A DNA stretch of 64,000 bases from positions 2,624,001-2,688,000 of the forward strand of contig CBDFJF010000002.1 in the NCBI GenBank assembly GCA_965248265.1, given 5' to 3'. This DNA comes from Candidatus Latescibacterota bacterium (GTDB lineage: Bacteria > Latescibacterota > UBA2968 > UBA8231). The notes beneath the pieces are model-generated. The model was not told the DNA's origin and made no database searches. It worked only from the letters and a program-made list of their open reading frames with translations. This document shows positions 1 to 64,000 of the stretch, one piece after another (within the stretch, counting starts at the first letter, position 1; each line of letters opens with the position of its first letter). Both the position numbers and the translations under genes were made by a program.

Positions 1-382
1 TGGCAATGCTGACCACGAAAACGACCTTCTCCGTCCTCGCCACTTCGGCGAGCGCCAGTCCGACGGCTGAGCTCAGGGAGCCCACGAGCACGTCCACGTC
101 CTCCTTGGTGATCAATTCCTTTGCAGCTGCTGAGGCGGTCGCCGGTTTGAGTTTGGTGTCGCGAGCGACCGTGACAAGCTGCCGCCCCAGCAGGCCTCCG
201 GCGGCGTTGATTTCCTCGACAGCCATGTCGTGTCCGATCAGCGCGGGAACGCCGAAGACGGCGGCGCTGCCCGACGTCGGATAAAGGGCTCCGATCTTGA
301 TCGGCGCTGCTTCGTCTGAGGAAACAGCGGCCGTGATAAGGAAGAGGAAGATCGAGAGTGCCGCAGGTACAGCTTTTGTCAT
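1..382 (-). CDS. ABC transporter substrate-binding protein, LivJ/LivK (branched-chain amino acid) type; 5' part only, runs off the window edge
   Basis: Not in the ORF track. Manual translation from ATG 382 gives MTKAVPAALSIFLFLITAAVSSDEAAPIKIGALYPTSGSAAVFG...AVEEINAAGGLLGRQL...DVDVLVGSLSS, i.e. a signal peptide plus the typical N-terminus of this periplasmic binding family. Confidence 0.85.
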   Translation of the reverse strand, partial: MTKAVPAALSIFLFLITAAVSSDEAAPIKIGALYPTSGSAAVFGVPALIGHDMAVEEINAAGGLLGRQLVTVARDTKLKPATASAAAKELITKEDVDVLVGSLSSAVGLALAEVARTEKVVFVVSIA

Positions 383-575
383 GGCTCGACTCTGTGTCGC
401 AATGATGGGCGCTGTTCGGGAGACTCAGGCGGGCGAATATACCCAAGGTTGCAGCGTCTCTCAACTGATGACCTGGTGGCGGATCCGCTGCAATACGACG
501 ATCTTTCTGACAACCCGCAGCATCAAGAAGCTGAGAGATTCGATGCGGCGATCCATTCAGCAGGCCGTTGCCATC

Positions 576-1682
576 ATGGGTAGATTTCGCACCAAGAACC
601 AGGACTATCAGTCGCAACCACCACCGTACCTGTTCAAGGGTGTCGTCCTGCGAACCTTCATTCTCAAAGCGCAGTACGATGCTCTTGCAGAGGTCTGCGC
701 CGAATTCCTCAACAGCGTTGCGATCCAGCACGACAAGGAATTCCGTTGGACTCCGTTGATGTCTACCGACGGCAGTGGACTGGTCATGCTGCAGATCGTC
801 ACCTACGAGCACATGTCCAGTCTCCATGATCCCGACCTGGGCTACACCACACAGAAGGAGTGCATATTCTCGATACCGATTGTCCAGGAGAATCCGGCGG
901 GCGTTCCCGTGGACATGGCCATGTATGCGCCCTATTGCTTCGTCGATAACGACTGGTCAGTGATCGGGGGCAGGGAGGTACTTGGATATCCCAAGCTGGA
1001 TGGCTGGTTCGACATTTCCGAGGATCCAGACGACTACGGCATTCAGGTAGAGGCCAACGTCATGGCGCAGCTCACAAAGAACTGCAGACTGGAGAAGCAG
1101 CCGGTGGTGGTAATTGAGCGAGACAACAGCCTGGTTGCCCCTGCGTTTTCGGGCCAACTCCAAGGGTTGTGGCCATTTGGCCCGGTCGACGAACTCTACA
1201 AGTCGGGAATCTGCGAAGTTGAGGATGATCGCATCCTGGACTCGCTCAGTCGACATGCCGGCATCAGCCAACCTGCAGTGGCGTTGAAACAGTTCAGGGA
1301 TCCGGTGATAGCCGAAGTAGCCTGCTACCAGGCTCTCATGGGCTTCATGTTCAACATCAAGAAGTTCCATGGCAGCAACACCTTGCCCCTCGCACCCATC
1401 AGCCTGCCCGAGTACGACAGCCTCAGAATAGCCCGCAACCTGGGCTTGGGGCACTCGCCGACTCCCGTTTGGGCGCATTGGTACAAGGCTGACTTCACGC
1501 TGACTGACGCTGAGGCTCTCAGTGCGACACCGACCCTCGGTGCGGCCTACGAGAATCCGCTGACAACCGATGGGTTTGGACAATACATCAGCGATGTCCA
1601 GGGGCTGTACTCGCAAATGGCACGCAGTTACATAGACCTTACGACGCAGTGGTGGAAGAGCTGGTTGCAGCCGCCCTTGTGA
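576..1682 (+). CDS. acetoacetate decarboxylase (ADC)-superfamily protein, paralogue 1
   Basis: Schiff-base lysine motif YCFVDNDWSVIGGREVLGYPK; also LKQFRD and ACYQ. Start moved to ATG 576 (MGRFRTK) because it aligns with the paralogue start and avoids overlap with the divergent binding-protein gene. Confidence 0.75.
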   Translation: MGRFRTKNQDYQSQPPPYLFKGVVLRTFILKAQYDALAEVCAEFLNSVAIQHDKEFRWTPLMSTDGSGLVMLQIVTYEHMSSLHDPDLGYTTQKECIFSIPIVQENPAGVPVDMAMYAPYCFVDNDWSVIGGREVLGYPKLDGWFDISEDPDDYGIQVEANVMAQLTKNCRLEKQPVVVIERDNSLVAPAFSGQLQGLWPFGPVDELYKSGICEVEDDRILDSLSRHAGISQPAVALKQFRDPVIAEVACYQALMGFMFNIKKFHGSNTLPLAPISLPEYDSLRIARNLGLGHSPTPVWAHWYKADFTLTDAEALSATPTLGAAYENPLTTDGFGQYISDVQGLYSQMARSYIDLTTQWWKSWLQPPL

Positions 1683-1707
1683 CGTTGGCAGGAGACTCAG
1701 CAAGGTC

Positions 1708-2835
1708 ATGGAAAGATATCGCTACCAGGACATCGTCAATCCGTCCACGCCACCGCCGTACAAGTTCGACGGTGTTATCCTGCGCAGCTTCATTCTCAAA
1801 GCGAAATTTGCCAACCTGCAGGGGATCTGCAAGGAATATCTCAACAGTGTTGCGACCGAGAACCGCAAGGGATTTCTGTGGATACCATTGAGCACGATGA
1901 ATGGCGTTGGACTGGTGATGCTGCAGATTGTCACCTACAAACGGATGAGCAACCTGCAGCGTCCCGACCTCGGCTACGTCTCGCAGTCTGAGTGCATTTT
2001 CTCGATACCGATTCTCCAGGAGCACCCCAAGGGCATTCCGGTGGCCATTGCCACATTCACACCCTATTGCTTCGTGGACGACGGCTGGTCCATGGTCAGC
2101 GGCAGGGAGGTATTGGGATATCCCAAAACGGAAGGCTGGTTCCAGATCCCGGCTGATCCCCGGGCCACCGGTATCAAGGTGGAGGCTGACGTCATGCCCA
2201 CCCTGGGCAAACAGAGTAAGCTGGAGAGGCAGCCCGTAGTAGAAATCGATTCGGCCGATGAACAGGTCGTCGCTCAGCCGGCACCGGCACCGGCAACGGC
2301 CAGCGGGCAAGAACTATCATGGCCGTTCGGCCCGGTCAACGATCTCTACAGGTATGGCTCTCACAAAGTAGCGAGCAATATCCTGCCGTTACTCGATCGA
2401 CATGCCGGCAAGAGCCAACCGATAGTGACGTTGAAACAGTTCCGCGATGCGACGGAGGTTGATTCGGCCTGCTACCAGGCGATTAATCATTTTTCGATCA
2501 ATCTGACGAGATTCGAGGATGGAGGAGCTCTGCCGAAGGCGCAGGTCCATCTCCCAGACTACGCCAGTCTCAAGATCGCCCAGAGCCTGGGTATGGAGAC
2601 TACCGTCACACCCATCTGGGCGCATTGGTTCAAGGCGAACTTCAACCTGCTGGATGTGAACACGATCTGCTCGACCCATCCCTACAACAAGACTACCCCC
2701 CTCCAGCCTGCCGCGGGCTATGGTGATTTATTCAACGAAATCCAGTCACTGTATTTTCAAATGGCCAGTAACTATGTGGACCTCAGCCGCCAATTCCTGG
2801 AAAGCTGGCTACAGCCACCATCCGACAGCGAGTGA
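1708..2835 (+). CDS. acetoacetate decarboxylase (ADC)-superfamily protein, paralogue 2
   Basis: YCFVDDGWSMVSGREVLGYPK, LKQFRD, ACYQ; collinear with the upstream paralogue over its whole length; 25-bp gap. Confidence 0.75.
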   Translation: MERYRYQDIVNPSTPPPYKFDGVILRSFILKAKFANLQGICKEYLNSVATENRKGFLWIPLSTMNGVGLVMLQIVTYKRMSNLQRPDLGYVSQSECIFSIPILQEHPKGIPVAIATFTPYCFVDDGWSMVSGREVLGYPKTEGWFQIPADPRATGIKVEADVMPTLGKQSKLERQPVVEIDSADEQVVAQPAPAPATASGQELSWPFGPVNDLYRYGSHKVASNILPLLDRHAGKSQPIVTLKQFRDATEVDSACYQAINHFSINLTRFEDGGALPKAQVHLPDYASLKIAQSLGMETTVTPIWAHWFKANFNLLDVNTICSTHPYNKTTPLQPAAGYGDLFNEIQSLYFQMASNYVDLSRQFLESWLQPPSDSE

Positions 2836-2845
2836 CAATGCGATT

Positions 2846-5527
2846 TCAGAAGGCTTGAGTCAGTCGCACCACGGCCAGGCGTCCAATCTCGGGCGTGCCG
2901 ATGAACTCCTCGTGCTGATTGTCCAGCACGTTCTGAACTGATACGCTCAGCATCGTGTTCCACTCCGGCCACTGATACGTCCCGAGAAGATCGATCGTGA
3001 AATACGAGTCGACTTCTCCTTTGAACGGGACGGAATCCACCGGGAAACTGCTGGCGTAGCGTGGGCGCAACTCGGCGCTCCAGCCTCTTCCCGAATCCGT
3101 GTACCGCACGCTACCGGAGAGTTTGTGTTTGGGGGCGTTGAGGGCGAGATCGAACGGTTGTTGTGGCAGGGACTTGGCGAAGAAGTCGTCGCTAACGAAA
3201 GAGTAGTTACCGCGCAGTGTCCAGGTGTCATCAGGGAAATAAGTGAATCCGAAATCGACGCCGTACACGGTGATGTCGCCGAAGTTTCGAACGGTGAGCA
3301 GGATGTCGGTCGGATCGCCTTCTTCGGGAGTTACCGTTCCTACCGGGATCGCCGCGATACCGGCTGCCAGTGCGCCCGCCTCAGCCTCTGACATGAACTG
3401 ACTCAAGTACGCCGTCAGTGACGCGGCGTTGAAGAACACATTCGGCGTCAGCACGATCAGTGGATCGAGGAAGTCCTCGTTCTCGCTCCGGTAAAAGTCG
3501 GCCTGCAGTAAGAGCCTGTCGCCAAGCGCCCCCTTGTACCCGACTTCTATGGTGTTGTTGACTGTCGGCTTGAAGGGTTGAATGTCGACGATTTCTTCCG
3601 GCAGGATTGGATCGTATGCCTGGGTGCTGAGATTCAGAACTCCCAGGTCGGTGCTGACGTCTTCCGTTGTCGGCGCTGGCAGCGCCGTCAGGTCGACACC
3701 TACTCCCCCCATCACGGCCACGACGGCATCCCAGCGTGCCGTGGCATCCGCCGGAAGCTGATGGCCGGCGCCTCCTTCGGACACGGGTGTGAATGGCGAT
3801 GTCATGTACATGCCGCCGACACCGCCTGAGACGTCGCGCCGTATGCTCCAGCCCGTCTTCGGGATCCCGCGCAATTGGATGCGGTACGGCAAGCCCTGCA
3901 GATCGGGTGCGATGTTGATATCAACAAACAGCGCCGGCGCGGTCGGCGGCGCGAAAGCCCGATTGAAGGTCGCCCTGAAGGAATGGTTGCTTCGTGGGGT
4001 GAACACCAGAGCAGCACGGGGAGAGAAATTGCGATCTTCGAGCTCGCTGTGATCATCTATGCGGGCGGCCAGTACAGCCTTCAACTCGTCGTTCAAAGCG
4101 GTCTCCGATTGCAGGTAGATCCCGAATTCATCGACGCTGTCATCGTCTTCGTTACGACCATGGATGGTCTGCTTGGTCTCGGGTCGCGTCAGCAGCAGGT
4201 CCAGGCCGTAGGTGAAATGCTGCCGGTCCTTCCAGGTGGTGCTACTGTGCTGTCCCTGAATGACGTACAGCCTGGACTCGTCCAGTACGGTGTCTCCGGT
4301 TCGTCTGGAATAAGTGTCGCCGTCGCCGCTCTGGTTGACGAACGCCTGTACGAAGAGATCTCGGTAGGTAACTCTTCCCTGCAGGTAACTGTACTGCCAG
4401 TCTTTGAGCTCGAAGACGCCGGCGCCGGTCAGTCTGTTGCTGCTATTGCGGCTGGTTCCACTTGAGAGTACCGCCGTCAGCTCCTCTCCGAGGCGCGCGT
4501 CAATCCGGGCATCGAGGTTCAAATTGTCGACGTCGAAGTCCCTCGCGTTGCTGACCAAACCTCCCTGCGCAACTCGCCCCTGCAGCGTCTGCACACCCCT
4601 GATCAAGGAGTCGGGTTCGGCGGCGTCGGTGCTTTTCCAGTCAGTACCCTGGTAGTACTCGCCCGAGACTTTGAAGGCGACCTTATCCGTCAGTACCTGC
4701 GCGTGGCGGAAAGCTCCCGTGACGAAGCTGCGTTCTCCTCCGCCGACGCTGACCATGGTACCGGGATCGTCAAAGGGCGACTTGGTGATAATATGCATGA
4801 CGCCACCGATCGCGTTGGGACCGTAGAGGGCAGACCCGGGGCCGGACACAACTTCGATGCGGTCGATGTCAAGATTGTTGGAAGGGACCAACTCGGCGGC
4901 GTTGAGGTCGAGAGAGGGCAAGCGAGCGTACCGATGGTCCGCCATCATCAGCAGTCGACTGGAGAACACGGCGTTGAAACCGCGGACTACCGTGCGGTAC
5001 TGCCCCAGGCCGGCCGTGGCCACATCGACGGCTGGTACGGCTTTGACGTGCTCGATCGCCGTCAGGGAGGGCCGCTTGGCGATATCTTCACTGGAGATCA
5101 CGGTAACAGCTGCGGGAGCTTCAAGGGCCTTCTCGGGCCGGCGAGATACCGAGCTCACGGTGACTCCTTCGATGGCCAGCGACGTCGGCTTCAAGCGCAA
5201 TTGCAGCACTTCGCTCCGGAGTCCGCTCAACTCAAATGCCGGCAGCAGATAATCCTGGTAGCCGATGTAAGTGACCTTGAGGGTGTAGGTACCCGCCGGC
5301 ACCGCTTTGATTGCGAATTCACCATTCTGGTCACTCATCGCACCCAATGGCTGTCCATCCTGTGTCTGGATCCGGATGCTGGCGCCGATCAGAGGTGAGT
5401 CGGAGTCAGCGTCGAGGATGACTCCACGCAGTGAAACGGTTTCTGCACCGGCCGCACCATGGGTGATGGTGAGGAGCGTCAGCACGATCAGACGAACTGC
5501 GAGACGCAAGGCTCTTGACCTGTCCAT
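2846..5527 (-). CDS. TonB-dependent outer-membrane receptor with N-terminal carboxypeptidase-regulatory-like domain
   Basis: Signal peptide; G.I.D...PLIGASI and GTYTLKVTYIGY domain; plug motif IDRIEVVSGPGSALYGPNAIGGV; C-terminal barrel strand ending in F. Confidence 0.92.
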   Translation of the reverse strand: MDRSRALRLAVRLIVLTLLTITHGAAGAETVSLRGVILDADSDSPLIGASIRIQTQDGQPLGAMSDQNGEFAIKAVPAGTYTLKVTYIGYQDYLLPAFELSGLRSEVLQLRLKPTSLAIEGVTVSSVSRRPEKALEAPAAVTVISSEDIAKRPSLTAIEHVKAVPAVDVATAGLGQYRTVVRGFNAVFSSRLLMMADHRYARLPSLDLNAAELVPSNNLDIDRIEVVSGPGSALYGPNAIGGVMHIITKSPFDDPGTMVSVGGGERSFVTGAFRHAQVLTDKVAFKVSGEYYQGTDWKSTDAAEPDSLIRGVQTLQGRVAQGGLVSNARDFDVDNLNLDARIDARLGEELTAVLSSGTSRNSSNRLTGAGVFELKDWQYSYLQGRVTYRDLFVQAFVNQSGDGDTYSRRTGDTVLDESRLYVIQGQHSSTTWKDRQHFTYGLDLLLTRPETKQTIHGRNEDDDSVDEFGIYLQSETALNDELKAVLAARIDDHSELEDRNFSPRAALVFTPRSNHSFRATFNRAFAPPTAPALFVDINIAPDLQGLPYRIQLRGIPKTGWSIRRDVSGGVGGMYMTSPFTPVSEGGAGHQLPADATARWDAVVAVMGGVGVDLTALPAPTTEDVSTDLGVLNLSTQAYDPILPEEIVDIQPFKPTVNNTIEVGYKGALGDRLLLQADFYRSENEDFLDPLIVLTPNVFFNAASLTAYLSQFMSEAEAGALAAGIAAIPVGTVTPEEGDPTDILLTVRNFGDITVYGVDFGFTYFPDDTWTLRGNYSFVSDDFFAKSLPQQPFDLALNAPKHKLSGSVRYTDSGRGWSAELRPRYASSFPVDSVPFKGEVDSYFTIDLLGTYQWPEWNTMLSVSVQNVLDNQHEEFIGTPEIGRLAVVRLTQAF

Positions 5528-5895
5528 ACGGCACCATGTCTTTCTTTATCCATTTGTGTGATCCAGATCACATTCTCGTTGCCAACTAGTGCTGTGAAAC
5601 CGGTGGCAAGTCAAGGTTTTTCTGTATGTTAGGTCTCTTTAGTTGTCTGTTTGTGGTTGGTTTTGCACGTATTTGTCCTTTGGTGTGGTCTAACTTGCTG
5701 TATTCAATGAAGTTGGGATTAGAAAAAGTGTCGGATCCGGAACTCGAGCGCGCACGACCTAAACCCCGTGTTTTCGGCCATCAAAACGGTCGCATCATCA
5801 TTGCGAGCATTTCACGTTGGCGCTCGTGAACTGATGTTCCAAGTTTAGCTCTCACGAGTCACAAGTTTTCCCAACCAAGCGACCTGAGAACACGT

Positions 5896-8425
5896 ATGTC
5901 CATTCATCCAGAAGCCCGTTTTGGCGTTGATCTCGCCTCCGTCATTGAGTCCCACAGCGTCATCCATCGAGCGCCGGCGCAGATCTGGCAGGACGGGCTG
6001 TATTTGGGCAACGGCGATATTGCCGCCACCGTCCATGGAGGACTCCGACACGCTCGGGTGTTGCTGAACAAGGGTGATATCTGGGACGAACGAGCTGACT
6101 GGTTGGATGGGATGTACGATCCGGCTGACTTCGACTGGCAGGCTACCAAGGATGCGCTGGCCCGGGGTGTCGAGACGGGTGACTGGTCTGGAATGGCCGA
6201 TCTTCCACGACCGGAGCCGAAGCTACCCGAGGGCTCCGGCCGCTCGTTCTCCGGGATTCAGCCAGCCGGTTACCTGGATATCATCGGAGACCTCGCAGGG
6301 GACGGCGCCTTCGAGCAGCGACTATCCTTCTACAGGGCGACGGCGGATTGTTCGTTCACCAGTGGTGACGACCACTTCGGCTACACGGCTTACGCGCATG
6401 CCGACGACAATCTGGTCTGCATCGACATCTCCACCGACGATCCAGCGGCCTGGCCGCTACGCCTGCAGCTGAACCGTGACCTCGCACTCTTTCGATCCGC
6501 CACCCAGCCTGACCCCTACATAGACGATCCAGCGTTTGGTGGTGAGGCCGACATGATGTGGATGACGATGGCTTTCCCGGATGGTTTTGCCTTCGCGGTG
6601 GTGGCACGGGTGCCGGGTCTGCAATTGAAGCTGGAGGTGGCCGGCGACCGGGTCACCGCCGTGCTCCCGCCCGACGCCTCTCGCCGGCAGGTATCAGTTC
6701 GTCTGACGATCGTCACCGGTCAGGGTGCGTCACCGGAAGAGCTGATCGGTCAGGCCAGGGAGAAGCTCAGTGACATAGAAGAGGCCGGTCTGTTGGACTC
6801 ACACCGGGCCTGGTGGGCGAATTTCTGGTCCAGAGGATGGATCTGCCTACCGGACAAGCTCGTTGAGAATTTGTGGTACGCCGAGATCTACAAGATGGCC
6901 TCATGCTCACGCAGGGGTGGCCAGGCCCCGGGGCAGCTGGCTCACTGGTGCGGTTTTCAGGATCCGCCCTGGCGCGGCGACTACCATACGAATATCAACG
7001 TGCAGGAAAACTACTGGCCTATCTATACGGCCAATCGGTCCGAGCTGGGCTGGCCGTTTTACGATCTCTACCTCGGCATCCTCGACTTCATCATCGAGGA
7101 CACGAAGCGTTATACCGGACAACCCGGTGCCCGGTTCGTTAGGGGTCATGGCCGCTCGGGCAGACCCAATGGTCGCGGCGCCGACTGGGAGTTGTGGCCG
7201 GGCGCAGGAGCCTGGCTCTGCGCCCATTTCTGGTGGCACTATCAGTTCACTCTCGATGCGGACTTTCTGCGCGAGTGCTATCGAATGTTCCGGGCATGCC
7301 TCGATTATTTCCTCGCCTATGTCGGGGAACCGGACGAAAACGGCCGCTACAACATCATACCTTCAGTCGCGCACGAGCAGTCCCGGGCGATTTCCGTGCC
7401 CGGCGCCGATGGCAACTGGGGCAAGAACTCCTCCTACGACCTGGGTATTCTGCGCGGTCATCTCATGCGCACGATCACGGCCAGTGAAATCCTGGGTCTC
7501 GATGAGGCCGAGCGCTCACGATGGAAGCGCGTGCTCGACAACCTGGCACCGCTACCGGTGTCGGTGGAAGGCTGGTTCGAGGAATGGCAGGGGGTTAGCA
7601 TGTGGCCGTCGCATCGGCACCTGAGTCCCTTTATACCCGATTTATCCCGGCGAGGAGATTCATGCCGACAGCGATCCGGAGACGGCGCGTATCGGCCGGC
7701 AGTCGGTCCTGCGTTTTCTGGCGCGTGGATCACACGCCTATACCGGCTTCAGCTTCGGCTGGATGGCGGCCTGTGCCGCGCGCATGGACATGGCCGATGA
7801 AGCGCTCAGCTGCATCCGCGACCACATCCGCGCCTTCGTCAACGTCAATGGCTACAGTCTGTTTGGCCCATCGCGATTCCCCGGGTTGGCTCCCTACCCG
7901 GGTGAGCGCCGAGGGGTAGAATGGAAGACGAAGCTCCCCAACTGCGAGTCGGGCGGCAGTTTCTGCGCGGGCATCAATGAGCTGTTGTTGCGCAGTCCCA
8001 GCGGCAACGTTGGCAGCCAACCGCTGATCAAGGTATTTCCCGCGATTTCCGAAATGTGGCCGGATGTGCGCATCTCGCGCCTGGGCGCACAAGGCGCCTT
8101 CCTGGTAACGGCCGAGCGACGGGACGGGAAAACCGCCTACGTCATAATTGAAAGCCAGGCGGGTGCTGCGTGCAGGCTGGTTCACCCCTGGCCCGGTGAA
8201 CCGGTAGTCGTGCGCAGCGGCAGTGCCATGGTCAAACACAGCATCGAAGCCGGCATCATCAGTTTCGCTACCCAATCTGAGTTGTCATACACCATATCCC
8301 CGGCAGACTCCGCGATGGAACAGCTGGAAATGGTTGAGCTGGAGGCCAGCGCAAGCGGCCGGCTTGGCATCGGTGGCCGCTTCGAAGGGATGTCCTGGCG
8401 GGATTTCGATGAGGTGATCGACTGA
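5896..8425 (+). pseudogene. GH95-like (alpha-L-fucosidase family) glycoside hydrolase split by a single frameshift near 7630
   Basis: LGNGDI, DYHTNINVQENYWP and HRHLSP motifs. Removing one T at 7630-7632 restores HRHLSPLYPIYPGEEI and joins ORF 5896-7800 to ORF 7763-8425, which carries the IKVFPAI and RLGAQGAFLVTAE C-terminal motifs. Confidence 0.8.
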
Positions 8426-8426
8426 T

Positions 8427-8669
8427 TCAAGATTCGATCACGATCTCCGAGCGTTCGCAGTTCAGGCCGTTGCACAATCGTGTGACGATCTCCTCCTCTA
8501 CCTCGGTTTCGTTGCCAACGAGGATCTTTGTGAGGCGTTCGTAGCTGATGCCGACAAGATTCACGACCTGATGCTTGAAGAGGTAGTTCTGGCGCAACAT
8601 CACGCTCTTGATTGCCTGGGCGTCCAGAATGGCCATCCTTGTGTGTGCTTCGGCCTTATCGCCGGACAT
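8427..8669 (-). CDS. small Cro/C1 (XRE)-type helix-turn-helix protein
   Basis: 80 aa, VVNLVGISYERLTKIL...IVTRLCNGLNCERSEI pattern; GGAGG RBS; overlaps the 3' end of the upstream kinase-like gene. Confidence 0.6.
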   Translation of the reverse strand: MSGDKAEAHTRMAILDAQAIKSVMLRQNYLFKHQVVNLVGISYERLTKILVGNETEVEEEIVTRLCNGLNCERSEIVIES

Positions 8670-9336
8670 GGTCCTCCATTCTGCTCCGATCGGCTGGTTC
8701 CAGGTGTGGCTGGATCAGGGCCACGAATTCCTCCAGGGTTTGCTGTGGTGTCGTGGAAGACGTGTCGAGCACGAAACGGCGATCAATCAGTGAGCGTTCG
8801 AACTCCTCCTCGAACCGCCCAAGAACGATCTCGATGTCTTGTTCGCGTGGAAAGGGTTGGGGTTGGGTCGTTTCCAACCTTCGTTGGCGGATGACATCGG
8901 CGTCTGCCTTAAGGAAAACGAGCGTTGTGTCCGGTGCCGTCTCCATCACCATGGCGTCATACTTTCGGGCCATGACCTGACGGTCTCCATTCTCGCCCGA
9001 TCCGCCGAAATCGTAGTATAGCGGCCCATAAACGGCGTCGCCGTAGTACCAGCTGACGACACAGTGATCCGGCTTGGCGTAAAAGCTGGGATGGGTGTGA
9101 TAGTGGGCGACGTAGCGCATGTACTTTTCCACAATCTGCGGGTCGTTGAGCGTCAACAGTTTCAGATCAACGTCGACACGCTCCTTCTTCGGGCTCGTGT
9201 CCGCCGGATCCCACGGAAGGAAGTGGTCGTGGAAGCTGGTAGTACAGGATCCCATGGATTGCTCCATCCACTGCCGGATCTGCGCGGCCAGGGTTGTTTT
9301 ACCAGCGTACTCAGAGCCGATGATGATCAGTCGCAT
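8656..9336 (-). CDS. P-loop nucleoside/nucleotide kinase-like protein
   Basis: N-terminal IIIGSEYAGKTTLA Walker A; LVFLKAD..VIRQR lid region; FVLDTS near the C-terminus. Confidence 0.7.
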   Translation of the reverse strand: MRLIIIGSEYAGKTTLAAQIRQWMEQSMGSCTTSFHDHFLPWDPADTSPKKERVDVDLKLLTLNDPQIVEKYMRYVAHYHTHPSFYAKPDHCVVSWYYGDAVYGPLYYDFGGSGENGDRQVMARKYDAMVMETAPDTTLVFLKADADVIRQRRLETTQPQPFPREQDIEIVLGRFEEEFERSLIDRRFVLDTSSTTPQQTLEEFVALIQPHLEPADRSRMEDHVRR

Positions 9337-9450
9337 CGATGATTCTCCCGGTCAAGCTGTTGAGATTCGTGTGTCTTCTATAATAATCCGCCGACCATAC
9401 TCACAAAGGAAGATAGTTACTTATTCAAGCGCGAGGGCTATCGTCAAGCG

Positions 9451-9488
9451 AAAAAACGGCCCTGCAACCGTTGCCGGTGCGGGGCCGC
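9451..9488 (-). terminator. Rho-independent terminator downstream of glnK
   Basis: Minus strand reads CGGCCCCGCACCG-GCAA-CGGTTGCAGGGCCG followed by TTTTTT. Confidence 0.8.
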
Positions 9489-9517
9489 TTAGAATGCACT
9501 GCTCACATCTGGCAGAC

Positions 9518-9856
9518 TTACAGTGCGCTTTCTCCCGTTTCCCCGGTCCGCACGCGAACCGCGTCTTCAACAGGCACCACAAACACCTTGCCGTCGCCGA
9601 TTTCGCCGGTGTTTGAGGCCTTTACGATGGCGTCGACGGCTTGCTGCTTGTCGGATGCTTTGACGGCGATCTCCACCTTGATCTTGGGGACGAAGTCCAC
9701 CGTGTATTCGGCGCCGCGATACACCTCGCGGTGACCGCGCTGGCGACCAAATCCCCTCACTTCCAGCACGGACAGCCCGGCGATGCCAATCGCGGCCAGT
9801 GCCTCCTGGACCTTCTCCAGGGCAGCGGGGCGCAAGTATGCTTCGATCTTGAACAT
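9518..9856 (-). CDS. glnK: P-II nitrogen regulatory protein
   Basis: From ATG 9856 the protein is 112 aa (MFKIEAYLRP...GFGRQRG...YRGAEY...TGEIGDGK...RVRTGETG); T-loop Tyr51 present; directly downstream of amtB. Confidence 0.95.
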   Translation of the reverse strand: MFKIEAYLRPAALEKVQEALAAIGIAGLSVLEVRGFGRQRGHREVYRGAEYTVDFVPKIKVEIAVKASDKQQAVDAIVKASNTGEIGDGKVFVVPVEDAVRVRTGETGESAL

Positions 9857-9885
9857 GGTTGGGTACTCTCCTTCCTCACTTCTCT

Positions 9886-11226
9886 TTAGTTGGCGGTGTG
9901 TTGGAAGTCGGCGTAGGCCGGCTGACCGTGCTCGCTCACATCCAGACCTTCGTCCTCCTCCTGCTCGCTGACACGGAATCCGAGTGTCATTTTGACGAGG
10001 CTGGCAAGAGTGAGTGAGGCAATGAAGGCGAAGGCGGCGTAGCAAAGAGTGCCGGTGAGCTGCGTGCCAAAGGTGTGCGCGGAATTCGTGCTGAAAATTC
10101 CAACAGCAACGGTACCCCAGATGCCGCAGATGCCGTGCACGGATATGGCGCCGACCGGGTCATCAATGCGAATGCGGTCGATGATGACGATGGCGAAAAC
10201 GACGATCACGCCCGCGATGAGCCCGATGAAGATGGATCCAACCCAGGTAACCGTGTCCGCACCGGCAGTGATGCCGACGAGTCCGGCCAGGATGCCGTTG
10301 AGGGCCATGCTGATGTCCGGCTTCTTGAGATAGGCCATCGATGTGAAGATCGAGGCCAGGGCACCCGCGGCCGCCGCCAGAGAAGTGGTCACGAACACGA
10401 GTGAAACCAAGCCTGGATCCGCGCTCAGTACCGAACCGCCGTTGAAGCCGAACCAACCCAACCAGAGCAGGAACACGCCGATAGTAGCCAGCGGCATGCT
10501 GTGGCCGAGAATCGGGCGAACTTCACCTGATTCAGAGTACTTGCCGCGGCGAGCGCCCAGAACCAGGACCGCTCCAAGGGCTGCAAATCCACCGAAGGCA
10601 TGGACGAGAGAGGAACCGGCGAAATCGTAGAAGCCCATCTGGTCGAGCCAACCGCCGCCCCACTTCCAGGAGCCGGCGATGGGGTAGAGAAAGGCAACCA
10701 GAATGGTCGCATACAGCATGAAGCCGGTGAGTTTAACACGCTCGGCGACTGCACCGGAGACGATGGTAGCTGCGGTAGCGGCGAACATGGCCTGGAAGAT
10801 GAAGTCGGACCAGTAGGTGTAATCGGCGTAGTTGGAGGTCAGATTGGCGACGTCGCCCTCGAATCCGATGGCTCCCTTAATGGCGAGAAAGCCGTTGAAG
10901 TCACCGGGGTACATCGTATTGAAACCGGTGAGGGCGTAGGTGATGATGCCGACGGAAATGACGAAGATATTCTTGAAGAGGATATTGACCGTGTTCTTTT
11001 GACGCGTCAGGCCACTCTCCAATGTGGCAAAGCCAAGGTGCATGACGAAAACGAGGGCGGCGGCAATCAATAACCAGAGGTTATCCACCATGAATTTCGG
11101 GTAGACCAGAGGCATGCTCTGAAATCCCTCCATAGTGGTTATGCCATCCGCCAGGACCTGGGAGGCCCCGCCGAGCACTACGGCCGCTGCGGCCAGTAAT
11201 GCGGTGAGTTTTGGTCGTACGGTCAT
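9886..11226 (-). CDS. amtB: ammonium transporter
   Basis: FQAMFAATAATIVSGAVAER, DFAGSSLVH, LWLGWFGFNGGS, NGILAGLVGITA, DDPVGAISVHG. Start at ATG 11226 (signal-like N-terminus) preferred over 11295. Confidence 0.96.
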   Translation of the reverse strand: MTVRPKLTALLAAAAVVLGGASQVLADGITTMEGFQSMPLVYPKFMVDNLWLLIAAALVFVMHLGFATLESGLTRQKNTVNILFKNIFVISVGIITYALTGFNTMYPGDFNGFLAIKGAIGFEGDVANLTSNYADYTYWSDFIFQAMFAATAATIVSGAVAERVKLTGFMLYATILVAFLYPIAGSWKWGGGWLDQMGFYDFAGSSLVHAFGGFAALGAVLVLGARRGKYSESGEVRPILGHSMPLATIGVFLLWLGWFGFNGGSVLSADPGLVSLVFVTTSLAAAAGALASIFTSMAYLKKPDISMALNGILAGLVGITAGADTVTWVGSIFIGLIAGVIVVFAIVIIDRIRIDDPVGAISVHGICGIWGTVAVGIFSTNSAHTFGTQLTGTLCYAAFAFIASLTLASLVKMTLGFRVSEQEEDEGLDVSEHGQPAYADFQHTAN

Positions 11227-11360
11227 GACTCTATCCCTTCCTCGTGGGGTTTCTCCGTGTCCGCGAACCGACTCTTTCATGATAGCTGTCATCAAAGGGG
11301 TATCAGGCTGCGGGTCAGGAGGTGACTGCTAAGTCAGCGCTAACGATTCGAACTTGATTC

Positions 11361-11376
11361 AGCAAGGGATATGCCA
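11361..11376 (-). promoter_or_regulatory. sigma54 (-24/-12) promoter for amtB-glnK
   Basis: Minus strand TGGCATATCCCTTGCT matches TGGCAC-N5-TTGCW with exact GG-N10-GC spacing; an AT-rich IHF-like tract lies upstream. Confidence 0.85.
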
Positions 11377-11456
11377 CTGGAATACTGGCCATAAAATATT
11401 CCTTAAGTGGCAGTTTTTAACATGGTTACAGAAGTACACCAGCAGTTGTTCTAAGT

Positions 11457-11666
11457 GACAAAAATGTAGTTTTCGACTATATACTAGACAAATTTGTAAT
11501 GGAATCAGAATTGCCGGATGGCTGTTGCCTGGCCAGGATCGATGTAGAGAGAACGGCTGGCCCTAACCGCAAGGCCTTGTTTGCAAGTCCAATCGTGGGA
11601 AGGGGAGCGGCTCGAATCGGGAGACCGCAAACTCGTAAATATCCAGGTTGATCACGACAAAAATGT
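11457..11666. promoter_or_regulatory. candidate enhancer-binding-protein sites upstream of amtB
   Basis: GACAAAAATGT at 11457-11467 and 11656-11666, GACAAATTTGT at 11487-11497; the same 11-mer recurs upstream of glnA. Confidence 0.55.
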
Positions 11667-11700
11667 GACTACGAGCCGCGGGATGAGCTCGTGTTGTGAA

Positions 11701-12462
11701 TCAGGATTTATCGGCTCTTACCATCCAGTCCCAGGGATAGGGCTGCCCCAGCGATTCGGGGACGTGATCGAGTTCCTCGGCCCAGGGGAATTCGACTCTA
11801 TCGATGGATGTGACGTTGAAGCCGACGCCCGACACCAACTGGCCAATCTCATCCTGCATGTAATGTTTGGTTGCAACGCCGCCGACACTGCAGATCCCTT
11901 CGACAAGCGAGTGAATCTCCTTGTCGGCTGCTCTGGACGCCGATCGTGTTGCCTTGCTTCTCTTGCCACCCTGCTCGACCCTGCACTCGATCAGCGTTTG
12001 ATAGATGCGCAGGTAGGACTCTAACGAGGGAACGACGAACACGGCGGCGCCATCGGTCTCTGTGTTTCGAAAAATTGATTTCGCAATCTGTTGCCGCTTC
12101 TTCGCGGCAGGGTGTATCAGGGCGTTGAAGCAGAAGCTGGCGCCGACCTTGAACGGTAGTTCGACCTTTTTGCAGAGATCCGATTGAATAAAATGAACGT
12201 TCTTCGACGACACTCTCTTCCTGGCCTCCGCCAGCAGTTTCCCGGCGAAGTCTACGGCAATGACCTTGTCGAAGTGGGCTGATAGCAGCGCGGTCGTGGC
12301 GCCCGCGCCACAGCCGAAATCCCCTGCTGTGTGATGAATCTCTCCAAGTTTTCTGATGCTTTCTCCCAGGTTGCCACTGGTTTCGTTGGCGGCAATGTCG
12401 AAAACTCTGGCATCAAAACGGTCTGCCAGATCATTCCAGTATGCCTTATTCATCAACCTCAC
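11701..12462 (-). CDS. class I SAM-dependent methyltransferase
   Basis: Motif I AGDFGCGAGATT; VIAVDFAGKLLAEAR; VHFIQSDL. Confidence 0.85.
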   Translation of the reverse strand: MRLMNKAYWNDLADRFDARVFDIAANETSGNLGESIRKLGEIHHTAGDFGCGAGATTALLSAHFDKVIAVDFAGKLLAEARKRVSSKNVHFIQSDLCKKVELPFKVGASFCFNALIHPAAKKRQQIAKSIFRNTETDGAAVFVVPSLESYLRIYQTLIECRVEQGGKRSKATRSASRAADKEIHSLVEGICSVGGVATKHYMQDEIGQLVSGVGFNVTSIDRVEFPWAEELDHVPESLGQPYPWDWMVRADKS

Positions 12463-12542
12463 TCCCCCTCTGACATGGTCCCGCTCAAGGCCCCATCATG
12501 ACGCCACGGTCTGACGGCTGCTGAGCCTCAGGAGAGTGGGTG

Positions 12543-14726
12543 TTACCTGATGAACAGCATCTCCTGATAGGTCGGCAGCGGCCACAAGTCATCGGCCACC
12601 ACTCCTTCGAGCGCGTCGCCATGCTCGCGCACTCCGAGCATGGCCGGAAGAATGGTGTTGCAGGCATGCTTCGCTTCCGCCATCATGGTCTTGGCGTGAC
12701 CACCATTCAAGGCAGCTTCGAGGGCGGTGACGCTCTTCTGCAGCTTCCCGATCAAGTCAGTCACTTCGTTGAGGGTCGCGGTGTCGGGTTTAGCGCCGGC
12801 GGCCTTGAGGTTGGCACTGGCAGCGGCCAGCTCGCTCTGGTAGCGCATGGCAGCCGGGTAGATGACGGTCTTGGCCATCTCCACTACCGTCCTGGCCTCA
12901 ACGCCCACGGTCATGCAGTACTGTTCCAGATAGACCTCCAGCCGACTGGCGAGCTCGCGGCGACTGAGCACTTTGTACTGGCTAAAGACGGAGATCACTT
13001 CTTTCGAAGTCAGGACCGGCAAGGCATCCACCGAAGTCTTGAGGTTGGGCAGGCCGCGCTTGGCCGCTTCGGCGTGCCAGTCTTCTGTGTAATTGTCGCC
13101 GTTGAAGATGACCCGGCCATGTTTGGTGACGATCTCTTTGAGCAGCTTTTGCACCGCGGCGTTGAGCTTTTTCGGATCGCCCTTCGTGGCTTTTTCAAGC
13201 TCAGTGGCGCAGTGGTCCAGTGACGCCGCGATGATCGTGTTCATCGCCACCAATGGGCCAGCGATTGACTGATTGGAAGCAACCGCGCGGAACTCGAAGC
13301 GGTTGCCGGTAAAGGCGAACGGGCTGGTGCGGTTGCGGTCGCCGGCATCCTTGGGCAGCGGGGGTAAGACATCGACGCCGACGTTGAGGGTGCCGCTCTT
13401 CTTCGAGGTTTTGGCTCCGCCCTTTCTTATCTGCTCGAAAACATCGGTAAGCTGGTCGCCCAGGAAGATGGAGATGATCGCGGGTGGAGCTTCGTTAGCT
13501 CCCAGGCGGTGGTCATTGCCGGCCGAAGCGATGACGGCGCGCAGCAATGGGGCAAAGCTGTCGACGGCGCGAATGATGGCGGCGCAGAAGACGAGAAACT
13601 GGGCGTTGGCATGGGGTGTGTCGCCCGGATCCAGCAGGTTACCCTGGGTGCTGTTCCCGAGAGAAAAATTAACATGCTTACCTGAGCCGTTGACTCCGGC
13701 AAAAGGCTTTTCGTGGGTCAGGCAAGCCATGCCGTACTTTTTGGCGATTCGACCCAGCGTGATCATGACTAACTGCTGATGATCCGTGGCGATGTTGCTG
13801 GTTTCGAAGGTTGGTGCGATCTCGTACTGACCCGGGGCGACTTCGTTGTGACGGGTCTTGATCGGAATGCCCAGCTTGAATAATTCACGCTCGCATTCGA
13901 GCATACAGGCCAGCACGCGTTCGGGAATGGCGCCGAAGTAATGGTCGTCGAACTCCTGCCCCTTTGGAGGCAGGGCACCGAAGAGGGTTCGACCGGTGTT
14001 GAGCAGATCAGGCCGACTGAAAAAGAAGTTGCGGTCGACGAGGAAGTATTCCTGCTCGGGTCCGGCCGTTGAAGCGACATGACCGATATCGCTGTGGCCG
14101 AAGAGGCTCAGTATGCGTTTGGCCTGGGTGTTGAGTGCCTGCATCGAACGCAGGACGGGAGTCTTCTTGTCCAGGGCTTCGCCGGTCCACGAAATGAAGG
14201 CAGTCGGGATGCACAGGGTCGTCCCGTTGGGGTTTTCGAGAATATAGGCCGGGCTGGTCACGTCCCAGGCGGTGTAGCCACGGGCCTCGAAGGTCTGGCG
14301 GATACCGCCGGACGGAAAGCTGGACGCATCCGGTTCGCCCTGGATCAACTGATCGCCGGAGAATTCGCTCAGCGCACTGCCTGCCCGATCCGGGACCAGG
14401 AAGCTGTCGTGTTTTTCTGCCGTCGATCCGGTGAGAGGGTAAAAGACATGGGTGTAGTGCGTGGCGCCTTTCTCGATGGCCCAATCCTTCATGGCAGCGG
14501 CGACGACATCGGCGACTGAGCTGTCCAGCTTGGCCCCGTCGTCGATGGTTTTGCTAATGGATTTTACGATCTCTTTGGGCAGGCGCTGCTTCATCACCTT
14601 GACGCTGAAGACATTGGAACCGAAGAGTTCGCCCGCCGGAGTTTCCGCGAAATTCAGCGGCGGCGACATGGGACGGTAGTTGTTGACAGCTTCGATGGCG
14701 CGTAATCTGGCACTGCTTCCACTCAT
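12543..14726 (-). CDS. glnA: glutamine synthetase type III
   Basis: 727 aa; [95 protein letters not shown]. Confidence 0.97.
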
Positions 14727-14789
14727 TTTCTCTTTCTCTCCTTAAAAGACACATGCGGTCACTGGTTAGAGCATATCAAACATCGATTG

Positions 14790-14805
14790 AGCAATTCGTG
14801 ATCCA
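14790..14805 (-). promoter_or_regulatory. sigma54 (-24/-12) promoter for glnA
   Basis: Minus strand TGGATCACGAATTGCT, GG-N10-GC spacing, about 64 nt before the ATG; AT-rich IHF-like tract near 14850-14880. Confidence 0.7.
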
Positions 14806-14937
14806 CTCAATAGAAAAAGATGAAATGCCGGGATTGTTGGGAATAGTTCACGTTAACATGTTGTTTATAAACAAATTGACTATTCGCCTCGTGGACGACC
14901 GTGATGATGCAATAGTGTCAGATCCTCACAAAAAGAA

Positions 14938-15095
14938 ACATTTTTGTCGAAATAATAACGAACGCGGCCTTGCTGTGGCCAGGGCGACCAAGATAGGGCG
15001 CTCGCCCGTACCAGCAGATCGCGACACATTTAGACGTAGTGAGCCAAGGCGCGCTCATTTATGTAGCATGACGGTTCGATGTGACAATTATGTCA
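14938..15095. promoter_or_regulatory. candidate enhancer-binding-protein sites upstream of glnA
   Basis: ACATTTTTGTC at 14938-14948 (reverse complement GACAAAAATGT) and near-palindrome TGACAATTATGTCA at 15082-15095. Confidence 0.55.
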
Positions 15096-15272
15096 TTTTG
15101 TGGCCGGAACGAGGACAGAGTATAAATCAGAGTATGCCATTGACGCAATCGATGCCGCACCAGTCTGGCGTCCGGGACGGTCGCCGGGAGTTGATGACGT
15201 GGGTTACCCGGGTCTGACGATGGCAGGGAAACACTCTACAATGGTGTCTCCCTGCCCGACGAGTCGCGGGAA

Positions 15273-15956
15273 TCAGGCGAAGTGCAGTGGCTGGAAGTAG
15301 GCCGGCTGGTGGTAGCTGGGCGAATCGGATTCGATCGGCGCCCAACTTCCCCAATGCGGGTGCGAGGTCAGACCACCGCACTTGTAGAAGTTCGCCTTCC
15401 ACTCAGTGCCTGTGGACGGCGGCGGACAGTCCACGAAGTAACGGTGGAAGAGCTCGAGGGGAATGTGGTATTCGAGGCACCAGGTAGTGGGCTCGGTAAT
15501 CTCGGGCTCGATAATTTTCGGCAACGTGCTGGCAACGGTGACGATGCTGGCATCACTCTCAGCCAGCAGACCGTTTGACCGACTCCACTCGCGCTCGGCC
15601 GTGGATGAGCAACGCCGCAGCAGCATGGTGCCACCGCAGCTCAACTCGAAGTTGAAGTAGGCATCCGTCTGCCCCATGGCGTAGGGGCTGACGAAGAACT
15701 CGACGCAGCTGTCGTTACTCACGGGGTCGCCGAAATTCTCGGCCACGGCTCGAACGTAGCGGTCTTCCACCCGGAAGATGAGGGCGAGATGGCCGTCGTC
15801 GTAAAGGAGACGCGCCTGCGTGGGAGGGTGGTGGCCCGAGTCCTCCCAACGGTAGATGGCAATATCCAGCGTGTCCGCGGCTTGCCAGAGTTCCGCCTCC
15901 CAGTTCGCTGTCGGGTTGCCAAGAGCCTGCTGTGCTCTGTGAATCGTGTATTTCAT
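15273..15956 (-). CDS. carbohydrate-binding family 9-like protein
   Basis: DSCVEFFVSP, YFNFELSCGG, WKANFYKCG...HWGSWAPI...YHQPAYF. Confidence 0.8.
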   Translation of the reverse strand: MKYTIHRAQQALGNPTANWEAELWQAADTLDIAIYRWEDSGHHPPTQARLLYDDGHLALIFRVEDRYVRAVAENFGDPVSNDSCVEFFVSPYAMGQTDAYFNFELSCGGTMLLRRCSSTAEREWSRSNGLLAESDASIVTVASTLPKIIEPEITEPTTWCLEYHIPLELFHRYFVDCPPPSTGTEWKANFYKCGGLTSHPHWGSWAPIESDSPSYHQPAYFQPLHFA

Positions 15957-16494
15957 CGTCAGAAGGACACTTCGTTGAGTCGGATTTGGTGGAATCGAAG
16001 TCGGTGCACGACGGGCTTAGCCTGCATCACTATCGCAGGAGTAGCAACCTTCGGGTTTCCTGCCACGGGGGCGCTGAAGGATATGCACTCGCAAAACATC
16101 CCGAGGCGGACTATCATCATCCGACCATCGGGCCTCAAGACCAAACATATCCAGCCGGTTTGAGCCGCGCCACGTCGAGGCACCTTGCCAAGTGATGGGA
16201 AAGGGTCCCACCCGTGTGTGTTTCTCCTGCACGGCTGGTCGGGCTCGAAGTCAAGCTGGTGGGAGGATGACGGCTATACGGGTACGCTCCGGTGAATATC
16301 CATCAAGAGCCGGGGGCTCCGTTGCGAAAGGGGTTGCGAGCGCTAATGCCGGAGTCAACATCGGAGCTCATTTTTTACGAGGCCGGACATCAGTTGCCGG
16401 CAGCCTACGTGGAGGACGCGCTGGCGTGGTTCGAGAATCATCTGTGAAGGCCGAAGAAACCGGCGTTTGCTCTCGCTAAAAGGATAGGAAGCCC

Positions 16495-17373
16495 ATGAAA
16501 ATCGGAGTCAGCTCATACAGTTTCAGTCGTCTGGTCGGGGCGGGAGAGATGGAGCAACTGGCCGTCATTGCCAAGGCCAAGGAGATCGGTTTCGACGTCA
16601 TCGAGTTCTCCACCATCGCGGTGCCCAAGGGGAAGGCCCTTGCTGAATACGCTGGTGAGCTTAGAGAAGAAGCAGCCCGGGTGGGAATCGGGATCGCCAG
16701 TTACACGATCGGGGCGGATTTCTTGAAGGGATCCGACGGTGACTTACAGGCCGAAGTCGAGCGCGTCAGAGGTGAAGTCGATGTCGCCGAGATCCTTGGA
16801 TCTCCCGGAATGCGGCACGACGCCTCCGGCGGCTGGCCCGCCGACCACGCCGGTCCTAAGAGCTTCGAGGCGGCCCTTCCACGGCTGGCGGAAGGTTGTC
16901 GGGAGGTCACCGAGTACGCGGCGGCAAAGGGCATCAAGACCATGGTGGAAAACCACGGCCGTTTCTGCCAGGACAGTGTCCGGGTAGAGCAACTCGTCAC
17001 CGCTGTCGATAACGAGAATTTCGGGGTCCTCATCGACATGGGGAATTTTCTCTGCGCCGATGACGATCCGACGATGGCGGTGGGGCGGCTGATGCCCTAC
17101 GGGTTCCACTGTCATGCCAAGGACTTCCACGTAAAGCCCGGGACGGATGTGTTTCCCGGCAAGGGTTGGTTCGAGTCGCGAGGCGGCAACTATCTGCGCG
17201 GGGCGATCATCGGTCATGGCAATGTACCGATTCTCCAGTGCCTGAAGATCATGCATCGGGAGGGGTTTCAGGGGGTGCTGTCCATCGAATACGAGGGCAT
17301 CGAGGATGTGCTGATGGGTATTCAGGCCGGACACGACAATCTGCGGCGATTGGTGAGCATGGTGACGGGCTGA
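16495..17373 (+). CDS. sugar phosphate isomerase/epimerase (AP-endonuclease-2 / IolE-like TIM barrel)
   Basis: MVENHG, LIDMGNF, HCHAKD, LSIEYEG metal-binding motifs; AGGA RBS. Confidence 0.88.
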   Translation: MKIGVSSYSFSRLVGAGEMEQLAVIAKAKEIGFDVIEFSTIAVPKGKALAEYAGELREEAARVGIGIASYTIGADFLKGSDGDLQAEVERVRGEVDVAEILGSPGMRHDASGGWPADHAGPKSFEAALPRLAEGCREVTEYAAAKGIKTMVENHGRFCQDSVRVEQLVTAVDNENFGVLIDMGNFLCADDDPTMAVGRLMPYGFHCHAKDFHVKPGTDVFPGKGWFESRGGNYLRGAIIGHGNVPILQCLKIMHREGFQGVLSIEYEGIEDVLMGIQAGHDNLRRLVSMVTG

Positions 17374-17487
17374 TCTTCAACACCTCGGCCGGTTCCGCTA
17401 TTTCGGGCAGTCGACGGCACGCTACGTAGTTTAAGGCACGATACACTTTTGAACATTGTGTCCACGGCACAGTTTGAGAGAATCATC

Positions 17488-18735
17488 ATGAAAATCGCTT
17501 CCATTCGCGACTACCCACTGCAGATGACGTTCATTCCTGCGGTGGCAGACAATATGCGTCGGGCGACAACACACAATGAACGCTTAATAGTCTATCGAGT
17601 TGAACTGGACAACGGGATAGTCGGATGGGGTGAGCGCCAGGGCGAATCGGATCTATCCGAGTTCGTTGGACGCAATCCAATGGAGCTGCTCCACGGCCTG
17701 GCTCCAGAGGTCCTACGCATGGCCTGCTTCGACGCCGTGGGAAAGTCGCTGGATGTTCCGGCCCATGTCCTGATGGGCGTGCAGCGGCGGCCTCGGATTC
17801 CATTCGCTTACTGGACCATCGACCTGCCGCCGGACCTGTTCGGGCAACAGATCCGCTATGCCGCGGACCTGGGCTACAAGACCTACAAATTCAAGGTCAG
17901 ACCCTGGTGGGATGTGATCGCGCAGGCCGAGAGCGCCGCCGAGCACGCGCCGCCGGGATTCAAGATCTGGATGGATTTCAACGGTCACTTGCGGGATGCC
18001 CACCAGGCCGTTCCGATTCTGAAAAAGCTCCAGGAGTTCGAATGCATCGGCGGTATCGAATCGCCGATTCCGCAACGCGATGTGCCGGGCTACGAACGGA
18101 TTCGCTCCATCATCGACCTTCCCATTGCCCTGCACTACGGTTCGGGTTGCTGTCACGTCATTTCAGATCTCTCCTACGACAAGGGTGTGTCGGCCGAAAG
18201 GCAGATTCACGAGAACCTGTGTGACGGATTCGTATTGGGCGGTGACTCCGACACCTTTGGTGTCGACCAGGTCTGCTACGAGAACCGGAAGGTATTCTGG
18301 ATTCAGTCGATCGGGAGTTCGCTGCGTACGGCTTTTGTTGCCCACACCTCTTCCGTATGCCGGCAGACGACGCTGTCCTCGATGTCAGGTCACGCGCTCT
18401 GGGAAAAGGATGTGGTCGCTGATCCGCTAGCTCCGGTCGACGGCTACCTACCGGTGCCGTCCGGTCCTGGTTTGGGCATCGAACCGGACGAAGCCCTGCT
18501 GGAGGAACTTGGCAAACCCGAGCCGCCACGGGTTCGACGGATATCGACCGTGGTCTATCCATCCGGCGTTCGGTGGAGTTTCTCGGATGAACAGGTGCGG
18601 CATGAGGCCTTCTATTTCGGTGTGCTTCCAGGCTTTGTGCGGGGGATACATCTCGAGGTAGAGGAGGATGACGGATCAAAAGATTTCGACAAGCGTTTCA
18701 CGGAATGCGGACAGACACCCCGCGTGACGGGGTAG
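17488..18735 (+). CDS. mandelate racemase/muconate lactonizing enzyme (enolase superfamily) with C-terminal extension
   Basis: GIVGWGE, FDAVGKSLDVPAH, YKFK (KxK), MDFN, IESPI, VPSGPGLGIEPD. Confidence 0.8.
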   Translation: MKIASIRDYPLQMTFIPAVADNMRRATTHNERLIVYRVELDNGIVGWGERQGESDLSEFVGRNPMELLHGLAPEVLRMACFDAVGKSLDVPAHVLMGVQRRPRIPFAYWTIDLPPDLFGQQIRYAADLGYKTYKFKVRPWWDVIAQAESAAEHAPPGFKIWMDFNGHLRDAHQAVPILKKLQEFECIGGIESPIPQRDVPGYERIRSIIDLPIALHYGSGCCHVISDLSYDKGVSAERQIHENLCDGFVLGGDSDTFGVDQVCYENRKVFWIQSIGSSLRTAFVAHTSSVCRQTTLSSMSGHALWEKDVVADPLAPVDGYLPVPSGPGLGIEPDEALLEELGKPEPPRVRRISTVVYPSGVRWSFSDEQVRHEAFYFGVLPGFVRGIHLEVEEDDGSKDFDKRFTECGQTPRVTG

Positions 18736-18818
18736 ATGTCTAAACGATCTGGAAGAGTTGCCCGATGCGGAAGCCAGCTATGAATTCGGTGCCGTGGCGC
18801 TGTACCGAAAGCGACGAG

Positions 18819-19769
18819 TCACTCGATCTCACGTTTGAAGGACTGGTACAGATCGGCCACACCTGCTTCGTTGGCGTCGCCGTCGTGGACGACGATTCTT
18901 GCGGCTGCCTCCACTGCATCACCTCGCTTCACCCGCCTGGCCTCTAGCTGAAAGGGGTTCACCATTATGAACCCCCAGTCACTCAAGTGCCATGGGATGC
19001 TGGTGGGGGTCGGGTACGGAAACAACGCCACTCCTGCTTTGTGTCCGTGGGCGGCGTGCCCTGAGCAGTCTACCCAGTCGGCGTGCTGACCACGTATCTG
19101 GGCTGCCCCCGTCCGACCTTGAGAATCGATGAGGGTGCCGCCGTCCACAGGGATAAGCCCGTCAGCCACGCGCACGACAAAGTAGCCGTGTACCGTACCC
19201 CCAACTCGGATATCCGATTCGGTCGGCATTAGCCGGGATCGCACATCGATAATGTTGGCGACGTCGCCAGGGTAGACGTCGATGGTGCGGGTTTCCTCGG
19301 CCAGCGTGTGACCGTCGCCGGCATGATCCCAGTCCGGTGGAGCTTGCCAGTGAATAATCTGGATGAGACGCAGGTGATTTTCGGCCACCTCTGTACTTTC
19401 AACCGACTTGCTGAGGATTCTCCCTGGCGCCCGCCCTCGATAGGTTTCATCCATGTAAAAGTTGTAGTTGGCTGCGGGGTCCTGGTCTGGTCGATCATAT
19501 AGGTCGAAACGGTCGGTCCCGATGGTGATGGACTGTTGGTGGGCGTGATCGACCGGGGCCTCCGCAGTGACCGGCATTCCCGCGGGAGTGAAGACCGGAT
19601 AGATGTATGCCCGGGAGACACCCTGATTCAAGGCGATCATGGGCCTGTCTTTCCAGCGCACCTTCAACCGTCTGGAGTGAGAGGTGGTCTCGTACGGAGA
19701 GGCATCGGGATCTGACTGAACAGTGAAATACTTCATGCTAACGCTTTTTCCGTTTTGGTATGGAATCAA
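18819..19769 (-). CDS. DUF6807 / 'PmoA'-like (PF14100-type) protein, probably carbohydrate-related
   Basis: AYIYPVFTPAG...DHAHQQSI, F.VRVAD, GTLIDSQG..G...IRGQHADWVD. Start may be at the downstream MKYF. Confidence 0.65.
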   Translation of the reverse strand: MIPYQNGKSVSMKYFTVQSDPDASPYETTSHSRRLKVRWKDRPMIALNQGVSRAYIYPVFTPAGMPVTAEAPVDHAHQQSITIGTDRFDLYDRPDQDPAANYNFYMDETYRGRAPGRILSKSVESTEVAENHLRLIQIIHWQAPPDWDHAGDGHTLAEETRTIDVYPGDVANIIDVRSRLMPTESDIRVGGTVHGYFVVRVADGLIPVDGGTLIDSQGRTGAAQIRGQHADWVDCSGHAAHGHKAGVALFPYPTPTSIPWHLSDWGFIMVNPFQLEARRVKRGDAVEAAARIVVHDGDANEAGVADLYQSFKREIE

Positions 19770-19819
19770 TCAGGACGAGTTTGCCATCGCCGAGCTGAGC
19801 CTGGCGTGATGCAGATGTG

Positions 19820-20290
19820 TCACGGCAGGGTCAACGGCACGCGCAGTACCGTGTTGAATTCATCCGCCCAGCGCACGGATACCCGCGGGTGGACTCTGCC
19901 CTGGCGGCCGAAAATCGTGGCCGGTCCGTTTTCAGGCGTCACGTAGACGGCGTTGTGCCACACTCCAGGATGAATGTAGAGACCGCTCCCGGCTTTGAAA
20001 TAGAACGCCTTGAAATCGCCGGGCTTGACGTCATCACCGACGGCGGGCGCCAGATTCGCTACGAACGGGCTGTCTGAGGGATAGAAAAGCTGACCTCCGT
20101 CAGCGTGATAGTCCGAATACCAGACGTGAACGAACTTGCCTTCCTCATCGGGACTCTGACTGTGACCTGGAATCGATCCGAATGCCAGCAGGTATTGGTT
20201 CGCCTTTGTAGCCAGGGCCAAGTTTTCCCCCATCAGGTGGCCGTTTTCCCAGAACAGTCTGAACCCGCCTTCCCGTGGTGCCGCCCGTCA
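19820..20290 (-). pseudogene. ureidoglycolate lyase-like cupin, 5'-truncated or frameshifted
   Basis: YHADGGQLFYP and GLYIHPGVWH motifs. The frame continues upstream of ATG 20233 as EGGFRLFWENGHL and then shifts to GGTT at the C-run 20272-20274; the rest of the N-terminus is replaced by the TA locus. Confidence 0.55.
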
Positions 20291-20313
20291 TGGGTCTGTC
20301 AACAGGGTCGGCC

Positions 20314-20715
20314 CTATCGGCGTCTGCGCTTTCCCCAGTAGGCCAGCCGGTAGTGCCGGCGAATGTTGGCATCCTTGGTCAAGAGGGGCGCCCCCTCGAC
20401 GGCGGCCTGAGCTGTGATAATTCGGTCAAACGGATCTCGAGTCCATTGATTGGCAAGGGAGGCGCGGACCACACCTTGAAACGGCGCCTCGCTGAAGCGC
20501 AGACCGATGGTCTGCTGTAATTCGGTCACAATCTCGATGGCTGGCACGGTAACACGCTCGATCTCGAAAAGGTATTGCAGTTCGAGCTCGATGATTGGTG
20601 ATGCAACTAGGTCTGACCGATTCAGTTCGTTGCGCACAGCCGGTGGGAACAAGCTCAATTCACCGAGGTACAGCCAAGCAACCACATGGGTGTCCAGATG
20701 AATCACGGGTGCCAC
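20314..20715 (-). CDS. vapC: PIN-domain (VapC-type) toxin
   Basis: IHLDTHVVAW, SPIIELEL, RDPFDRIITAQA, LLTKD; overlaps the antitoxin stop. Confidence 0.9.
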   Translation of the reverse strand: MAPVIHLDTHVVAWLYLGELSLFPPAVRNELNRSDLVASPIIELELQYLFEIERVTVPAIEIVTELQQTIGLRFSEAPFQGVVRASLANQWTRDPFDRIITAQAAVEGAPLLTKDANIRRHYRLAYWGKRRRR

Positions 20716-20924
20716 TCGCTGGACCAGTCGAGTTGAACGATATCCTCGGGATCCCCGTTAAGGCAGTCGTGTGTCGACAGATTGTCCAGCTTGTTCGGGG
20801 ACTCATCCGGGACGATGCGGAGACGCCGGCCCTTGCGGGTAATCTCGAGAGGCCGGCCCGTCCGCAGGACTTCGTCGAGAAGATTGTATATGTCCTGGCG
20901 GAGTTTCGATGCTGACAGGCTCAT
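20703..20924 (-). CDS. Phd/YefM-family antitoxin
   Basis: MSLSASKLRQDIYNLLDEVLRTGRPLEITRKG, 73 aa, acidic C-terminus, immediately upstream of the PIN toxin. Confidence 0.88.
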   Translation of the reverse strand: MSLSASKLRQDIYNLLDEVLRTGRPLEITRKGRRLRIVPDESPNKLDNLSTHDCLNGDPEDIVQLDWSSEWHP

Positions 20925-20957
20925 TGAATCGCTCGCTGGTTATGGAGTCGCGGGTTC

Positions 20958-21025
20958 TGACACAGAATGTACTGTCCGTACGTGATTTTGGCAATATAGA
21001 CGTACGTACGAGTTTGACACAGAAT
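20958..21025. promoter_or_regulatory. candidate TA autoregulatory operator region
   Basis: Direct repeat TGACACAGAAT at 20958-20968 and 21015-21025 enclosing palindromes CGTACG (20977-20982) and CGTACGTACG (21001-21010), just upstream of the antitoxin ATG. Confidence 0.5.
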
Positions 21026-21139
21026 ATGTAAGTGATTGACAGATCGTCATGGTATCAGGACAATCAGCGGGCTGGTAGGGAACTGAGAGTGGCTGCCTCG
21101 CAGACTGCCCCACGAATTCTTACGTGCGGAGAAATCGTC

Positions 21140-21470
21140 ATGAGAACAATTCCCATCGTCCTCGCCGGGCTTGCGTGCAGTGCACTGCAGGTCCAGGAGC
21201 TTGCCGCTGTCCTTCTTATTGAGGAGGGCATGCCAACCTCGACCATCGTCATCGCCGACATCCCAACCGATGCCGCGAGGGAAGGTGCTGCAGATCTGCA
21301 GATGTGGTTCCAGAAATCGAGTGGTGCTGCGGTGCCAATAAGGACCGAAAGCGAGGTGCCGCCGGACACGGAGGGCACGCTCATCCTCGTGGGAGACTCG
21401 GAGAGGACCAGAGCCCTGGGGATCGATTCCGCTGAGCTCCAGATCGAAGAATTCGTGATCAAGCGGCACA
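21140..21470 (+). pseudogene. N-terminal fragment of a secreted DUF4838 / GH20-GH67-N-domain-like protein
   Basis: Signal peptide followed by TIVIAD...AREGAADLQMWFQKSSGAAVPI...LILVGDS...EEFVIK; recognisable similarity stops there and the frame closes at 21559. Confidence 0.55.
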
Positions 21471-21618
21471 GCAGAGATTCTCCGAACTCGGGAAGGCCCG
21501 TGACGACCGGCTTCAACAACTGGGGCGATCGTGGGCGCTCAACCCACCGTTTCTGGTGAAGCTCGGGTTTTGAAGGCAGGGTTCCAGTTCGGAGACCAGA
21601 TGCCGTTCCAGCCGTCAC

Positions 21619-23403
21619 TCATCGACGATCCCAAGGGAATGCTAATGTCGGACGGTGGGCGAAGCGCTTTTGCTGAATCTCAAGTCTGCACCCGGCCGAG
21701 GGTGCCAAGCGCAGGGCAAAGGCGGTGCGATCGGCACCGTAACTCGTGTCCACGTCGACGGTCTCTCCACCCTCCACCGTCACTCGTTCCATCGTGTGCT
21801 CCGCGTACCCTCCGCCCTGGATGACGACGGTGCGCTCGTTAACGGGACTCAGGTTTACGAGTGAGACCGTGACCGAGTCATCGGTCATTCTTTCGACCAA
21901 TGCACCAACATCAGAGGGCAGTCCCGCGCGTCTTGTGTCAGGCTCGAAGTAACGCAACCGGCAATGCAATGTATGGCAACTCCTGCCGGTCGGCAGCCCG
22001 CCCATCATCAATTGTGTCAGCTGATCGGTGAGGGCCGGGTTCATCGGCAGCGAGACGTCGGATAGCCGGGTGTCCTTGGTAGAGTCGTCGTTGCGCATGC
22101 GCTCGATCTTGCCGCGCAGGGATGAGAACTCCTTTTCCAGCGCAGCCATCGGGTAGTCATCATTGGTTCCCGTCAGATATTGGACCCAGGGATCATCGGG
22201 TACTCGCATGCGGTCCGTATCCCGCATGGACCAGAACCATACCTCCCGGGCTCCCCGGTTCATCGGCTTCGGTCCGAACTCGTACCACCCTTCGTCTCCG
22301 AACATCCGAGGGTACAGAGTCTCGCCGTTTTCCACCTTTGAGTTGGCACTGACGGCGTCGAGGACCTTGCCCCAGGCCTCGCCATAGGACCGGTCACCGG
22401 TGAGTTGCATGGCGTGGGCGAAGCCGTAGCAAGGACGCGAGTAAGCGGCCGGCCGATGCGCTTTGGCTCCGGTCTGAGGAACGGTAACGGTGAATCCCCA
22501 GCCGTAGACACCTCCGTACCATTTGCCGTCACACTCGCCACCGATGGTGCCATCCAGGCCGACGTTGGAGGGGATGATGCCGCCGTTTTCTGCGGTCCGC
22601 TCCAACCAGGCATCGACGTAGTCGACGACCCAGTCACGGTAGCGGTCTTCTCCGGTCAGCGCGTAGGCGACGAACCCCAGGTGGGTGGCTTCCAGGTTGA
22701 GGGGGTTGTCACCGGCGACGTCGTTGTATTCGGCGAAATGCGCCACCATCTCGTCGTATGAGCGTTCGCCGTGGGCCAGGTGCAGGTCGGCGACGTCGAT
22801 GTAGTCGCCTGCCCAGTCCAGGCCAGTGGCTTTGCGCAACAGGGGGCCGCGGCTGCCGTTGAACATCGAGCGCATGACCCGGTGCTTCGGGTCGTAGTTG
22901 GGACAGGATTCGTCGCTGCCGTCGTACATGCTGGTCCAACGGCGCATGCGCTGCTGGTAGAGCGGGTCATAGGGGTCGCTGAGTCCGTAAAGGAAGTATG
23001 AAGACAGGCCTTCACCGTGATGAAACCAGTCGAAGCAGGTCGGGAATTCTCTGTAGTACATACCCTCTCGACCCATCTCTACTTCGGTAGTTCTGGCTTC
23101 CGTGTACTGGCGCACGTGGCCCTCGAAGCCCTTGCGGAACAGGTCGAGGATTTCGTCGGGGCCACCCAGGGCGTGAAGGGTAGTCCAGTTGAGCAGGTTC
23201 TCGATGGCATCGTCCGGCCCGTCGTCACCTCCCCAACGCGGGATGCATTCGAGGTAGCCGCGATCATCGAAGTACTTGTCGAAGAACTCGACGCAGGCTT
23301 CGGACTGGGAGTCGATGAGCAGACGTTCGAGCAAAGCCCAGTCGGGTGGAGCCTGAGGGGTATCGATGGTGAAAAGGGGGTTGTGACGGGTCAATGAGGG
23401 CAC
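21619..23403 (-). CDS. conserved hypothetical protein (594 aa), possibly an (alpha/alpha)-barrel enzyme
   Basis: Long ORF with host-like codon usage; motifs WGGDDGPDDAIE, DWFHHGEG, GIIPSNVGLDG, RRAGLPSDVGALV. Confidence 0.7.
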   Translation of the reverse strand: MPSLTRHNPLFTIDTPQAPPDWALLERLLIDSQSEACVEFFDKYFDDRGYLECIPRWGGDDGPDDAIENLLNWTTLHALGGPDEILDLFRKGFEGHVRQYTEARTTEVEMGREGMYYREFPTCFDWFHHGEGLSSYFLYGLSDPYDPLYQQRMRRWTSMYDGSDESCPNYDPKHRVMRSMFNGSRGPLLRKATGLDWAGDYIDVADLHLAHGERSYDEMVAHFAEYNDVAGDNPLNLEATHLGFVAYALTGEDRYRDWVVDYVDAWLERTAENGGIIPSNVGLDGTIGGECDGKWYGGVYGWGFTVTVPQTGAKAHRPAAYSRPCYGFAHAMQLTGDRSYGEAWGKVLDAVSANSKVENGETLYPRMFGDEGWYEFGPKPMNRGAREVWFWSMRDTDRMRVPDDPWVQYLTGTNDDYPMAALEKEFSSLRGKIERMRNDDSTKDTRLSDVSLPMNPALTDQLTQLMMGGLPTGRSCHTLHCRLRYFEPDTRRAGLPSDVGALVERMTDDSVTVSLVNLSPVNERTVVIQGGGYAEHTMERVTVEGGETVDVDTSYGADRTAFALRLAPSAGCRLEIQQKRFAHRPTLAFPWDRR

Positions 23404-23484
23404 GACGATCTCCGGTTAATGTTAGTCACCTCGCCTGGCAGCGGAACAAGGTCGGGTCCGGAGCCCGGAACAGTGCTTCCGCCG

Positions 23485-24279
23485 TTACCAGGCTGTCCAG
23501 CCACCGTCGATGGTTACATTCTGCCCCGTCATATAACTCGAAGCATCGCTGGCCAGGAAAACGATAATGCCTTTGAGCTCCGAGGGGTCGCCCATACGTC
23601 CCATCGGACACTTGGTTTCGAGGCGCTTGACCATTGCCTGCGGCGCGGCGCGGCTGGGGAATGGCCCGGGGCTGAGGCAGTTCACGCGCACGCCGTCCTT
23701 CGCCCAATAGGCACCAAGATGCCGGGTCATGTGAATGGTGCCGCCTTTCAGGGCGTGATAGGCGACGGAACTGGCGGAGCATATGCCTTCATAGGCATCT
23801 GGATAGGACGCGACCTGTCCGTACATCGAACCCAGGTTGACGATACTTCCGGTGGCACCGCGCCCCACGACATGGTCATGAAACAGGCGAGCGAGTGTGA
23901 AGTATCCGGCGTTGTTGTGCTGATGCTCAGCGAACTGGTCGAAGGTGATCTCGGTGAGGTCCTTGCCCTGCGCGTCCAGGCCGTTGTTGATGAGAACATC
24001 GACCTGAGCTGCCGCTTGTACGGCCGCTTCGAAGCCACTCCCGATGGAGTCGCCGTTCATCTGATCAAGCGCAACACCATGATGTGCTGCGCCACCGGGG
24101 GACGGGAGTTTGGCTGCTGCCTCCTGGCCCCGTTCCGCGTCGCGGCTGCTGATGACGACGCTGGCGCCTGCTTCCGCGAGAGCGGTAGAAAATGCCGTCC
24201 CCAGGTATCCCGTGGCGCCGGTGACCAATGCAACCTTGCCACTCAAGTCGAACTGCTCTTGTATGGTCCGTCCAGCCAT
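23485..24279 (-). CDS. short-chain dehydrogenase/reductase
   Basis: TGATGYLG, SIVNLGSMYG, YHALKGG (YxxxK), RVNCLSPG, YMTGQNVTIDGG. Confidence 0.93.
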   Translation of the reverse strand: MAGRTIQEQFDLSGKVALVTGATGYLGTAFSTALAEAGASVVISSRDAERGQEAAAKLPSPGGAAHHGVALDQMNGDSIGSGFEAAVQAAAQVDVLINNGLDAQGKDLTEITFDQFAEHQHNNAGYFTLARLFHDHVVGRGATGSIVNLGSMYGQVASYPDAYEGICSASSVAYHALKGGTIHMTRHLGAYWAKDGVRVNCLSPGPFPSRAAPQAMVKRLETKCPMGRMGDPSELKGIIVFLASDASSYMTGQNVTIDGGWTAW

Positions 24280-24413
24280 GATCCTTGTTGTCCTTTTTGA
24301 TTGAGTTTTCAGGGCCTGCTACGAATGCGCCAGGTCCCGGATGGTCGGCTATGGAGCAGCAAGGATAAAGCGCGATATTCGGCCGCCGGTCAAGAATCAA
24401 ATGAACCCCGCCA

Positions 24414-25211
24414 TCATGCAGTCATCGCACCCTTGATGGTGTCGAGCTGTTCATCGGTCACGCCGACGTCGCGCAGGTACCCCTTGACTCCTCCGTAGTG
24501 CTCGGTCACAAAATCAAGGGTGTATTCCATGGACGCCGGGCTACAGGCTGTATCCTGGTAATCCTGCCAGGAATAGCTGTCGGGGGAGACGTCCGGGTTC
24601 TCTTCCAGGTAGCGGATGACGTTGTAGCGAGCGGTAAGGGCGTAGTCGGCTACGATCGTCTCCCTTGGCACTCCCGAGATATCCAGGACGAAAGCGGCGA
24701 CGATGCCGGCCCTGTCCTTGCCGGCGTTGCAGTGAACGATCGCCGGCAAGCCGTCCTCTCCTGCCAGTATCGAAAAGATCTGGTGCAGGATGTGCTTGCG
24801 CTGTTCCAGGAACATGCAGTAGGTGAGGCCACGCCGCTGTGCCGGGTCATCGATCTCCTGACGCTTTTCAGCGCCTTCCACAGCGATATCGCCGGCCATG
24901 TTCTGATGATAGTAGGCGACGGCTTCACAGCCGATGAAGGCGCTGGGGTTGAGCTGGAGATCCTTGCTCCTGCGCAGGTCGATGACGTTGCGGATCCCGT
25001 AATCGATGAGCGAATCCCTGGATGCCGTCGTCAGTTTGGCCAGGGTGTCAGATCTGACGTATTTGCCCCAGTTGGTGGTACTGCCGTCAGCGGTGGCGTA
25101 GCCTCCCACGTCCCGGGTATTGTAGGCCCCGTTGAGGGGGATGTGCCTGCGTGATCCGGGGCCATCAAGGGTGATGTGCCCACGGGGGTCAGGAAATAGT
25201 GGCGATTTCAA
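24414..25211 (-). CDS. tyrosine-protein phosphatase (IphP / Y_phosphatase3 type)
   Basis: NTRDVGGY, VIDLR, active-site HCNAGKDRAG, IVADYALT. Confidence 0.9.
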   Translation of the reverse strand: MKSPLFPDPRGHITLDGPGSRRHIPLNGAYNTRDVGGYATADGSTTNWGKYVRSDTLAKLTTASRDSLIDYGIRNVIDLRRSKDLQLNPSAFIGCEAVAYYHQNMAGDIAVEGAEKRQEIDDPAQRRGLTYCMFLEQRKHILHQIFSILAGEDGLPAIVHCNAGKDRAGIVAAFVLDISGVPRETIVADYALTARYNVIRYLEENPDVSPDSYSWQDYQDTACSPASMEYTLDFVTEHYGGVKGYLRDVGVTDEQLDTIKGAMTA

Positions 25212-25337
25212 GTTGAGATCAGTGCTCCTTTCTATCCTTCCTTTGTCACCGGCTGCAAAGGTATCTATATCTCAAGCCGAATGCGATCACGGAGAGAGAG
25301 TAGTCATGGGTTGCGGCGCCGGGGGCGGATCAAATCC

Positions 25338-26483
25338 TTAGATGTAACCGGTCGATCCGTCGGGGCGTGTCGGGCTGGAACGTTCCCAGTGAACGTATTC
25401 GCCGTCGGTGAGGGCCTGTTCGTCGATCTCGATTCCCAGACCGGGCCTGTCGGGTCGCAGTTCGAGGTAACCGTCCGCAGGCAGGTAGGGGTCGCTGACC
25501 CAATGTCGCCACCCGGTTTCATCGGGCAGCAAGTATTCGAGAATCTTGAAGTTGGGGGCCGAGGCGCAAAAGTGCAGGTTGACGGCGGTGGCTATGGGTC
25601 CCATCGGGTTGTGCGGTGCAATACTGACGCAATGAGCCTCGGCGATGGCGTTGATCTTGCGCATCTCGAGCAGACCGCCGCAGACACAGATATCGGGTTG
25701 GATGATGTCGGCGCCCTGGTTGCTCAGCAGGTCGAGGAATTCGAAGCGGGTGTAGAGGCTCTCGCCGGTGGCCAACGGCACCTGCATCTGTGACTTGAGA
25801 TCGGTCCAGGCCGGGATATGTTCGGGACGCAGAGGCTCTTCGTAGAAATAGGGATCATACGGCGCCAGCGCATTGGCCAGCTGCAGGGCGCGGATCGGCT
25901 CGAAGACCTTGGCGTGCGGGTCGAAGGCGAATTCCCAGTCGTCGGGGCAGTTGAGGCGCAGCTGCTCGAAGTAGGCGGCAGCCTCGGCGCAGACCCGGCC
26001 CCAACGGTTGGCGTCAGGGTCTATAATGAAGGGGCTGGTCTTGAAGGCGGTGAAGCCGTACTCCTCATTCAGCCGTCGCGCCTGGTCGGTCGCCTCTGTT
26101 GCGTCCTTGCCGCCGATGCCGCGATACACCCGGATCCGGTCACGGGCGTGCCCGCCCAACAACTGGTACACGGGGACGCCGGCGGCTTTGCCGGCGATGT
26201 CCCAGAGGGCATGGTCGATGCCTGAAATTGCGGAGAGGCCAAGCCCGCCCGGCGGGAAGCGGAATTGCTGAAACAGTTTCATCATGATGAATTCGATGCG
26301 CCGCGGGTCGATGCCCTTGATCAACTCGAAGCAGTAATCGACGGCCGGTCCCACGGCCAGATCGGGACCTATCGAATAAGTCTCACCCCAGCCGGTGATG
26401 TCCTCGTCGGTTTCGATCTTGACGAGAACGCGGGGGCGGTTGCCGAAGCGGGCCATGATGGGAGTGATATTGGTGATTATCAT
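25338..26483 (-). CDS. galactonate dehydratase (DgoD)-like enolase-superfamily enzyme
   Basis: VKIETDEDITGWGE, IDHALWDIAGK, LLGG..RDRIRVY, FYEEP, PLATGE, IIQPD, APHNPMGP; start at MIITNI (26483). Confidence 0.88.
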   Translation of the reverse strand: MIITNITPIMARFGNRPRVLVKIETDEDITGWGETYSIGPDLAVGPAVDYCFELIKGIDPRRIEFIMMKLFQQFRFPPGGLGLSAISGIDHALWDIAGKAAGVPVYQLLGGHARDRIRVYRGIGGKDATEATDQARRLNEEYGFTAFKTSPFIIDPDANRWGRVCAEAAAYFEQLRLNCPDDWEFAFDPHAKVFEPIRALQLANALAPYDPYFYEEPLRPEHIPAWTDLKSQMQVPLATGESLYTRFEFLDLLSNQGADIIQPDICVCGGLLEMRKINAIAEAHCVSIAPHNPMGPIATAVNLHFCASAPNFKILEYLLPDETGWRHWVSDPYLPADGYLELRPDRPGLGIEIDEQALTDGEYVHWERSSPTRPDGSTGYI

Positions 26484-26538
26484 GTCGTATCTCGCTCTTG
26501 AAAATGGATAGATTTCATTACAGCAGGAGGAAGCGATC

Positions 26539-27282
26539 ATGAAGGTAGCAGTTTTCGGTGCCGCCGGCTGGGCCGGCCGTGCCGTACTCAAGAATTTCTC
26601 CGGCCGGCACGACGTTCGTGCCTTTGAACTCAATCCTGAAGCCTGGGACACCTACAGCCGGTTTGATGGCGGCGCCTGGGATGGTGACACGGTGTACGGA
26701 GACATCGTCAACTTCCAAGCCGTCGACGGTGCCCTGGAGGGGATGGAGGCGGTCGTGCATCTGACGGCTTACTTCGGCAGAGTGGGGGTACTGGAGGAAG
26801 ATGACGAGAAACCGTTCCTCATAAACGTGAAGGGCCTGTGGAACGTGCTGGAGGCGGCGCGGCGACGGCAACTCCGGCGGGTAGTCCATATCGGCTCATG
26901 CCACGTGCAGCACCCCGGCGGCAAGTTCTTCACTTCCGACGTGCGCCGGCCGGACGGCGTCCTGTACGCGGTGGGCAAGCGGTTGCAGGAGGAGCTGTGC
27001 CGGCAATACCATGAGGCACACGGGCTCAGTATCGTGGTACTGCGTCCCGACAGCATCATCGACTCTGAGTTGGGAACGACCAGGGACGGAACTAAGGCGC
27101 AAGATTATCTCGGACGCGTCTGTCGCCACGATCTCGCTGAAGCCTGTCATCGAGCCCTGGAATCGGACATCGACTTCGACATTCTCCACATCGCCGGCCA
27201 TCCAGACGCTGATCAGTACTGCAATGTTGCCCGGACGCGTGAGGTGTTGGGGATGACGTTCACTGGGCGATTCGGCAGCTGA
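26539..27282 (+). CDS. NAD-dependent epimerase/dehydratase (uronate dehydrogenase-like extended SDR)
   Basis: VFGAAGWAG, INVKGLWNVLEAA, YAVGK (YxxxK), VVLRP. Confidence 0.85.
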   Translation: MKVAVFGAAGWAGRAVLKNFSGRHDVRAFELNPEAWDTYSRFDGGAWDGDTVYGDIVNFQAVDGALEGMEAVVHLTAYFGRVGVLEEDDEKPFLINVKGLWNVLEAARRRQLRRVVHIGSCHVQHPGGKFFTSDVRRPDGVLYAVGKRLQEELCRQYHEAHGLSIVVLRPDSIIDSELGTTRDGTKAQDYLGRVCRHDLAEACHRALESDIDFDILHIAGHPDADQYCNVARTREVLGMTFTGRFGS

Positions 27283-27310
27283 GCACTCGGGCTTTCAGGA
27301 GATTCAATCC

Positions 27311-28243
27311 ATGACTGATGTTGCCAGAATTCGCGGAGTGCTGTCTCCGGTCGTCACCCCCTTCGATGGCGATCTGCGACCTGACGCTGAGCGGCTTACG
27401 GCACACTGCCGTTGGTTGCTCGACAGCGACGTCGGACTCGCCGTGTTCGGCACGAACTCCGAAGCAAACTCGCTGTCCGTGACGGAAAAGCGCGGTCTGC
27501 TGGACCACCTTGTCGAGGCCGGGCTGCCGCCGTCACGGATGATGCCGGGTACGGGTTGCTGCTCGATCAGCGATTCTGTCGAGCTCACCACCCACGCGGT
27601 CGGACTCGGCTGCGCCGGTGTGTTGATGCTACCGCCTTTCTATTACAAGGGAGTCTCGGACGAGGGGCTCTACCGCAACTATGCCGAGATCATCGAGCGC
27701 GTCGGAGATGGGCGGCTGCGGATCTACCTGTATCACATCCCACCAGTCGCCCAGGTAGGAATCAGCCTCGGGCTTATTGAACGACTACTCTCGGCTTATC
27801 CTGAAACCATCGCGGGAGTGAAGGACAGCTCGGGGGACTGGGACAACACACAGGCCATGCTGGAGCATTTTCAATCCGAGGACTTCGACATCTTTCCCGG
27901 CAGCGAGACCTTTCTACTGGCGGCGCTACGCGCTGGTGGTGCAGGGTGTATCAGCGCCACCGCCAACGTGAACCCCGGGCTGATCGCCAAGCTTGCTTCA
28001 ACCTGGGAATCCGCAGACGCCGACGATCAGCAGGCCGCCCTCAATGCAGTGCGTGCGGTTTTTCAGACCTATGTCATGATCCCGGCGCTGAAAGCGGCGA
28101 TCGCCTACTTCGGGGATGATCCCGCGTGGACGGCGGTTCGCCCGCCGCTCGTAGAGCTGGAACCGAATGGGCGTACGGCACTGACCCGGGCATTGGAGGC
28201 AGTGAACTTCAGCATGCCCGGTCTGCATCGATCGGGTGTGTGA
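27311..28243 (+). CDS. dihydrodipicolinate synthase / N-acetylneuraminate lyase family protein
   Basis: VVTPFD, FGTNSEA, LPPFYY, YLYHIP, catalytic GVKDSSGD. Confidence 0.9.
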   Translation: MTDVARIRGVLSPVVTPFDGDLRPDAERLTAHCRWLLDSDVGLAVFGTNSEANSLSVTEKRGLLDHLVEAGLPPSRMMPGTGCCSISDSVELTTHAVGLGCAGVLMLPPFYYKGVSDEGLYRNYAEIIERVGDGRLRIYLYHIPPVAQVGISLGLIERLLSAYPETIAGVKDSSGDWDNTQAMLEHFQSEDFDIFPGSETFLLAALRAGGAGCISATANVNPGLIAKLASTWESADADDQQAALNAVRAVFQTYVMIPALKAAIAYFGDDPAWTAVRPPLVELEPNGRTALTRALEAVNFSMPGLHRSGV

Positions 28244-28295
28244 CGGAATTCACACATTGTTAGCTGGCCGATACACTCATAACTATAACGGGCCC

Positions 28296-28787
28296 TTTGG
28301 GCTATCCATTTAACCGGACTAAACACTATCCGTTGTGGTAGGGCTATATGCCTGATAATCCAAAGGGATTCCCACTCCCCATGGCGAGCCCGCCAACCTC
28401 ACTGGCTTACAAACAGCCAGCAGGAGGGCGCTAATCCACCCTGACAATAAGTGCTTGAGCATCGACAATTCTGACTCCCTTCGTAAGCAACCTGAGAGGT
28501 TGACAATGCGTGCGCGATCTCGTCTGCGCGAAGCCACGTGACGCCCGTCCAATTCAGCACGCCGCTCGAGCGCCTTAAAATATGCCATCTAATGCCATCT
28601 CTCCGAACCGCCCAATGGGAGATGGGCGCATCAAGACAACAACCAATAGCTCCGCCGCCAAGCCCCCGCAGACGGGTGTGCGAATACTTCCTGCTCAATT
28701 AGATGCTCCAAGTAGATGGGGCGCGTCGGTGCAGTCATACAGTACTACAAGATGCGGATTCCAGTCCGGTTAAATGGATAGCCCAAA
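28296..28787. mobile_element. non-autonomous MITE-like element (492 bp)
   Basis: Perfect 25-bp terminal inverted repeats (TTTGGGCTATCCATTTAACCGGACT at 28296-28320; reverse complement at 28763-28787); GGGCC directly repeated one base outside each end (28290-28294, 28789-28793); no convincing internal ORF. Confidence 0.7.
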
Positions 28788-29094
28788 CGGGCCTTATCGT
28801 TCTTCGTATAATGGGTTCAGGTCCATTCAATGGATCTGGTCCGGCGCGACGGCGGCCAGCCGCGTACTCTCCGTGCTTGTTTTTTTGCTGTCAGTGCTGC
28901 GATCCTGGATCAGCGAAGCTGCTGGGGTTGGCTTTCCGTTCTGGGCCATGTTCTCTCGGATAGACCGCCATCTCGCCAGCATATGCACTTACCGCTTGAT
29001 GGGACATCGGTTCCCTGATCTGGCTACGAGGATGTGCCAGCTGGCGTCACCCCGATCGTGGGCAGCTTCGGTCTCCTGGCCAAGGAGCTCGCCA

Positions 29095-29817
29095 ATGTGG
29101 ACTCTCGGTATCGACGTAGCGAAACGAAGTCATCGCGCCACCCTGTTGGATGAGGACGGCCAAACCGTCTTCCGAAACCTCGCTGTGCAGCACTCACACG
29201 AAGGGGTTGAGCAGTTGTGTCGACGCCTCGCCGAGACCGGACAACCCGCCGCCGACATCCGCGTCGGCATGGAGGCCACCGGACGCTGCTGGATGGTCCT
29301 CTACGAAGCGTTGGTCCAGCTGGGTACGCGGTCGAGGTCCGAATCCGTTTCGCCATGGAGCGCGTCAATCTGCTGATCGAGCAGATCGCGCAGCTCTACG
29401 AACGCCTACGGGATCTTTTGACCGAGCAGCAGACCCTCCTGCAGTCCATTCCAGGTCTGGAGCCCGTCTGGGCGCCGACCATCCTCGCCGAGATCCTGCC
29501 CGTATTTCATCCTGAGGAGCAGCATGGCCCCCCAGCTCGTCGCCGCCGCTGGCCTCGACGTGAAGCAGTTTGACAGTGGCGCCCTAACCGGCCGCGGCAG
29601 GATGTCCAAGCGCGGCAGCCGCTATCTGCCGCCGTTATCCAACTGTGAGATCGCCGTCTTCAAGAGCCATGACCCCCTATTCACCCAGGTCTATCAGCGA
29701 CAGATCGACCGCGGCAAGCATCACCTCGTCGCCCTAACACACGTCGCCAACAAGATGCTCCGCGTCGTATTCAGCGTCCTCAAGAACAACCGTCCCTACA
29801 CACCTATCCCCAACTGA
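29095..29817 (+). pseudogene. IS110-family recombinase, internally deleted and frameshifted
   Basis: AAGGAG RBS; DEDD N-terminus LGIDVAKRSH...VGMEATG; then LQSIPGL..VWAPTILAEI and AAGLDV...DSG...MSKRGSRYL...VANKMLR in three different frames; TTGACA near the right end at 29849-29854. Confidence 0.88.
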
Positions 29818-30248
29818 ACGGAGACTACATATTTGCCCACGATTGGTGTTGACATATTACCGCTTGGTCTATCCGTTGGACCCATCTGGTGGTGGTGGCA
29901 GTAGCGGTGGGGTTTCGGTGCAGGCACCAAGAAGATGATACCCAAGGACCCGAAGACCATCGGCAGCACGCGGAAGAAATCGCCACGGGTGAAGTCGTCG
30001 TGGAGGGGTTTGAGGAGGAGTAGGCTTCTTCTGGCCCTCCGGGAATGGCCCCTTGATATTCGGTCAGAAATCCTGCTGGGCTGCGGGCGTGTGGCGGTCC
30101 AGTCAGCTTCGAGCGAGTCGGCAGCGAGTCGATTGGCGGAGTTCGCTGCAAGCGATCCTCGGCCTTCGGTGGCTCGTTAGACCATGCGTCTGCCCTTACA
30201 GATCGGGACCAGCTGCGTCGCTTGCAGGAGGCGACGGTCCTGAATGGG

Positions 30249-32666
30249 TCAAACGCTATGGGATAATCTCAATATGTCTGCTTCAATGTCTTGAGGCCAC
30301 TCCAGGCCGCGACCAAAGGACAGGTAGCGGGCAGCGTTCACCATTCCCCGAACCCATGCCCTCGGTTTCCTGTTTGACGTCAGCAGCAGCCGTAGGTCAC
30401 CTAGTGCACTACAGCAAAATAACAGCGGATCGTCAGAGCACACCGCAACATCTACGTTGCTATCCATCAGAGAGATTACGGGGTGGCCAGCGAAGGGGGT
30501 TCCCAGGATTGCGTGATTGGAGGATGGACAGCATTCGACTGCCACGCCCAAATTCGATAAGTATTCCTTCATGTAGATTTGCAATGGCTCAACGACGGCC
30601 CGTATATCTGTGGGGTACGCTGTGACTCCGACGCGACCCCATCCAGTCCTCGACGTGATCATGGCTTTCGCCGAACTCTCGACATCGTCCCATTTTGACC
30701 TCGCTCTCACTTCCTGGTTTTGTAGGGCCTTTTGAAAGGCGGGACAAAATTTCCTCTCGTACGCTCTGGCAAGAGTCAACGGGTCTCGCCCCATTTCTCT
30801 TAGGTTGCCTTCGCTTTCGTCGATCACGTCGGCCGCAACGTTTTTCAATCGCTCTGTGACTGCCGCAGCAAACCCAGGACCAGGGACGGTTAACTTCGGC
30901 TCACAGCTACTCTGTAGGAGCTGGTACAGCCAGCACAGATCGTCCAGGATGATCTCCTTTGGTACAATCCAAGCGTGCTGTGGGGGGTGCCAAGACAGTG
31001 CGACTCCGTGCCCGATTCTGATTTTGTCCAGGTTGCGCTGCTTACATCGAGCGAGCAGCTCAACAAACTCCCAAATCCGCCTCATACCATCGATCGGAGT
31101 GCAAACATCTTCGCCTGCATGAAAGGTCATGCCAATGTCCAGCCCCTCATACCGCTGCATTGGCTGACTAAAGACCCAGCTCGGCAGCAGTCGCTCGTCT
31201 CCGGCTACGTCTACACCAAGTATTAGGCCGTGCGCTCTGGGAATCGCACTGAATGCTCGCACGACAGTCTCAGCTTCTTTATTGTAGTCTGAGATCAAGG
31301 CTTCGTATCGTAGGAAGCCTTCAGCGCCATCCGAATCCCTCTTGATGTGATGTACGACCAAACCTATCTCGATTCCACTCTCTCTCCGAAGACGATCTGC
31401 AGCGCGTAAGATGGGCGCTATTTTCTCTCGAACCCAGGAATCAGTACCGTCTGCCCATGGAGGGCTGATACGACCCTCTAACAGAGTCAATCGACCACTC
31501 TTACAGGTGGATGCCAGGGCGTCATACACATTCCTATCACGCTCGTCATCCTCGAATTGTGTGGTGCCAGCTCCTGGCTCCAGTAAATCTAGTCGGCGGA
31601 AACGCTCCACGAAACCTTTTAGGCCGCGGTCGGGCTCCAGGTAGCAGAAGTGTTGGTGTACCAGATTGCGTATTCGCGCGTACCGAAGTGCACACTGCCT
31701 CAGAAGGCTCTGGGGTGGGAGGCCCTTTACTTTCCCAAGCAAGTCATAGAGCATCTGAGCCTCAGATTTCGACGTCGCTGTTCTGATTGTATCGGCCGCC
31801 ACGAGATCTCCCTGATTGTACTCTATCTGCAAGGCCAATCGAAGCAACGGCGGGCCTTCTTGCGGATTGAATTGCGTATCATGGGTATCTCTGCTATAGT
31901 CCGGTGTCTCCCAAACCGGGGATGGGAGGACAGACAACACTAGGTCGCTAACGGGTTGACGAAACATGGGCATGTGCACGCCCCGTAGGCGGTCCACGTA
32001 CGTGTCGAAATCCTCCTCACGAGCCCGCTCTCTATAGGATCTGAACAGCCAGTGGAAGGCCCACCCCCAAAGCCACATCAGCAAGCACTTCTCGGTTAGG
32101 CCATTCTCTGCCAATTCCGCCGCAGTAAGCTCGGAGACCTTCCACGGCAATGAGCGAGTGAGCCTGACCCACGGTAAGCCCGCAGCAAGCGCTGCGGTCA
32201 CGTGAACGTGAAGATCGACACAGGTATCCGCCATATCACTACTAGACCACGGTGCACCGTCCTCGATGAGTTCAAGGGCCACATCCGGAGCAACGTCGTG
32301 CTCAACACAGACGATCACGACCAGCGCAGACGGATCTAGAAGTCGGCCAAGGTACGGAAGGTATTCCTCTACTCCAAGGTCACGATGACCAATATGCATG
32401 GGGCGCCAAACGGCTCGGGGTCGTCTAATGTCGATAGAAGCACTACCGAGGTCAGCGAGATGCTGGAGTGCGTCCTTCCCTGGATGCCACACTGGCTCCG
32501 TGAAGTACGCGTCCGGAACCCTCTGGCCAAGAGAGCCTTCGATGGGCCGTCTCACTCTGCCTGGCGCCGGCAATCGCCCACCTTCGATGGACTCTTCGGC
32601 CGAAGCGAAAGGCCAGATATAGATCGCGAGAGACGGATCAACCTGCCCCATGCTCGGAGTCATCAC
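30249..32666 (-). CDS. rdrB: adenosine deaminase-family protein, RADAR RdrB-like (805 aa)
   Basis: Complete amidohydrolase metal motifs DLHVH, GVDVAGDE, TFHAGED, RIGHG, VECCPSSN, CSDDP; far longer than housekeeping ADA; ATGA overlap with the upstream ATPase. Confidence 0.78.
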   Translation of the reverse strand: MMTPSMGQVDPSLAIYIWPFASAEESIEGGRLPAPGRVRRPIEGSLGQRVPDAYFTEPVWHPGKDALQHLADLGSASIDIRRPRAVWRPMHIGHRDLGVEEYLPYLGRLLDPSALVVIVCVEHDVAPDVALELIEDGAPWSSSDMADTCVDLHVHVTAALAAGLPWVRLTRSLPWKVSELTAAELAENGLTEKCLLMWLWGWAFHWLFRSYRERAREEDFDTYVDRLRGVHMPMFRQPVSDLVLSVLPSPVWETPDYSRDTHDTQFNPQEGPPLLRLALQIEYNQGDLVAADTIRTATSKSEAQMLYDLLGKVKGLPPQSLLRQCALRYARIRNLVHQHFCYLEPDRGLKGFVERFRRLDLLEPGAGTTQFEDDERDRNVYDALASTCKSGRLTLLEGRISPPWADGTDSWVREKIAPILRAADRLRRESGIEIGLVVHHIKRDSDGAEGFLRYEALISDYNKEAETVVRAFSAIPRAHGLILGVDVAGDERLLPSWVFSQPMQRYEGLDIGMTFHAGEDVCTPIDGMRRIWEFVELLARCKQRNLDKIRIGHGVALSWHPPQHAWIVPKEIILDDLCWLYQLLQSSCEPKLTVPGPGFAAAVTERLKNVAADVIDESEGNLREMGRDPLTLARAYERKFCPAFQKALQNQEVRARSKWDDVESSAKAMITSRTGWGRVGVTAYPTDIRAVVEPLQIYMKEYLSNLGVAVECCPSSNHAILGTPFAGHPVISLMDSNVDVAVCSDDPLLFCCSALGDLRLLLTSNRKPRAWVRGMVNAARYLSFGRGLEWPQDIEADILRLSHSV

Positions 32667-34999
32667 GGGTTTGTTCTACTCTCGCTGCTCGGTTTCTTAG
32701 GCATTTGCTGGCCGTGGACGAGTTCTGACAACTCCCTTTCCTTCACCGCAATGCTCTCAGGAACCAGGCCCACCTGTTCAAGGGCGTTTCGCAGCGCCAG
32801 CCACTGGGGGCTAGGATCTATCGTCTGCGAGTCTACCAGAATTTTTTGTAGGGCGAGGTGCTCCCCCTGGGCGATAAATCGTTGTACCAACTCCGGCCGC
32901 AATTCCTGAAGAGCTCCGGTTGCCCTCTTGCTTGCGGTAGAGTCCTGCCTCAATGTCACGAGTATGTCTCTGGCGGCGTGCGCCTTTTCCAGCCTCTCAT
33001 CAAAGTCGGTCTCTGGTTGAACCTCCGAGAAGAGCGCTCGTGTCAATCGAAGGATTCCTTCGACTGGCACTTCTGCCTTCTGGAAATGGGACGCTATCAT
33101 AGGCATGTTCGCCAGAAATCGCTCAATGTTGATCGCGCTCATTCGTGCTGCACCGTCGCGGTCTTGAAACTTCCGCGTGAAGTTGCGGATGCGCGGCACT
33201 GCCCACTCTTGCATCTCATCCCAAGCAGAATCCTCCCTGAAGTTCCGATACGTCGCGAGCCTCAGCGACAGCCGTTGTGCCAACAGAAGCGAGAAGACGA
33301 TCCTCAGATAGCAGTGCATCATCGCCGAAGCCACGTGACGCCAATGCAGTCGATCTGGCTGCGACAAAAAGCATTTATCAAATACGTGATTAACCACAGA
33401 GCTCACTAAGTCGTGCTGCCAGAACTCGTCGAACTCGACGGATGGCAGTGAGATCTCATCGATGCGGAAATTTACACCGTCCACACCGCCTGGCAGAGCA
33501 AGTTTCCCAGTTGGGTATGGAAGATCGGCAATTGTCTGAGAGACATCGTGAAGAAGAAGAACTGCCTGAGACGTCGACTGCTTCCATCTACTGTTGGCGA
33601 GCTGACGCATGCGAAGTAGCTCCCACGGGCCCATTTTCGTTATAGCGAAAGCTTTTCCAGGGGCTGCTGCCCCCCAGTCAAAGCTGATCTGCTCCTCCTC
33701 CCGGTCGATCATAGAAGCGATCTCCGAACTCGACGCGGCGTCAACGACGCACTGGTAATCAACGATGTCTTGAGCCAAGGAGAGGAACGAATGCACGTAA
33801 GACTTGGAACGTGCGTCCAGAGAAGAGCGCGAGCTGGAAGCCACAGTTTCTGATGCGAATGACTGCACCTGGCGCTGGAATATAAGACTCAAAGACCTCA
33901 AGTGCCGCGGATTCGCTGTGAACATGGATACATACGGCGAATGGGCTCGCATGCCTCTGAGCTCCCCCGTCAATGCCCAGCTCCAGTCGAAGTACCCCAA
34001 CAGAGTGGATGGCGTCAGGTACCCGGGCTGCCTTCGAATGGGAAACCTGTCGAGGATGACGCTCAGGCTGTCGGAACCCCTGTCGCTTCGAAAGGACAGG
34101 ATCTCATTACGCTCCCAGGGTTGCACGAAAATCCGCCCTTCGTAGGGTAGTAGCTTTACCATCTGCTCCACAGCCTCGTTCTGAGGAAGCACAGAATGCT
34201 CTTCGCTATCCTTGTTGTTGTCTATGCTAGTATTTTGCTCAGGCGCCGCGACCCCGGATGAGGCTGCATTGTCAGAAAGAATTGTGTTAAGGACCATTCT
34301 TTCGTCAGCGCTGACCAAAAACACGGTACGGGGATGACAGGAGAGCATCCACAAATCTCGAATGACATTCGCCGAGTCGTTAGGCCTTAGGTCGACATCA
34401 TCTACTGGAACCACGAGCAACGGGTTGCCACGCCGCTGTCCGAGTTCCAGGGACAAATCTAGCAGGCCGGAAGCCAATAGCTCCCAGCATTTTTGTGCGT
34501 CATAGCCTGCTGAATAGGTCTGTACCACTGTCGAAAGCTCTCGATTCTGGGTATACGGGCTCCCCTCTCGCTGGGGGGCGAGCTCGAGCAGACCGGCCAT
34601 GCGGCGGAGTCTCTCCCAGGTTGCTTCAAGTGTCGTTAATTCTGGTGTGCTTGGTTGTGTCTCTGTCCGTTCGGCCTCAAGCAGGAGGTTTCGGAGGGGC
34701 GACTCTATCGCTGCTAGTAGGATCGAGAGGGCAGAATCGCCTGGCCAGAAGACTTCTGGCTCAAGCACTTCGATCACGAGATCCTCTCCTCGCTCCTCGA
34801 GGGCCCGACGGACTCCGCGAAGGATGGTGGTCTTTCCTGACCCGCGATTACCTAGGAGAGAGATCAGATTAGGCATTGGCGCTTGAACCGATTTGCGCGA
34901 CGAGAGAACAGGCTTCTGGTAAGCCCTGTCTCGATTTTGATCAATCTGCGACACGATCGAACTCACGGCGTCCTGTTGCCGACCGCTCAGGCTGTTCAT
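32663..34999 (-). CDS. rdrA: P-loop (KAP/AAA+-like) ATPase, RADAR RdrA-like (778 aa)
   Basis: Walker A ISLLGNRGSGKTT, Walker B LVVPVDDVDL, NPRHLR sensor-like motif, helical C-terminal half; GAGGA RBS; translationally coupled to the deaminase. Confidence 0.75.
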   Translation of the reverse strand: MNSLSGRQQDAVSSIVSQIDQNRDRAYQKPVLSSRKSVQAPMPNLISLLGNRGSGKTTILRGVRRALEERGEDLVIEVLEPEVFWPGDSALSILLAAIESPLRNLLLEAERTETQPSTPELTTLEATWERLRRMAGLLELAPQREGSPYTQNRELSTVVQTYSAGYDAQKCWELLASGLLDLSLELGQRRGNPLLVVPVDDVDLRPNDSANVIRDLWMLSCHPRTVFLVSADERMVLNTILSDNAASSGVAAPEQNTSIDNNKDSEEHSVLPQNEAVEQMVKLLPYEGRIFVQPWERNEILSFRSDRGSDSLSVILDRFPIRRQPGYLTPSTLLGYFDWSWALTGELRGMRAHSPYVSMFTANPRHLRSLSLIFQRQVQSFASETVASSSRSSLDARSKSYVHSFLSLAQDIVDYQCVVDAASSSEIASMIDREEEQISFDWGAAAPGKAFAITKMGPWELLRMRQLANSRWKQSTSQAVLLLHDVSQTIADLPYPTGKLALPGGVDGVNFRIDEISLPSVEFDEFWQHDLVSSVVNHVFDKCFLSQPDRLHWRHVASAMMHCYLRIVFSLLLAQRLSLRLATYRNFREDSAWDEMQEWAVPRIRNFTRKFQDRDGAARMSAINIERFLANMPMIASHFQKAEVPVEGILRLTRALFSEVQPETDFDERLEKAHAARDILVTLRQDSTASKRATGALQELRPELVQRFIAQGEHLALQKILVDSQTIDPSPQWLALRNALEQVGLVPESIAVKERELSELVHGQQMPKKPSSESRTNP

Positions 35000-35100
35000 G
35001 TTCCTCTCCTCTTCATGTTCCTCTCCATTGGCTAGTGGAAACCCTTCACAAGAATCAGGTATCGTCTGGGGTGGGTCAAGAAATTCCTCCCCTCGCCATA

Positions 35101-35190
35101 CCCGGTAAGCCCCACTATACCCATCCCGCCCTTCACAAAAGCCTCAAGTTTTCATTCGACACCAAGCCTCAAGCGATCTTGACTATTTAT
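35101..35190 (+). repeat. 90-bp direct repeat, copy 1
   Basis: Matches 36344-36433 with 7 mismatches in 90 (manual count); core TCGACACCAAGCC..AAGCGATCTT also found at 49633 and partly at 55036. Confidence 0.9.
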
Positions 35191-35402
35191 CTCTTTAGGC
35201 GGAAAAGTGCAAGGTTTCTTTTCTGCAATTCGGAGGATTTCTTCAACTTGCAATAATCTCATTTCGGTCTTCAGTAGAGACCTTCATACTGTTCCGGCCA
35301 GAAGCCGAGCCAGAGGGACAGAGTGTAACGTGGGTGATCTTCCCGAAGGAGTCACGAATAAATAGCGGTCATCTCTGGCCCAGTTCCTCGTTGTTCGTCT
35401 TC
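35191..35402 (-). ncRNA. candidate bridge/seek RNA region in the 3' non-coding end of the second IS110 element
   Basis: Stem 35373-35381/35307-35315 closes a large internal loop and an inner TTCG-capped hairpin (35334-35355); one loop arm (CTATTTAT) equals the junction sequence at 35183-35190. Confidence 0.45.
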
Positions 35403-36215
35403 TCAGGCGGCCGCCCGTTCGTATGATGCGGCACAGGTGAAGTGGCGTTCGGCGTTAAATGCTTGTCCGGAGCGGTACCAACCGTGAAGTTTTCGCAGGA
35501 AGTGCCTCATGACGGCGGTCATGGCTTTCTGTCCGGGCATGGAAAGGCGTTTGCTTCGGTAGTAGTCGCCGTACAGACCCGTTCTACGCACCAGGGGAAA
35601 GATGACCTGGCTGGGAATCTTACGCAGGAGAGCCCTTCCCTTCTTGGAGATTCTGTATTGCTCTCGATACTGACCGGATTGACGCATCTGAATATTGAGA
35701 CCGGCGTAGCGCATGAGCATACGCCAGCTGGTGAAATCGCTGAGTGGTCCGGTTTCACCGATGAGGCGAGCCAAATTCTTGGCTGATGACGCCCGAGGTC
35801 GGAGCGGGTAGGCTCGGATCTTTCTGACGCAGACGCCGCAAGAGCGAAATCAAGCGCTTTTCCAAGATCGCCTTGCGTTGCTCGTAGAGCAGGAACTCCT
35901 CCCACAGCTGGCTGAGGTCGACCTCGAGGAGATCGATGTATTCGGGTGTGAGTTGATGACGGGCGGTGGAGGTTGCGTCCTCCCAGAGCCGGTCCAGCGA
36001 GCACTGCCGGATACGCGGCGCCCGCCGCCGCATGGCCCGCTCGAAGCGGGTACGGCCCGCACGGACGATGCGATAGGGATTGCATCGATACTTATCGATC
36101 AAGGCGCGACCCGAGGTGCTGTAGAGAAAGCTCTTGGTGAAGGAGAAGTCGCAAAACAGCTCCATCAGCACGCGATGCAGTCGGCCACGCACGTTTGGAT
36201 ACCGGTCGGCCAAAG
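35403..36215 (-). pseudogene. IS110-family recombinase, 5'-truncated and frameshifted
   Basis: C-terminal domain ARLIGETGPLSDF...RYAGLNIQMRQSG...ISKKGRALLRK...KAMTAVMRHFLR; coiled-coil region in the adjacent frame (35755-36351 ORF); DEDD N-terminus absent. Confidence 0.82.
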
Positions 36216-36343
36216 GCTGCTGAGATCTGCGGATAATCATGTTTTTCCGAAGGCCTTCCCAGCAATCCGAGTTCGAATACACGGCCTGATCGCAGCACCG
36301 CTTGATCCCACAGGATCGATGCGCCTGAATCGACCCTCGCCTG

Positions 36344-36433
36344 CCCGGCAAGCCCCAATATACGCATCCCGCCCCTCATAAAAGCCTCAAGTTTTCATTC
36401 GACACCAAGCCGCAAGCGATCTTGACTATCTAT
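36344..36433 (+). repeat. 90-bp direct repeat, copy 2
   Basis: See copy 1; the two copies bracket the second IS110 remnant. Confidence 0.9.
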
Positions 36434-37278
36434 ATGGCCGCTGATCAGGGTCACGCGCGCGGCCGCAAAGCGACCTCTGGTGGCTGGCATGAGGTCCCAC
36501 TCAATTCGTTAGATTGCGCGTAGCACGTGGGGGTAGCGCGTGCACGAGAGCCGATAATCAAAGACTGTCATGCGTACCCGCGCAAAGCCCTTCATCGTCC
36601 TCGTCGAACGCTTCTACCCCCGATCCGTTCGTCTTCGCCTCGTCCTGACGTTCGTCGCCGGGCTGATGGCGCTGGGGCTGACTGACCGGCGGAAGTCCTC
36701 GTTGCATGGGGTGAGGGACTCAAGGGGCTCCTTACCTTCATGACACAGATCGCATTGACTCTCGTCACTGCGCACGCACTGGCTCACACCGACACGATTC
36801 GTGCTGCACTTGCCTGCACTCAAGGCAGCGTGTCTAGTGCCCCAGCTTCTCGATCTCCCGCTGAATGAGGGTGGAGCCGGTAGCCAACGCCGAGTACGCC
36901 GCCGCTGCGCCTCAGCACGAATAAGCCGGACAGGCGGTTGCCCGGCCTCGGCGACGGAACGACCTTCTCTCCGACGCCCATCGACCGAGCAACCGCCGTC
37001 CACAGTGCACTCACGAGTAATCGTGAGAGACCCGCGCGGGTTCGGTCGTCTCAGACCACGGAGACGAGGATGCCGGATCGGAACCCACAGCCAACCGGTC
37101 GCTTCTGCGCTGGTGTTGGCCTCCGTCCGCCGAACAAGGCTGTGAGGGACTTAGCCACAAGCCATGGCGCCACGACCGGGCGTCTGCGAAGGGCACGATC
37201 CACCATCAACAGCCCCCATGTTTTTCGAAGTGAGCCGCTTCTCCTCGACGTCGCACGCCACACGGGTCCTGTCATCAG

Positions 37279-38307
37279 TTGGAAGGACATTCTTCTACGG
37301 TTTTGAAAACGTCCAGTTTTGAGAGCAGCGCTTTGGCTACGGAGGAGGAGGAGGAGGTACGCCGAATCCAGCAAGGTGACGAACGGGCATGGGCCGATTT
37401 TCTGGCGCGTCACTCGGATCTGATCTTCACCAAGGCGAGCCAGTACTGTCGCCTTTCGAAGGTCCTTGCCGGTGGCCTCGACTGGAGGGATGAGCGCGAT
37501 GAGCTTTACCTGTTCATGGCCCAGGCCCTGCGGCGGAGTCTGAATTCATTCCGCATGACCTGCCAACCGCGGACGTGGGTTTTCGCCGTACTTGGTAACC
37601 GCAAGCAAGTCGTGAAAGCCTATCTCCTGCACAAGGCCCCGGCCCGGGCGGACGTGCGCCTGCCCAAGATCATGGAGTCGAGGACGGCCCTGGAGAAGCA
37701 GATTTTCAGGCGGCTTATCTGGGGTATTGATCCTGCCCATATCGCCCTGGAACTGCAAACGGAAGAGGACCAGTGTGCCGAGGTGGAAGCGCTGCTCCGG
37801 CAGCACAGTCCGCGCGTCTACGAGCGCATGCTAGGCAACCGGGTGGCGTTGGAGCCGACGCTGAGCGTTGATGACGTTGACGAGCGCGGTGGAGGACTAC
37901 TCAAGTTTACCGCCGACGCGCCAAATCCGGAGGAACTGTTTGAGTCAAAGGCTGTGAAGCAGATCGTGCAGCAGTCGCTGGCCGATGCCCTCGACAAGCT
38001 CACCACTCCGGAACGCCGGGTGCTGGTCCTGCTCTACAGCCAGGGTATGAGCGCGGCTGACATCGTTGCCCTGGCCGCAAGTGATCCCACGCTTCTCGAA
38101 GGTGAGATCGGCAACGTCAATCAGTGCTACTACATCAAGGATCGCGCGCTCGAAAAGATCGCTGGTGTCATGACATGCGAGCTGGTCAGGGCCTTTGACG
38201 AGGAGTTGGTAACATCCCAGTCCAGACGGGTTTACCAGTGTATCGAGGCCCTTCTGAAAGAGCGCGGATTTCCCGCATCAAGGTTGGACAGGAGTTCGGG
38301 GAGATGA
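37279..38307 (+). CDS. atypical sigma-70 family RNA polymerase sigma factor
   Basis: Region 2-like GDERAWADFLARHSDLIF...RTWVFAV; VRLP plus a central HTH; LSVDD...PNPEE; region 4 ALDKLTTPERRVLVLLYSQGMSAADI. Start codon uncertain. Confidence 0.78.
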   Translation: MEGHSSTVLKTSSFESSALATEEEEEVRRIQQGDERAWADFLARHSDLIFTKASQYCRLSKVLAGGLDWRDERDELYLFMAQALRRSLNSFRMTCQPRTWVFAVLGNRKQVVKAYLLHKAPARADVRLPKIMESRTALEKQIFRRLIWGIDPAHIALELQTEEDQCAEVEALLRQHSPRVYERMLGNRVALEPTLSVDDVDERGGGLLKFTADAPNPEELFESKAVKQIVQQSLADALDKLTTPERRVLVLLYSQGMSAADIVALAASDPTLLEGEIGNVNQCYYIKDRALEKIAGVMTCELVRAFDEELVTSQSRRVYQCIEALLKERGFPASRLDRSSGR

Positions 38308-38391
38308 ACTATCATTCTACTGGCGCGACGTTTGTCGCTCCAAGAACAGTTAACGGTCAGGCTGAGGGCGTCGAAGGGAGTGTTCGAGTCG

Positions 38392-39288
38392 ATGGTTGAC
38401 GAAGCAAGACCCAACTCCACGGCCTGTCCCGATCTGGAGCAATGGAGCGCTTACGTGGAGGCTTCCGTTGAGGAGCGGATGGACAGTCCTCTGGGAGAGC
38501 ACCTGTCGCGCTGCGATCATTGCTTCTCCACGGTTGCGGCGCTTGAGCAGTCTCTTTCTTCCACTGACGAGGCAGAGCAGGAGGTCACGCCGCCGGATCT
38601 CCTGCGCCGAGCGGCCGCATCCGGGATGAGACCAGCGCGCAGACTCTACTGGTACGCGGCGGCGGCGTTGGCGGTGATCCTGCTCGGATCCTGGTACGCG
38701 AACAGACAGGAGCGTGATAACCTGATACCTGCAGGGGAACAACTGACAGAACAGCCGGTCACTGGCGATGGCGTGTTCGGATTCGCGGGAAAAGGGGAAG
38801 AGTCGGTCTCCGGGCAGCTTCACAGCCTGGTGGTCTTTGCCGGATTCGGTGAAGGAGAATCGAGTGCGCCTCCGGGTTGGGGGGAGCAGGAGTTGACAGG
38901 GGCCGCAACGGGTGTGTTGGGAACCGTGCTTCCCAGGCGTTACACGGTAGCCAGTACCGACTCGCTGGCGTCGTTCACCCTCGATATCCTCAGACAGGTC
39001 GATGGTGATGTCGATCTGCAGCGCTTTGACAAAGACGACGACAGCAACGTGGACTACGTGTTCCTTGTGTTGAGTCCGGAGGCGGCGTCGCTCCTTTCAC
39101 CAAATGAAGTGAGAGCGGGAATCGGCATCGGAGAGGACTTCCACTCAAGCGACCCGGCACGCAACGGCGGTACAGTTCGGATCCGGGCGGACGCGGCCTG
39201 GGGTTGCGTGGTGCGTGAGGGCACGATGGAGCAAACGGCGACAGCGATGGCGAAGGGATACCGGGCGAGCATGGATACTCGGCGTTGA
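38392..39288 (+). CDS. membrane-anchored anti-sigma factor (zf-HC2) with M6-metalloprotease-like extracytoplasmic domain
   Basis: CPD...HLSRCDHC zinc motif, TM helix WYAAAALAVILLGSW, then LVVFAGF...VLPRRY...ILRQVDGDVDLQRFDKDDDSNVDYVF; AAGGGAG RBS before ATG 38392. Confidence 0.72.
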   Translation: MVDEARPNSTACPDLEQWSAYVEASVEERMDSPLGEHLSRCDHCFSTVAALEQSLSSTDEAEQEVTPPDLLRRAAASGMRPARRLYWYAAAALAVILLGSWYANRQERDNLIPAGEQLTEQPVTGDGVFGFAGKGEESVSGQLHSLVVFAGFGEGESSAPPGWGEQELTGAATGVLGTVLPRRYTVASTDSLASFTLDILRQVDGDVDLQRFDKDDDSNVDYVFLVLSPEAASLLSPNEVRAGIGIGEDFHSSDPARNGGTVRIRADAAWGCVVREGTMEQTATAMAKGYRASMDTRR

Positions 39289-39502
39289 GCTCGCAGCGTT
39301 TGGCATCGCCATGGTCACCACGGCGACTCCGGTACCACTGGCGGGCAGAGCTTGCCCTTCGATGATTCCGCAATCGAACGCCGTCACCTTTAACGCAAGT
39401 TCATTCTGTCAACGCATTTCGACAAAGAGGGCTGGCCTCTAGAATGGGATTTAACGTAATTGGAGTTTCCGACCCAAACCTATACCAAGCCAGGCCCTGT
39501 TA

Positions 39503-41197
39503 ATGAACACAAGAGCCAACGCAGAGCCCGAACTGCTGACAAGGTTGCGCCGATCATTGGAGCAGACGGGTCTGGTTGCTGACCTGGAGTCCCTCGACTC
39601 GCCAGACCAGGTACCAACGGTAACGAACAACCTCGCGCAGACCACCCTTCGATATCTCCTCTCCGTAGACGCCGATGCAGGCGAGCGCATGTCGGACGAG
39701 TTGAGCGGTCTTCTCGGAGCTGACCAGTTCTCACTGCTGATGGAAGATACAGGGTACACGTTTCTGCACGTCGTTCAGTATCTCTACGAGTACTCGAAAC
39801 ATCACGCAAAAATCAGTGAGAGCCAGTATTTCTGTGCTGGCATGGGCCGCGGGGGTGGTGGTATTGAAGTAGCACCGAACGAGGAAGTCTTGAGCTTGAT
39901 TCTTCTGATGATGACGGCCCTACCGGCCGAGGGCGATTCGCACGGTATCAAGAGCTTGTTCGAAACGTTCGGTCCGATCATCCTCGGCAACGTATTTCCC
40001 GTTGGGAAATTCGAATTCGATCACCCATCGGATCGTGCAATGCGCATCACCCTGCGATATTCCGATCCGGAGGCGATGAAGTCGAGTCTACATCCGCTTG
40101 GTCTCAAAGCTGATATCGGGACATTCTTCCTGAATTCGGCTCTGCACATTGAGGGAGTCATTCAGCTGGGTCTGGACATTATCATCAAGGATGCGCCGCG
40201 TTCGGTCACTGTTTCCGGACTGATCGGGGATGGCGATGACGCCGACCGGCAATCGTTACAGGACGCGTGCTCATGCACGTGGGACATTAGCTGGGTGCCT
40301 GAAGTGGGATTAAACAAACTGGGAGAGGCAGATAAAATCCTAGCTCAAGGGCGAACCATATATGAGGCTTTTCTCCGTCGCGACCTCCAATACCATCAAC
40401 AACGCATCGCGAGTCTCGAGCTGCAGGTTCGGTCCCTGGAGCAGCGAGAACAGTACAGAGAGCTCGAGCAGGAATTGCAGACGGCACATACTTTGCAAAT
40501 GGGGTTGATGCCCAAAGAAATTCCCAGCGCACGTGGGATGGATCTGGCCGGCAGATGTCTACCCGCCAATCACGTCGGCGGAGATTTTTTCAAGTTCTTT
40601 CGTCGAACCGAGGGCAGGTTAACTGGTGTCCTGGCAGACGTCAGTGGGCATGCGATGGAGGCGGCTATCCCTTTGTTGGTCTTCAGCGGTATCCTCGAGA
40701 GCCAGATGGAAATGGGTGGCTCCGTCGGCGACATCATCGACCGCCTCAATAAGCTGCTCTGCAGGACACTGACCGGTCGTTCCTTCGTGTGTCTGTTGAT
40801 GGGTGAACTCGATCGCAAAAGGGGGCGACTGACCATATCCAACTGCGGTTGTCCGTATCCCTATCATTTCCGGGCAGCAACGCAGCAGATCTCAGAGATT
40901 GAACTCGATGGATATCCCCTGGGTATCAGTCCAACCGCTACCTTCGGGGTGTTGGAGACTCACGTCGAGCCGGGCGACTGGGTTACATTCTGTTCAGATG
41001 GAATAATCGAAGCTCGCAACAAGGACGATGAGCCCTTCGGTTTCGAGCGGACGGCGGATGTAATAAGCCAGGGATGTATGGCACAGAGTTCCGCATCGGC
41101 ATTGATTGATCATGTTCTACAACAGGTCCTGGATTTCACGGAAGGCGTTCCTCTGGCAGACGATCAGTCGATAGTCGTGTTGCGAGCTCAACAGTAG
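39503..41197 (+). CDS. PP2C-family (SpoIIE/RsbU-type) phosphatase with unknown N-terminal input domain
   Basis: Coiled coil, then ELQTAHTLQMGLMP, PANHVGGDFF, LADVSGH, SDGIIEA, PFGFER, ADDQSIVVLR. Confidence 0.9.
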   Translation: MNTRANAEPELLTRLRRSLEQTGLVADLESLDSPDQVPTVTNNLAQTTLRYLLSVDADAGERMSDELSGLLGADQFSLLMEDTGYTFLHVVQYLYEYSKHHAKISESQYFCAGMGRGGGGIEVAPNEEVLSLILLMMTALPAEGDSHGIKSLFETFGPIILGNVFPVGKFEFDHPSDRAMRITLRYSDPEAMKSSLHPLGLKADIGTFFLNSALHIEGVIQLGLDIIIKDAPRSVTVSGLIGDGDDADRQSLQDACSCTWDISWVPEVGLNKLGEADKILAQGRTIYEAFLRRDLQYHQQRIASLELQVRSLEQREQYRELEQELQTAHTLQMGLMPKEIPSARGMDLAGRCLPANHVGGDFFKFFRRTEGRLTGVLADVSGHAMEAAIPLLVFSGILESQMEMGGSVGDIIDRLNKLLCRTLTGRSFVCLLMGELDRKRGRLTISNCGCPYPYHFRAATQQISEIELDGYPLGISPTATFGVLETHVEPGDWVTFCSDGIIEARNKDDEPFGFERTADVISQGCMAQSSASALIDHVLQQVLDFTEGVPLADDQSIVVLRAQQ

Positions 41198-41289
41198 GTT
41201 TCAGTGCACCGATGCAAGTCCCCACACGGCGTGGTCGCAGGCAATGCCGTCCGTCGGCTCGCAGCGGAGCTTGCCGACTCGGAGCGTTG

Positions 41290-42735
41290 TTAGTGGACGA
41301 ACTGGAAGGCGTAGAGTTTCGCCGATTGACCGATGAAACGCAGCCGCACGTTGCGTCCACGCAGCGATGAGAGATCGCCATCGCCGTTCCAGGTGACGGC
41401 CTGGGCGATGTCGTTGAACATCAGGCGGTCGGCCTCGGCTTTGCTGTAGCCCCACAGCGTATGGCCGCTGGCGTCCAGGACTTCCACGTTGAGCCAGCCG
41501 CGCGAGCTGGCGTCCATGTTCAGCTGCAGACGGTCGCCTTCCAAGACAAAGGGCACGGTCGTCAGCGACGACTCCTCCGCGTCGGCGTCCTGCGATACGA
41601 AGCCGTCGAGGCGGACGCGCAGCCGGCCGGCGCACGGCGGCTCGTCGTGGTCGAGATCGAGATCGTGTCTCGAGGACATACCCGTATAGTAGAAGAACAG
41701 CTCGTCCCCGGCGGCTACGAAGCCGGGTTTCATGTAGAGGGAACGCGAGTCGAACCGACCCGTCACCCCGAGACGGACGAAGGGTTCGAACCAGCGATCG
41801 AAGTGAATGCCGTCGCGGCTGACTGCCAGCTGGATGTCGAGGGTGTCGCTGGTATGGTGATAGGCGGAGGTAAAGATCAGATAGGTGTCCTCCGCAAGAG
41901 GGTACTTGATGGCGGCCGTATTGTACAACCCCCCGCCGGACTGATCCGCGTCTTCGACCAGGCTGAAATCGGGCTCCAGGATCTTCTCTGGCGCCGGGAA
42001 GTTGGCGAAATCCACGCTCTCCGAGCGTGCGATGGCCCGGTAGTCGAACGAGCCGACCTGTCGTCCGCTTTCGTCGACATGAAGATGCTCGTTCCAGCGC
42101 ACGTAGGCGACGTAGCGTTCGAGCCGGTCGTCCCAGAAGGCGACGTTTTGGGTATCCGAGTACCAGGGCATGATTGGCTCGTCGTACAGTGTCCAGTGCA
42201 TACCGTCCGGTGAGTGGGCGCCGTCCAGGCCGTGGTAATTCCAGGTGTCAAGCTTCCCCTGATAGTAGCGGAAGCGGGCACCGCCACAGTTGACGCTCGT
42301 GAACCCCCATGACGATCTCCCGCGGGATATCAGTTTGTAGCGTCTGTCCGGACTGTCATGCGGGTCGGCGAAAACGCCCGCCAGCAATCCCCGAGCGACT
42401 ATGTTGTTCTGTTTGCTGCCCTCGAATTCGAAGAGTTCCAGCTCCGGCTTCTCCCAAGCGATGCCGTCTGCGGACGTGGCGTAACACAGTACCGACCCGT
42501 CGCCGTCGGGATCGCCGGAGTGATACCACATCTCGTGCTCGCTCTTCTCACCTGAGACGATGGATCCGAGATGGACTCCCCCTGTCTCCCACGGCTTGTC
42601 CGCCACGACTACGGGGCTTTCGGTGCGAATGGCGGGATTCATCGTCAAGGTGAAGCCACGCTTGTCGTCGACCAGGGCATCGTCGAAGAGGATCTGTTTC
42701 TGCGTTCCGAATGTGCGTGGCGACTGCGGCTGCAT
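41290..42735 (-). CDS. five-bladed beta-propeller glycoside hydrolase-like protein
   Basis: MWY...CYATSADGIAWEKP, SPDGMHW, DTQNVAFWD, QLAVSRDGIHF, RLDGFVS, C-terminal VRLRF...KLYAFQF. Confidence 0.75.
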   Translation of the reverse strand: MQPQSPRTFGTQKQILFDDALVDDKRGFTLTMNPAIRTESPVVVADKPWETGGVHLGSIVSGEKSEHEMWYHSGDPDGDGSVLCYATSADGIAWEKPELELFEFEGSKQNNIVARGLLAGVFADPHDSPDRRYKLISRGRSSWGFTSVNCGGARFRYYQGKLDTWNYHGLDGAHSPDGMHWTLYDEPIMPWYSDTQNVAFWDDRLERYVAYVRWNEHLHVDESGRQVGSFDYRAIARSESVDFANFPAPEKILEPDFSLVEDADQSGGGLYNTAAIKYPLAEDTYLIFTSAYHHTSDTLDIQLAVSRDGIHFDRWFEPFVRLGVTGRFDSRSLYMKPGFVAAGDELFFYYTGMSSRHDLDLDHDEPPCAGRLRVRLDGFVSQDADAEESSLTTVPFVLEGDRLQLNMDASSRGWLNVEVLDASGHTLWGYSKAEADRLMFNDIAQAVTWNGDGDLSSLRGRNVRLRFIGQSAKLYAFQFVH

Positions 42736-42827
42736 TCCGGCTACCCCTTATCAGTGGGTGATTGGCAACTCACCATACGCTTCCAACTGCCTTCTGCATG
42801 GCGGACGTGGGTCTGCAGAGGCGTCTA

Positions 42828-43556
42828 TCAGTTCCTCTCCAGGAATTCGACTAACAGCTTTGGATTGTTCGTGAGGATACCGTCGACACCACACTCGATC
42901 AGTCGCAACATCTCCGTTTCGTCATCCGCGTAGTACGGATGTACGATCAAGCCCAGCCGGTGTGCCTCCTCACAGAGCTGCGTTGTCGTGATCCTGTTCG
43001 AAGGCTGCAGATTCGAACATCCCATCTGGCTTGCCCGTCGAGCGTAGGTTGCGGATTCGCTCGCAATTTCGAGCAGACAGCGACGAACTCTCGAGTCTGC
43101 GCCGACGGCCAGCCCCATGACACGATCGTCGCCGGCGATGAAGGCGTTGGTATAGAGATCCCGGGCGCGGATTTCCTCGCACACCGAGTTGACGATGGCT
43201 GCACCGTCATCCGGCCCTGGGTAAACGTGGATGTTCAATTCGATTCCCCGTGGCAGAAAATCCAGCACTTGGTGCAGCGTCGGCATCCGCGTTCCCGCGT
43301 ACTCTGCATGACCGGCGCTGGCGTCGAGCTGCGAGACTTCGTCGAAAGATAGCTCCCAGATCTGTCCTGAGCCGTCGGTGGTCCGATCGACGGAGGCGTC
43401 GTGGAGAATCACCATACTGCCATCGCTTGTAGCGCGCACGTCGAACTCGACCATCTCGCAGCCGAGGGAGACCGCCTCTTCAAACGCCGGGATCGTGTTC
43501 TCGGGGAAACTGCTGGAAGCACCGCGATGGGCGCAGACGATGACTGGCTTGTTGAT
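42828..43556 (-). CDS. glycerophosphodiester phosphodiesterase
   Basis: CAHRGASSSFPENT, VEFDVRATSDG, ILHD..VDRTT, GVDGILTN. Likely start at a non-canonical ATC (43556) behind GAGGAG. Confidence 0.85.
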   Translation of the reverse strand: MNKPVIVCAHRGASSSFPENTIPAFEEAVSLGCEMVEFDVRATSDGSMVILHDASVDRTTDGSGQIWELSFDEVSQLDASAGHAEYAGTRMPTLHQVLDFLPRGIELNIHVYPGPDDGAAIVNSVCEEIRARDLYTNAFIAGDDRVMGLAVGADSRVRRCLLEIASESATYARRASQMGCSNLQPSNRITTTQLCEEAHRLGLIVHPYYADDETEMLRLIECGVDGILTNNPKLLVEFLERN

Positions 43557-43569
43557 CGTATCCCGCTCC

Positions 43570-44517
43570 TCAGCGGCCAGGCGCCGGAGGAGCCTTAAGG
43601 TAGTCCTCCTTGAGCCCGCCCCAGGTGTCGCCAGAGATGGCGGTTTCCACGTCAACGGCGTGGATCGCGTTGTGGACGACGACAGTTCTGGATTGGCCGG
43701 GCGGGATGTTCTTGAAGAAGACATAGAGGTGGCTGGTCAGGTACAGCTGCTTGTTAGTGTGCGCTGAATATACATGTTTCATGGTCTCGTTTGGCGTGAA
43801 TGTCGAGGTCAGGGTGAACTGCTTGCCGGGTTCCTCGATGGTAACCGAGCCGCGAAGCTCTTCGATGTGAGACCGGGGAAACACGTCATGCCTGATGAGA
43901 GGGTACTCGTACAACCCCAGGGCAGTTGACTCATGGAAGTAACTCGAGAACTCCTCATCCGGTGTGTGTCGAGCCGTGGAGGTCTCGACCGCAACCACAG
44001 CCCGGTGGTTCATGAAACCCGGAAATCCCACCATTACATAAGGACCGCGCAGCCAGTTTTTGGTGTTGTTGCGAATGACGTAGTGGACGTCGAATTCGGG
44101 GGCCAGGGTGTTGAGATAGTAATCCTGTTTCAGCGTAATTCCTGGCTCGAGCACGTTCGGCTTCTCGAAATTCAGCACGGTCCAGACACCCCTGTCCCTG
44201 ATTACCGGCCGGGGCCAGGGCGTCACCATCACCTTCTCCCTTATTGGATTATCCACCGGTTGCTTGTCTTCGGAGAAAAATTCGAGCCAGAACCACTCCC
44301 AGTCCCCCAACGGAAAAGGCAGAGAGCTGGGCTCGTCCGTGGCCGCAAGATGGGCAAAATCATTGACCTGCCCCTTCGATTTCAGCGAGACGATACCGAA
44401 GGGGGCGTCGAAACGAATCGCCACGTCATACTCGTCAAACGAGAAAGCTAAGGCCGGTTGTCCGTGCGAAGGTTGCAGGGACAGCAGAAAGACCAGTGCG
44501 GCGGTGATTCTCAGCAA
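43570..44517 (-). CDS. secreted hypothetical protein with C-terminal TWGxxK motif
   Basis: Signal peptide, beta-rich body, tail VETAISGDTWGGLKE. Confidence 0.65.
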   Translation of the reverse strand: MLRITAALVFLLSLQPSHGQPALAFSFDEYDVAIRFDAPFGIVSLKSKGQVNDFAHLAATDEPSSLPFPLGDWEWFWLEFFSEDKQPVDNPIREKVMVTPWPRPVIRDRGVWTVLNFEKPNVLEPGITLKQDYYLNTLAPEFDVHYVIRNNTKNWLRGPYVMVGFPGFMNHRAVVAVETSTARHTPDEEFSSYFHESTALGLYEYPLIRHDVFPRSHIEELRGSVTIEEPGKQFTLTSTFTPNETMKHVYSAHTNKQLYLTSHLYVFFKNIPPGQSRTVVVHNAIHAVDVETAISGDTWGGLKEDYLKAPPAPGR

Positions 44518-44720
44518 CTATCCTCGGTTACGGAAAGAGTGCGACCGGCGCAGCACCCCAAACGCCAGTTGATTTGGAAAGGCGTAGCTCATAGAGTTGT
44601 ACCACCGATATACACTGAACTTAGCACCTGATAGGATTCATATCCATGAAGGACGATCCGGGCTGCTCGACATGCCCGGCAAGCCACAACGCCCACAGCT
44701 ACCTCAACGAACGGATTACG

Positions 44721-45599
44721 ATGACCGAATCTAATGAATCGCAACCATTGCGTCTCTTGACAGTTACCGCTCACCCCCACGACGTCACCTACACCCTGGG
44801 CACCTCAGCCCACCACATCGAGCGCGGTGACAGCGTCACGGTCGTGAGCCTCAGCGATGGTGTCACCACACACGACGAGGAACTCGAGGACGAGATGCGT
44901 AAGCCGGCGAGCGAACGTCGGGCGGAGATCCTCGAGCGCCCGAGGGGCGATCAGGCGTCTCGCAAACAGAGCGAGCTCGAAAGAGTCTGCGGCCTGTTCG
45001 GGATCGAGGACGTGCGCGTATTGCCCTTCCCGGATAATCCCCTCGAGCCTTCCTCATCCAAAATACTGAGTGAATTGACGGATATCCTTCACGCAATCCG
45101 TCCACATGTCGTCATCACGCACGCACCCTACAACTATCCGTACAAAAGCATGACGAGTCTGTGGGACAATGATCATTCCCTCGCCGGCCAGCTAGTCGGG
45201 CAAGCTCTGCAGCGCGTGGCTCAACCCGACGCGCGCCGTGAGCGCTCACCGCTCCACCTAGCTCAGATGTACTACATCGGCGTCGAATTCGGCTGGACGG
45301 ACATCGACCTGTTCGTCGACATCTCAGATCAGGTCGCCAGGCGAATAGAAGCCGAGGCCCTCTACGAAACCCAGGGACATACTTCCGAGTTTTCGCGAAA
45401 GCGCATCGAGGCGTTCGCGGGCTATCACGGATGGTTCGGCCACGCGGGGTACGCCGAGCCGTTTATCAGAGACCGTGGACAGACCAGCGACTATTTAACG
45501 GTCACTCCCAACGATCTGAGGTGGGCGGAGCAGACAGGCAGGGAGAATCTCGATCAGATCGGTCAGTTCGCCAGCGGGCGCGACGGCGGTGATGGATGA
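44721..45599 (+). CDS. PIG-L/LmbE family deacetylase
   Basis: LTVTAHPHD, VVSLSDG, IRPHVVITH, DNDH, FVDISD, YETQ, YAEPF. Confidence 0.8.
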   Translation: MTESNESQPLRLLTVTAHPHDVTYTLGTSAHHIERGDSVTVVSLSDGVTTHDEELEDEMRKPASERRAEILERPRGDQASRKQSELERVCGLFGIEDVRVLPFPDNPLEPSSSKILSELTDILHAIRPHVVITHAPYNYPYKSMTSLWDNDHSLAGQLVGQALQRVAQPDARRERSPLHLAQMYYIGVEFGWTDIDLFVDISDQVARRIEAEALYETQGHTSEFSRKRIEAFAGYHGWFGHAGYAEPFIRDRGQTSDYLTVTPNDLRWAEQTGRENLDQIGQFASGRDGGDG

Positions 45600-45648
45600 A
45601 ACCCCCGGGAAATCGCGAGTGAGGTCGCCACCGTCTCACGTGTGTAGT

Positions 45649-47106
45649 TTACCAGCGCATGTTAATGTTCTTCACCCGCGTGTAGCTCAGCAGCTCCTCG
45701 AAGGATTCTTCCTTGCCGATACCGCTCTGCTTCCAGCCACCATAGGGCGCACCGAGATAGCGACCGGCTGAATTGATCCAGACGTAACCGGCTTCCACCT
45801 GTTCGGCCGTCCGCATCGCCATGCTGAAGTCGTTGGTGACGATGGACGCCGTCAGCCCGTACATGACGCCATTTGCGATATCGATCATCTCGTCGAAGTG
45901 GGACCAGCCCATGATCGACATGACGGGACCGAAAATCTCTTCGCTGCCGATACGCATCTGTGGTGTCACGTGGTCAAACACCGTTGGTGCAACGAAGAAG
46001 CCCTTGGTGAGCTCCGGATCGGCAGGTGGACCGCCGCCGGTCAGCAGCTGGGCACCATCTTCGTGCCCGTAGTCGATATACCGCAACACCCTGTCATACT
46101 GCTGCTGCGACACCATCGGCCCCATTTCAGCGCCTTCAAGCCATGGAAAACCGATCGGGATAGCGGACGCGATCCTGATGAGTTCGGCTCTCACCTTGTC
46201 ATGCAGCGATTCATGCACCAGCACCCGGGATGTCGACGAACACGACTGCCCCTGGCGGTTCATGTTCATCGCCTTTACCACCGTGGCCGCAGCTTTCACC
46301 GGGTCTGCGTCAGGAAAAATGATGATCGGGTTCTTGCCGCCGAGCTCCAGCGTGACTTCCTTGAGTCCTTCGGCCGCTTCGCGCGCGATTATCCGCCCGG
46401 TCTCGACCGAGCCCACGAATCCAATGCGGTGCACATCCTTGTGGCGCACCATCGCCGATCCGGTTAAACCGTCCCCGGTGACGATATTGATGACGCCTGG
46501 TGGGAAAATTGGCTGGCACAGCTCGCCGAGTCTCAAACTGGAGAGCGGGGCTTGTTCCGGCCCCTTGATGACCACCGTATTGCCTGCCGCCAGGGCCGAC
46601 GCCGCCTTTTCCGCACAGAAACGGAACGGGTGATTGAAGGGGTTGATCTTGGCGACTACCCCGTAGGGCTGTCGTAAGGTCAGATTGAGATGGCCTGGCT
46701 CGCGCGACATCGTTTCGCCCTTCATCTCCGTGACCAGGCCGGCGAAATAACGGAGCGTGTCGGCTGTCCAGTCCATATCGCCGCGCATACCCGAAACCGC
46801 GTTGCCGCTGTCCACGGCATCCATCAGCGCCAGATGGTCCGCGTTCTCATCGATTGTGTGAGCGAGTCGAATGAGACAATCCGCGCGTTCCGACTGGGGC
46901 AATGCCGACCATGCCGGAAACGCCGCCAGGGCGCTGGCAACTGCGTCGTCGATATCGGCCTCGCTGGCCAGCGGCACCGCTCCCAGCATGTCGCCGTTGG
47001 CGGGGTTGATCGTCGTAATCGTCTTTCCCGAGCTGGCCACGACCCATTCGCCGCCGATGAACAGCCCTTTCGGCTCGAAGCCAAGATCCGGTGTCTTCGC
47101 TGACAT
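45649..47106 (-). CDS. aldehyde dehydrogenase; candidate phosphonoacetaldehyde dehydrogenase
   Basis: INPFNHP, FVGSVETG, LELGGKNP, catalytic GQSCSS, EEIFGPV, PYGGWKQSG; third gene of the phnA operon. Confidence 0.9.
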   Translation of the reverse strand: MSAKTPDLGFEPKGLFIGGEWVVASSGKTITTINPANGDMLGAVPLASEADIDDAVASALAAFPAWSALPQSERADCLIRLAHTIDENADHLALMDAVDSGNAVSGMRGDMDWTADTLRYFAGLVTEMKGETMSREPGHLNLTLRQPYGVVAKINPFNHPFRFCAEKAASALAAGNTVVIKGPEQAPLSSLRLGELCQPIFPPGVINIVTGDGLTGSAMVRHKDVHRIGFVGSVETGRIIAREAAEGLKEVTLELGGKNPIIIFPDADPVKAAATVVKAMNMNRQGQSCSSTSRVLVHESLHDKVRAELIRIASAIPIGFPWLEGAEMGPMVSQQQYDRVLRYIDYGHEDGAQLLTGGGPPADPELTKGFFVAPTVFDHVTPQMRIGSEEIFGPVMSIMGWSHFDEMIDIANGVMYGLTASIVTNDFSMAMRTAEQVEAGYVWINSAGRYLGAPYGGWKQSGIGKEESFEELLSYTRVKNINMRW

Positions 47107-47109
47107 GAA

Positions 47110-48207
47110 TTAGGGTACTATCGCGGCGCGCAGCACCGAGCGTTCGGACGCTCGCCGGAACGCCTCACCGAGATCATCGAGCTTGAATTTCGAATCGACG
47201 ATGTCCTTGAACGGGAAGCGCGCCCGGTTGGCCACGACGAAGTCGAGGGCTTGAATCAGGTGTCGCGGGTGGTAGTTGTGGATGCCCCGCAACGTGATCC
47301 ATTTTTTCACGAAGAGATTGGCATCGACGGTGACATGGGCATCGGGGTTGACGAGGCCGGCAAGCGTGTAACGACCGCCCACACGCAGCATGCCGACTCC
47401 AGCCGTCACTACGGCGGGAACGCCACAGACCTCGATCACGGCATCCACGCCATCGGGCGGCGCGTGTTCGCGCACCTCAGCGACGATGTCATCCTCCTCG
47501 CGGTCCGATATGTCGATGACGACATCGGCACCGAACTTTTTCGCCACCTCGAGCCGATCCGCGACCGCGTCGAGGCCGATGACGAGGCGCGCACCACGGG
47601 TCTTCGCCATCGCGCATCCGTAGAGCCCCAACAGTCCGAGCCCCTGGATCGCGACGACATCGCCCATCTGAATCTGCGTCGCCTCGGTTACGCAAACCAT
47701 GGTCGAAACACCACAATTGATCGGCGTCGCCTCTTCGTCACTCAGCTCGTCGGGGAGTTTCAAGATGCCGGTGCCGGGCACCACGTAGCAATACTCAGCA
47801 AACCCGCCTAGAAAGTGTGGATCTTCATCTACTAGATCATGGCCATATTTTCTGACGCCCTGCGACTTTTGTGGCATGTCGTGGACGTCGCGGTAGTAAG
47901 ACTCGCCGTGATGGAAATATTCCGTCCATGTGATCCGGTCACCGACGGCGAGCGCATCACCCCGCATGTCGCGCTCGATGTCAGCCCCGAGTTGATCGAT
48001 GACGCCGATGATCTCGTGTCCGAGGATCCCCGGGCACGGGTTGGGCCTGTGCCCGTGATACGAATGGATATCGGACCGGCAGATCGTCGACATCGAGACC
48101 CGGACCAATACTTCGTCGGGGTGCACATCCCGCAGAGGATAGTCCCTGATGACGAAGGGAGTGTTCGGGGCATCGTAGACGGCGGCGCGCGCGGTACGTG
48201 GCGACAT
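47110..48207 (-). CDS. Zn-dependent alcohol dehydrogenase (MDR), phosphonate-catabolism-associated type
   Basis: ICRSD, GHE..G, GLGLLG, RGIHNY..RHL; structural-zinc cysteines absent; lies between phnA and the ALDH. Confidence 0.85.
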   Translation of the reverse strand: MSPRTARAAVYDAPNTPFVIRDYPLRDVHPDEVLVRVSMSTICRSDIHSYHGHRPNPCPGILGHEIIGVIDQLGADIERDMRGDALAVGDRITWTEYFHHGESYYRDVHDMPQKSQGVRKYGHDLVDEDPHFLGGFAEYCYVVPGTGILKLPDELSDEEATPINCGVSTMVCVTEATQIQMGDVVAIQGLGLLGLYGCAMAKTRGARLVIGLDAVADRLEVAKKFGADVVIDISDREEDDIVAEVREHAPPDGVDAVIEVCGVPAVVTAGVGMLRVGGRYTLAGLVNPDAHVTVDANLFVKKWITLRGIHNYHPRHLIQALDFVVANRARFPFKDIVDSKFKLDDLGEAFRRASERSVLRAAIVP

Positions 48208-48238
48208 GAGTCAATCCTGATCTGTTTGTGCGGTGCCC

Positions 48239-49495
48239 TTACACGGTCCCGTTCATGGCAAAGTCGAAAATGTGATAGCTCTTCACTTGCTCCGATTTCG
48301 CGCGGGCCTCGTATTCGGCGTTGAGGGGCCGGCTGACCGCGAAGGGCACATCGCGCTCGGAGATCCCGCCGTGGGAACGCAGGCGCTCCCCGTTCAGGCC
48401 GGCGAGATCGTGATCGTCGAGTCCCATGCCGACGCAGTAGCTCTCCTCGGAAATCACCACGACATCGGCTTCGAGATCGAACGGCAGATCGAACCGGGTC
48501 GCTGCCGCCCCGCGCGCGAGGACTTCCTCGATACCGGCGATTGGGCGGATGAAGTCTATCGCTTCCGCAGCCGTAACTCCGTCGAAACAATGAACGCGCA
48601 CGAAGCCGCCCAGCGATCCGTGATGGCCGACGAAGGCATCGGTAATTGGACAGATGACTTTGGTAGTGCCGCCGCCGAAACGCTCGTCCAGTAAATCCTG
48701 GAGATAGACGATATTGTAGCGGCCGTCTGCGGCGCACTTGTCTTTCATACCGTGATCGGCGACGAAGCCGATGATCGCCCCCAGCTGCTCCAGGCGCGCG
48801 AAGCGATCGTCCAGCGCCTTGTAGAATTCGAGTGCCTGTGGGTGGTCGGGGACATATTTGTGCTGCACGTAATCTGTCAGAGACAGGTACAGCAGACCCG
48901 GACGCTCATCCTGCTCGAGAAATTTGATTCCCGCATCGAGCACGAAAAGCGACAGTTCCTCCGAGTAGATGTCGGGCAGCGGCTGGCCGACCAAACTGAG
49001 CCCGTCCTCGATGCCGTTTTCCACCATCGTGCACTGGTCCGCGTGTTCGGAAGAAAAGCAGACATTGCCGGTGCTGACATCGAGGTCTTTGCCGAGTTGC
49101 TTGCGCAGTTTGTCCTTTGCCGTGACGACGACGGTCTTAACGCCCATTTTCGAAACCACATCGAATATGGTGCGGGATCGCATCAGCTCGGGCCCCGTCA
49201 TAACCACGGCCTCACCTGTTTGCCGGTCCAGATAGAAATTTCCCGAAATCCCATGGACGTTAGGCGGTCCGCCCGTGGCGATCGAGATATTGTTGGGGCA
49301 GGTGAAACTCGGAATGACACAATGAGCGATGCAGCTGAAGCCGTCTTCCATGAACCGCGCAATGTTGGGGATGACGCCGGCCTTTTTCGCAGCGTCGAAA
49401 TACTCAGGGTCTCCGCCGTCGACACACACGACGGCCACCGGAGAATCCGGAACACGGTACGTCACTCCGTTCAGCTGTGCCGTGTCCTGTGCCAT
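48239..49495 (-). CDS. phnA: phosphonoacetate hydrolase
   Basis: VVCVDG, IPSFTCPNNISIATG, HGISGNFY, VVTAKDKLR, YLSLTDYVQHK, ADHGM, ICPITDAFVGHHGSLG, LRSHGG. Confidence 0.93.
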   Translation of the reverse strand: MAQDTAQLNGVTYRVPDSPVAVVCVDGGDPEYFDAAKKAGVIPNIARFMEDGFSCIAHCVIPSFTCPNNISIATGGPPNVHGISGNFYLDRQTGEAVVMTGPELMRSRTIFDVVSKMGVKTVVVTAKDKLRKQLGKDLDVSTGNVCFSSEHADQCTMVENGIEDGLSLVGQPLPDIYSEELSLFVLDAGIKFLEQDERPGLLYLSLTDYVQHKYVPDHPQALEFYKALDDRFARLEQLGAIIGFVADHGMKDKCAADGRYNIVYLQDLLDERFGGGTTKVICPITDAFVGHHGSLGGFVRVHCFDGVTAAEAIDFIRPIAGIEEVLARGAAATRFDLPFDLEADVVVISEESYCVGMGLDDHDLAGLNGERLRSHGGISERDVPFAVSRPLNAEYEARAKSEQVKSYHIFDFAMNGTV

Positions 49496-49626
49496 CGAAA
49501 CGCTGCCTCCATCGGATGTGGTATCAGTTTTGCCCGCGCAAGGCCTGGCGACCGAGCAGCAGTATTATCTCCAAACCAAGGCGCGTTGTCGAGGGGGATG
49601 CCCGGCCGCTGGTGCGGCAAACTCCT

Positions 49627-49675
49627 TTCAATTCGACACCAAGCCGCAAGCGATCTTAGACTATCCATAACGGGC
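49627..49675 (+). repeat. third copy of the dispersed repeat core; sigma70-like promoter TCGACA-N18-TAGACT
   Basis: TTCAATTCGACACCAAGCCGCAAGCGATCTTAGACTATCC nearly identical to 36394-36430; 100 bp upstream of ATG 49733. Confidence 0.7.
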
Positions 49676-49732
49676 TCTTCGTTTGGCCGGTTGGTAGACC
49701 GCTCACAGAGCCTGACCCCTGGAGAATACTCA

Positions 49733-50770
49733 ATGTCTGAGATCTACAAAGCCTGCCTGGTCGGCTGCGGCCGCATGGGCGGCACCATAGACGACGAAAT
49801 GCGCGACCGCCCCTTCCGCATTTTGCCTCATACGCACGCCGGCGCGTGCAACGCCGTTGATCAAGTCGATCTCGTCGGTGCTTCCGATGTCGTGCCCGAG
49901 AAGGTCGAGGTCCTGTGCGAGCGCTACGGCGCGGCCAACGGCTACGAGGACTACCGGGTGATGATCGAGAGGGAAGAGCCTGCCATCGTCTGCATCGCCA
50001 CCCGCCCGAACAACCATGCAGAGATCACGGTCTTCGCCGCCGAGCACGGCGTCCGTGCCATTTATTGTGACAAACCATTGTGCGGCTCGATGGCCGAGGC
50101 CGACGCGATGCTGGCCGCGTGCAGTCGCCATGGAGTCAAGTTCAACTACGGCACCAATCGCCGCTTCGTGCCGATGTTCCACACCATGCGCCGCATCGTC
50201 GACGAAGGAGAGATCGGAGATCTCCAGTCGGTGACGGCTCTCAGCAGCAGCGTGGCGCAATGGGGCCTGACCCATGCCGCCGACCTGCTCCTCTACCTGG
50301 CGCAGGACGCACAGATCGATTTCGTTCAGGGCCACATCACCTGCGACGAAGCGGACTTCGATGGCGAGCACCTGATGACAGACCCGCTCGTGCACATGGG
50401 CTATGTCCAGTTTGCCAACGGCGTGCGTGGCTATGTCGTGAGCGGGATAGGGTACGAATTCGAGATCAGCGGCAGCGAAGGGCGGCTGCGCACGACGAAC
50501 GACATCGAGGCGCTGATCCATCGCCGGCGGGGAGATCACGATGTGTTGAGTGAAATACCAAGTCCGCCTTACGCATACGAGAGCGGCACGGTCAACGCGA
50601 TTCGCGATCTGGTGCAGGCTCTGAACACCGACAGCGACACCATGGGCAACCTGGCGCTGGCCTGTCGCAGCCAGGAGATGGTCATCGGTTTCTGTGAATC
50701 GCATCGTCAAGAAGGCGCGCGGGTCTCGCTGCCGCTGGTGAATCGCGAACTCTACGTGGGAAAATGGTGA
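49733..50770 (+). CDS. Gfo/Idh/MocA family oxidoreductase
   Basis: ACLVGCGRMG, IVCIAT, YCDKP, GEIGDL, THAAD; GGAG RBS. The real start is inside the 672-aa ORF of the track. Confidence 0.9.
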   Translation: MSEIYKACLVGCGRMGGTIDDEMRDRPFRILPHTHAGACNAVDQVDLVGASDVVPEKVEVLCERYGAANGYEDYRVMIEREEPAIVCIATRPNNHAEITVFAAEHGVRAIYCDKPLCGSMAEADAMLAACSRHGVKFNYGTNRRFVPMFHTMRRIVDEGEIGDLQSVTALSSSVAQWGLTHAADLLLYLAQDAQIDFVQGHITCDEADFDGEHLMTDPLVHMGYVQFANGVRGYVVSGIGYEFEISGSEGRLRTTNDIEALIHRRRGDHDVLSEIPSPPYAYESGTVNAIRDLVQALNTDSDTMGNLALACRSQEMVIGFCESHRQEGARVSLPLVNRELYVGKW

Positions 50771-50847
50771 GGGCCGTGAGTAAACGAGCGGGTAGTGTTC
50801 CGCCGCCGCCAACTTGAATCGCAATATGCTGACGTGGGAGAAATATT

Positions 50848-51780
50848 ATGGATGTCCAACAGGCTAAAACTGTTTTCAGAGGACCGATGGTCTCCGTGGC
50901 AACGCCCTTGACGCCGGGTTTAGAGCTCGATCTCGACGCGCTGCGCAGCAACATTCGCTTCATGGTCGACAGAGGGGTCCGTCACGGACAGGGGGTGCTG
51001 CTGGTAGCCGCGGCCGGGGGCGAATTCCCCATGCTCAGCATGGAAGAGCGCAAGGAAGTCACGCGTGTCAGCGTGGAGGCCAGCCATGGTGAGGTCCCCG
51101 TTGCGACCAGCATTCAATCCAACGGCACCCGCGAGGTGGTAGAGATGGCCCGCTTCGCCAGGGAGGTAGGGGCCGACCTGGGGCAGCTCTCCGCGCCCTA
51201 CTATTACGGACCGCCAGACCAGGACATCTTCGATCTGTTCAAAGCCGCGTCGGAAGAGAGCGGTCTGCCGATCATGATCTACAACAACTGGTGGAACACG
51301 CTCAACATGAATGTCGACATGGTAGAGAGACTGGCGGAGCTGCCCAACGTCGTCGTCCTCAAGTGGTCGGCCCCCTCTTCAGGCCAATACACGGATGGAA
51401 TGCACCGCCTGGCGGATCGACTGGCCATCATCGACAACGGCGGTCAGCACGTGTGGTCCCACATGATGGGTGCCGTGGGCTTTATCACCCACCTGTCCAA
51501 CTTCTGGCCGGAATATCCTCTCGAGATCTGGAACCTTCTGGAACAGCAGGATTATCAGCAGGTCATTCCGAAACTGGCCGAATTCAAGTGGCGCTGGAGC
51601 AAGTGGGTGACAAAGGTCGTTCATGAAACCGAAGGGGAAGGCCCCTTCATCAAGGCGGCCATGGAGGAAGTGGGGCTGCCTGCCGGTCCGCCGCGTCCGC
51701 CTGCGCGACCGGTATCCGCGGAACTGCGGCAGGAGCTTCACCAGCTGATGGCGAGCGTCCGCGAACCCGCTGATTCCTGA
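50848..51780 (+). CDS. DapA-like aldolase/dehydratase
   Basis: VATP, AAAGGEF (variant of GTTGE), APYY, MIYNN, Schiff-base VVLKWS, AGPPRPP. Confidence 0.85.
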   Translation: MDVQQAKTVFRGPMVSVATPLTPGLELDLDALRSNIRFMVDRGVRHGQGVLLVAAAGGEFPMLSMEERKEVTRVSVEASHGEVPVATSIQSNGTREVVEMARFAREVGADLGQLSAPYYYGPPDQDIFDLFKAASEESGLPIMIYNNWWNTLNMNVDMVERLAELPNVVVLKWSAPSSGQYTDGMHRLADRLAIIDNGGQHVWSHMMGAVGFITHLSNFWPEYPLEIWNLLEQQDYQQVIPKLAEFKWRWSKWVTKVVHETEGEGPFIKAAMEEVGLPAGPPRPPARPVSAELRQELHQLMASVREPADS

Positions 51781-51840
51781 GAGGGGAGCCGGCGCGGAAC
51801 TCGTGCAACTTTGCTCAGCACACGCTTGAGAGGATCCAAC

Positions 51841-52995
51841 ATGGCAGCACCGACGATCACGAAGATCGAGCACATCTATTTCACCCACGAGATTCAGGAC
51901 CTGGGAGCCGACTACAATGGCTTCAACCAGGTCTACGAGAAAGGTGCCAGGCGCGAGATGACTTCCTGCATCGCGCGCGTGCACACCAGCGAGGGCATCA
52001 TCGGCGAACACCTCGGCGGGTCTATCCCTGAAGGCGTTGCCCGCTACCTGATCGGCAAGAACCCCTTTGCGCGCGAGAAGATCTACAACGACCTCAAGCG
52101 CGGGATGCGCCACACCGGTGTCACCGCCCTCTGCTCGGCGGACGTGGCGCTGTGGGACTTTGCCGGCAAGGCCTACGGCGTACCGGTGTGGCAACTGCTG
52201 GGCGGTTGGCGCGAGACCATTCCGACGTACGCCTCGACCTACCACGGCGACGAGAACGGCGGTCTCGACACCCCCGAGGCCTTCGCCGACTTCGCCGAGC
52301 GCTGCCGCGAGATCGGTTATCCCGCCTTCAAGATCCACGGCTGGGGCAACGCGCCGATCGAGCGCGAGGTGGCCAATGTGCTCGAGGTCGCCAAACGCGT
52401 CGGAGACCGAATGGATCTCATGGTCGACCCCGCATGTGAACTGCAGACCTGGGCCGACGCGCTGCGCCTCGGGCGCGCCTGCGACGAGGCCGGCTTTTTC
52501 TGGCTCGAGGATCCCTACAGAGACGGCGGGGTGTCCAGCTTCGCTCACAAAAAGCTGCGCGAGCTGATCAAGACTCCGCTGCTGCAGACCGAGCACATCT
52601 TCGGCCTCGAACAGCACGTCGACTTCATCCTCAGTTCAGGCACGGACTTCGTCCGCACCGGGTGCTACGAGGATGGCGGCATCACCGGGGCCATGAAGGT
52701 GGCCCACGCGGCCGAGGGGTTTGGCCTGGACGTCGAGTTCCACGGGGGCGGCCTGGCTCATCGCCATTGCATCGCAGCCATCCGCAACACCAACTATTAC
52801 GAGCTGGGCCTGCTGCACCCGCTCGTCGCCAAGACCAAGCCGCCCGTGTACTCTCCCGAATTCACCGACGAGCTGGAGAACGTCGATGCCAACGGTCACG
52901 TACCCGTGCCCCAGGGGCCGGGCTTGGGTGTGGAGATGGATTGGGACTACATCGATGCCCACCGGAGTGGCGAGACCGTGTACGAGGGTCCGTAA
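51841..52995 (+). CDS. mandelate racemase/muconate lactonizing enzyme family dehydratase
   Basis: DVALWDFAGK, AFKIH, LMVDP, WLEDP, LQTE, VPQGPGLGVE. Confidence 0.9.
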   Translation: MAAPTITKIEHIYFTHEIQDLGADYNGFNQVYEKGARREMTSCIARVHTSEGIIGEHLGGSIPEGVARYLIGKNPFAREKIYNDLKRGMRHTGVTALCSADVALWDFAGKAYGVPVWQLLGGWRETIPTYASTYHGDENGGLDTPEAFADFAERCREIGYPAFKIHGWGNAPIEREVANVLEVAKRVGDRMDLMVDPACELQTWADALRLGRACDEAGFFWLEDPYRDGGVSSFAHKKLRELIKTPLLQTEHIFGLEQHVDFILSSGTDFVRTGCYEDGGITGAMKVAHAAEGFGLDVEFHGGGLAHRHCIAAIRNTNYYELGLLHPLVAKTKPPVYSPEFTDELENVDANGHVPVPQGPGLGVEMDWDYIDAHRSGETVYEGP

Positions 52996-53071
52996 GAGGC
53001 CATGCTAACCAGCTAGGCATCCAGGCCGAGTATCTTTCCCGGCTGAACTCCTATTTCCAGGCGGTGTAGAA

Positions 53072-54208
53072 ATGTCCACAATCTCAGTAGGTCGCTCGGC
53101 CATCGTTCACAAGGATGACTTCGCCTACATCTCGCATCCGTCCATCGCCGTACTGGCCAACGGCGATTGGCTCGCGGCGTTCAACCATTCCCGGCGTCGC
53201 CAACCTTACCATCACCCGCCCGGTGATCCACTCTTTCGCACCTTGCTTTCCCGTTCGTCCGACCGGGGGAAGACCTGGTCCGCGCCCTGGTTTGCTCCCG
53301 ACTTCGACTGGTACGGCACCGAATGCCCAGGTATCGCGCAGCTGGGTGACGGTACGGTTGTCCTGACCCAGTTTCGCTTCGCCTGGTATCCCCTCGGCAT
53401 GGTGAAAAAGCTGCGTGCCGAGGGCGTCTCGATATCGATCAAACTGCCCGGCAAGCGGTGGACGGAGGAGTTCAGTGAGCAGGATCTGAGCGATGCCGAG
53501 CACACCTGGGCGCGGGGGCATCACGGACTCTACGTTCATCTGAGTGCCGACGGCGGTGACTCTTTTGCACAGACAACCAGGATAGATTGCGGACCGTACC
53601 TGAATGGGTACACCAGAACCGGTGTCATCCACCTCGAGGATGGGCGGTTGGCGTATGCTGTTGCCGAACATCCAACCGGTAGCAACTCATACATCCTTTT
53701 CTCTGGTGATGGTGGTTCGACATGGGATTCACCCGTGCCGATTGTGGATTCCCCCGATGGAGGCTTCGGCGAGCCGGACATTGCCGAAGTGGCATCCGAT
53801 GAGCTGTACTGTATTCTGCGCAGCGAACGACCGATTTCAGAGGACGTCTACTACCTGCACGGGTGCCGGTCAGTGGATGGCGGCAAGACCTGGAGCGCGC
53901 CCGCGGCTACGGCAATGGACGGCATTCCGGGACATTTGTTGGTTCTTGCGGACGGCCGTCTGCTGTGCACCTACGCCCGCCGGAGGGCGCCGTTCGGAAT
54001 CTATGCCAGTCTTTCAGAAGATGCGGGGCACACCTGGCAGGTGGACGAAGAAATCGTGATTCGGGATGATCTGCCGAACAGGGATCTGGGATATCCGACG
54101 ACGATCGAATACGAACCGGGAAAGCTCTTTGTGTGTTATTACGGTCAGGAGTTGGATGGGGTTACCTGTGTACAGGGGAGTTATCTCGAGATCGAAATCG
54201 CCGGTTAG
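53072..54208 (+). CDS. BNR/Asp-box (sialidase-like) beta-propeller protein
   Basis: Five Asp-boxes: SSDRGKTW, SADGGDSF, SGDGGSTW, SVDGGKTW, SEDAGHTW; DLGYP. Confidence 0.85.
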   Translation: MSTISVGRSAIVHKDDFAYISHPSIAVLANGDWLAAFNHSRRRQPYHHPPGDPLFRTLLSRSSDRGKTWSAPWFAPDFDWYGTECPGIAQLGDGTVVLTQFRFAWYPLGMVKKLRAEGVSISIKLPGKRWTEEFSEQDLSDAEHTWARGHHGLYVHLSADGGDSFAQTTRIDCGPYLNGYTRTGVIHLEDGRLAYAVAEHPTGSNSYILFSGDGGSTWDSPVPIVDSPDGGFGEPDIAEVASDELYCILRSERPISEDVYYLHGCRSVDGGKTWSAPAATAMDGIPGHLLVLADGRLLCTYARRRAPFGIYASLSEDAGHTWQVDEEIVIRDDLPNRDLGYPTTIEYEPGKLFVCYYGQELDGVTCVQGSYLEIEIAG

Positions 54209-54268
54209 TCTGCTAGCTTTCTCGTGCGGAGCACCTGACATCAGAGAGAAATCAAACGCGCCCTGCCA

Positions 54269-55024
54269 ATGACCCCAGAACTGCTCGAGGCCGCCAATCA
54301 CCTGCTTACCCAGGGCTATTGCCTGCTCGAAGACCGCCTACCTGAATCAGAGGCCCGGTCGATGGCGCGGGACCTTCTGCTGCTGCACGCCAATCCGGAA
54401 TACGACCGCTACAAGAGTGACTCGCTGCCCTACCAAACCCTGTTTGGCATGTTGAACCACGACGACCGCGTCTGGGAATGCGCCTTCCATCCCGATACGG
54501 TCGCCATCGCCCGTCACTTCCTGGGTGAGCGCTGCCGCGTTGTCGAGGCTTGCAGCAAACCGAACTGGCCCGGCTTCCATGGCCAGTGGCCGATGCACGT
54601 CGATTCTGCCGGTGATTTCAAGGACGTACCGGACGTGCCCTGGATGATCAACACGATCTGGATGCTGACTGATTTCACGACAGAGAACGGCGCCACCAGA
54701 GTTGTGCCGATGAGTCATCACACTCGCCTCAAGCGGCCCCCGGATGAGCTCGAAGTCGACGACCCGGTGATCAGGGATATCACCGGTCGATCCGGTTCAG
54801 TAATGATGTGGCACGGCGGCCTGTTTCACGGTGCTGGACCGAATACGGGACAGGAAATCCGCGTCGGCCTCAACATCGCCTACTATCCCCGCTGGATGAA
54901 CAACTGGGTCGAGGGCGGTCACCAGCCGCTGTGGCGGGGGACCTACGAACGCATGCCAGAGGAGTACCAGGCTTTGTGTGTCGGCAAGTTCGGAACGGAG
55001 AGGGAATCCGAGTACGAGGTGTAG
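54269..55024 (+). CDS. phytanoyl-CoA dioxygenase (PhyH) family Fe(II)/2OG oxygenase
   Basis: MHVD, IWMLTDFTTENGATRVVPMSH, LFHGAGPN, conserved R. Confidence 0.88.
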   Translation: MTPELLEAANHLLTQGYCLLEDRLPESEARSMARDLLLLHANPEYDRYKSDSLPYQTLFGMLNHDDRVWECAFHPDTVAIARHFLGERCRVVEACSKPNWPGFHGQWPMHVDSAGDFKDVPDVPWMINTIWMLTDFTTENGATRVVPMSHHTRLKRPPDELEVDDPVIRDITGRSGSVMMWHGGLFHGAGPNTGQEIRVGLNIAYYPRWMNNWVEGGHQPLWRGTYERMPEEYQALCVGKFGTERESEYEV

Positions 55025-55035
55025 GCAAGTTCGAC

Positions 55036-55064
55036 TCGACACCAAGCCCCAACCGACATAGACT
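55036..55064 (+). promoter_or_regulatory. sigma70-like promoter TCGACA-N17-TAGACT; divergent fourth copy of the dispersed repeat
   Basis: TCGACACCAAGCCCCAACCGACATAGACT shares both hexamers and the first spacer bases with the 49633 copy; 104 bp upstream of ATG 55140. Confidence 0.5.
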
Positions 55065-55139
55065 GACAAGTCGCCGCTCATCGGTCTGGGGGTGATTCGG
55101 AGCTGACCTGCCCACCTCGTAGCATGTAGGGGATCTCAA

Positions 55140-56699
55140 ATGCACAAGCCCAAGCTTATTCTCAACAACGACGCCCGCCACTACCTGATGTACCGGTTCG
55201 ACCCGCCTCTGAGTCGCAAGCGTCTGCAGAGCCCGGTTGATGAAATCCTCGGCACCGGCGTGGACACGCTCTCCTTCGGACTGGCATCGGGCGCGACCTT
55301 CCTGCATGACTCGAAGGTAGCCGACAAGTGGGGGGATTCGGTCGTCGACCATGACAATGGTGTAATGTGGTGGCGTGCTGCCAAGAACCTGGAGGCCGCC
55401 CTGGCCGCCGGCATGGACCCGCTGCAGATCGTCATCGACCGGGCCCACGAGAAAGACATCCAGGTTATCGCCAGTATGCGCATCAACGATGCGGGCACGG
55501 CCAACGGTCCCAACCGGCAACCCTACATGTGCAACCGGCTCAAGATCGACCACCCGGAGTACATGATCGGCGAGGAAGACCCGCTGAGGCCGGCGGTCAA
55601 AACCTGCCTCAACTTTGCCATAGACGAGGTGCGTCAAGAGAGGCTCAACGTCATCGAGGAGGTGTGTGACCGTTATGGCGCCGACGGCATCGAGATCGAC
55701 GAATACGTTCGCGTGTTCTTCAAGCCATCGGAGGTCGAGCGCAACACCCCATTGCTAACCGATTTCATGAGAGACGTTCGCGAACTGTTGGACCGCATCG
55801 GCCAGAAACGTGGTGAACGGCTGATGGTGGCGGCCCGGGTCAACCCGCGCGAAGACGCGAATCTCGCTGTAGGCATGGACGTGCGGTCATGGGTTGAAGA
55901 GAAGCTCGTCGATGCCATCGTCATCAACACCCGCGGCTTGGAGATTGACCCGGAGCCTCGCTTCGGTTGGCTCACCGATGTCGCCAGGAAGAACGACGTC
56001 TGGCTCTACCCGAACGTGGGTCGCTATCCGTATGATGATCGCCACCACGAACCCACCATTGAGATGATTCGCGCTGTGGCCTCGAACCAGATGGCGGCCG
56101 GGGCCGACGGGCTCTATCTCGCCCATCTGCTGTGGCCGCACAGCCCGGACGAGTACCTCGTCATGCGTGAGCTCGGCGATCCGGACATATATGCGCGTAA
56201 GGGCAAGCATTTCTTCCCGGCCCGGTACGAGCCCAGCATGGAGCCCTGGCCGGTGGAACGCCACCTGCCCCAGACGCTGGAAGAGGGCGTGCCGGCCATA
56301 GTTCCGATGACGGTCGGCGACGACCTCGACGCGGCACGTAGTGACGACGAGTTGAAGCGCGTCACCCTTCGGGTGCGCATCGTCCAGACCGGCATGGACG
56401 ACGAGCTCAGCTTTACGTTCAATGACAGCCCGCTTGCGGTCGAGGCACGCAACATTTCGACCATCTACGGCGGCATCGTTCCATATCTCACGTGGTGTCA
56501 GGGGATGGACGTACGGATCGGCACACACTACTGGTTCGAGTTCGACCTGCCCATCGACCTGGTGCAGCAGGGGGTGAACGAGGTCGCCGTTACCATGGAG
56601 AGCCGACTGGCAGAGCGTGTCGAGGACCGCGTCCTGCACCAGGTGGAGCTGCTGATCGAGTACGCGGAGCCGCCTATGAGGGTCGGCGCCCAGATGTAG
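55140..56699 (+). CDS. glycoside hydrolase-like TIM-barrel protein (GHL10/DUF187-like)
   Basis: ILNND, DPLQIVIDRAHE, ASMRIND, LNFAIDEVR, YGADGIEID, AGADGLYL. Confidence 0.7.
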   Translation: MHKPKLILNNDARHYLMYRFDPPLSRKRLQSPVDEILGTGVDTLSFGLASGATFLHDSKVADKWGDSVVDHDNGVMWWRAAKNLEAALAAGMDPLQIVIDRAHEKDIQVIASMRINDAGTANGPNRQPYMCNRLKIDHPEYMIGEEDPLRPAVKTCLNFAIDEVRQERLNVIEEVCDRYGADGIEIDEYVRVFFKPSEVERNTPLLTDFMRDVRELLDRIGQKRGERLMVAARVNPREDANLAVGMDVRSWVEEKLVDAIVINTRGLEIDPEPRFGWLTDVARKNDVWLYPNVGRYPYDDRHHEPTIEMIRAVASNQMAAGADGLYLAHLLWPHSPDEYLVMRELGDPDIYARKGKHFFPARYEPSMEPWPVERHLPQTLEEGVPAIVPMTVGDDLDAARSDDELKRVTLRVRIVQTGMDDELSFTFNDSPLAVEARNISTIYGGIVPYLTWCQGMDVRIGTHYWFEFDLPIDLVQQGVNEVAVTMESRLAERVEDRVLHQVELLIEYAEPPMRVGAQM

Positions 56700-56700
56700 T

Positions 56701-57639
56701 TCACAACCTCTCGAGCGAATCGCCGATGGCGCAGGCGCGTGTCCGCTCTTCAGCCGAGAGGGGAGGCACGTCAGCGGCGCCGGCGTTTTCTTCCAGTTGC
56801 ACACGGCTCTTGGCCCCGGGGATGACGGAGGTGACCCCGTCGTTGTCGAGGATGAAGCGGAGGGCTGCCTGGACCATCGTGCGCTTTTCACCCTCGGTCA
56901 GAAACAGCAACTCATTCAGTTTCTGGAACGTCTCTATGGCCCGGTCGGAGGTGAAGCGCTTGAGGCGCTTGTCCTTGTCGTCGAGTTCGGGGCGGGTGTT
57001 GAAGTAGCGGCCGGACAGGGCCCCTGAACCCAGCGGGATCCGGATCAGGGTACCCAGATTCTCGTCCGCGGCCAGGCGCAGGATCTCCTCACCGTCGCGG
57101 TACAGGAGGTTGTAGCCCACTTGCACCATCGCCAGATCGCCCAGTGACATGAGCTTGCGGATGGCGTCGATGTCATTGGTCGAGATGCCGAACCAGCGAA
57201 TCTTCCCCTCCTTCTTCAGATCCGCCAGCGCGCCCATGACAGCCGCCATGGTATCCTCATGAGGCGCTATGTGCAACTGGTACACGTCGATGTAGTCGGT
57301 CCGCAGGCGCTGCAGACTGCCCTCGCAAGCCTCCACGATCCACTTCCGGGCTTTTTCTTCGTCCGGATCATCGGTGATGGGCGCGACCTTGGTCGCGATG
57401 ACGTACCGGTCGCGCCGATCCTTCAAGGCCTCGCCGATGACCTCTTCGCTGTGCCCCTCACCGTAGGTTCTGGCGGTGTCGAGCAGATTGATACCCAACT
57501 CCTCAGCCCGGTGAATGGTGGCGATGGATTCATCATCGGTTGTGCCGGTCCATCCAGCAGTCACGCCGCCCATCTGCCAGCAGCCGACGCCGACTCTCGA
57601 AATCTTGAGACCGGTTTTTCCCAGTACACGGTATTCCAC
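56701..57639 (-). CDS. aldo/keto reductase
   Basis: YRVLGKTGLKIS, DTARTYG.GHSE, IATK, SLQRLRTDYIDVYQLH, GKIRWFGIS, VIPGAK; GTG 57639 behind CAGGAG. Confidence 0.93.
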   Translation of the reverse strand: MEYRVLGKTGLKISRVGVGCWQMGGVTAGWTGTTDDESIATIHRAEELGINLLDTARTYGEGHSEEVIGEALKDRRDRYVIATKVAPITDDPDEEKARKWIVEACEGSLQRLRTDYIDVYQLHIAPHEDTMAAVMGALADLKKEGKIRWFGISTNDIDAIRKLMSLGDLAMVQVGYNLLYRDGEEILRLAADENLGTLIRIPLGSGALSGRYFNTRPELDDKDKRLKRFTSDRAIETFQKLNELLFLTEGEKRTMVQAALRFILDNDGVTSVIPGAKSRVQLEENAGAADVPPLSAEERTRACAIGDSLERL

Positions 57640-57681
57640 GGTGCTCTCCTGTTGTGACGGGTGCACTGCCACCCGTGGTGG

Positions 57682-58680
57682 TCAAGTTTCTCGAAATTGC
57701 CTGCAGGCTTGTGACAGCACTCGCATCTTTGCCCGGGTGATATCCAGCGGCACGTGGCCGCAACCACACTCGCTGCTCAACAGCAGGCGATCGGGGCTGA
57801 AATGCTCCAACGCCGGTTTTGTTCGTTCCCAGATGACATCGGGCGTTTCGATTTCGTCGCTGCGCTGGTCGATGACGCCGAGCATGAGATCCCCCTTGAA
57901 GTCCCACAGGGGCCACAACTCCATTAGATTGTAGTGGAGGGTGCAGTGTTCGAGGGAGATCTCGTCGATCTTCAGCTTCGTCAAGCCTTCGATCATGTCC
58001 GTGTACTTGCCGAAATAGACTCTCTTCCGATGGGGATTACCGCCGCATATGTGCACAGCCGTTCGCACGTGTGAGGGCAGCTTGTCGATGAGCTCGTTGA
58101 GCACGTCGGCTGCCCAGCCCGCTTCCTCCGGTGACAGGGTCAGAACCGGTTCGTCAAACTGGATGTAGTCGCAGCCGGCATCGATGACCTCCAGCAGTTC
58201 GCGGGTTAACACATCGACGAAGGCGCGGGCGACGGCGATTTCGTCTTCATAGAGGTCGGGCCGCTCGTTGACCGTGAACCGCGATAGCATATGGGGTCCG
58301 GTCACCGTCTGCTTCACCTGAACACCGGCTGGCGCCGTTTCTCTCGCCGCCTTCCACTTGCTGGCCAGTTGCCAGCGCGTCTCTGAGAGCTCGCCGACCA
58401 GGCGGGCGCACTCGATGCCAAAACCGGCGTCACCAAAACTCTTGTAGGCCATGTCTTCCATGGTGATGCCATCCATGCGCTTTTGATAAAACCAATACAT
58501 GTTCTCGCGATAGCCCTCTCCATCGCCGACGATTTCGAGGCCAAGGGAGACCTGGTCCTGGACGGCCCAGCGAATCATCTCCAGGGCTTCATCGTCGGAG
58601 ATGGTGACTTTCTTCATCGTGTCTTCGACGGGAATATTGCGCGGATAGCTGCCGACGACGGTGGCGCGGTAGTCAGTCAT
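57682..58680 (-). CDS. cobalamin-independent methionine synthase-like protein, catalytic domain only
   Basis: VVGSYPR, GDGEGYR, KQTVTGP, IQFDEP, Zn ligands HIC / SLE / SECG, LGVID; 332 aa. Confidence 0.85.
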   Translation of the reverse strand: MTDYRATVVGSYPRNIPVEDTMKKVTISDDEALEMIRWAVQDQVSLGLEIVGDGEGYRENMYWFYQKRMDGITMEDMAYKSFGDAGFGIECARLVGELSETRWQLASKWKAARETAPAGVQVKQTVTGPHMLSRFTVNERPDLYEDEIAVARAFVDVLTRELLEVIDAGCDYIQFDEPVLTLSPEEAGWAADVLNELIDKLPSHVRTAVHICGGNPHRKRVYFGKYTDMIEGLTKLKIDEISLEHCTLHYNLMELWPLWDFKGDLMLGVIDQRSDEIETPDVIWERTKPALEHFSPDRLLLSSECGCGHVPLDITRAKMRVLSQACRQFRET

Positions 58681-59660
58681 GAGGTGTCCTTCGGCTCCAG
58701 GCCGGCAGCCTCACGGGTTTCGTTGATGTGGGCGAGCAGACCTGCAGACAACGGGCGCGGGAAAAAGTCGATCTCAGCCTGCAGGCGATTGCCATCCATA
58801 TCATCGATGAGTGGTGTGCAGGGCTTGTTCTCATCCACGGAAATGTCGGCATCCGGCAGGTGCTGTTTGACCTGTCGGATGAGCTCGGCGGTCGTCACCG
58901 TTTCGCCGCCGCTGTTGTAGACATAGTGCTGGAGATCCCGTTTCAGCGCCAGGCGGACCAGCTGCTCGGCGCAGTCGTCGACGTAGATCCAGTTTTCGCG
59001 GTTGGCTGCGGGAAACGGGAGGGATGCCGGTTCGCCGAGTGCCGGATTGGTGGCAAACACTTCGGCCCAGGATTGGGCGCCGCCGCCACGACCGAAGCCG
59101 AAAACGACGGAAGGTCGCAGGCAGGCGACACTCAGGTCGTGGGCCGAAGCATACTTACGGCCCATGAATTCGTTGAGCAGTTTCATGGCGCCATAAGCGA
59201 AGTGGTGGCCGTCGGGCGCACAGAAGTCGTCCTCGCGAACCGGCCGTTCTCCATAGCGGGTTTGAGTGTCACCGTACACCGCTTCGCTGCTGACCAGGAT
59301 GACTCGCCGCATCCGGTGGCGGGCAGCCCCTTCGAGGATGTTCACCGTTCCCATGACGTTGACGTGTGTGCCCAGGACCAGATTTTCCTCGACCCCAGCG
59401 GTCAATAGAGACGCCAGATGAATGACGCGGGTGATGTCGCGGCTCTGTGAAAAAGCTGATTCCACCTGTTCGAGGTCGGTGACGTCTGCCTCGACGACGG
59501 TCAGTTGATCCTCACGCAAGCCAGATTGCAACCGGTCGACGACGCTTTGGACAGGCTTTGAATCAAGGATGGCAACAGGGACGCTCCGCTCGAGCAGAAG
59601 GCGGCACACCCGGCGGCCGATGAATCCACTTCCTCCGGTGACCAGAATTCTTTCAGGCAT
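58677..59660 (-). CDS. NAD-dependent epimerase/dehydratase
   Basis: ILVTGGSGFIG, IHLAS, SSEAVYG, YGAMK, LRPSVVFG; ATGA overlap with the downstream gene. Confidence 0.9.
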   Translation of the reverse strand: MPERILVTGGSGFIGRRVCRLLLERSVPVAILDSKPVQSVVDRLQSGLREDQLTVVEADVTDLEQVESAFSQSRDITRVIHLASLLTAGVEENLVLGTHVNVMGTVNILEGAARHRMRRVILVSSEAVYGDTQTRYGERPVREDDFCAPDGHHFAYGAMKLLNEFMGRKYASAHDLSVACLRPSVVFGFGRGGGAQSWAEVFATNPALGEPASLPFPAANRENWIYVDDCAEQLVRLALKRDLQHYVYNSGGETVTTAELIRQVKQHLPDADISVDENKPCTPLIDDMDGNRLQAEIDFFPRPLSAGLLAHINETREAAGLEPKDTS

Positions 59661-59683
59661 AGGGAATCCGAGTTGGAACAGGC

Positions 59684-61222
59684 TCAATAGCCAATATTGT
59701 TCAGCGCCTTTTCACCAAGTCGGTCACGAAGCTGCGCCAGACAGAGGCTCCGGGGGGTCACATGCCGGTCCCAAGACTCGATGTAGCCGTCCTGCTTGGT
59801 CAGGTCCTGGTAATGGGTGTTAAAGACGGTGCCATGGATGCCTGAATGCCCGAACGCGAAATTCTGGGCGGTCGGCGGTTTCTGGATCAGGTACTGGCCT
59901 TCGCAGTTCCAGAACACGGTGTTGGCGCCAGCCCAGCCCATACCCTCTCCCCACCAGCGGGCGGTGAGCGGTGCCTTCACGTTGTCGAAGAGGGTCCCAT
60001 TTACCCAGCCGCCGTGAGGTTCGCTGGCGTTGTAGGGAATGGTTGCAGTGCAGTCGAGGAAGACGTTCCCGCTGGCCTGCGAGCCGCCAAGAACGAAGGA
60101 GTGCCGCCCCTTGTCGGATATGCAGCGCTGTGCAAACGAAAGCTGGCCATCGAGTTGGTAAACGAACCGTCTGCCGCCACCACAGAATGAAACCGGCTCC
60201 CAGGATTCGCAGTCCTGTACGGTCACCCATTTCGCTCCGCCGTTAGCCCTGACCAGGCCTCTGGCGAAATGGAGTGCGCTCACATGGCGTACCCAGACGT
60301 TTTTCGCATTGTCGATATTGATGAGTATCCAGTAGTGATTCTCGTCTGAATAGTACTCTTCGCCGATGTAAGGCTCGCGGTCCATGTTCCCGTACTCGAC
60401 CGTGCGGACCGTGCGGTCGTAGTCTGAAACGCCGCGCAGATTCTCGATGCCCACGTTTGAAATGCGGTCAGGATCCGTGTACTTTGCCATGTTACCTCCA
60501 CCCCAGCGAGCTTCAATAGCGGTCGTCACTGGCGCGTCTATTTCGACGAAGTCCCCGTCGATGGCGGTAATGACGCGGTCGTACTCGATCGTAAACGGCT
60601 CCCAGCGCCGTTGTTCGTTTTCCGGGTCCTGCCCAATCTCCTGTGTCCAGTCCTCGTTGCCATGCCGGCGAACCAGCACGGTATGGCCCGGTTTGAATTT
60701 CTTCGTCGAAGCCACTCGAAAACGTCGTGCACCCACCGGCACATGGTCGTCAGCGATGGCGACAGCCGTCGCCTCATCCGTTTCCCATGCCCCCTTACCG
60801 CCGACATCGATAAGAGGCACCCTGTTCTGCTCGTCCAGTACACCGACGCCGATGAGGATGGTGCCGATGTGGTCCATGCCGCTGCCGCGAAGTACTACTC
60901 CAGAGGAGGTGATCTTCAACGGAGTGTGTAGTTCGTAGTTGCCGTGCATGAGTTGCACGGTGCCGCGGAATCCATGTTCGTCGAGAGGGAGCGCTGAGAC
61001 CCGGTCGATGGCGGCCTGGATTACCGGAGAGGCATCGCCTTCAACGGCCCAGACGGTTTCTGCAGCAGGGATATGGGGAATGGCAACGCCACCTCCCATG
61101 TAGCCCGCATGCGAAAAATCGGGGATGGTGTTACCATCTTCGTCGGAAGTGTAGACGAGTTTCCCATCCGGACCGGGAAAAATCCGCGAAGTGGTGGGGG
61201 AGGGGATTCCGACAGCAGTCAT
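59684..61222 (-). CDS. right-handed beta-helix polysaccharide lyase-like protein
   Basis: GKLVY...GNTIPDFSHAGYMGG, IQAAID, SGVVLRGSG, NVGIENL, GRHSF, GTLFDN, GWAGANTVFWN, PRSL..AQL; start ATG 61222 behind GAGG. Confidence 0.75.
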   Translation of the reverse strand: MTAVGIPSPTTSRIFPGPDGKLVYTSDEDGNTIPDFSHAGYMGGGVAIPHIPAAETVWAVEGDASPVIQAAIDRVSALPLDEHGFRGTVQLMHGNYELHTPLKITSSGVVLRGSGMDHIGTILIGVGVLDEQNRVPLIDVGGKGAWETDEATAVAIADDHVPVGARRFRVASTKKFKPGHTVLVRRHGNEDWTQEIGQDPENEQRRWEPFTIEYDRVITAIDGDFVEIDAPVTTAIEARWGGGNMAKYTDPDRISNVGIENLRGVSDYDRTVRTVEYGNMDREPYIGEEYYSDENHYWILINIDNAKNVWVRHVSALHFARGLVRANGGAKWVTVQDCESWEPVSFCGGGRRFVYQLDGQLSFAQRCISDKGRHSFVLGGSQASGNVFLDCTATIPYNASEPHGGWVNGTLFDNVKAPLTARWWGEGMGWAGANTVFWNCEGQYLIQKPPTAQNFAFGHSGIHGTVFNTHYQDLTKQDGYIESWDRHVTPRSLCLAQLRDRLGEKALNNIGY

Positions 61223-61334
61223 GGATACCTCGCTATAAGCAGGGCAAATTATGATCGCGACCCGGTTAGTGTGGATAGAATCAGGAGTGTAGACAAGCGG
61301 CTCCAGACGGTGATCGCGGGCGGAAAGGATCTGA

Positions 61335-63479
61335 TTGATGGACACGGGACCATGGATACTGGCAACGCCTGACTGGGTCCTGGGATTCGTCCTTCGGGAC
61401 GGTATGCCGGCGATCTCGCGCATGTTGCCTGCCGCGCCGTCGAACGCAGTGGCCGGCCCAAACTGGGCAGTTGACAAAGAAGAAGTCCAACTGCCGCAAT
61501 CAGTATTTGTTAGAGACTGTCAACAGGAGGTCTCCTGGGAATGGGCCGATGTGCGGACGGACACGCGGGAAATACGTTTCGTCTATCGCAGCATCCAGCC
61601 GGCGCTGGAATGTGTCTCCACGTGGCGAAGCGTGGCAGGCCACGGGCCTGTCGAGCACGCGGTCAGCGTGACCAACAATGAAGACAGGGAGGTAGTTTTC
61701 TCGCCACCGGCATCCATTGCGTTGACCGTGTCCGCACGGGAAGCGACGCGGCTGACGTGGGTGGAACAGCCCGGGAGTGGTCCGTCGGACGAGGGCATGC
61801 ATGTGGAAGAGGTGTGTGCCCGCTTCTCCCGAAGCCTTGTGACTTCACCCAACTATTCTCGTGATGCAGTTCCCTGGTTCTGCCTCTACGACACGGTGTC
61901 CGGCGAAGGGCTCTACGGTGGCATCGAGTTCTCCGGACTGACCGAGATCCTGGTCGAGAGAGGCGCACAAGACGAGGCCGGCCTCCATGTGAGTCTCGGC
62001 TTGCGGCAGAACCCGACGCCACCCCGGTCCCGCATCATGCCGGGCAAGGGGTATGACTTGCCGGTGTGTTTCGTGGGCATGTTCCGTGGCGATGAGGACG
62101 ACGGCAGCAACCGCCTACACCGCTGGGTCCAGGCGCACCTGCGCCCGGCCACTTCCACTCCCCTGCCCATCCTGGTCAACAACAGTTGGGGAATCATGGA
62201 GTTCGAGATCGACGAACAGAAGACCCGAGACTGCATTGAGGACTGTGCAACCCTGGGAATCGAAGCCTTCGTTGTCGATGCAGGCTGGTACCGGGAGGTG
62301 GGTAACTGGCGGAACGATTTGCACAAATTCCCCGGCGGCATGCGGGCGCTGGCAGATCTGGCGCATGCAAAGGGGCTGAAGTTCGGACTGTGGACGTGCT
62401 GGAGCATGGGCGGTGTTGCCCGGGACGCCGAAGACGGCGTTCTGAACGTCCACGACGAAGCACAGAAGACGTGGTTCACCACCGACTATCCGCCAGACTG
62501 GCAGCCGAGCATCCCGTGGTACGGCCCCCCGGTATGCCTGGGTTGCCGCGATGCCCGGCACTGGTGCTTCGAGGAGCTTCTACGCCTGGTGCGCGAGAGC
62601 AAGCTGGACATCCTGCGGCAGGACCAGACCCTGATCGTGGAAAGCTGCCGCCGAAGCGACCACGATCATCTGCCTTGTGGACCACCGGACCCGAATGACC
62701 GTGGCGCTATTGAGAGTTATCTGACTCTCCCCGATCCTTTCGAGAGACGACTGACTGCTGAAGCCGTGGACGTCTGCGCATCCGCGGCCAACGGCTACTA
62801 CGAGGTGTACGACCGGCTTTGTGCAGAGGAGCCGGACCTTCTGTTCGAAGGCTCTAACGGCGGCACCAACATCCTGGACTTCGGTTACCTGAAACGCGTC
62901 CACTTCGTCCAGGCGGACGATCGGTACACTCCCCTCAGCAACAGGCAGTCCTTCTACGACCTCAGTCACGCCATGCCGCCGGCGATGATCATGCTCTGGC
63001 TTTTTGCACGAGCCCCCGGTGAATCAGTGGCGCACTTCAAGTACATGATTCGCAGTGGAATGCTGGGCACCTGCGCCATCCTTCAGGACACCACGGCCTG
63101 GCCGGACGAATGGCGACGGGCTGCGGTGGAGCTCTTCCAGACATACAAAACCCGGCTTCGCCCCTTGATCGCTGACGGCAACCTGTACAGGGTCCTGCCA
63201 CGACCGGACGAGAAGACGTGGGACGGCATGCAGTACTACGATCCCCAATCCCATGTCGGGGCAGTGATCGTATTCCGCCCCGACAACCCCTCACCGACGC
63301 AACAGGTCGTCCTGCGCGGCCTTGGAGCAAAGCGCCTTTACGACATCACGTCCGAAGATGGTTCGGTTGCCTCGCAGACCTGCAGCGGCAGCGACCTGAT
63401 GACACACGGCCTGGAGATTTCCCTGCCGGAACGCTTCTTCTCGGACTGCATATGGATCGAGCAGATCCCGCGCTCATAA
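61335..63479 (+). CDS. alpha-galactosidase (GH36-like)
   Basis: VNNSW, FVVDAGWY, GNW...KFPGGM..LAD.AHAKGLKFGLW, ILRQD, FEGSNGG, WDGMQYYD; AAAGGA RBS. Confidence 0.82.
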   Translation: MMDTGPWILATPDWVLGFVLRDGMPAISRMLPAAPSNAVAGPNWAVDKEEVQLPQSVFVRDCQQEVSWEWADVRTDTREIRFVYRSIQPALECVSTWRSVAGHGPVEHAVSVTNNEDREVVFSPPASIALTVSAREATRLTWVEQPGSGPSDEGMHVEEVCARFSRSLVTSPNYSRDAVPWFCLYDTVSGEGLYGGIEFSGLTEILVERGAQDEAGLHVSLGLRQNPTPPRSRIMPGKGYDLPVCFVGMFRGDEDDGSNRLHRWVQAHLRPATSTPLPILVNNSWGIMEFEIDEQKTRDCIEDCATLGIEAFVVDAGWYREVGNWRNDLHKFPGGMRALADLAHAKGLKFGLWTCWSMGGVARDAEDGVLNVHDEAQKTWFTTDYPPDWQPSIPWYGPPVCLGCRDARHWCFEELLRLVRESKLDILRQDQTLIVESCRRSDHDHLPCGPPDPNDRGAIESYLTLPDPFERRLTAEAVDVCASAANGYYEVYDRLCAEEPDLLFEGSNGGTNILDFGYLKRVHFVQADDRYTPLSNRQSFYDLSHAMPPAMIMLWLFARAPGESVAHFKYMIRSGMLGTCAILQDTTAWPDEWRRAAVELFQTYKTRLRPLIADGNLYRVLPRPDEKTWDGMQYYDPQSHVGAVIVFRPDNPSPTQQVVLRGLGAKRLYDITSEDGSVASQTCSGSDLMTHGLEISLPERFFSDCIWIEQIPRS

Positions 63480-63857
63480 AAGTGTCCATGAGGCGACAAT
63501 CACAGACCTGGAGGAGAATATCACGATCGGGTTTGCCCCACGTGCATCCGCTATCTGTTGATTCCCCGTAGGCAAGCGCAGTTTCGCTTATGCGGCGGCA
63601 TGCCACGCCCGAAGAATTTCTGACACCCGAGCATTTGGCGAGTAGCAGTTATTACACCGGGGAAGATGTGTCTGCGTCGCTGGCGAGTCTGCCCGCACAC
63701 CCGAGTTGAATCCGGACGACGAGAGCTCGTCCGCTGCTGCTGTGTTGTGTCGCCTGGTACACACGTGTGTGTGGCGGAGCACCCATGGTTCCCCGGCGCG
63801 GGCCACGGGATACTCTAGCACACTCATTCTGGCCTCCATATTGCGTGCCATTGCGGC

Positions 63858-64000
63858 ATGCCAGCAACTCCCCCCGCCTACCGTCGCCGCACGCCCGAGA
63901 CGGAACCCCTCTACCAGGTGCTGGCCGAGAACGTGGAGACCTTCATCGAGCGCACGCGCTCGTCGGACCGGCAACTACCGGTTCATGTCGAGGAGGAGCT
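63858..64000 (+). mobile_element. start of an IS91/ISCR-like rolling-circle transposase (zinc-binding N-terminal region), truncated by the window edge
   Basis: Not in the ORF track. Translation MPATPPAYRRRTPETEPLYQVLAENVETFIER...LPVHVEEE matches the Y.RR.PE...LYQ.V.E..ETF....LP.HV..EF N-terminus of ISCR-type transposases. Confidence 0.75.

Follow-up and report, generated by a model that had tools for sequence, protein, structure and literature searches.

A very divergent, probable RADAR-type ATPase–deaminase cassette in a Candidatus Latescibacterota genome

In a Candidatus Latescibacterota genome (7.32 Mb, 2 contigs, 59.6% GC), a gene for a large ATPase is directly followed by one for a large deaminase. 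Do the two encode a distant form of RADAR, the RdrA plus RdrB system said to be the subject of Gao et al. 2020? We analyzed the pair within a 64,000-nucleotide stretch of its contig, hereafter the window, and conclude, with a probability of about 0.7, that it is a very divergent, deep-branching and so far unannotated RADAR-type anti-phage cassette composed of an RdrA-type ATPase and an RdrB-type deaminase. This reading is supported by fold and profile evidence, not by the cut-offs of curated models.

The ORF coordinates, lengths (778 and 805 aa), overlap and catalytic motifs given in the original prediction were confirmed (Table 1). The genes are arranged in tandem on the minus strand, the ATPase first and the deaminase second, which is the order found in RADAR. 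On record, the deaminase starts one codon later than in our table, at an ATG at 32663, and has 804 aa. In the ATPase frame the junction reads ...CCG TGA TGA..., with the TGA at 32665-32663 as the true stop and GTGATGA as the shared stretch; the ATPase stop overlaps the deaminase GTG start by 4 nt (GTGA), or its ATG start by 1 nt. The letters ATGA, previously taken as the coupling signal, are present here, but the TGA within them is a second in-frame stop rather than the real one. The mini-ORF ahead of the ATPase originated from a 17-nt tandem duplication covering the ribosome-binding site and start codon. At some loci, RADAR is accompanied by accessory genes of the SLATT or Csx27 type. No third gene was found in this cassette: the sole downstream ORF (29825-30151, 108 aa) was rejected as an accessory gene, being a low-complexity, Ser/Thr/Pro-rich reading that is probably non-coding. 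Four sequencing runs match the sequence, all from one sample of one study that is probably its source, and no RNA run is listed among them.

Table 1 Features of the ATPase–deaminase locus and its surroundings (window coordinates).
Feature	Position	Strand	Basis
rdrA-like gene, AAA+/KAP-type ATPase, 778 aa	32663..34999	-	ORF, ATG start
rdrB-like gene, large adenosine-deaminase-fold protein, 805 aa from GTG	30249..32666	-	ORF
Left IS110-family remnant	28804..29876	+	blastn 83-87% to contig C2 copies; Pfam DEDD_Tnp_IS110, Transposase_20; tblastn
Right IS110-family remnant, different type	35406..36192	-	blastn 87% to C2:2689520-2690535
90-nt direct repeat, 92% identical, around right IS remnant	35101..35190 + 36344-36433	.	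Repeat search
Mini-ORF, six codons (MKRRGT*); its TGA overlaps the ATPase ATG (ATGA)	34996..35016	-	Repeat D4, translation

The deaminase carries the motifs DLHVH (H153, H155), HAGED (H516, E519), RIGHG (H553), ECCPSSN and SDDP (D745, D746), and retains 14/14 invariant columns in an alignment of its nearest relatives with 61 members (query included), 58 of them matched by PADLOC RdrB models. The zinc/catalytic feature of RdrB, a histidine tetrad plus a glutamate, is present as H153/H155/H516/H553 and E519. For E. coli RdrB, PMC9994260 reports H152, H154, H498, H530 and E501, and the PDB alignment pairs H516/E519/H553 of our protein with RdrB H498/E501/H530. The stretch of about 150 residues before the HxH motif, which the original prediction listed as a deviation, is therefore canonical. 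E. coli RdrB (8fnv/8fnw/8hr7/8hrc) was also the top PDB sequence match of the deaminase (E 4e-8). When an AF2 model (pLDDT 80.8, pTM 0.88) was searched with Foldseek, the top eight matches were all RdrB chains (E 3e-16 to 1e-12, about 890 columns). The predicted structure resembles these chains over its full length (TMq 0.58-0.64, TMt 0.59-0.67), whereas plain adenosine deaminases reached a TMq of only 0.26-0.31. Identity to RdrB in the fold alignment was 15-17%. Judged by this full-length match of the model, the N-terminal extension and the two large insertions that surround the core in RdrB appear to be present as well.

Homology of the ATPase to RdrA lies in its N-terminal half (about residues 1-400). 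Walker A spans G50-T57 and Walker B comprises D200/D201/D203; G55/K56/T57, D200/D201 and D232 align with RdrA G81/K82/T83, D221/D222 and D253, and all Walker A, Walker B and sensor 1 residues of the RdrA AAA+ core are present. R365 is invariant across the 7 closest ATPases, and its position alone suggests that it may be the equivalent of sensor 2 R377 in RdrA. Walker A and Walker B are separated by 144 residues, compared with 139 in RdrA, and in the model this gap is filled by helices 90-111, 118-140 and 151-185, a predicted counterpart of the helical "crown" insertion that belongs to the RdrA-specific fold. No match was obtained when the ATPase alone was compared with the PDB by sequence. In hhalign the query matched a profile of 35 partner ATPases from which it had been left out, with a probability of 99.6% (E 3e-24, residues 12-376), and the partner-ATPase family profile matches E. 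coli RdrA at 2e-37 and Streptococcus suis RdrA at 2.6e-17. When the profile was restricted to the 7 closest ATPases, query included, the top three matches were RdrA (1.3e-10 to 6.6e-10, the latter being S. suis RdrA 8fnu) and the next stood at 0.002. In Foldseek, 20/20 matches of the ATPase model with E <= 1e-3 were RdrA chains, followed by HslU at 3e-3. The structure comparison put forward as a check supports the RADAR reading.

The pairing of the two genes is itself conserved. Of 79 genome loci holding a relative of the deaminase, 53 have an ORF matching the ATPase (phmmer E < 0.01) directly upstream on the same strand. The clade that the tree places beside the query shows this arrangement at 3/3 of its metagenome loci (E 2e-18 to 5e-11). 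The closest relatives are unannotated RdrA/RdrB-like pairs in Lamprocystis purpurea (L036), a Magnetococcales bacterium (L082) and an Armatimonadia MAG (L065), along with three metagenome contigs (L089-L091). At these loci a deaminase of 781-982 aa directly follows an ATPase of 775-823 aa; L090 departs from this with a longer open frame (1110 aa) and a deaminase of 747 aa. The ATPases match the query at E 2e-18 to 2e-7. The query ATPase shares 18-22% identity with them over the full alignment, the C-terminal halves not being alignable; for the deaminase, identity is at most 25%, and the genomic contexts are unrelated. The core claim of a distant RADAR-like pair is therefore backed by the fold search, the comparison of profiles, the catalytic residues and the conservation of the pairing. 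Proximity of homologues to defence genes, which had also been anticipated, was not seen at five closest-relative loci, where the 10 flanking ORFs examined were housekeeping except for one relaxase. Searched against a word index of 5.8 billion proteins, each of the two proteins found nothing but itself. In the tree the deaminase forms an orphan branch of 2.02 substitutions per site, with identities of at most 25%, and this long branch makes its placement inside the family unsure.

HMM scores, proposed earlier as a check, fell far below the curated cut-offs. With the NCBIfam models, the ATPase scored 23.1 bits for RdrA (NF041743, cut-off 600) and the deaminase 32.2 bits for RdrB (NF041744, cut-off 800). 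Five relative pairs were also below these cut-offs, with 105-189 bits for RdrB and anything from no match to 126 bits for RdrA; the coverage of these equivalogs is limited to the enterobacterial-type core of the family. Neither PADLOC model gave a confident, model-wide match: RdrA aligned at E 5e-4 to residues 195-252 (about 58), tied with PifA, and RdrB at E 1.7e-6 to residues 494-582. The PADLOC CARF_ADA model was stronger on the deaminase (E 2e-9) than PADLOC RdrB. Membership in this Cad1/CARF-ADA group was rejected, as no CARF domain was matched in Pfam and the PADLOC match covers the deaminase part only (profile positions 333-497). Cad1, a type III CRISPR CARF-fused deaminase (9c67 and other PDB entries), is described in PMC11645235 as antiviral and as making ITP from ATP. 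The likeness to Cad1 is confined to the deaminase core (TMq 0.26-0.28, TMt 0.35-0.52), and where Cad1 has a cyclic-oligoadenylate sensor, our deaminase has an ATPase partner. These results indicate that RADAR-type cassettes extend well past the reach of the curated models tested (NCBIfam, PADLOC), and model-based surveys therefore probably undercount the family. It took structure prediction, together with profiles made from neighbouring genes, to recover the present pair.

Among known systems, RADAR of E. coli P0304799.3 and Citrobacter rodentium (8fnt, 8fnv, 8fnw, 8hr7-8hrc; PMC9994260) has the same ATPase-then-deaminase order with coupled genes. The deaminase, with 805 aa, is close in length to the E. 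coli-type RdrB chains in the PDB (798-799 aa). Walker A, Walker B, sensor 1 and the long stretch inserted between the Walker motifs are common to the ATPase and E. coli-type RdrA, but the two differ in the C-terminal half, where there is no detectable similarity. At 778 aa the ATPase is indeed shorter than RdrA of E. coli (947 aa) and S. suis (907 aa), as originally predicted, although this is no peculiarity of the locus, ATPases of 760-823 aa recurring among its relatives. The query ATPase alone had no direct pairwise sequence match to S. suis RdrA. According to PMC9994260, the S. suis SS993 system (RdrA 8fnu) is protective by experiment while its RdrA is less than 20% identical to that of E. 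coli outside the ATPase core, showing that the RADAR family tolerates divergence of this order. The same source, whose Table S1 catalogues 270 systems, places RADAR in 75 genera of 7 phyla, which is at odds with the earlier description of the system as characterised mainly from Proteobacteria.

The composition of the pair is foreign to its surroundings, as had been noted by eye. GC3 is 0.587 and 0.620 for the pair versus 0.685-0.797 in 14 of the 15 other window genes measured, the exception being a SpoIIE gene (0.614), and GC is 54-56% across 30000-36000 versus about 60% outside. Both ORFs are intact amid mobile-element debris, lying between decayed, converging IS110 remnants as described. In the left remnant, transposase residues 1-77, 237-298 and 299-396 survive in frames 1, 3 and 1, respectively, a pattern that indicates an internal deletion of about 160 codons and a frameshift. 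In the right one, residues 162-298 and 298-424 survive, spread over two frames, so that it is 5'-truncated (the first 161 codons are missing) and frameshifted; its counterpart at C2:2689520-2690535 holds an intact 424-aa transposase. Intact copies of both types occur elsewhere on the same contig. The suggestion that the pair could have come in as a composite unit is unsupported, because a composite transposon would need two copies of the same IS and the flanking remnants are different IS110-family elements, their transposases being 24% identical over 321 residues. No shared terminal repeats bracketing the pair were found. Parts of the 90-nt repeat recur elsewhere in the genome.

No orthologue of the pair was found among the 40 relatives searched; together with the low GC3 and the dead IS elements on either side, this speaks for an accessory status of the pair. 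The DHDPS gene has a single close orthologue (77% identity), on a 7.8-kb contig of genome G004 that has nothing else in common with the window, and a search of 25 relatives for the 342-aa gene on the right was negative; synteny did not delimit the island. Genes close to the pair in the window are metabolic, and no further recognisable defence gene lies among them. We found no tRNA genes in 20000-45000 and no Rfam families in 28000-37500.

A pair with the RADAR fold might nonetheless work differently, as a functionally distinct sister family with another adenine-containing substrate, trigger or output, for instance an inosine nucleotide that signals to an effector encoded elsewhere. This would fit the extreme divergence of the deaminase, whose best non-self match in an exhaustive search of 1.84 billion cluster representatives was 71 bits, the unique C-terminal half of the ATPase, and the unusually cysteine-rich surroundings of the active site (ECCPSSN and VCSDDPLLFCC versus E.CPTSN and NTDDP..F in relatives). 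We nevertheless consider it unlikely, as the metal and catalytic residues are all canonical, the modelled deaminase fold equals RdrB over its whole length, the cassette lacks a third gene, and PMC9994260 describes the RdrA C-terminus as unconserved even among proven RADAR systems.

Somewhat less probable again is that a horizontally acquired cassette persists here as an inert relic, no longer expressed or active and merely not yet broken. Dead IS elements and repeats surround the pair, and the right IS remnant starts about 100-180 bp upstream of the ATPase start. A promoter and terminator scan, which may not suit this organism, gave nothing exceeding shuffled background, and the minus strand showed no sigma-70-like promoter. 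However, the two genes hold 1,583 open codons and keep every invariant family residue while both neighbouring transposase genes have decayed, a good ribosome-binding site (GGAGAGGA) precedes the ATPase ATG, and the stop and start codons of the two genes overlap. That the deaminase is a housekeeping purine-salvage enzyme beside an unrelated ATPase is highly improbable. Although Pfam A_deaminase and TIGR01430 match it weakly, the genome has a separate match of the ordinary type (C2:127318-127563, in an open frame of 500 aa), and 32 of 40 relatives have the ordinary type only. The 805-aa length with RdrB-type extensions, the ATPase partner conserved across the family and the foreign composition argue against this reading as well.

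For the RADAR-type cassette that we favor, the defence role, oligomeric state, binding between ATPase and deaminase, substrate, trigger and ATP-to-ITP chemistry are proposed by analogy. In the systems described in PMC9994260, RdrA forms a heptamer and RdrB a dodecamer that join in a supramolecular complex, with the alpha-helical RdrA C-terminal domain as a second ring layer, and infection leads to conversion of ATP/dATP to ITP/dITP and to phage protection. In the RdrA-type ATPase, the N-terminal half would bring the catalytic residues and, between the two Walker motifs, a large helical insertion, and the unique helical C-terminal half would be the likely infection sensor. The translationally coupled RdrB-type deaminase downstream would supply the full zinc/catalytic site together with large N-terminal and internal extensions. 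On the model of RADAR in E. coli and S. suis, a ring of the ATPase may dock onto a deaminase shell, and upon infection the complex would turn on mass conversion of ATP/dATP to ITP/dITP and halt phage replication. A predicted complex of deaminase residues 150-750 with ATPase residues 1-399 (score 0.02, mark 0.32) was weighed neither way.

The pair is an orphan addition to the known RADAR kind of system, not a new kind, and reveals no new defence principle. It offers very distant sequences for asking which RdrA and RdrB residues are indispensable, and with its unrelated C-terminal half the RdrA-type ATPase is material for studying trigger recognition. This half (residues 380-778) is predicted to be helical, mostly at a pLDDT below 60; it had no sequence relatives in the word-index search of 5.8 billion proteins, and the Atlas gave no usable match. 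With some 400 residues modelled at low confidence and unmatched, half of the ATPase is left unexplained. We tentatively raise the possibility, doubtful as it is, that the cassette represents an orphan RADAR lineage whose ATPase sensor domain is of a type unseen elsewhere in public data. In that case the pair would respond to an infection cue other than those of the studied systems, possibly with a different assembly, and would provide a natural test case for how RdrA C-terminal domains set trigger specificity. Separately, an Atlas look-up of the whole ATPase returned KAP-NTPase-labelled clusters of about 780-800 aa, which we record as leads only.

Sequence homology, predicted fold, catalytic residues and the coupling of the two genes all backed the original prediction of a distant RADAR-like pair, an RdrA-type AAA+ ATPase with an RdrB-type adenosine deaminase. 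The pair stands on the outer fringe of this anti-phage family, as a highly divergent orphan that curated models miss. It widens the known range of RADAR and gives a distant comparison point; it brings no new mechanism, and its significance is modest.

On the deaminase, Pfam A_deaminase scored 33.6 bits and NCBIfam RdrB 32 bits (cut-off 800), while PADLOC returned RdrB at E 1.7e-6 and CARF_ADA, the CARF-fused deaminase of type III CRISPR, at E 2e-9. The top PDB sequence match was E. coli RdrB (8fnv/8fnw/8hr7/8hrc; E 4e-8), the alignment pairing H516, E519 and H553 with H498, E501 and H530. In PMC9994260, cryo-EM places the RdrB zinc tetrad at H152, H154, H498 and H530 and the catalytic glutamate at E501. 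The HxH motif of the query lies at H153 and H155, so the lead of about 150 residues before it, previously listed as a deviation, is the family norm. Searched exhaustively with phmmer (E ≤ 1e-3), 1.84 billion cluster representatives yielded 544 matches, most of 740-950 aa, the best non-self match reaching only 71 bits (6e-15). All 14 invariant columns of a 61-sequence alignment were kept by the query; PADLOC RdrB models matched 58 of the 61 members, with a best E of only 1e-38. The AlphaFold2 model built on this alignment (pLDDT 80.8, pTM 0.88) returned RdrB chains as the top eight Foldseek matches over about 890 columns (E 3e-16 to 1e-12, TM 0.58-0.67), whereas ordinary adenosine deaminases and Cad1 spanned the catalytic barrel only (TMq 0.26-0.31). 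The predicted fold thus indicates a protein that is RdrB-like along its whole length, extensions included.

For the ATPase, Pfam AAA_16 scored 31 bits, which is under its threshold, NCBIfam RdrA 23 bits (cut-off 600), and PADLOC RdrA and PifA E 5e-4 each; PDB sequences gave zero matches. Profiles of gene neighbours provided the leverage to identify it. The profile of partner ATPases (n = 35, query left out) matched residues 12-376 with a probability of 99.6% (E 3e-24). With the query included, the 36-sequence profile reached E. coli RdrA with E 2e-37 and its S. suis counterpart with 2.6e-17. When the profile was restricted to the seven closest ATPases, the three RdrA sequences still took the top ranks, at 1.3e-10 to 6.6e-10, ahead of a match at 0.002. 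The AlphaFold2 model was good over residues 1-400 and poor thereafter; RdrA chains accounted for 20 of 20 Foldseek matches at E ≤ 1e-3, followed by HslU at 3e-3. Of the checks proposed originally, the AlphaFold comparison agreed for both proteins, for the ATPase with a model good over residues 1-400; curated models gave weak PADLOC matches and NCBIfam scores far below the cut-offs.

G55/K56/T57 correspond to Walker A, D200/D201 to Walker B and D232 to sensor 1 of RdrA, as named in PMC9994260; R365 is likely sensor 2, judged from position only. The Walker A-Walker B gap is 144 residues in the query versus 139 in RdrA, and in the model long helices fill it. This predicted insertion is consistent with the 'crown' by which RdrA touches RdrB in the solved structure of their complex (PMC9994260). 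Residues 380-778 had no match among partner ATPases, by word-index search or in Atlas, leaving the C-terminal half without relatives; among proven systems, too, RdrA conservation is confined to the ATPase domain, according to PMC9994260.

Pairing of the two genes recurred among relatives. A scan of genomes yielded 80 loci coding for deaminase relatives, with a callable deaminase ORF in 79; in 53 of these the ORF immediately upstream on the same strand (760-1275 aa) matched the query ATPase (phmmer E < 0.01). The other 26 included six lacking an upstream ORF of at least 150 aa in the retrieved DNA and one Magnetococcales locus (L082) whose matching ATPase ORF was scored as a miss because the two ORFs overlap by 82 nt at the start of the deaminase. 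In a FastTree tree of 111 large deaminases, the query sat as an orphan on a long branch (2.02 substitutions per site, ≤25% identity), perhaps loosely joining a clade with no known members beyond unnamed cluster representatives. Metagenome loci of this neighbouring clade carried an upstream ATPase-type ORF matching the query in 3 of 3 cases (E 2e-18 to 5e-11), two of 802-804 aa and the third a 1110-aa open frame. One locus each from Lamprocystis, Magnetococcales and Armatimonadia likewise encodes an ATPase of about 775-825 aa, so the short ATPase is a recurring form. Several of the peculiarities originally listed are thus family norms; the observation itself was confirmed and the interpretation as a whole partly supported. 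All five relative pairs examined with NCBIfam fell far under the equivalog cut-offs; the RdrA/RdrB models span just a small central part of a broad family.

In the ATPase frame the junction is CCG TGA TGA, with a second in-frame TGA directly after the stop. The ATPase stop overlaps the deaminase start by 4 bases with the GTG start and by 1 base with ATG. The proposed ATGA coupling stands insofar as the string exists at the junction, but the operative ATPase stop is the first TGA, upstream of the ATGA's own. A ribosome-binding site, GGAGAGGA, precedes the ATPase ATG. Upstream of this gene, ribosome-binding site and start codon together are duplicated in tandem over 17 nt (34996-35025, -). The mini-ORF that results has six codons, MKRRGT*, and ends in a TGA overlapping the ATPase ATG (ATGA); it may serve as a leader ORF or simply be a slippage scar.

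Features of the pair and its flanking elements (window positions)
Feature	Position	Strand	Remarks
Decayed IS110-family element, left	28804-29876	+	Transposase residues 1-77, 237-298 and 299-396 kept; three pieces, two frames
rdrB-like deaminase ORF	30249-32666 from GTG (805 aa), or from ATG at 32663 (804 aa)	-	804-aa form is the recorded protein
rdrA-like ATPase ORF, 778 aa	32663-34999 (ATG at 34999)	-	Together the two ORFs span 30249-34999
Remnant of a different IS110-family element, right	35406-36192	-	Lacks first 161 codons; one frameshift

Homology with the studied systems (PMC9994260) suggests how the pair would work; its assembly, mutual binding, substrate, trigger, expression and phage protection are all inferred. 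The ATPase would form a ring whose helical crown docks above the deaminase active site, and the deaminase a shell built via its insertions. Infection would elicit mass deamination of ATP/dATP to ITP/dITP, halting phage replication. A plausible infection sensor is the variable C-terminal domain of the ATPase. That the RADAR chassis was kept for a different substrate or output seems unlikely, an unexpressed relic less probable again, and housekeeping purine salvage very improbable.

GC3 of the pair was 0.587 and 0.620, versus 0.685-0.797 in 14 of the 15 further genes measured in the window (exception: a SpoIIE phosphatase gene, 0.614), in agreement with the lower bias suspected by eye; GC dips to 54-56% over 30000-36000 from about 60% outside. 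The converging dead insertion elements on both sides were likewise verified, and both have intact copies elsewhere on C2, the source contig. Their transposases are only 24% identical, however, and a composite transposon, the mode of arrival suggested originally, is not supported because the remnants are two different elements, not copies of one. The surroundings are not a defence island: the outer neighbours are metabolic (enolase-superfamily enzymes, epimerase, DHDPS, glutamine synthetase III, GDPD, aldehyde and alcohol dehydrogenases), together with the SpoIIE phosphatase. No deaminase orthologue was found among 40 relatives searched, the sole matches there being to ordinary adenosine deaminases, in their C-terminal motif. 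The 10 flanking ORFs scanned at the five closest-relative loci were unrelated housekeeping genes and one TrwC-type relaxase, with no defence-island signal for this branch; since these flanks are unrelated, the cassette travels as an independent unit of two genes.

The SpoIIE-type gene (39503-41197, +) is also low in GC (0.545) relative to its neighbours and, with its low GC3, may be a second foreign gene. Neither of the adjoining 342-aa and 318-aa genes could be clearly assigned to a Pfam family, and the former was found in none of the 25 relatives searched. The interval from the DHDPS gene to the left IS110 remnant contains a 31-nt inverted repeat (28290-28320/28763-28793; 94% complementary) whose arms are separated by 442 nt. 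The right remnant is flanked by a 90-nt direct repeat (35101-35190 and 36344-36433; 92% identical), whose last ~70 nt (36365-36434) recur at several other C2 sites at 90-92% identity; it may represent non-coding ends of the element or a preferred target repeat. Right of the island, a ~300-bp stretch (36521-36816) matches two distant C2 sites (~538 kb and ~1,217 kb) at 92-94% identity and adds one more short repeat to this debris field. Past the window's right end, two intact, 100% identical IS110 transposase genes (C2:2703973-2705160 and C2:2724312-2725499) lie exactly 20,339 bp apart, with more related copies and fragments at ~2.76-2.79 Mb; the twins could reflect recent transposition or the segmental duplication of ~20 kb, in a zone rich in IS elements that adjoins the window.
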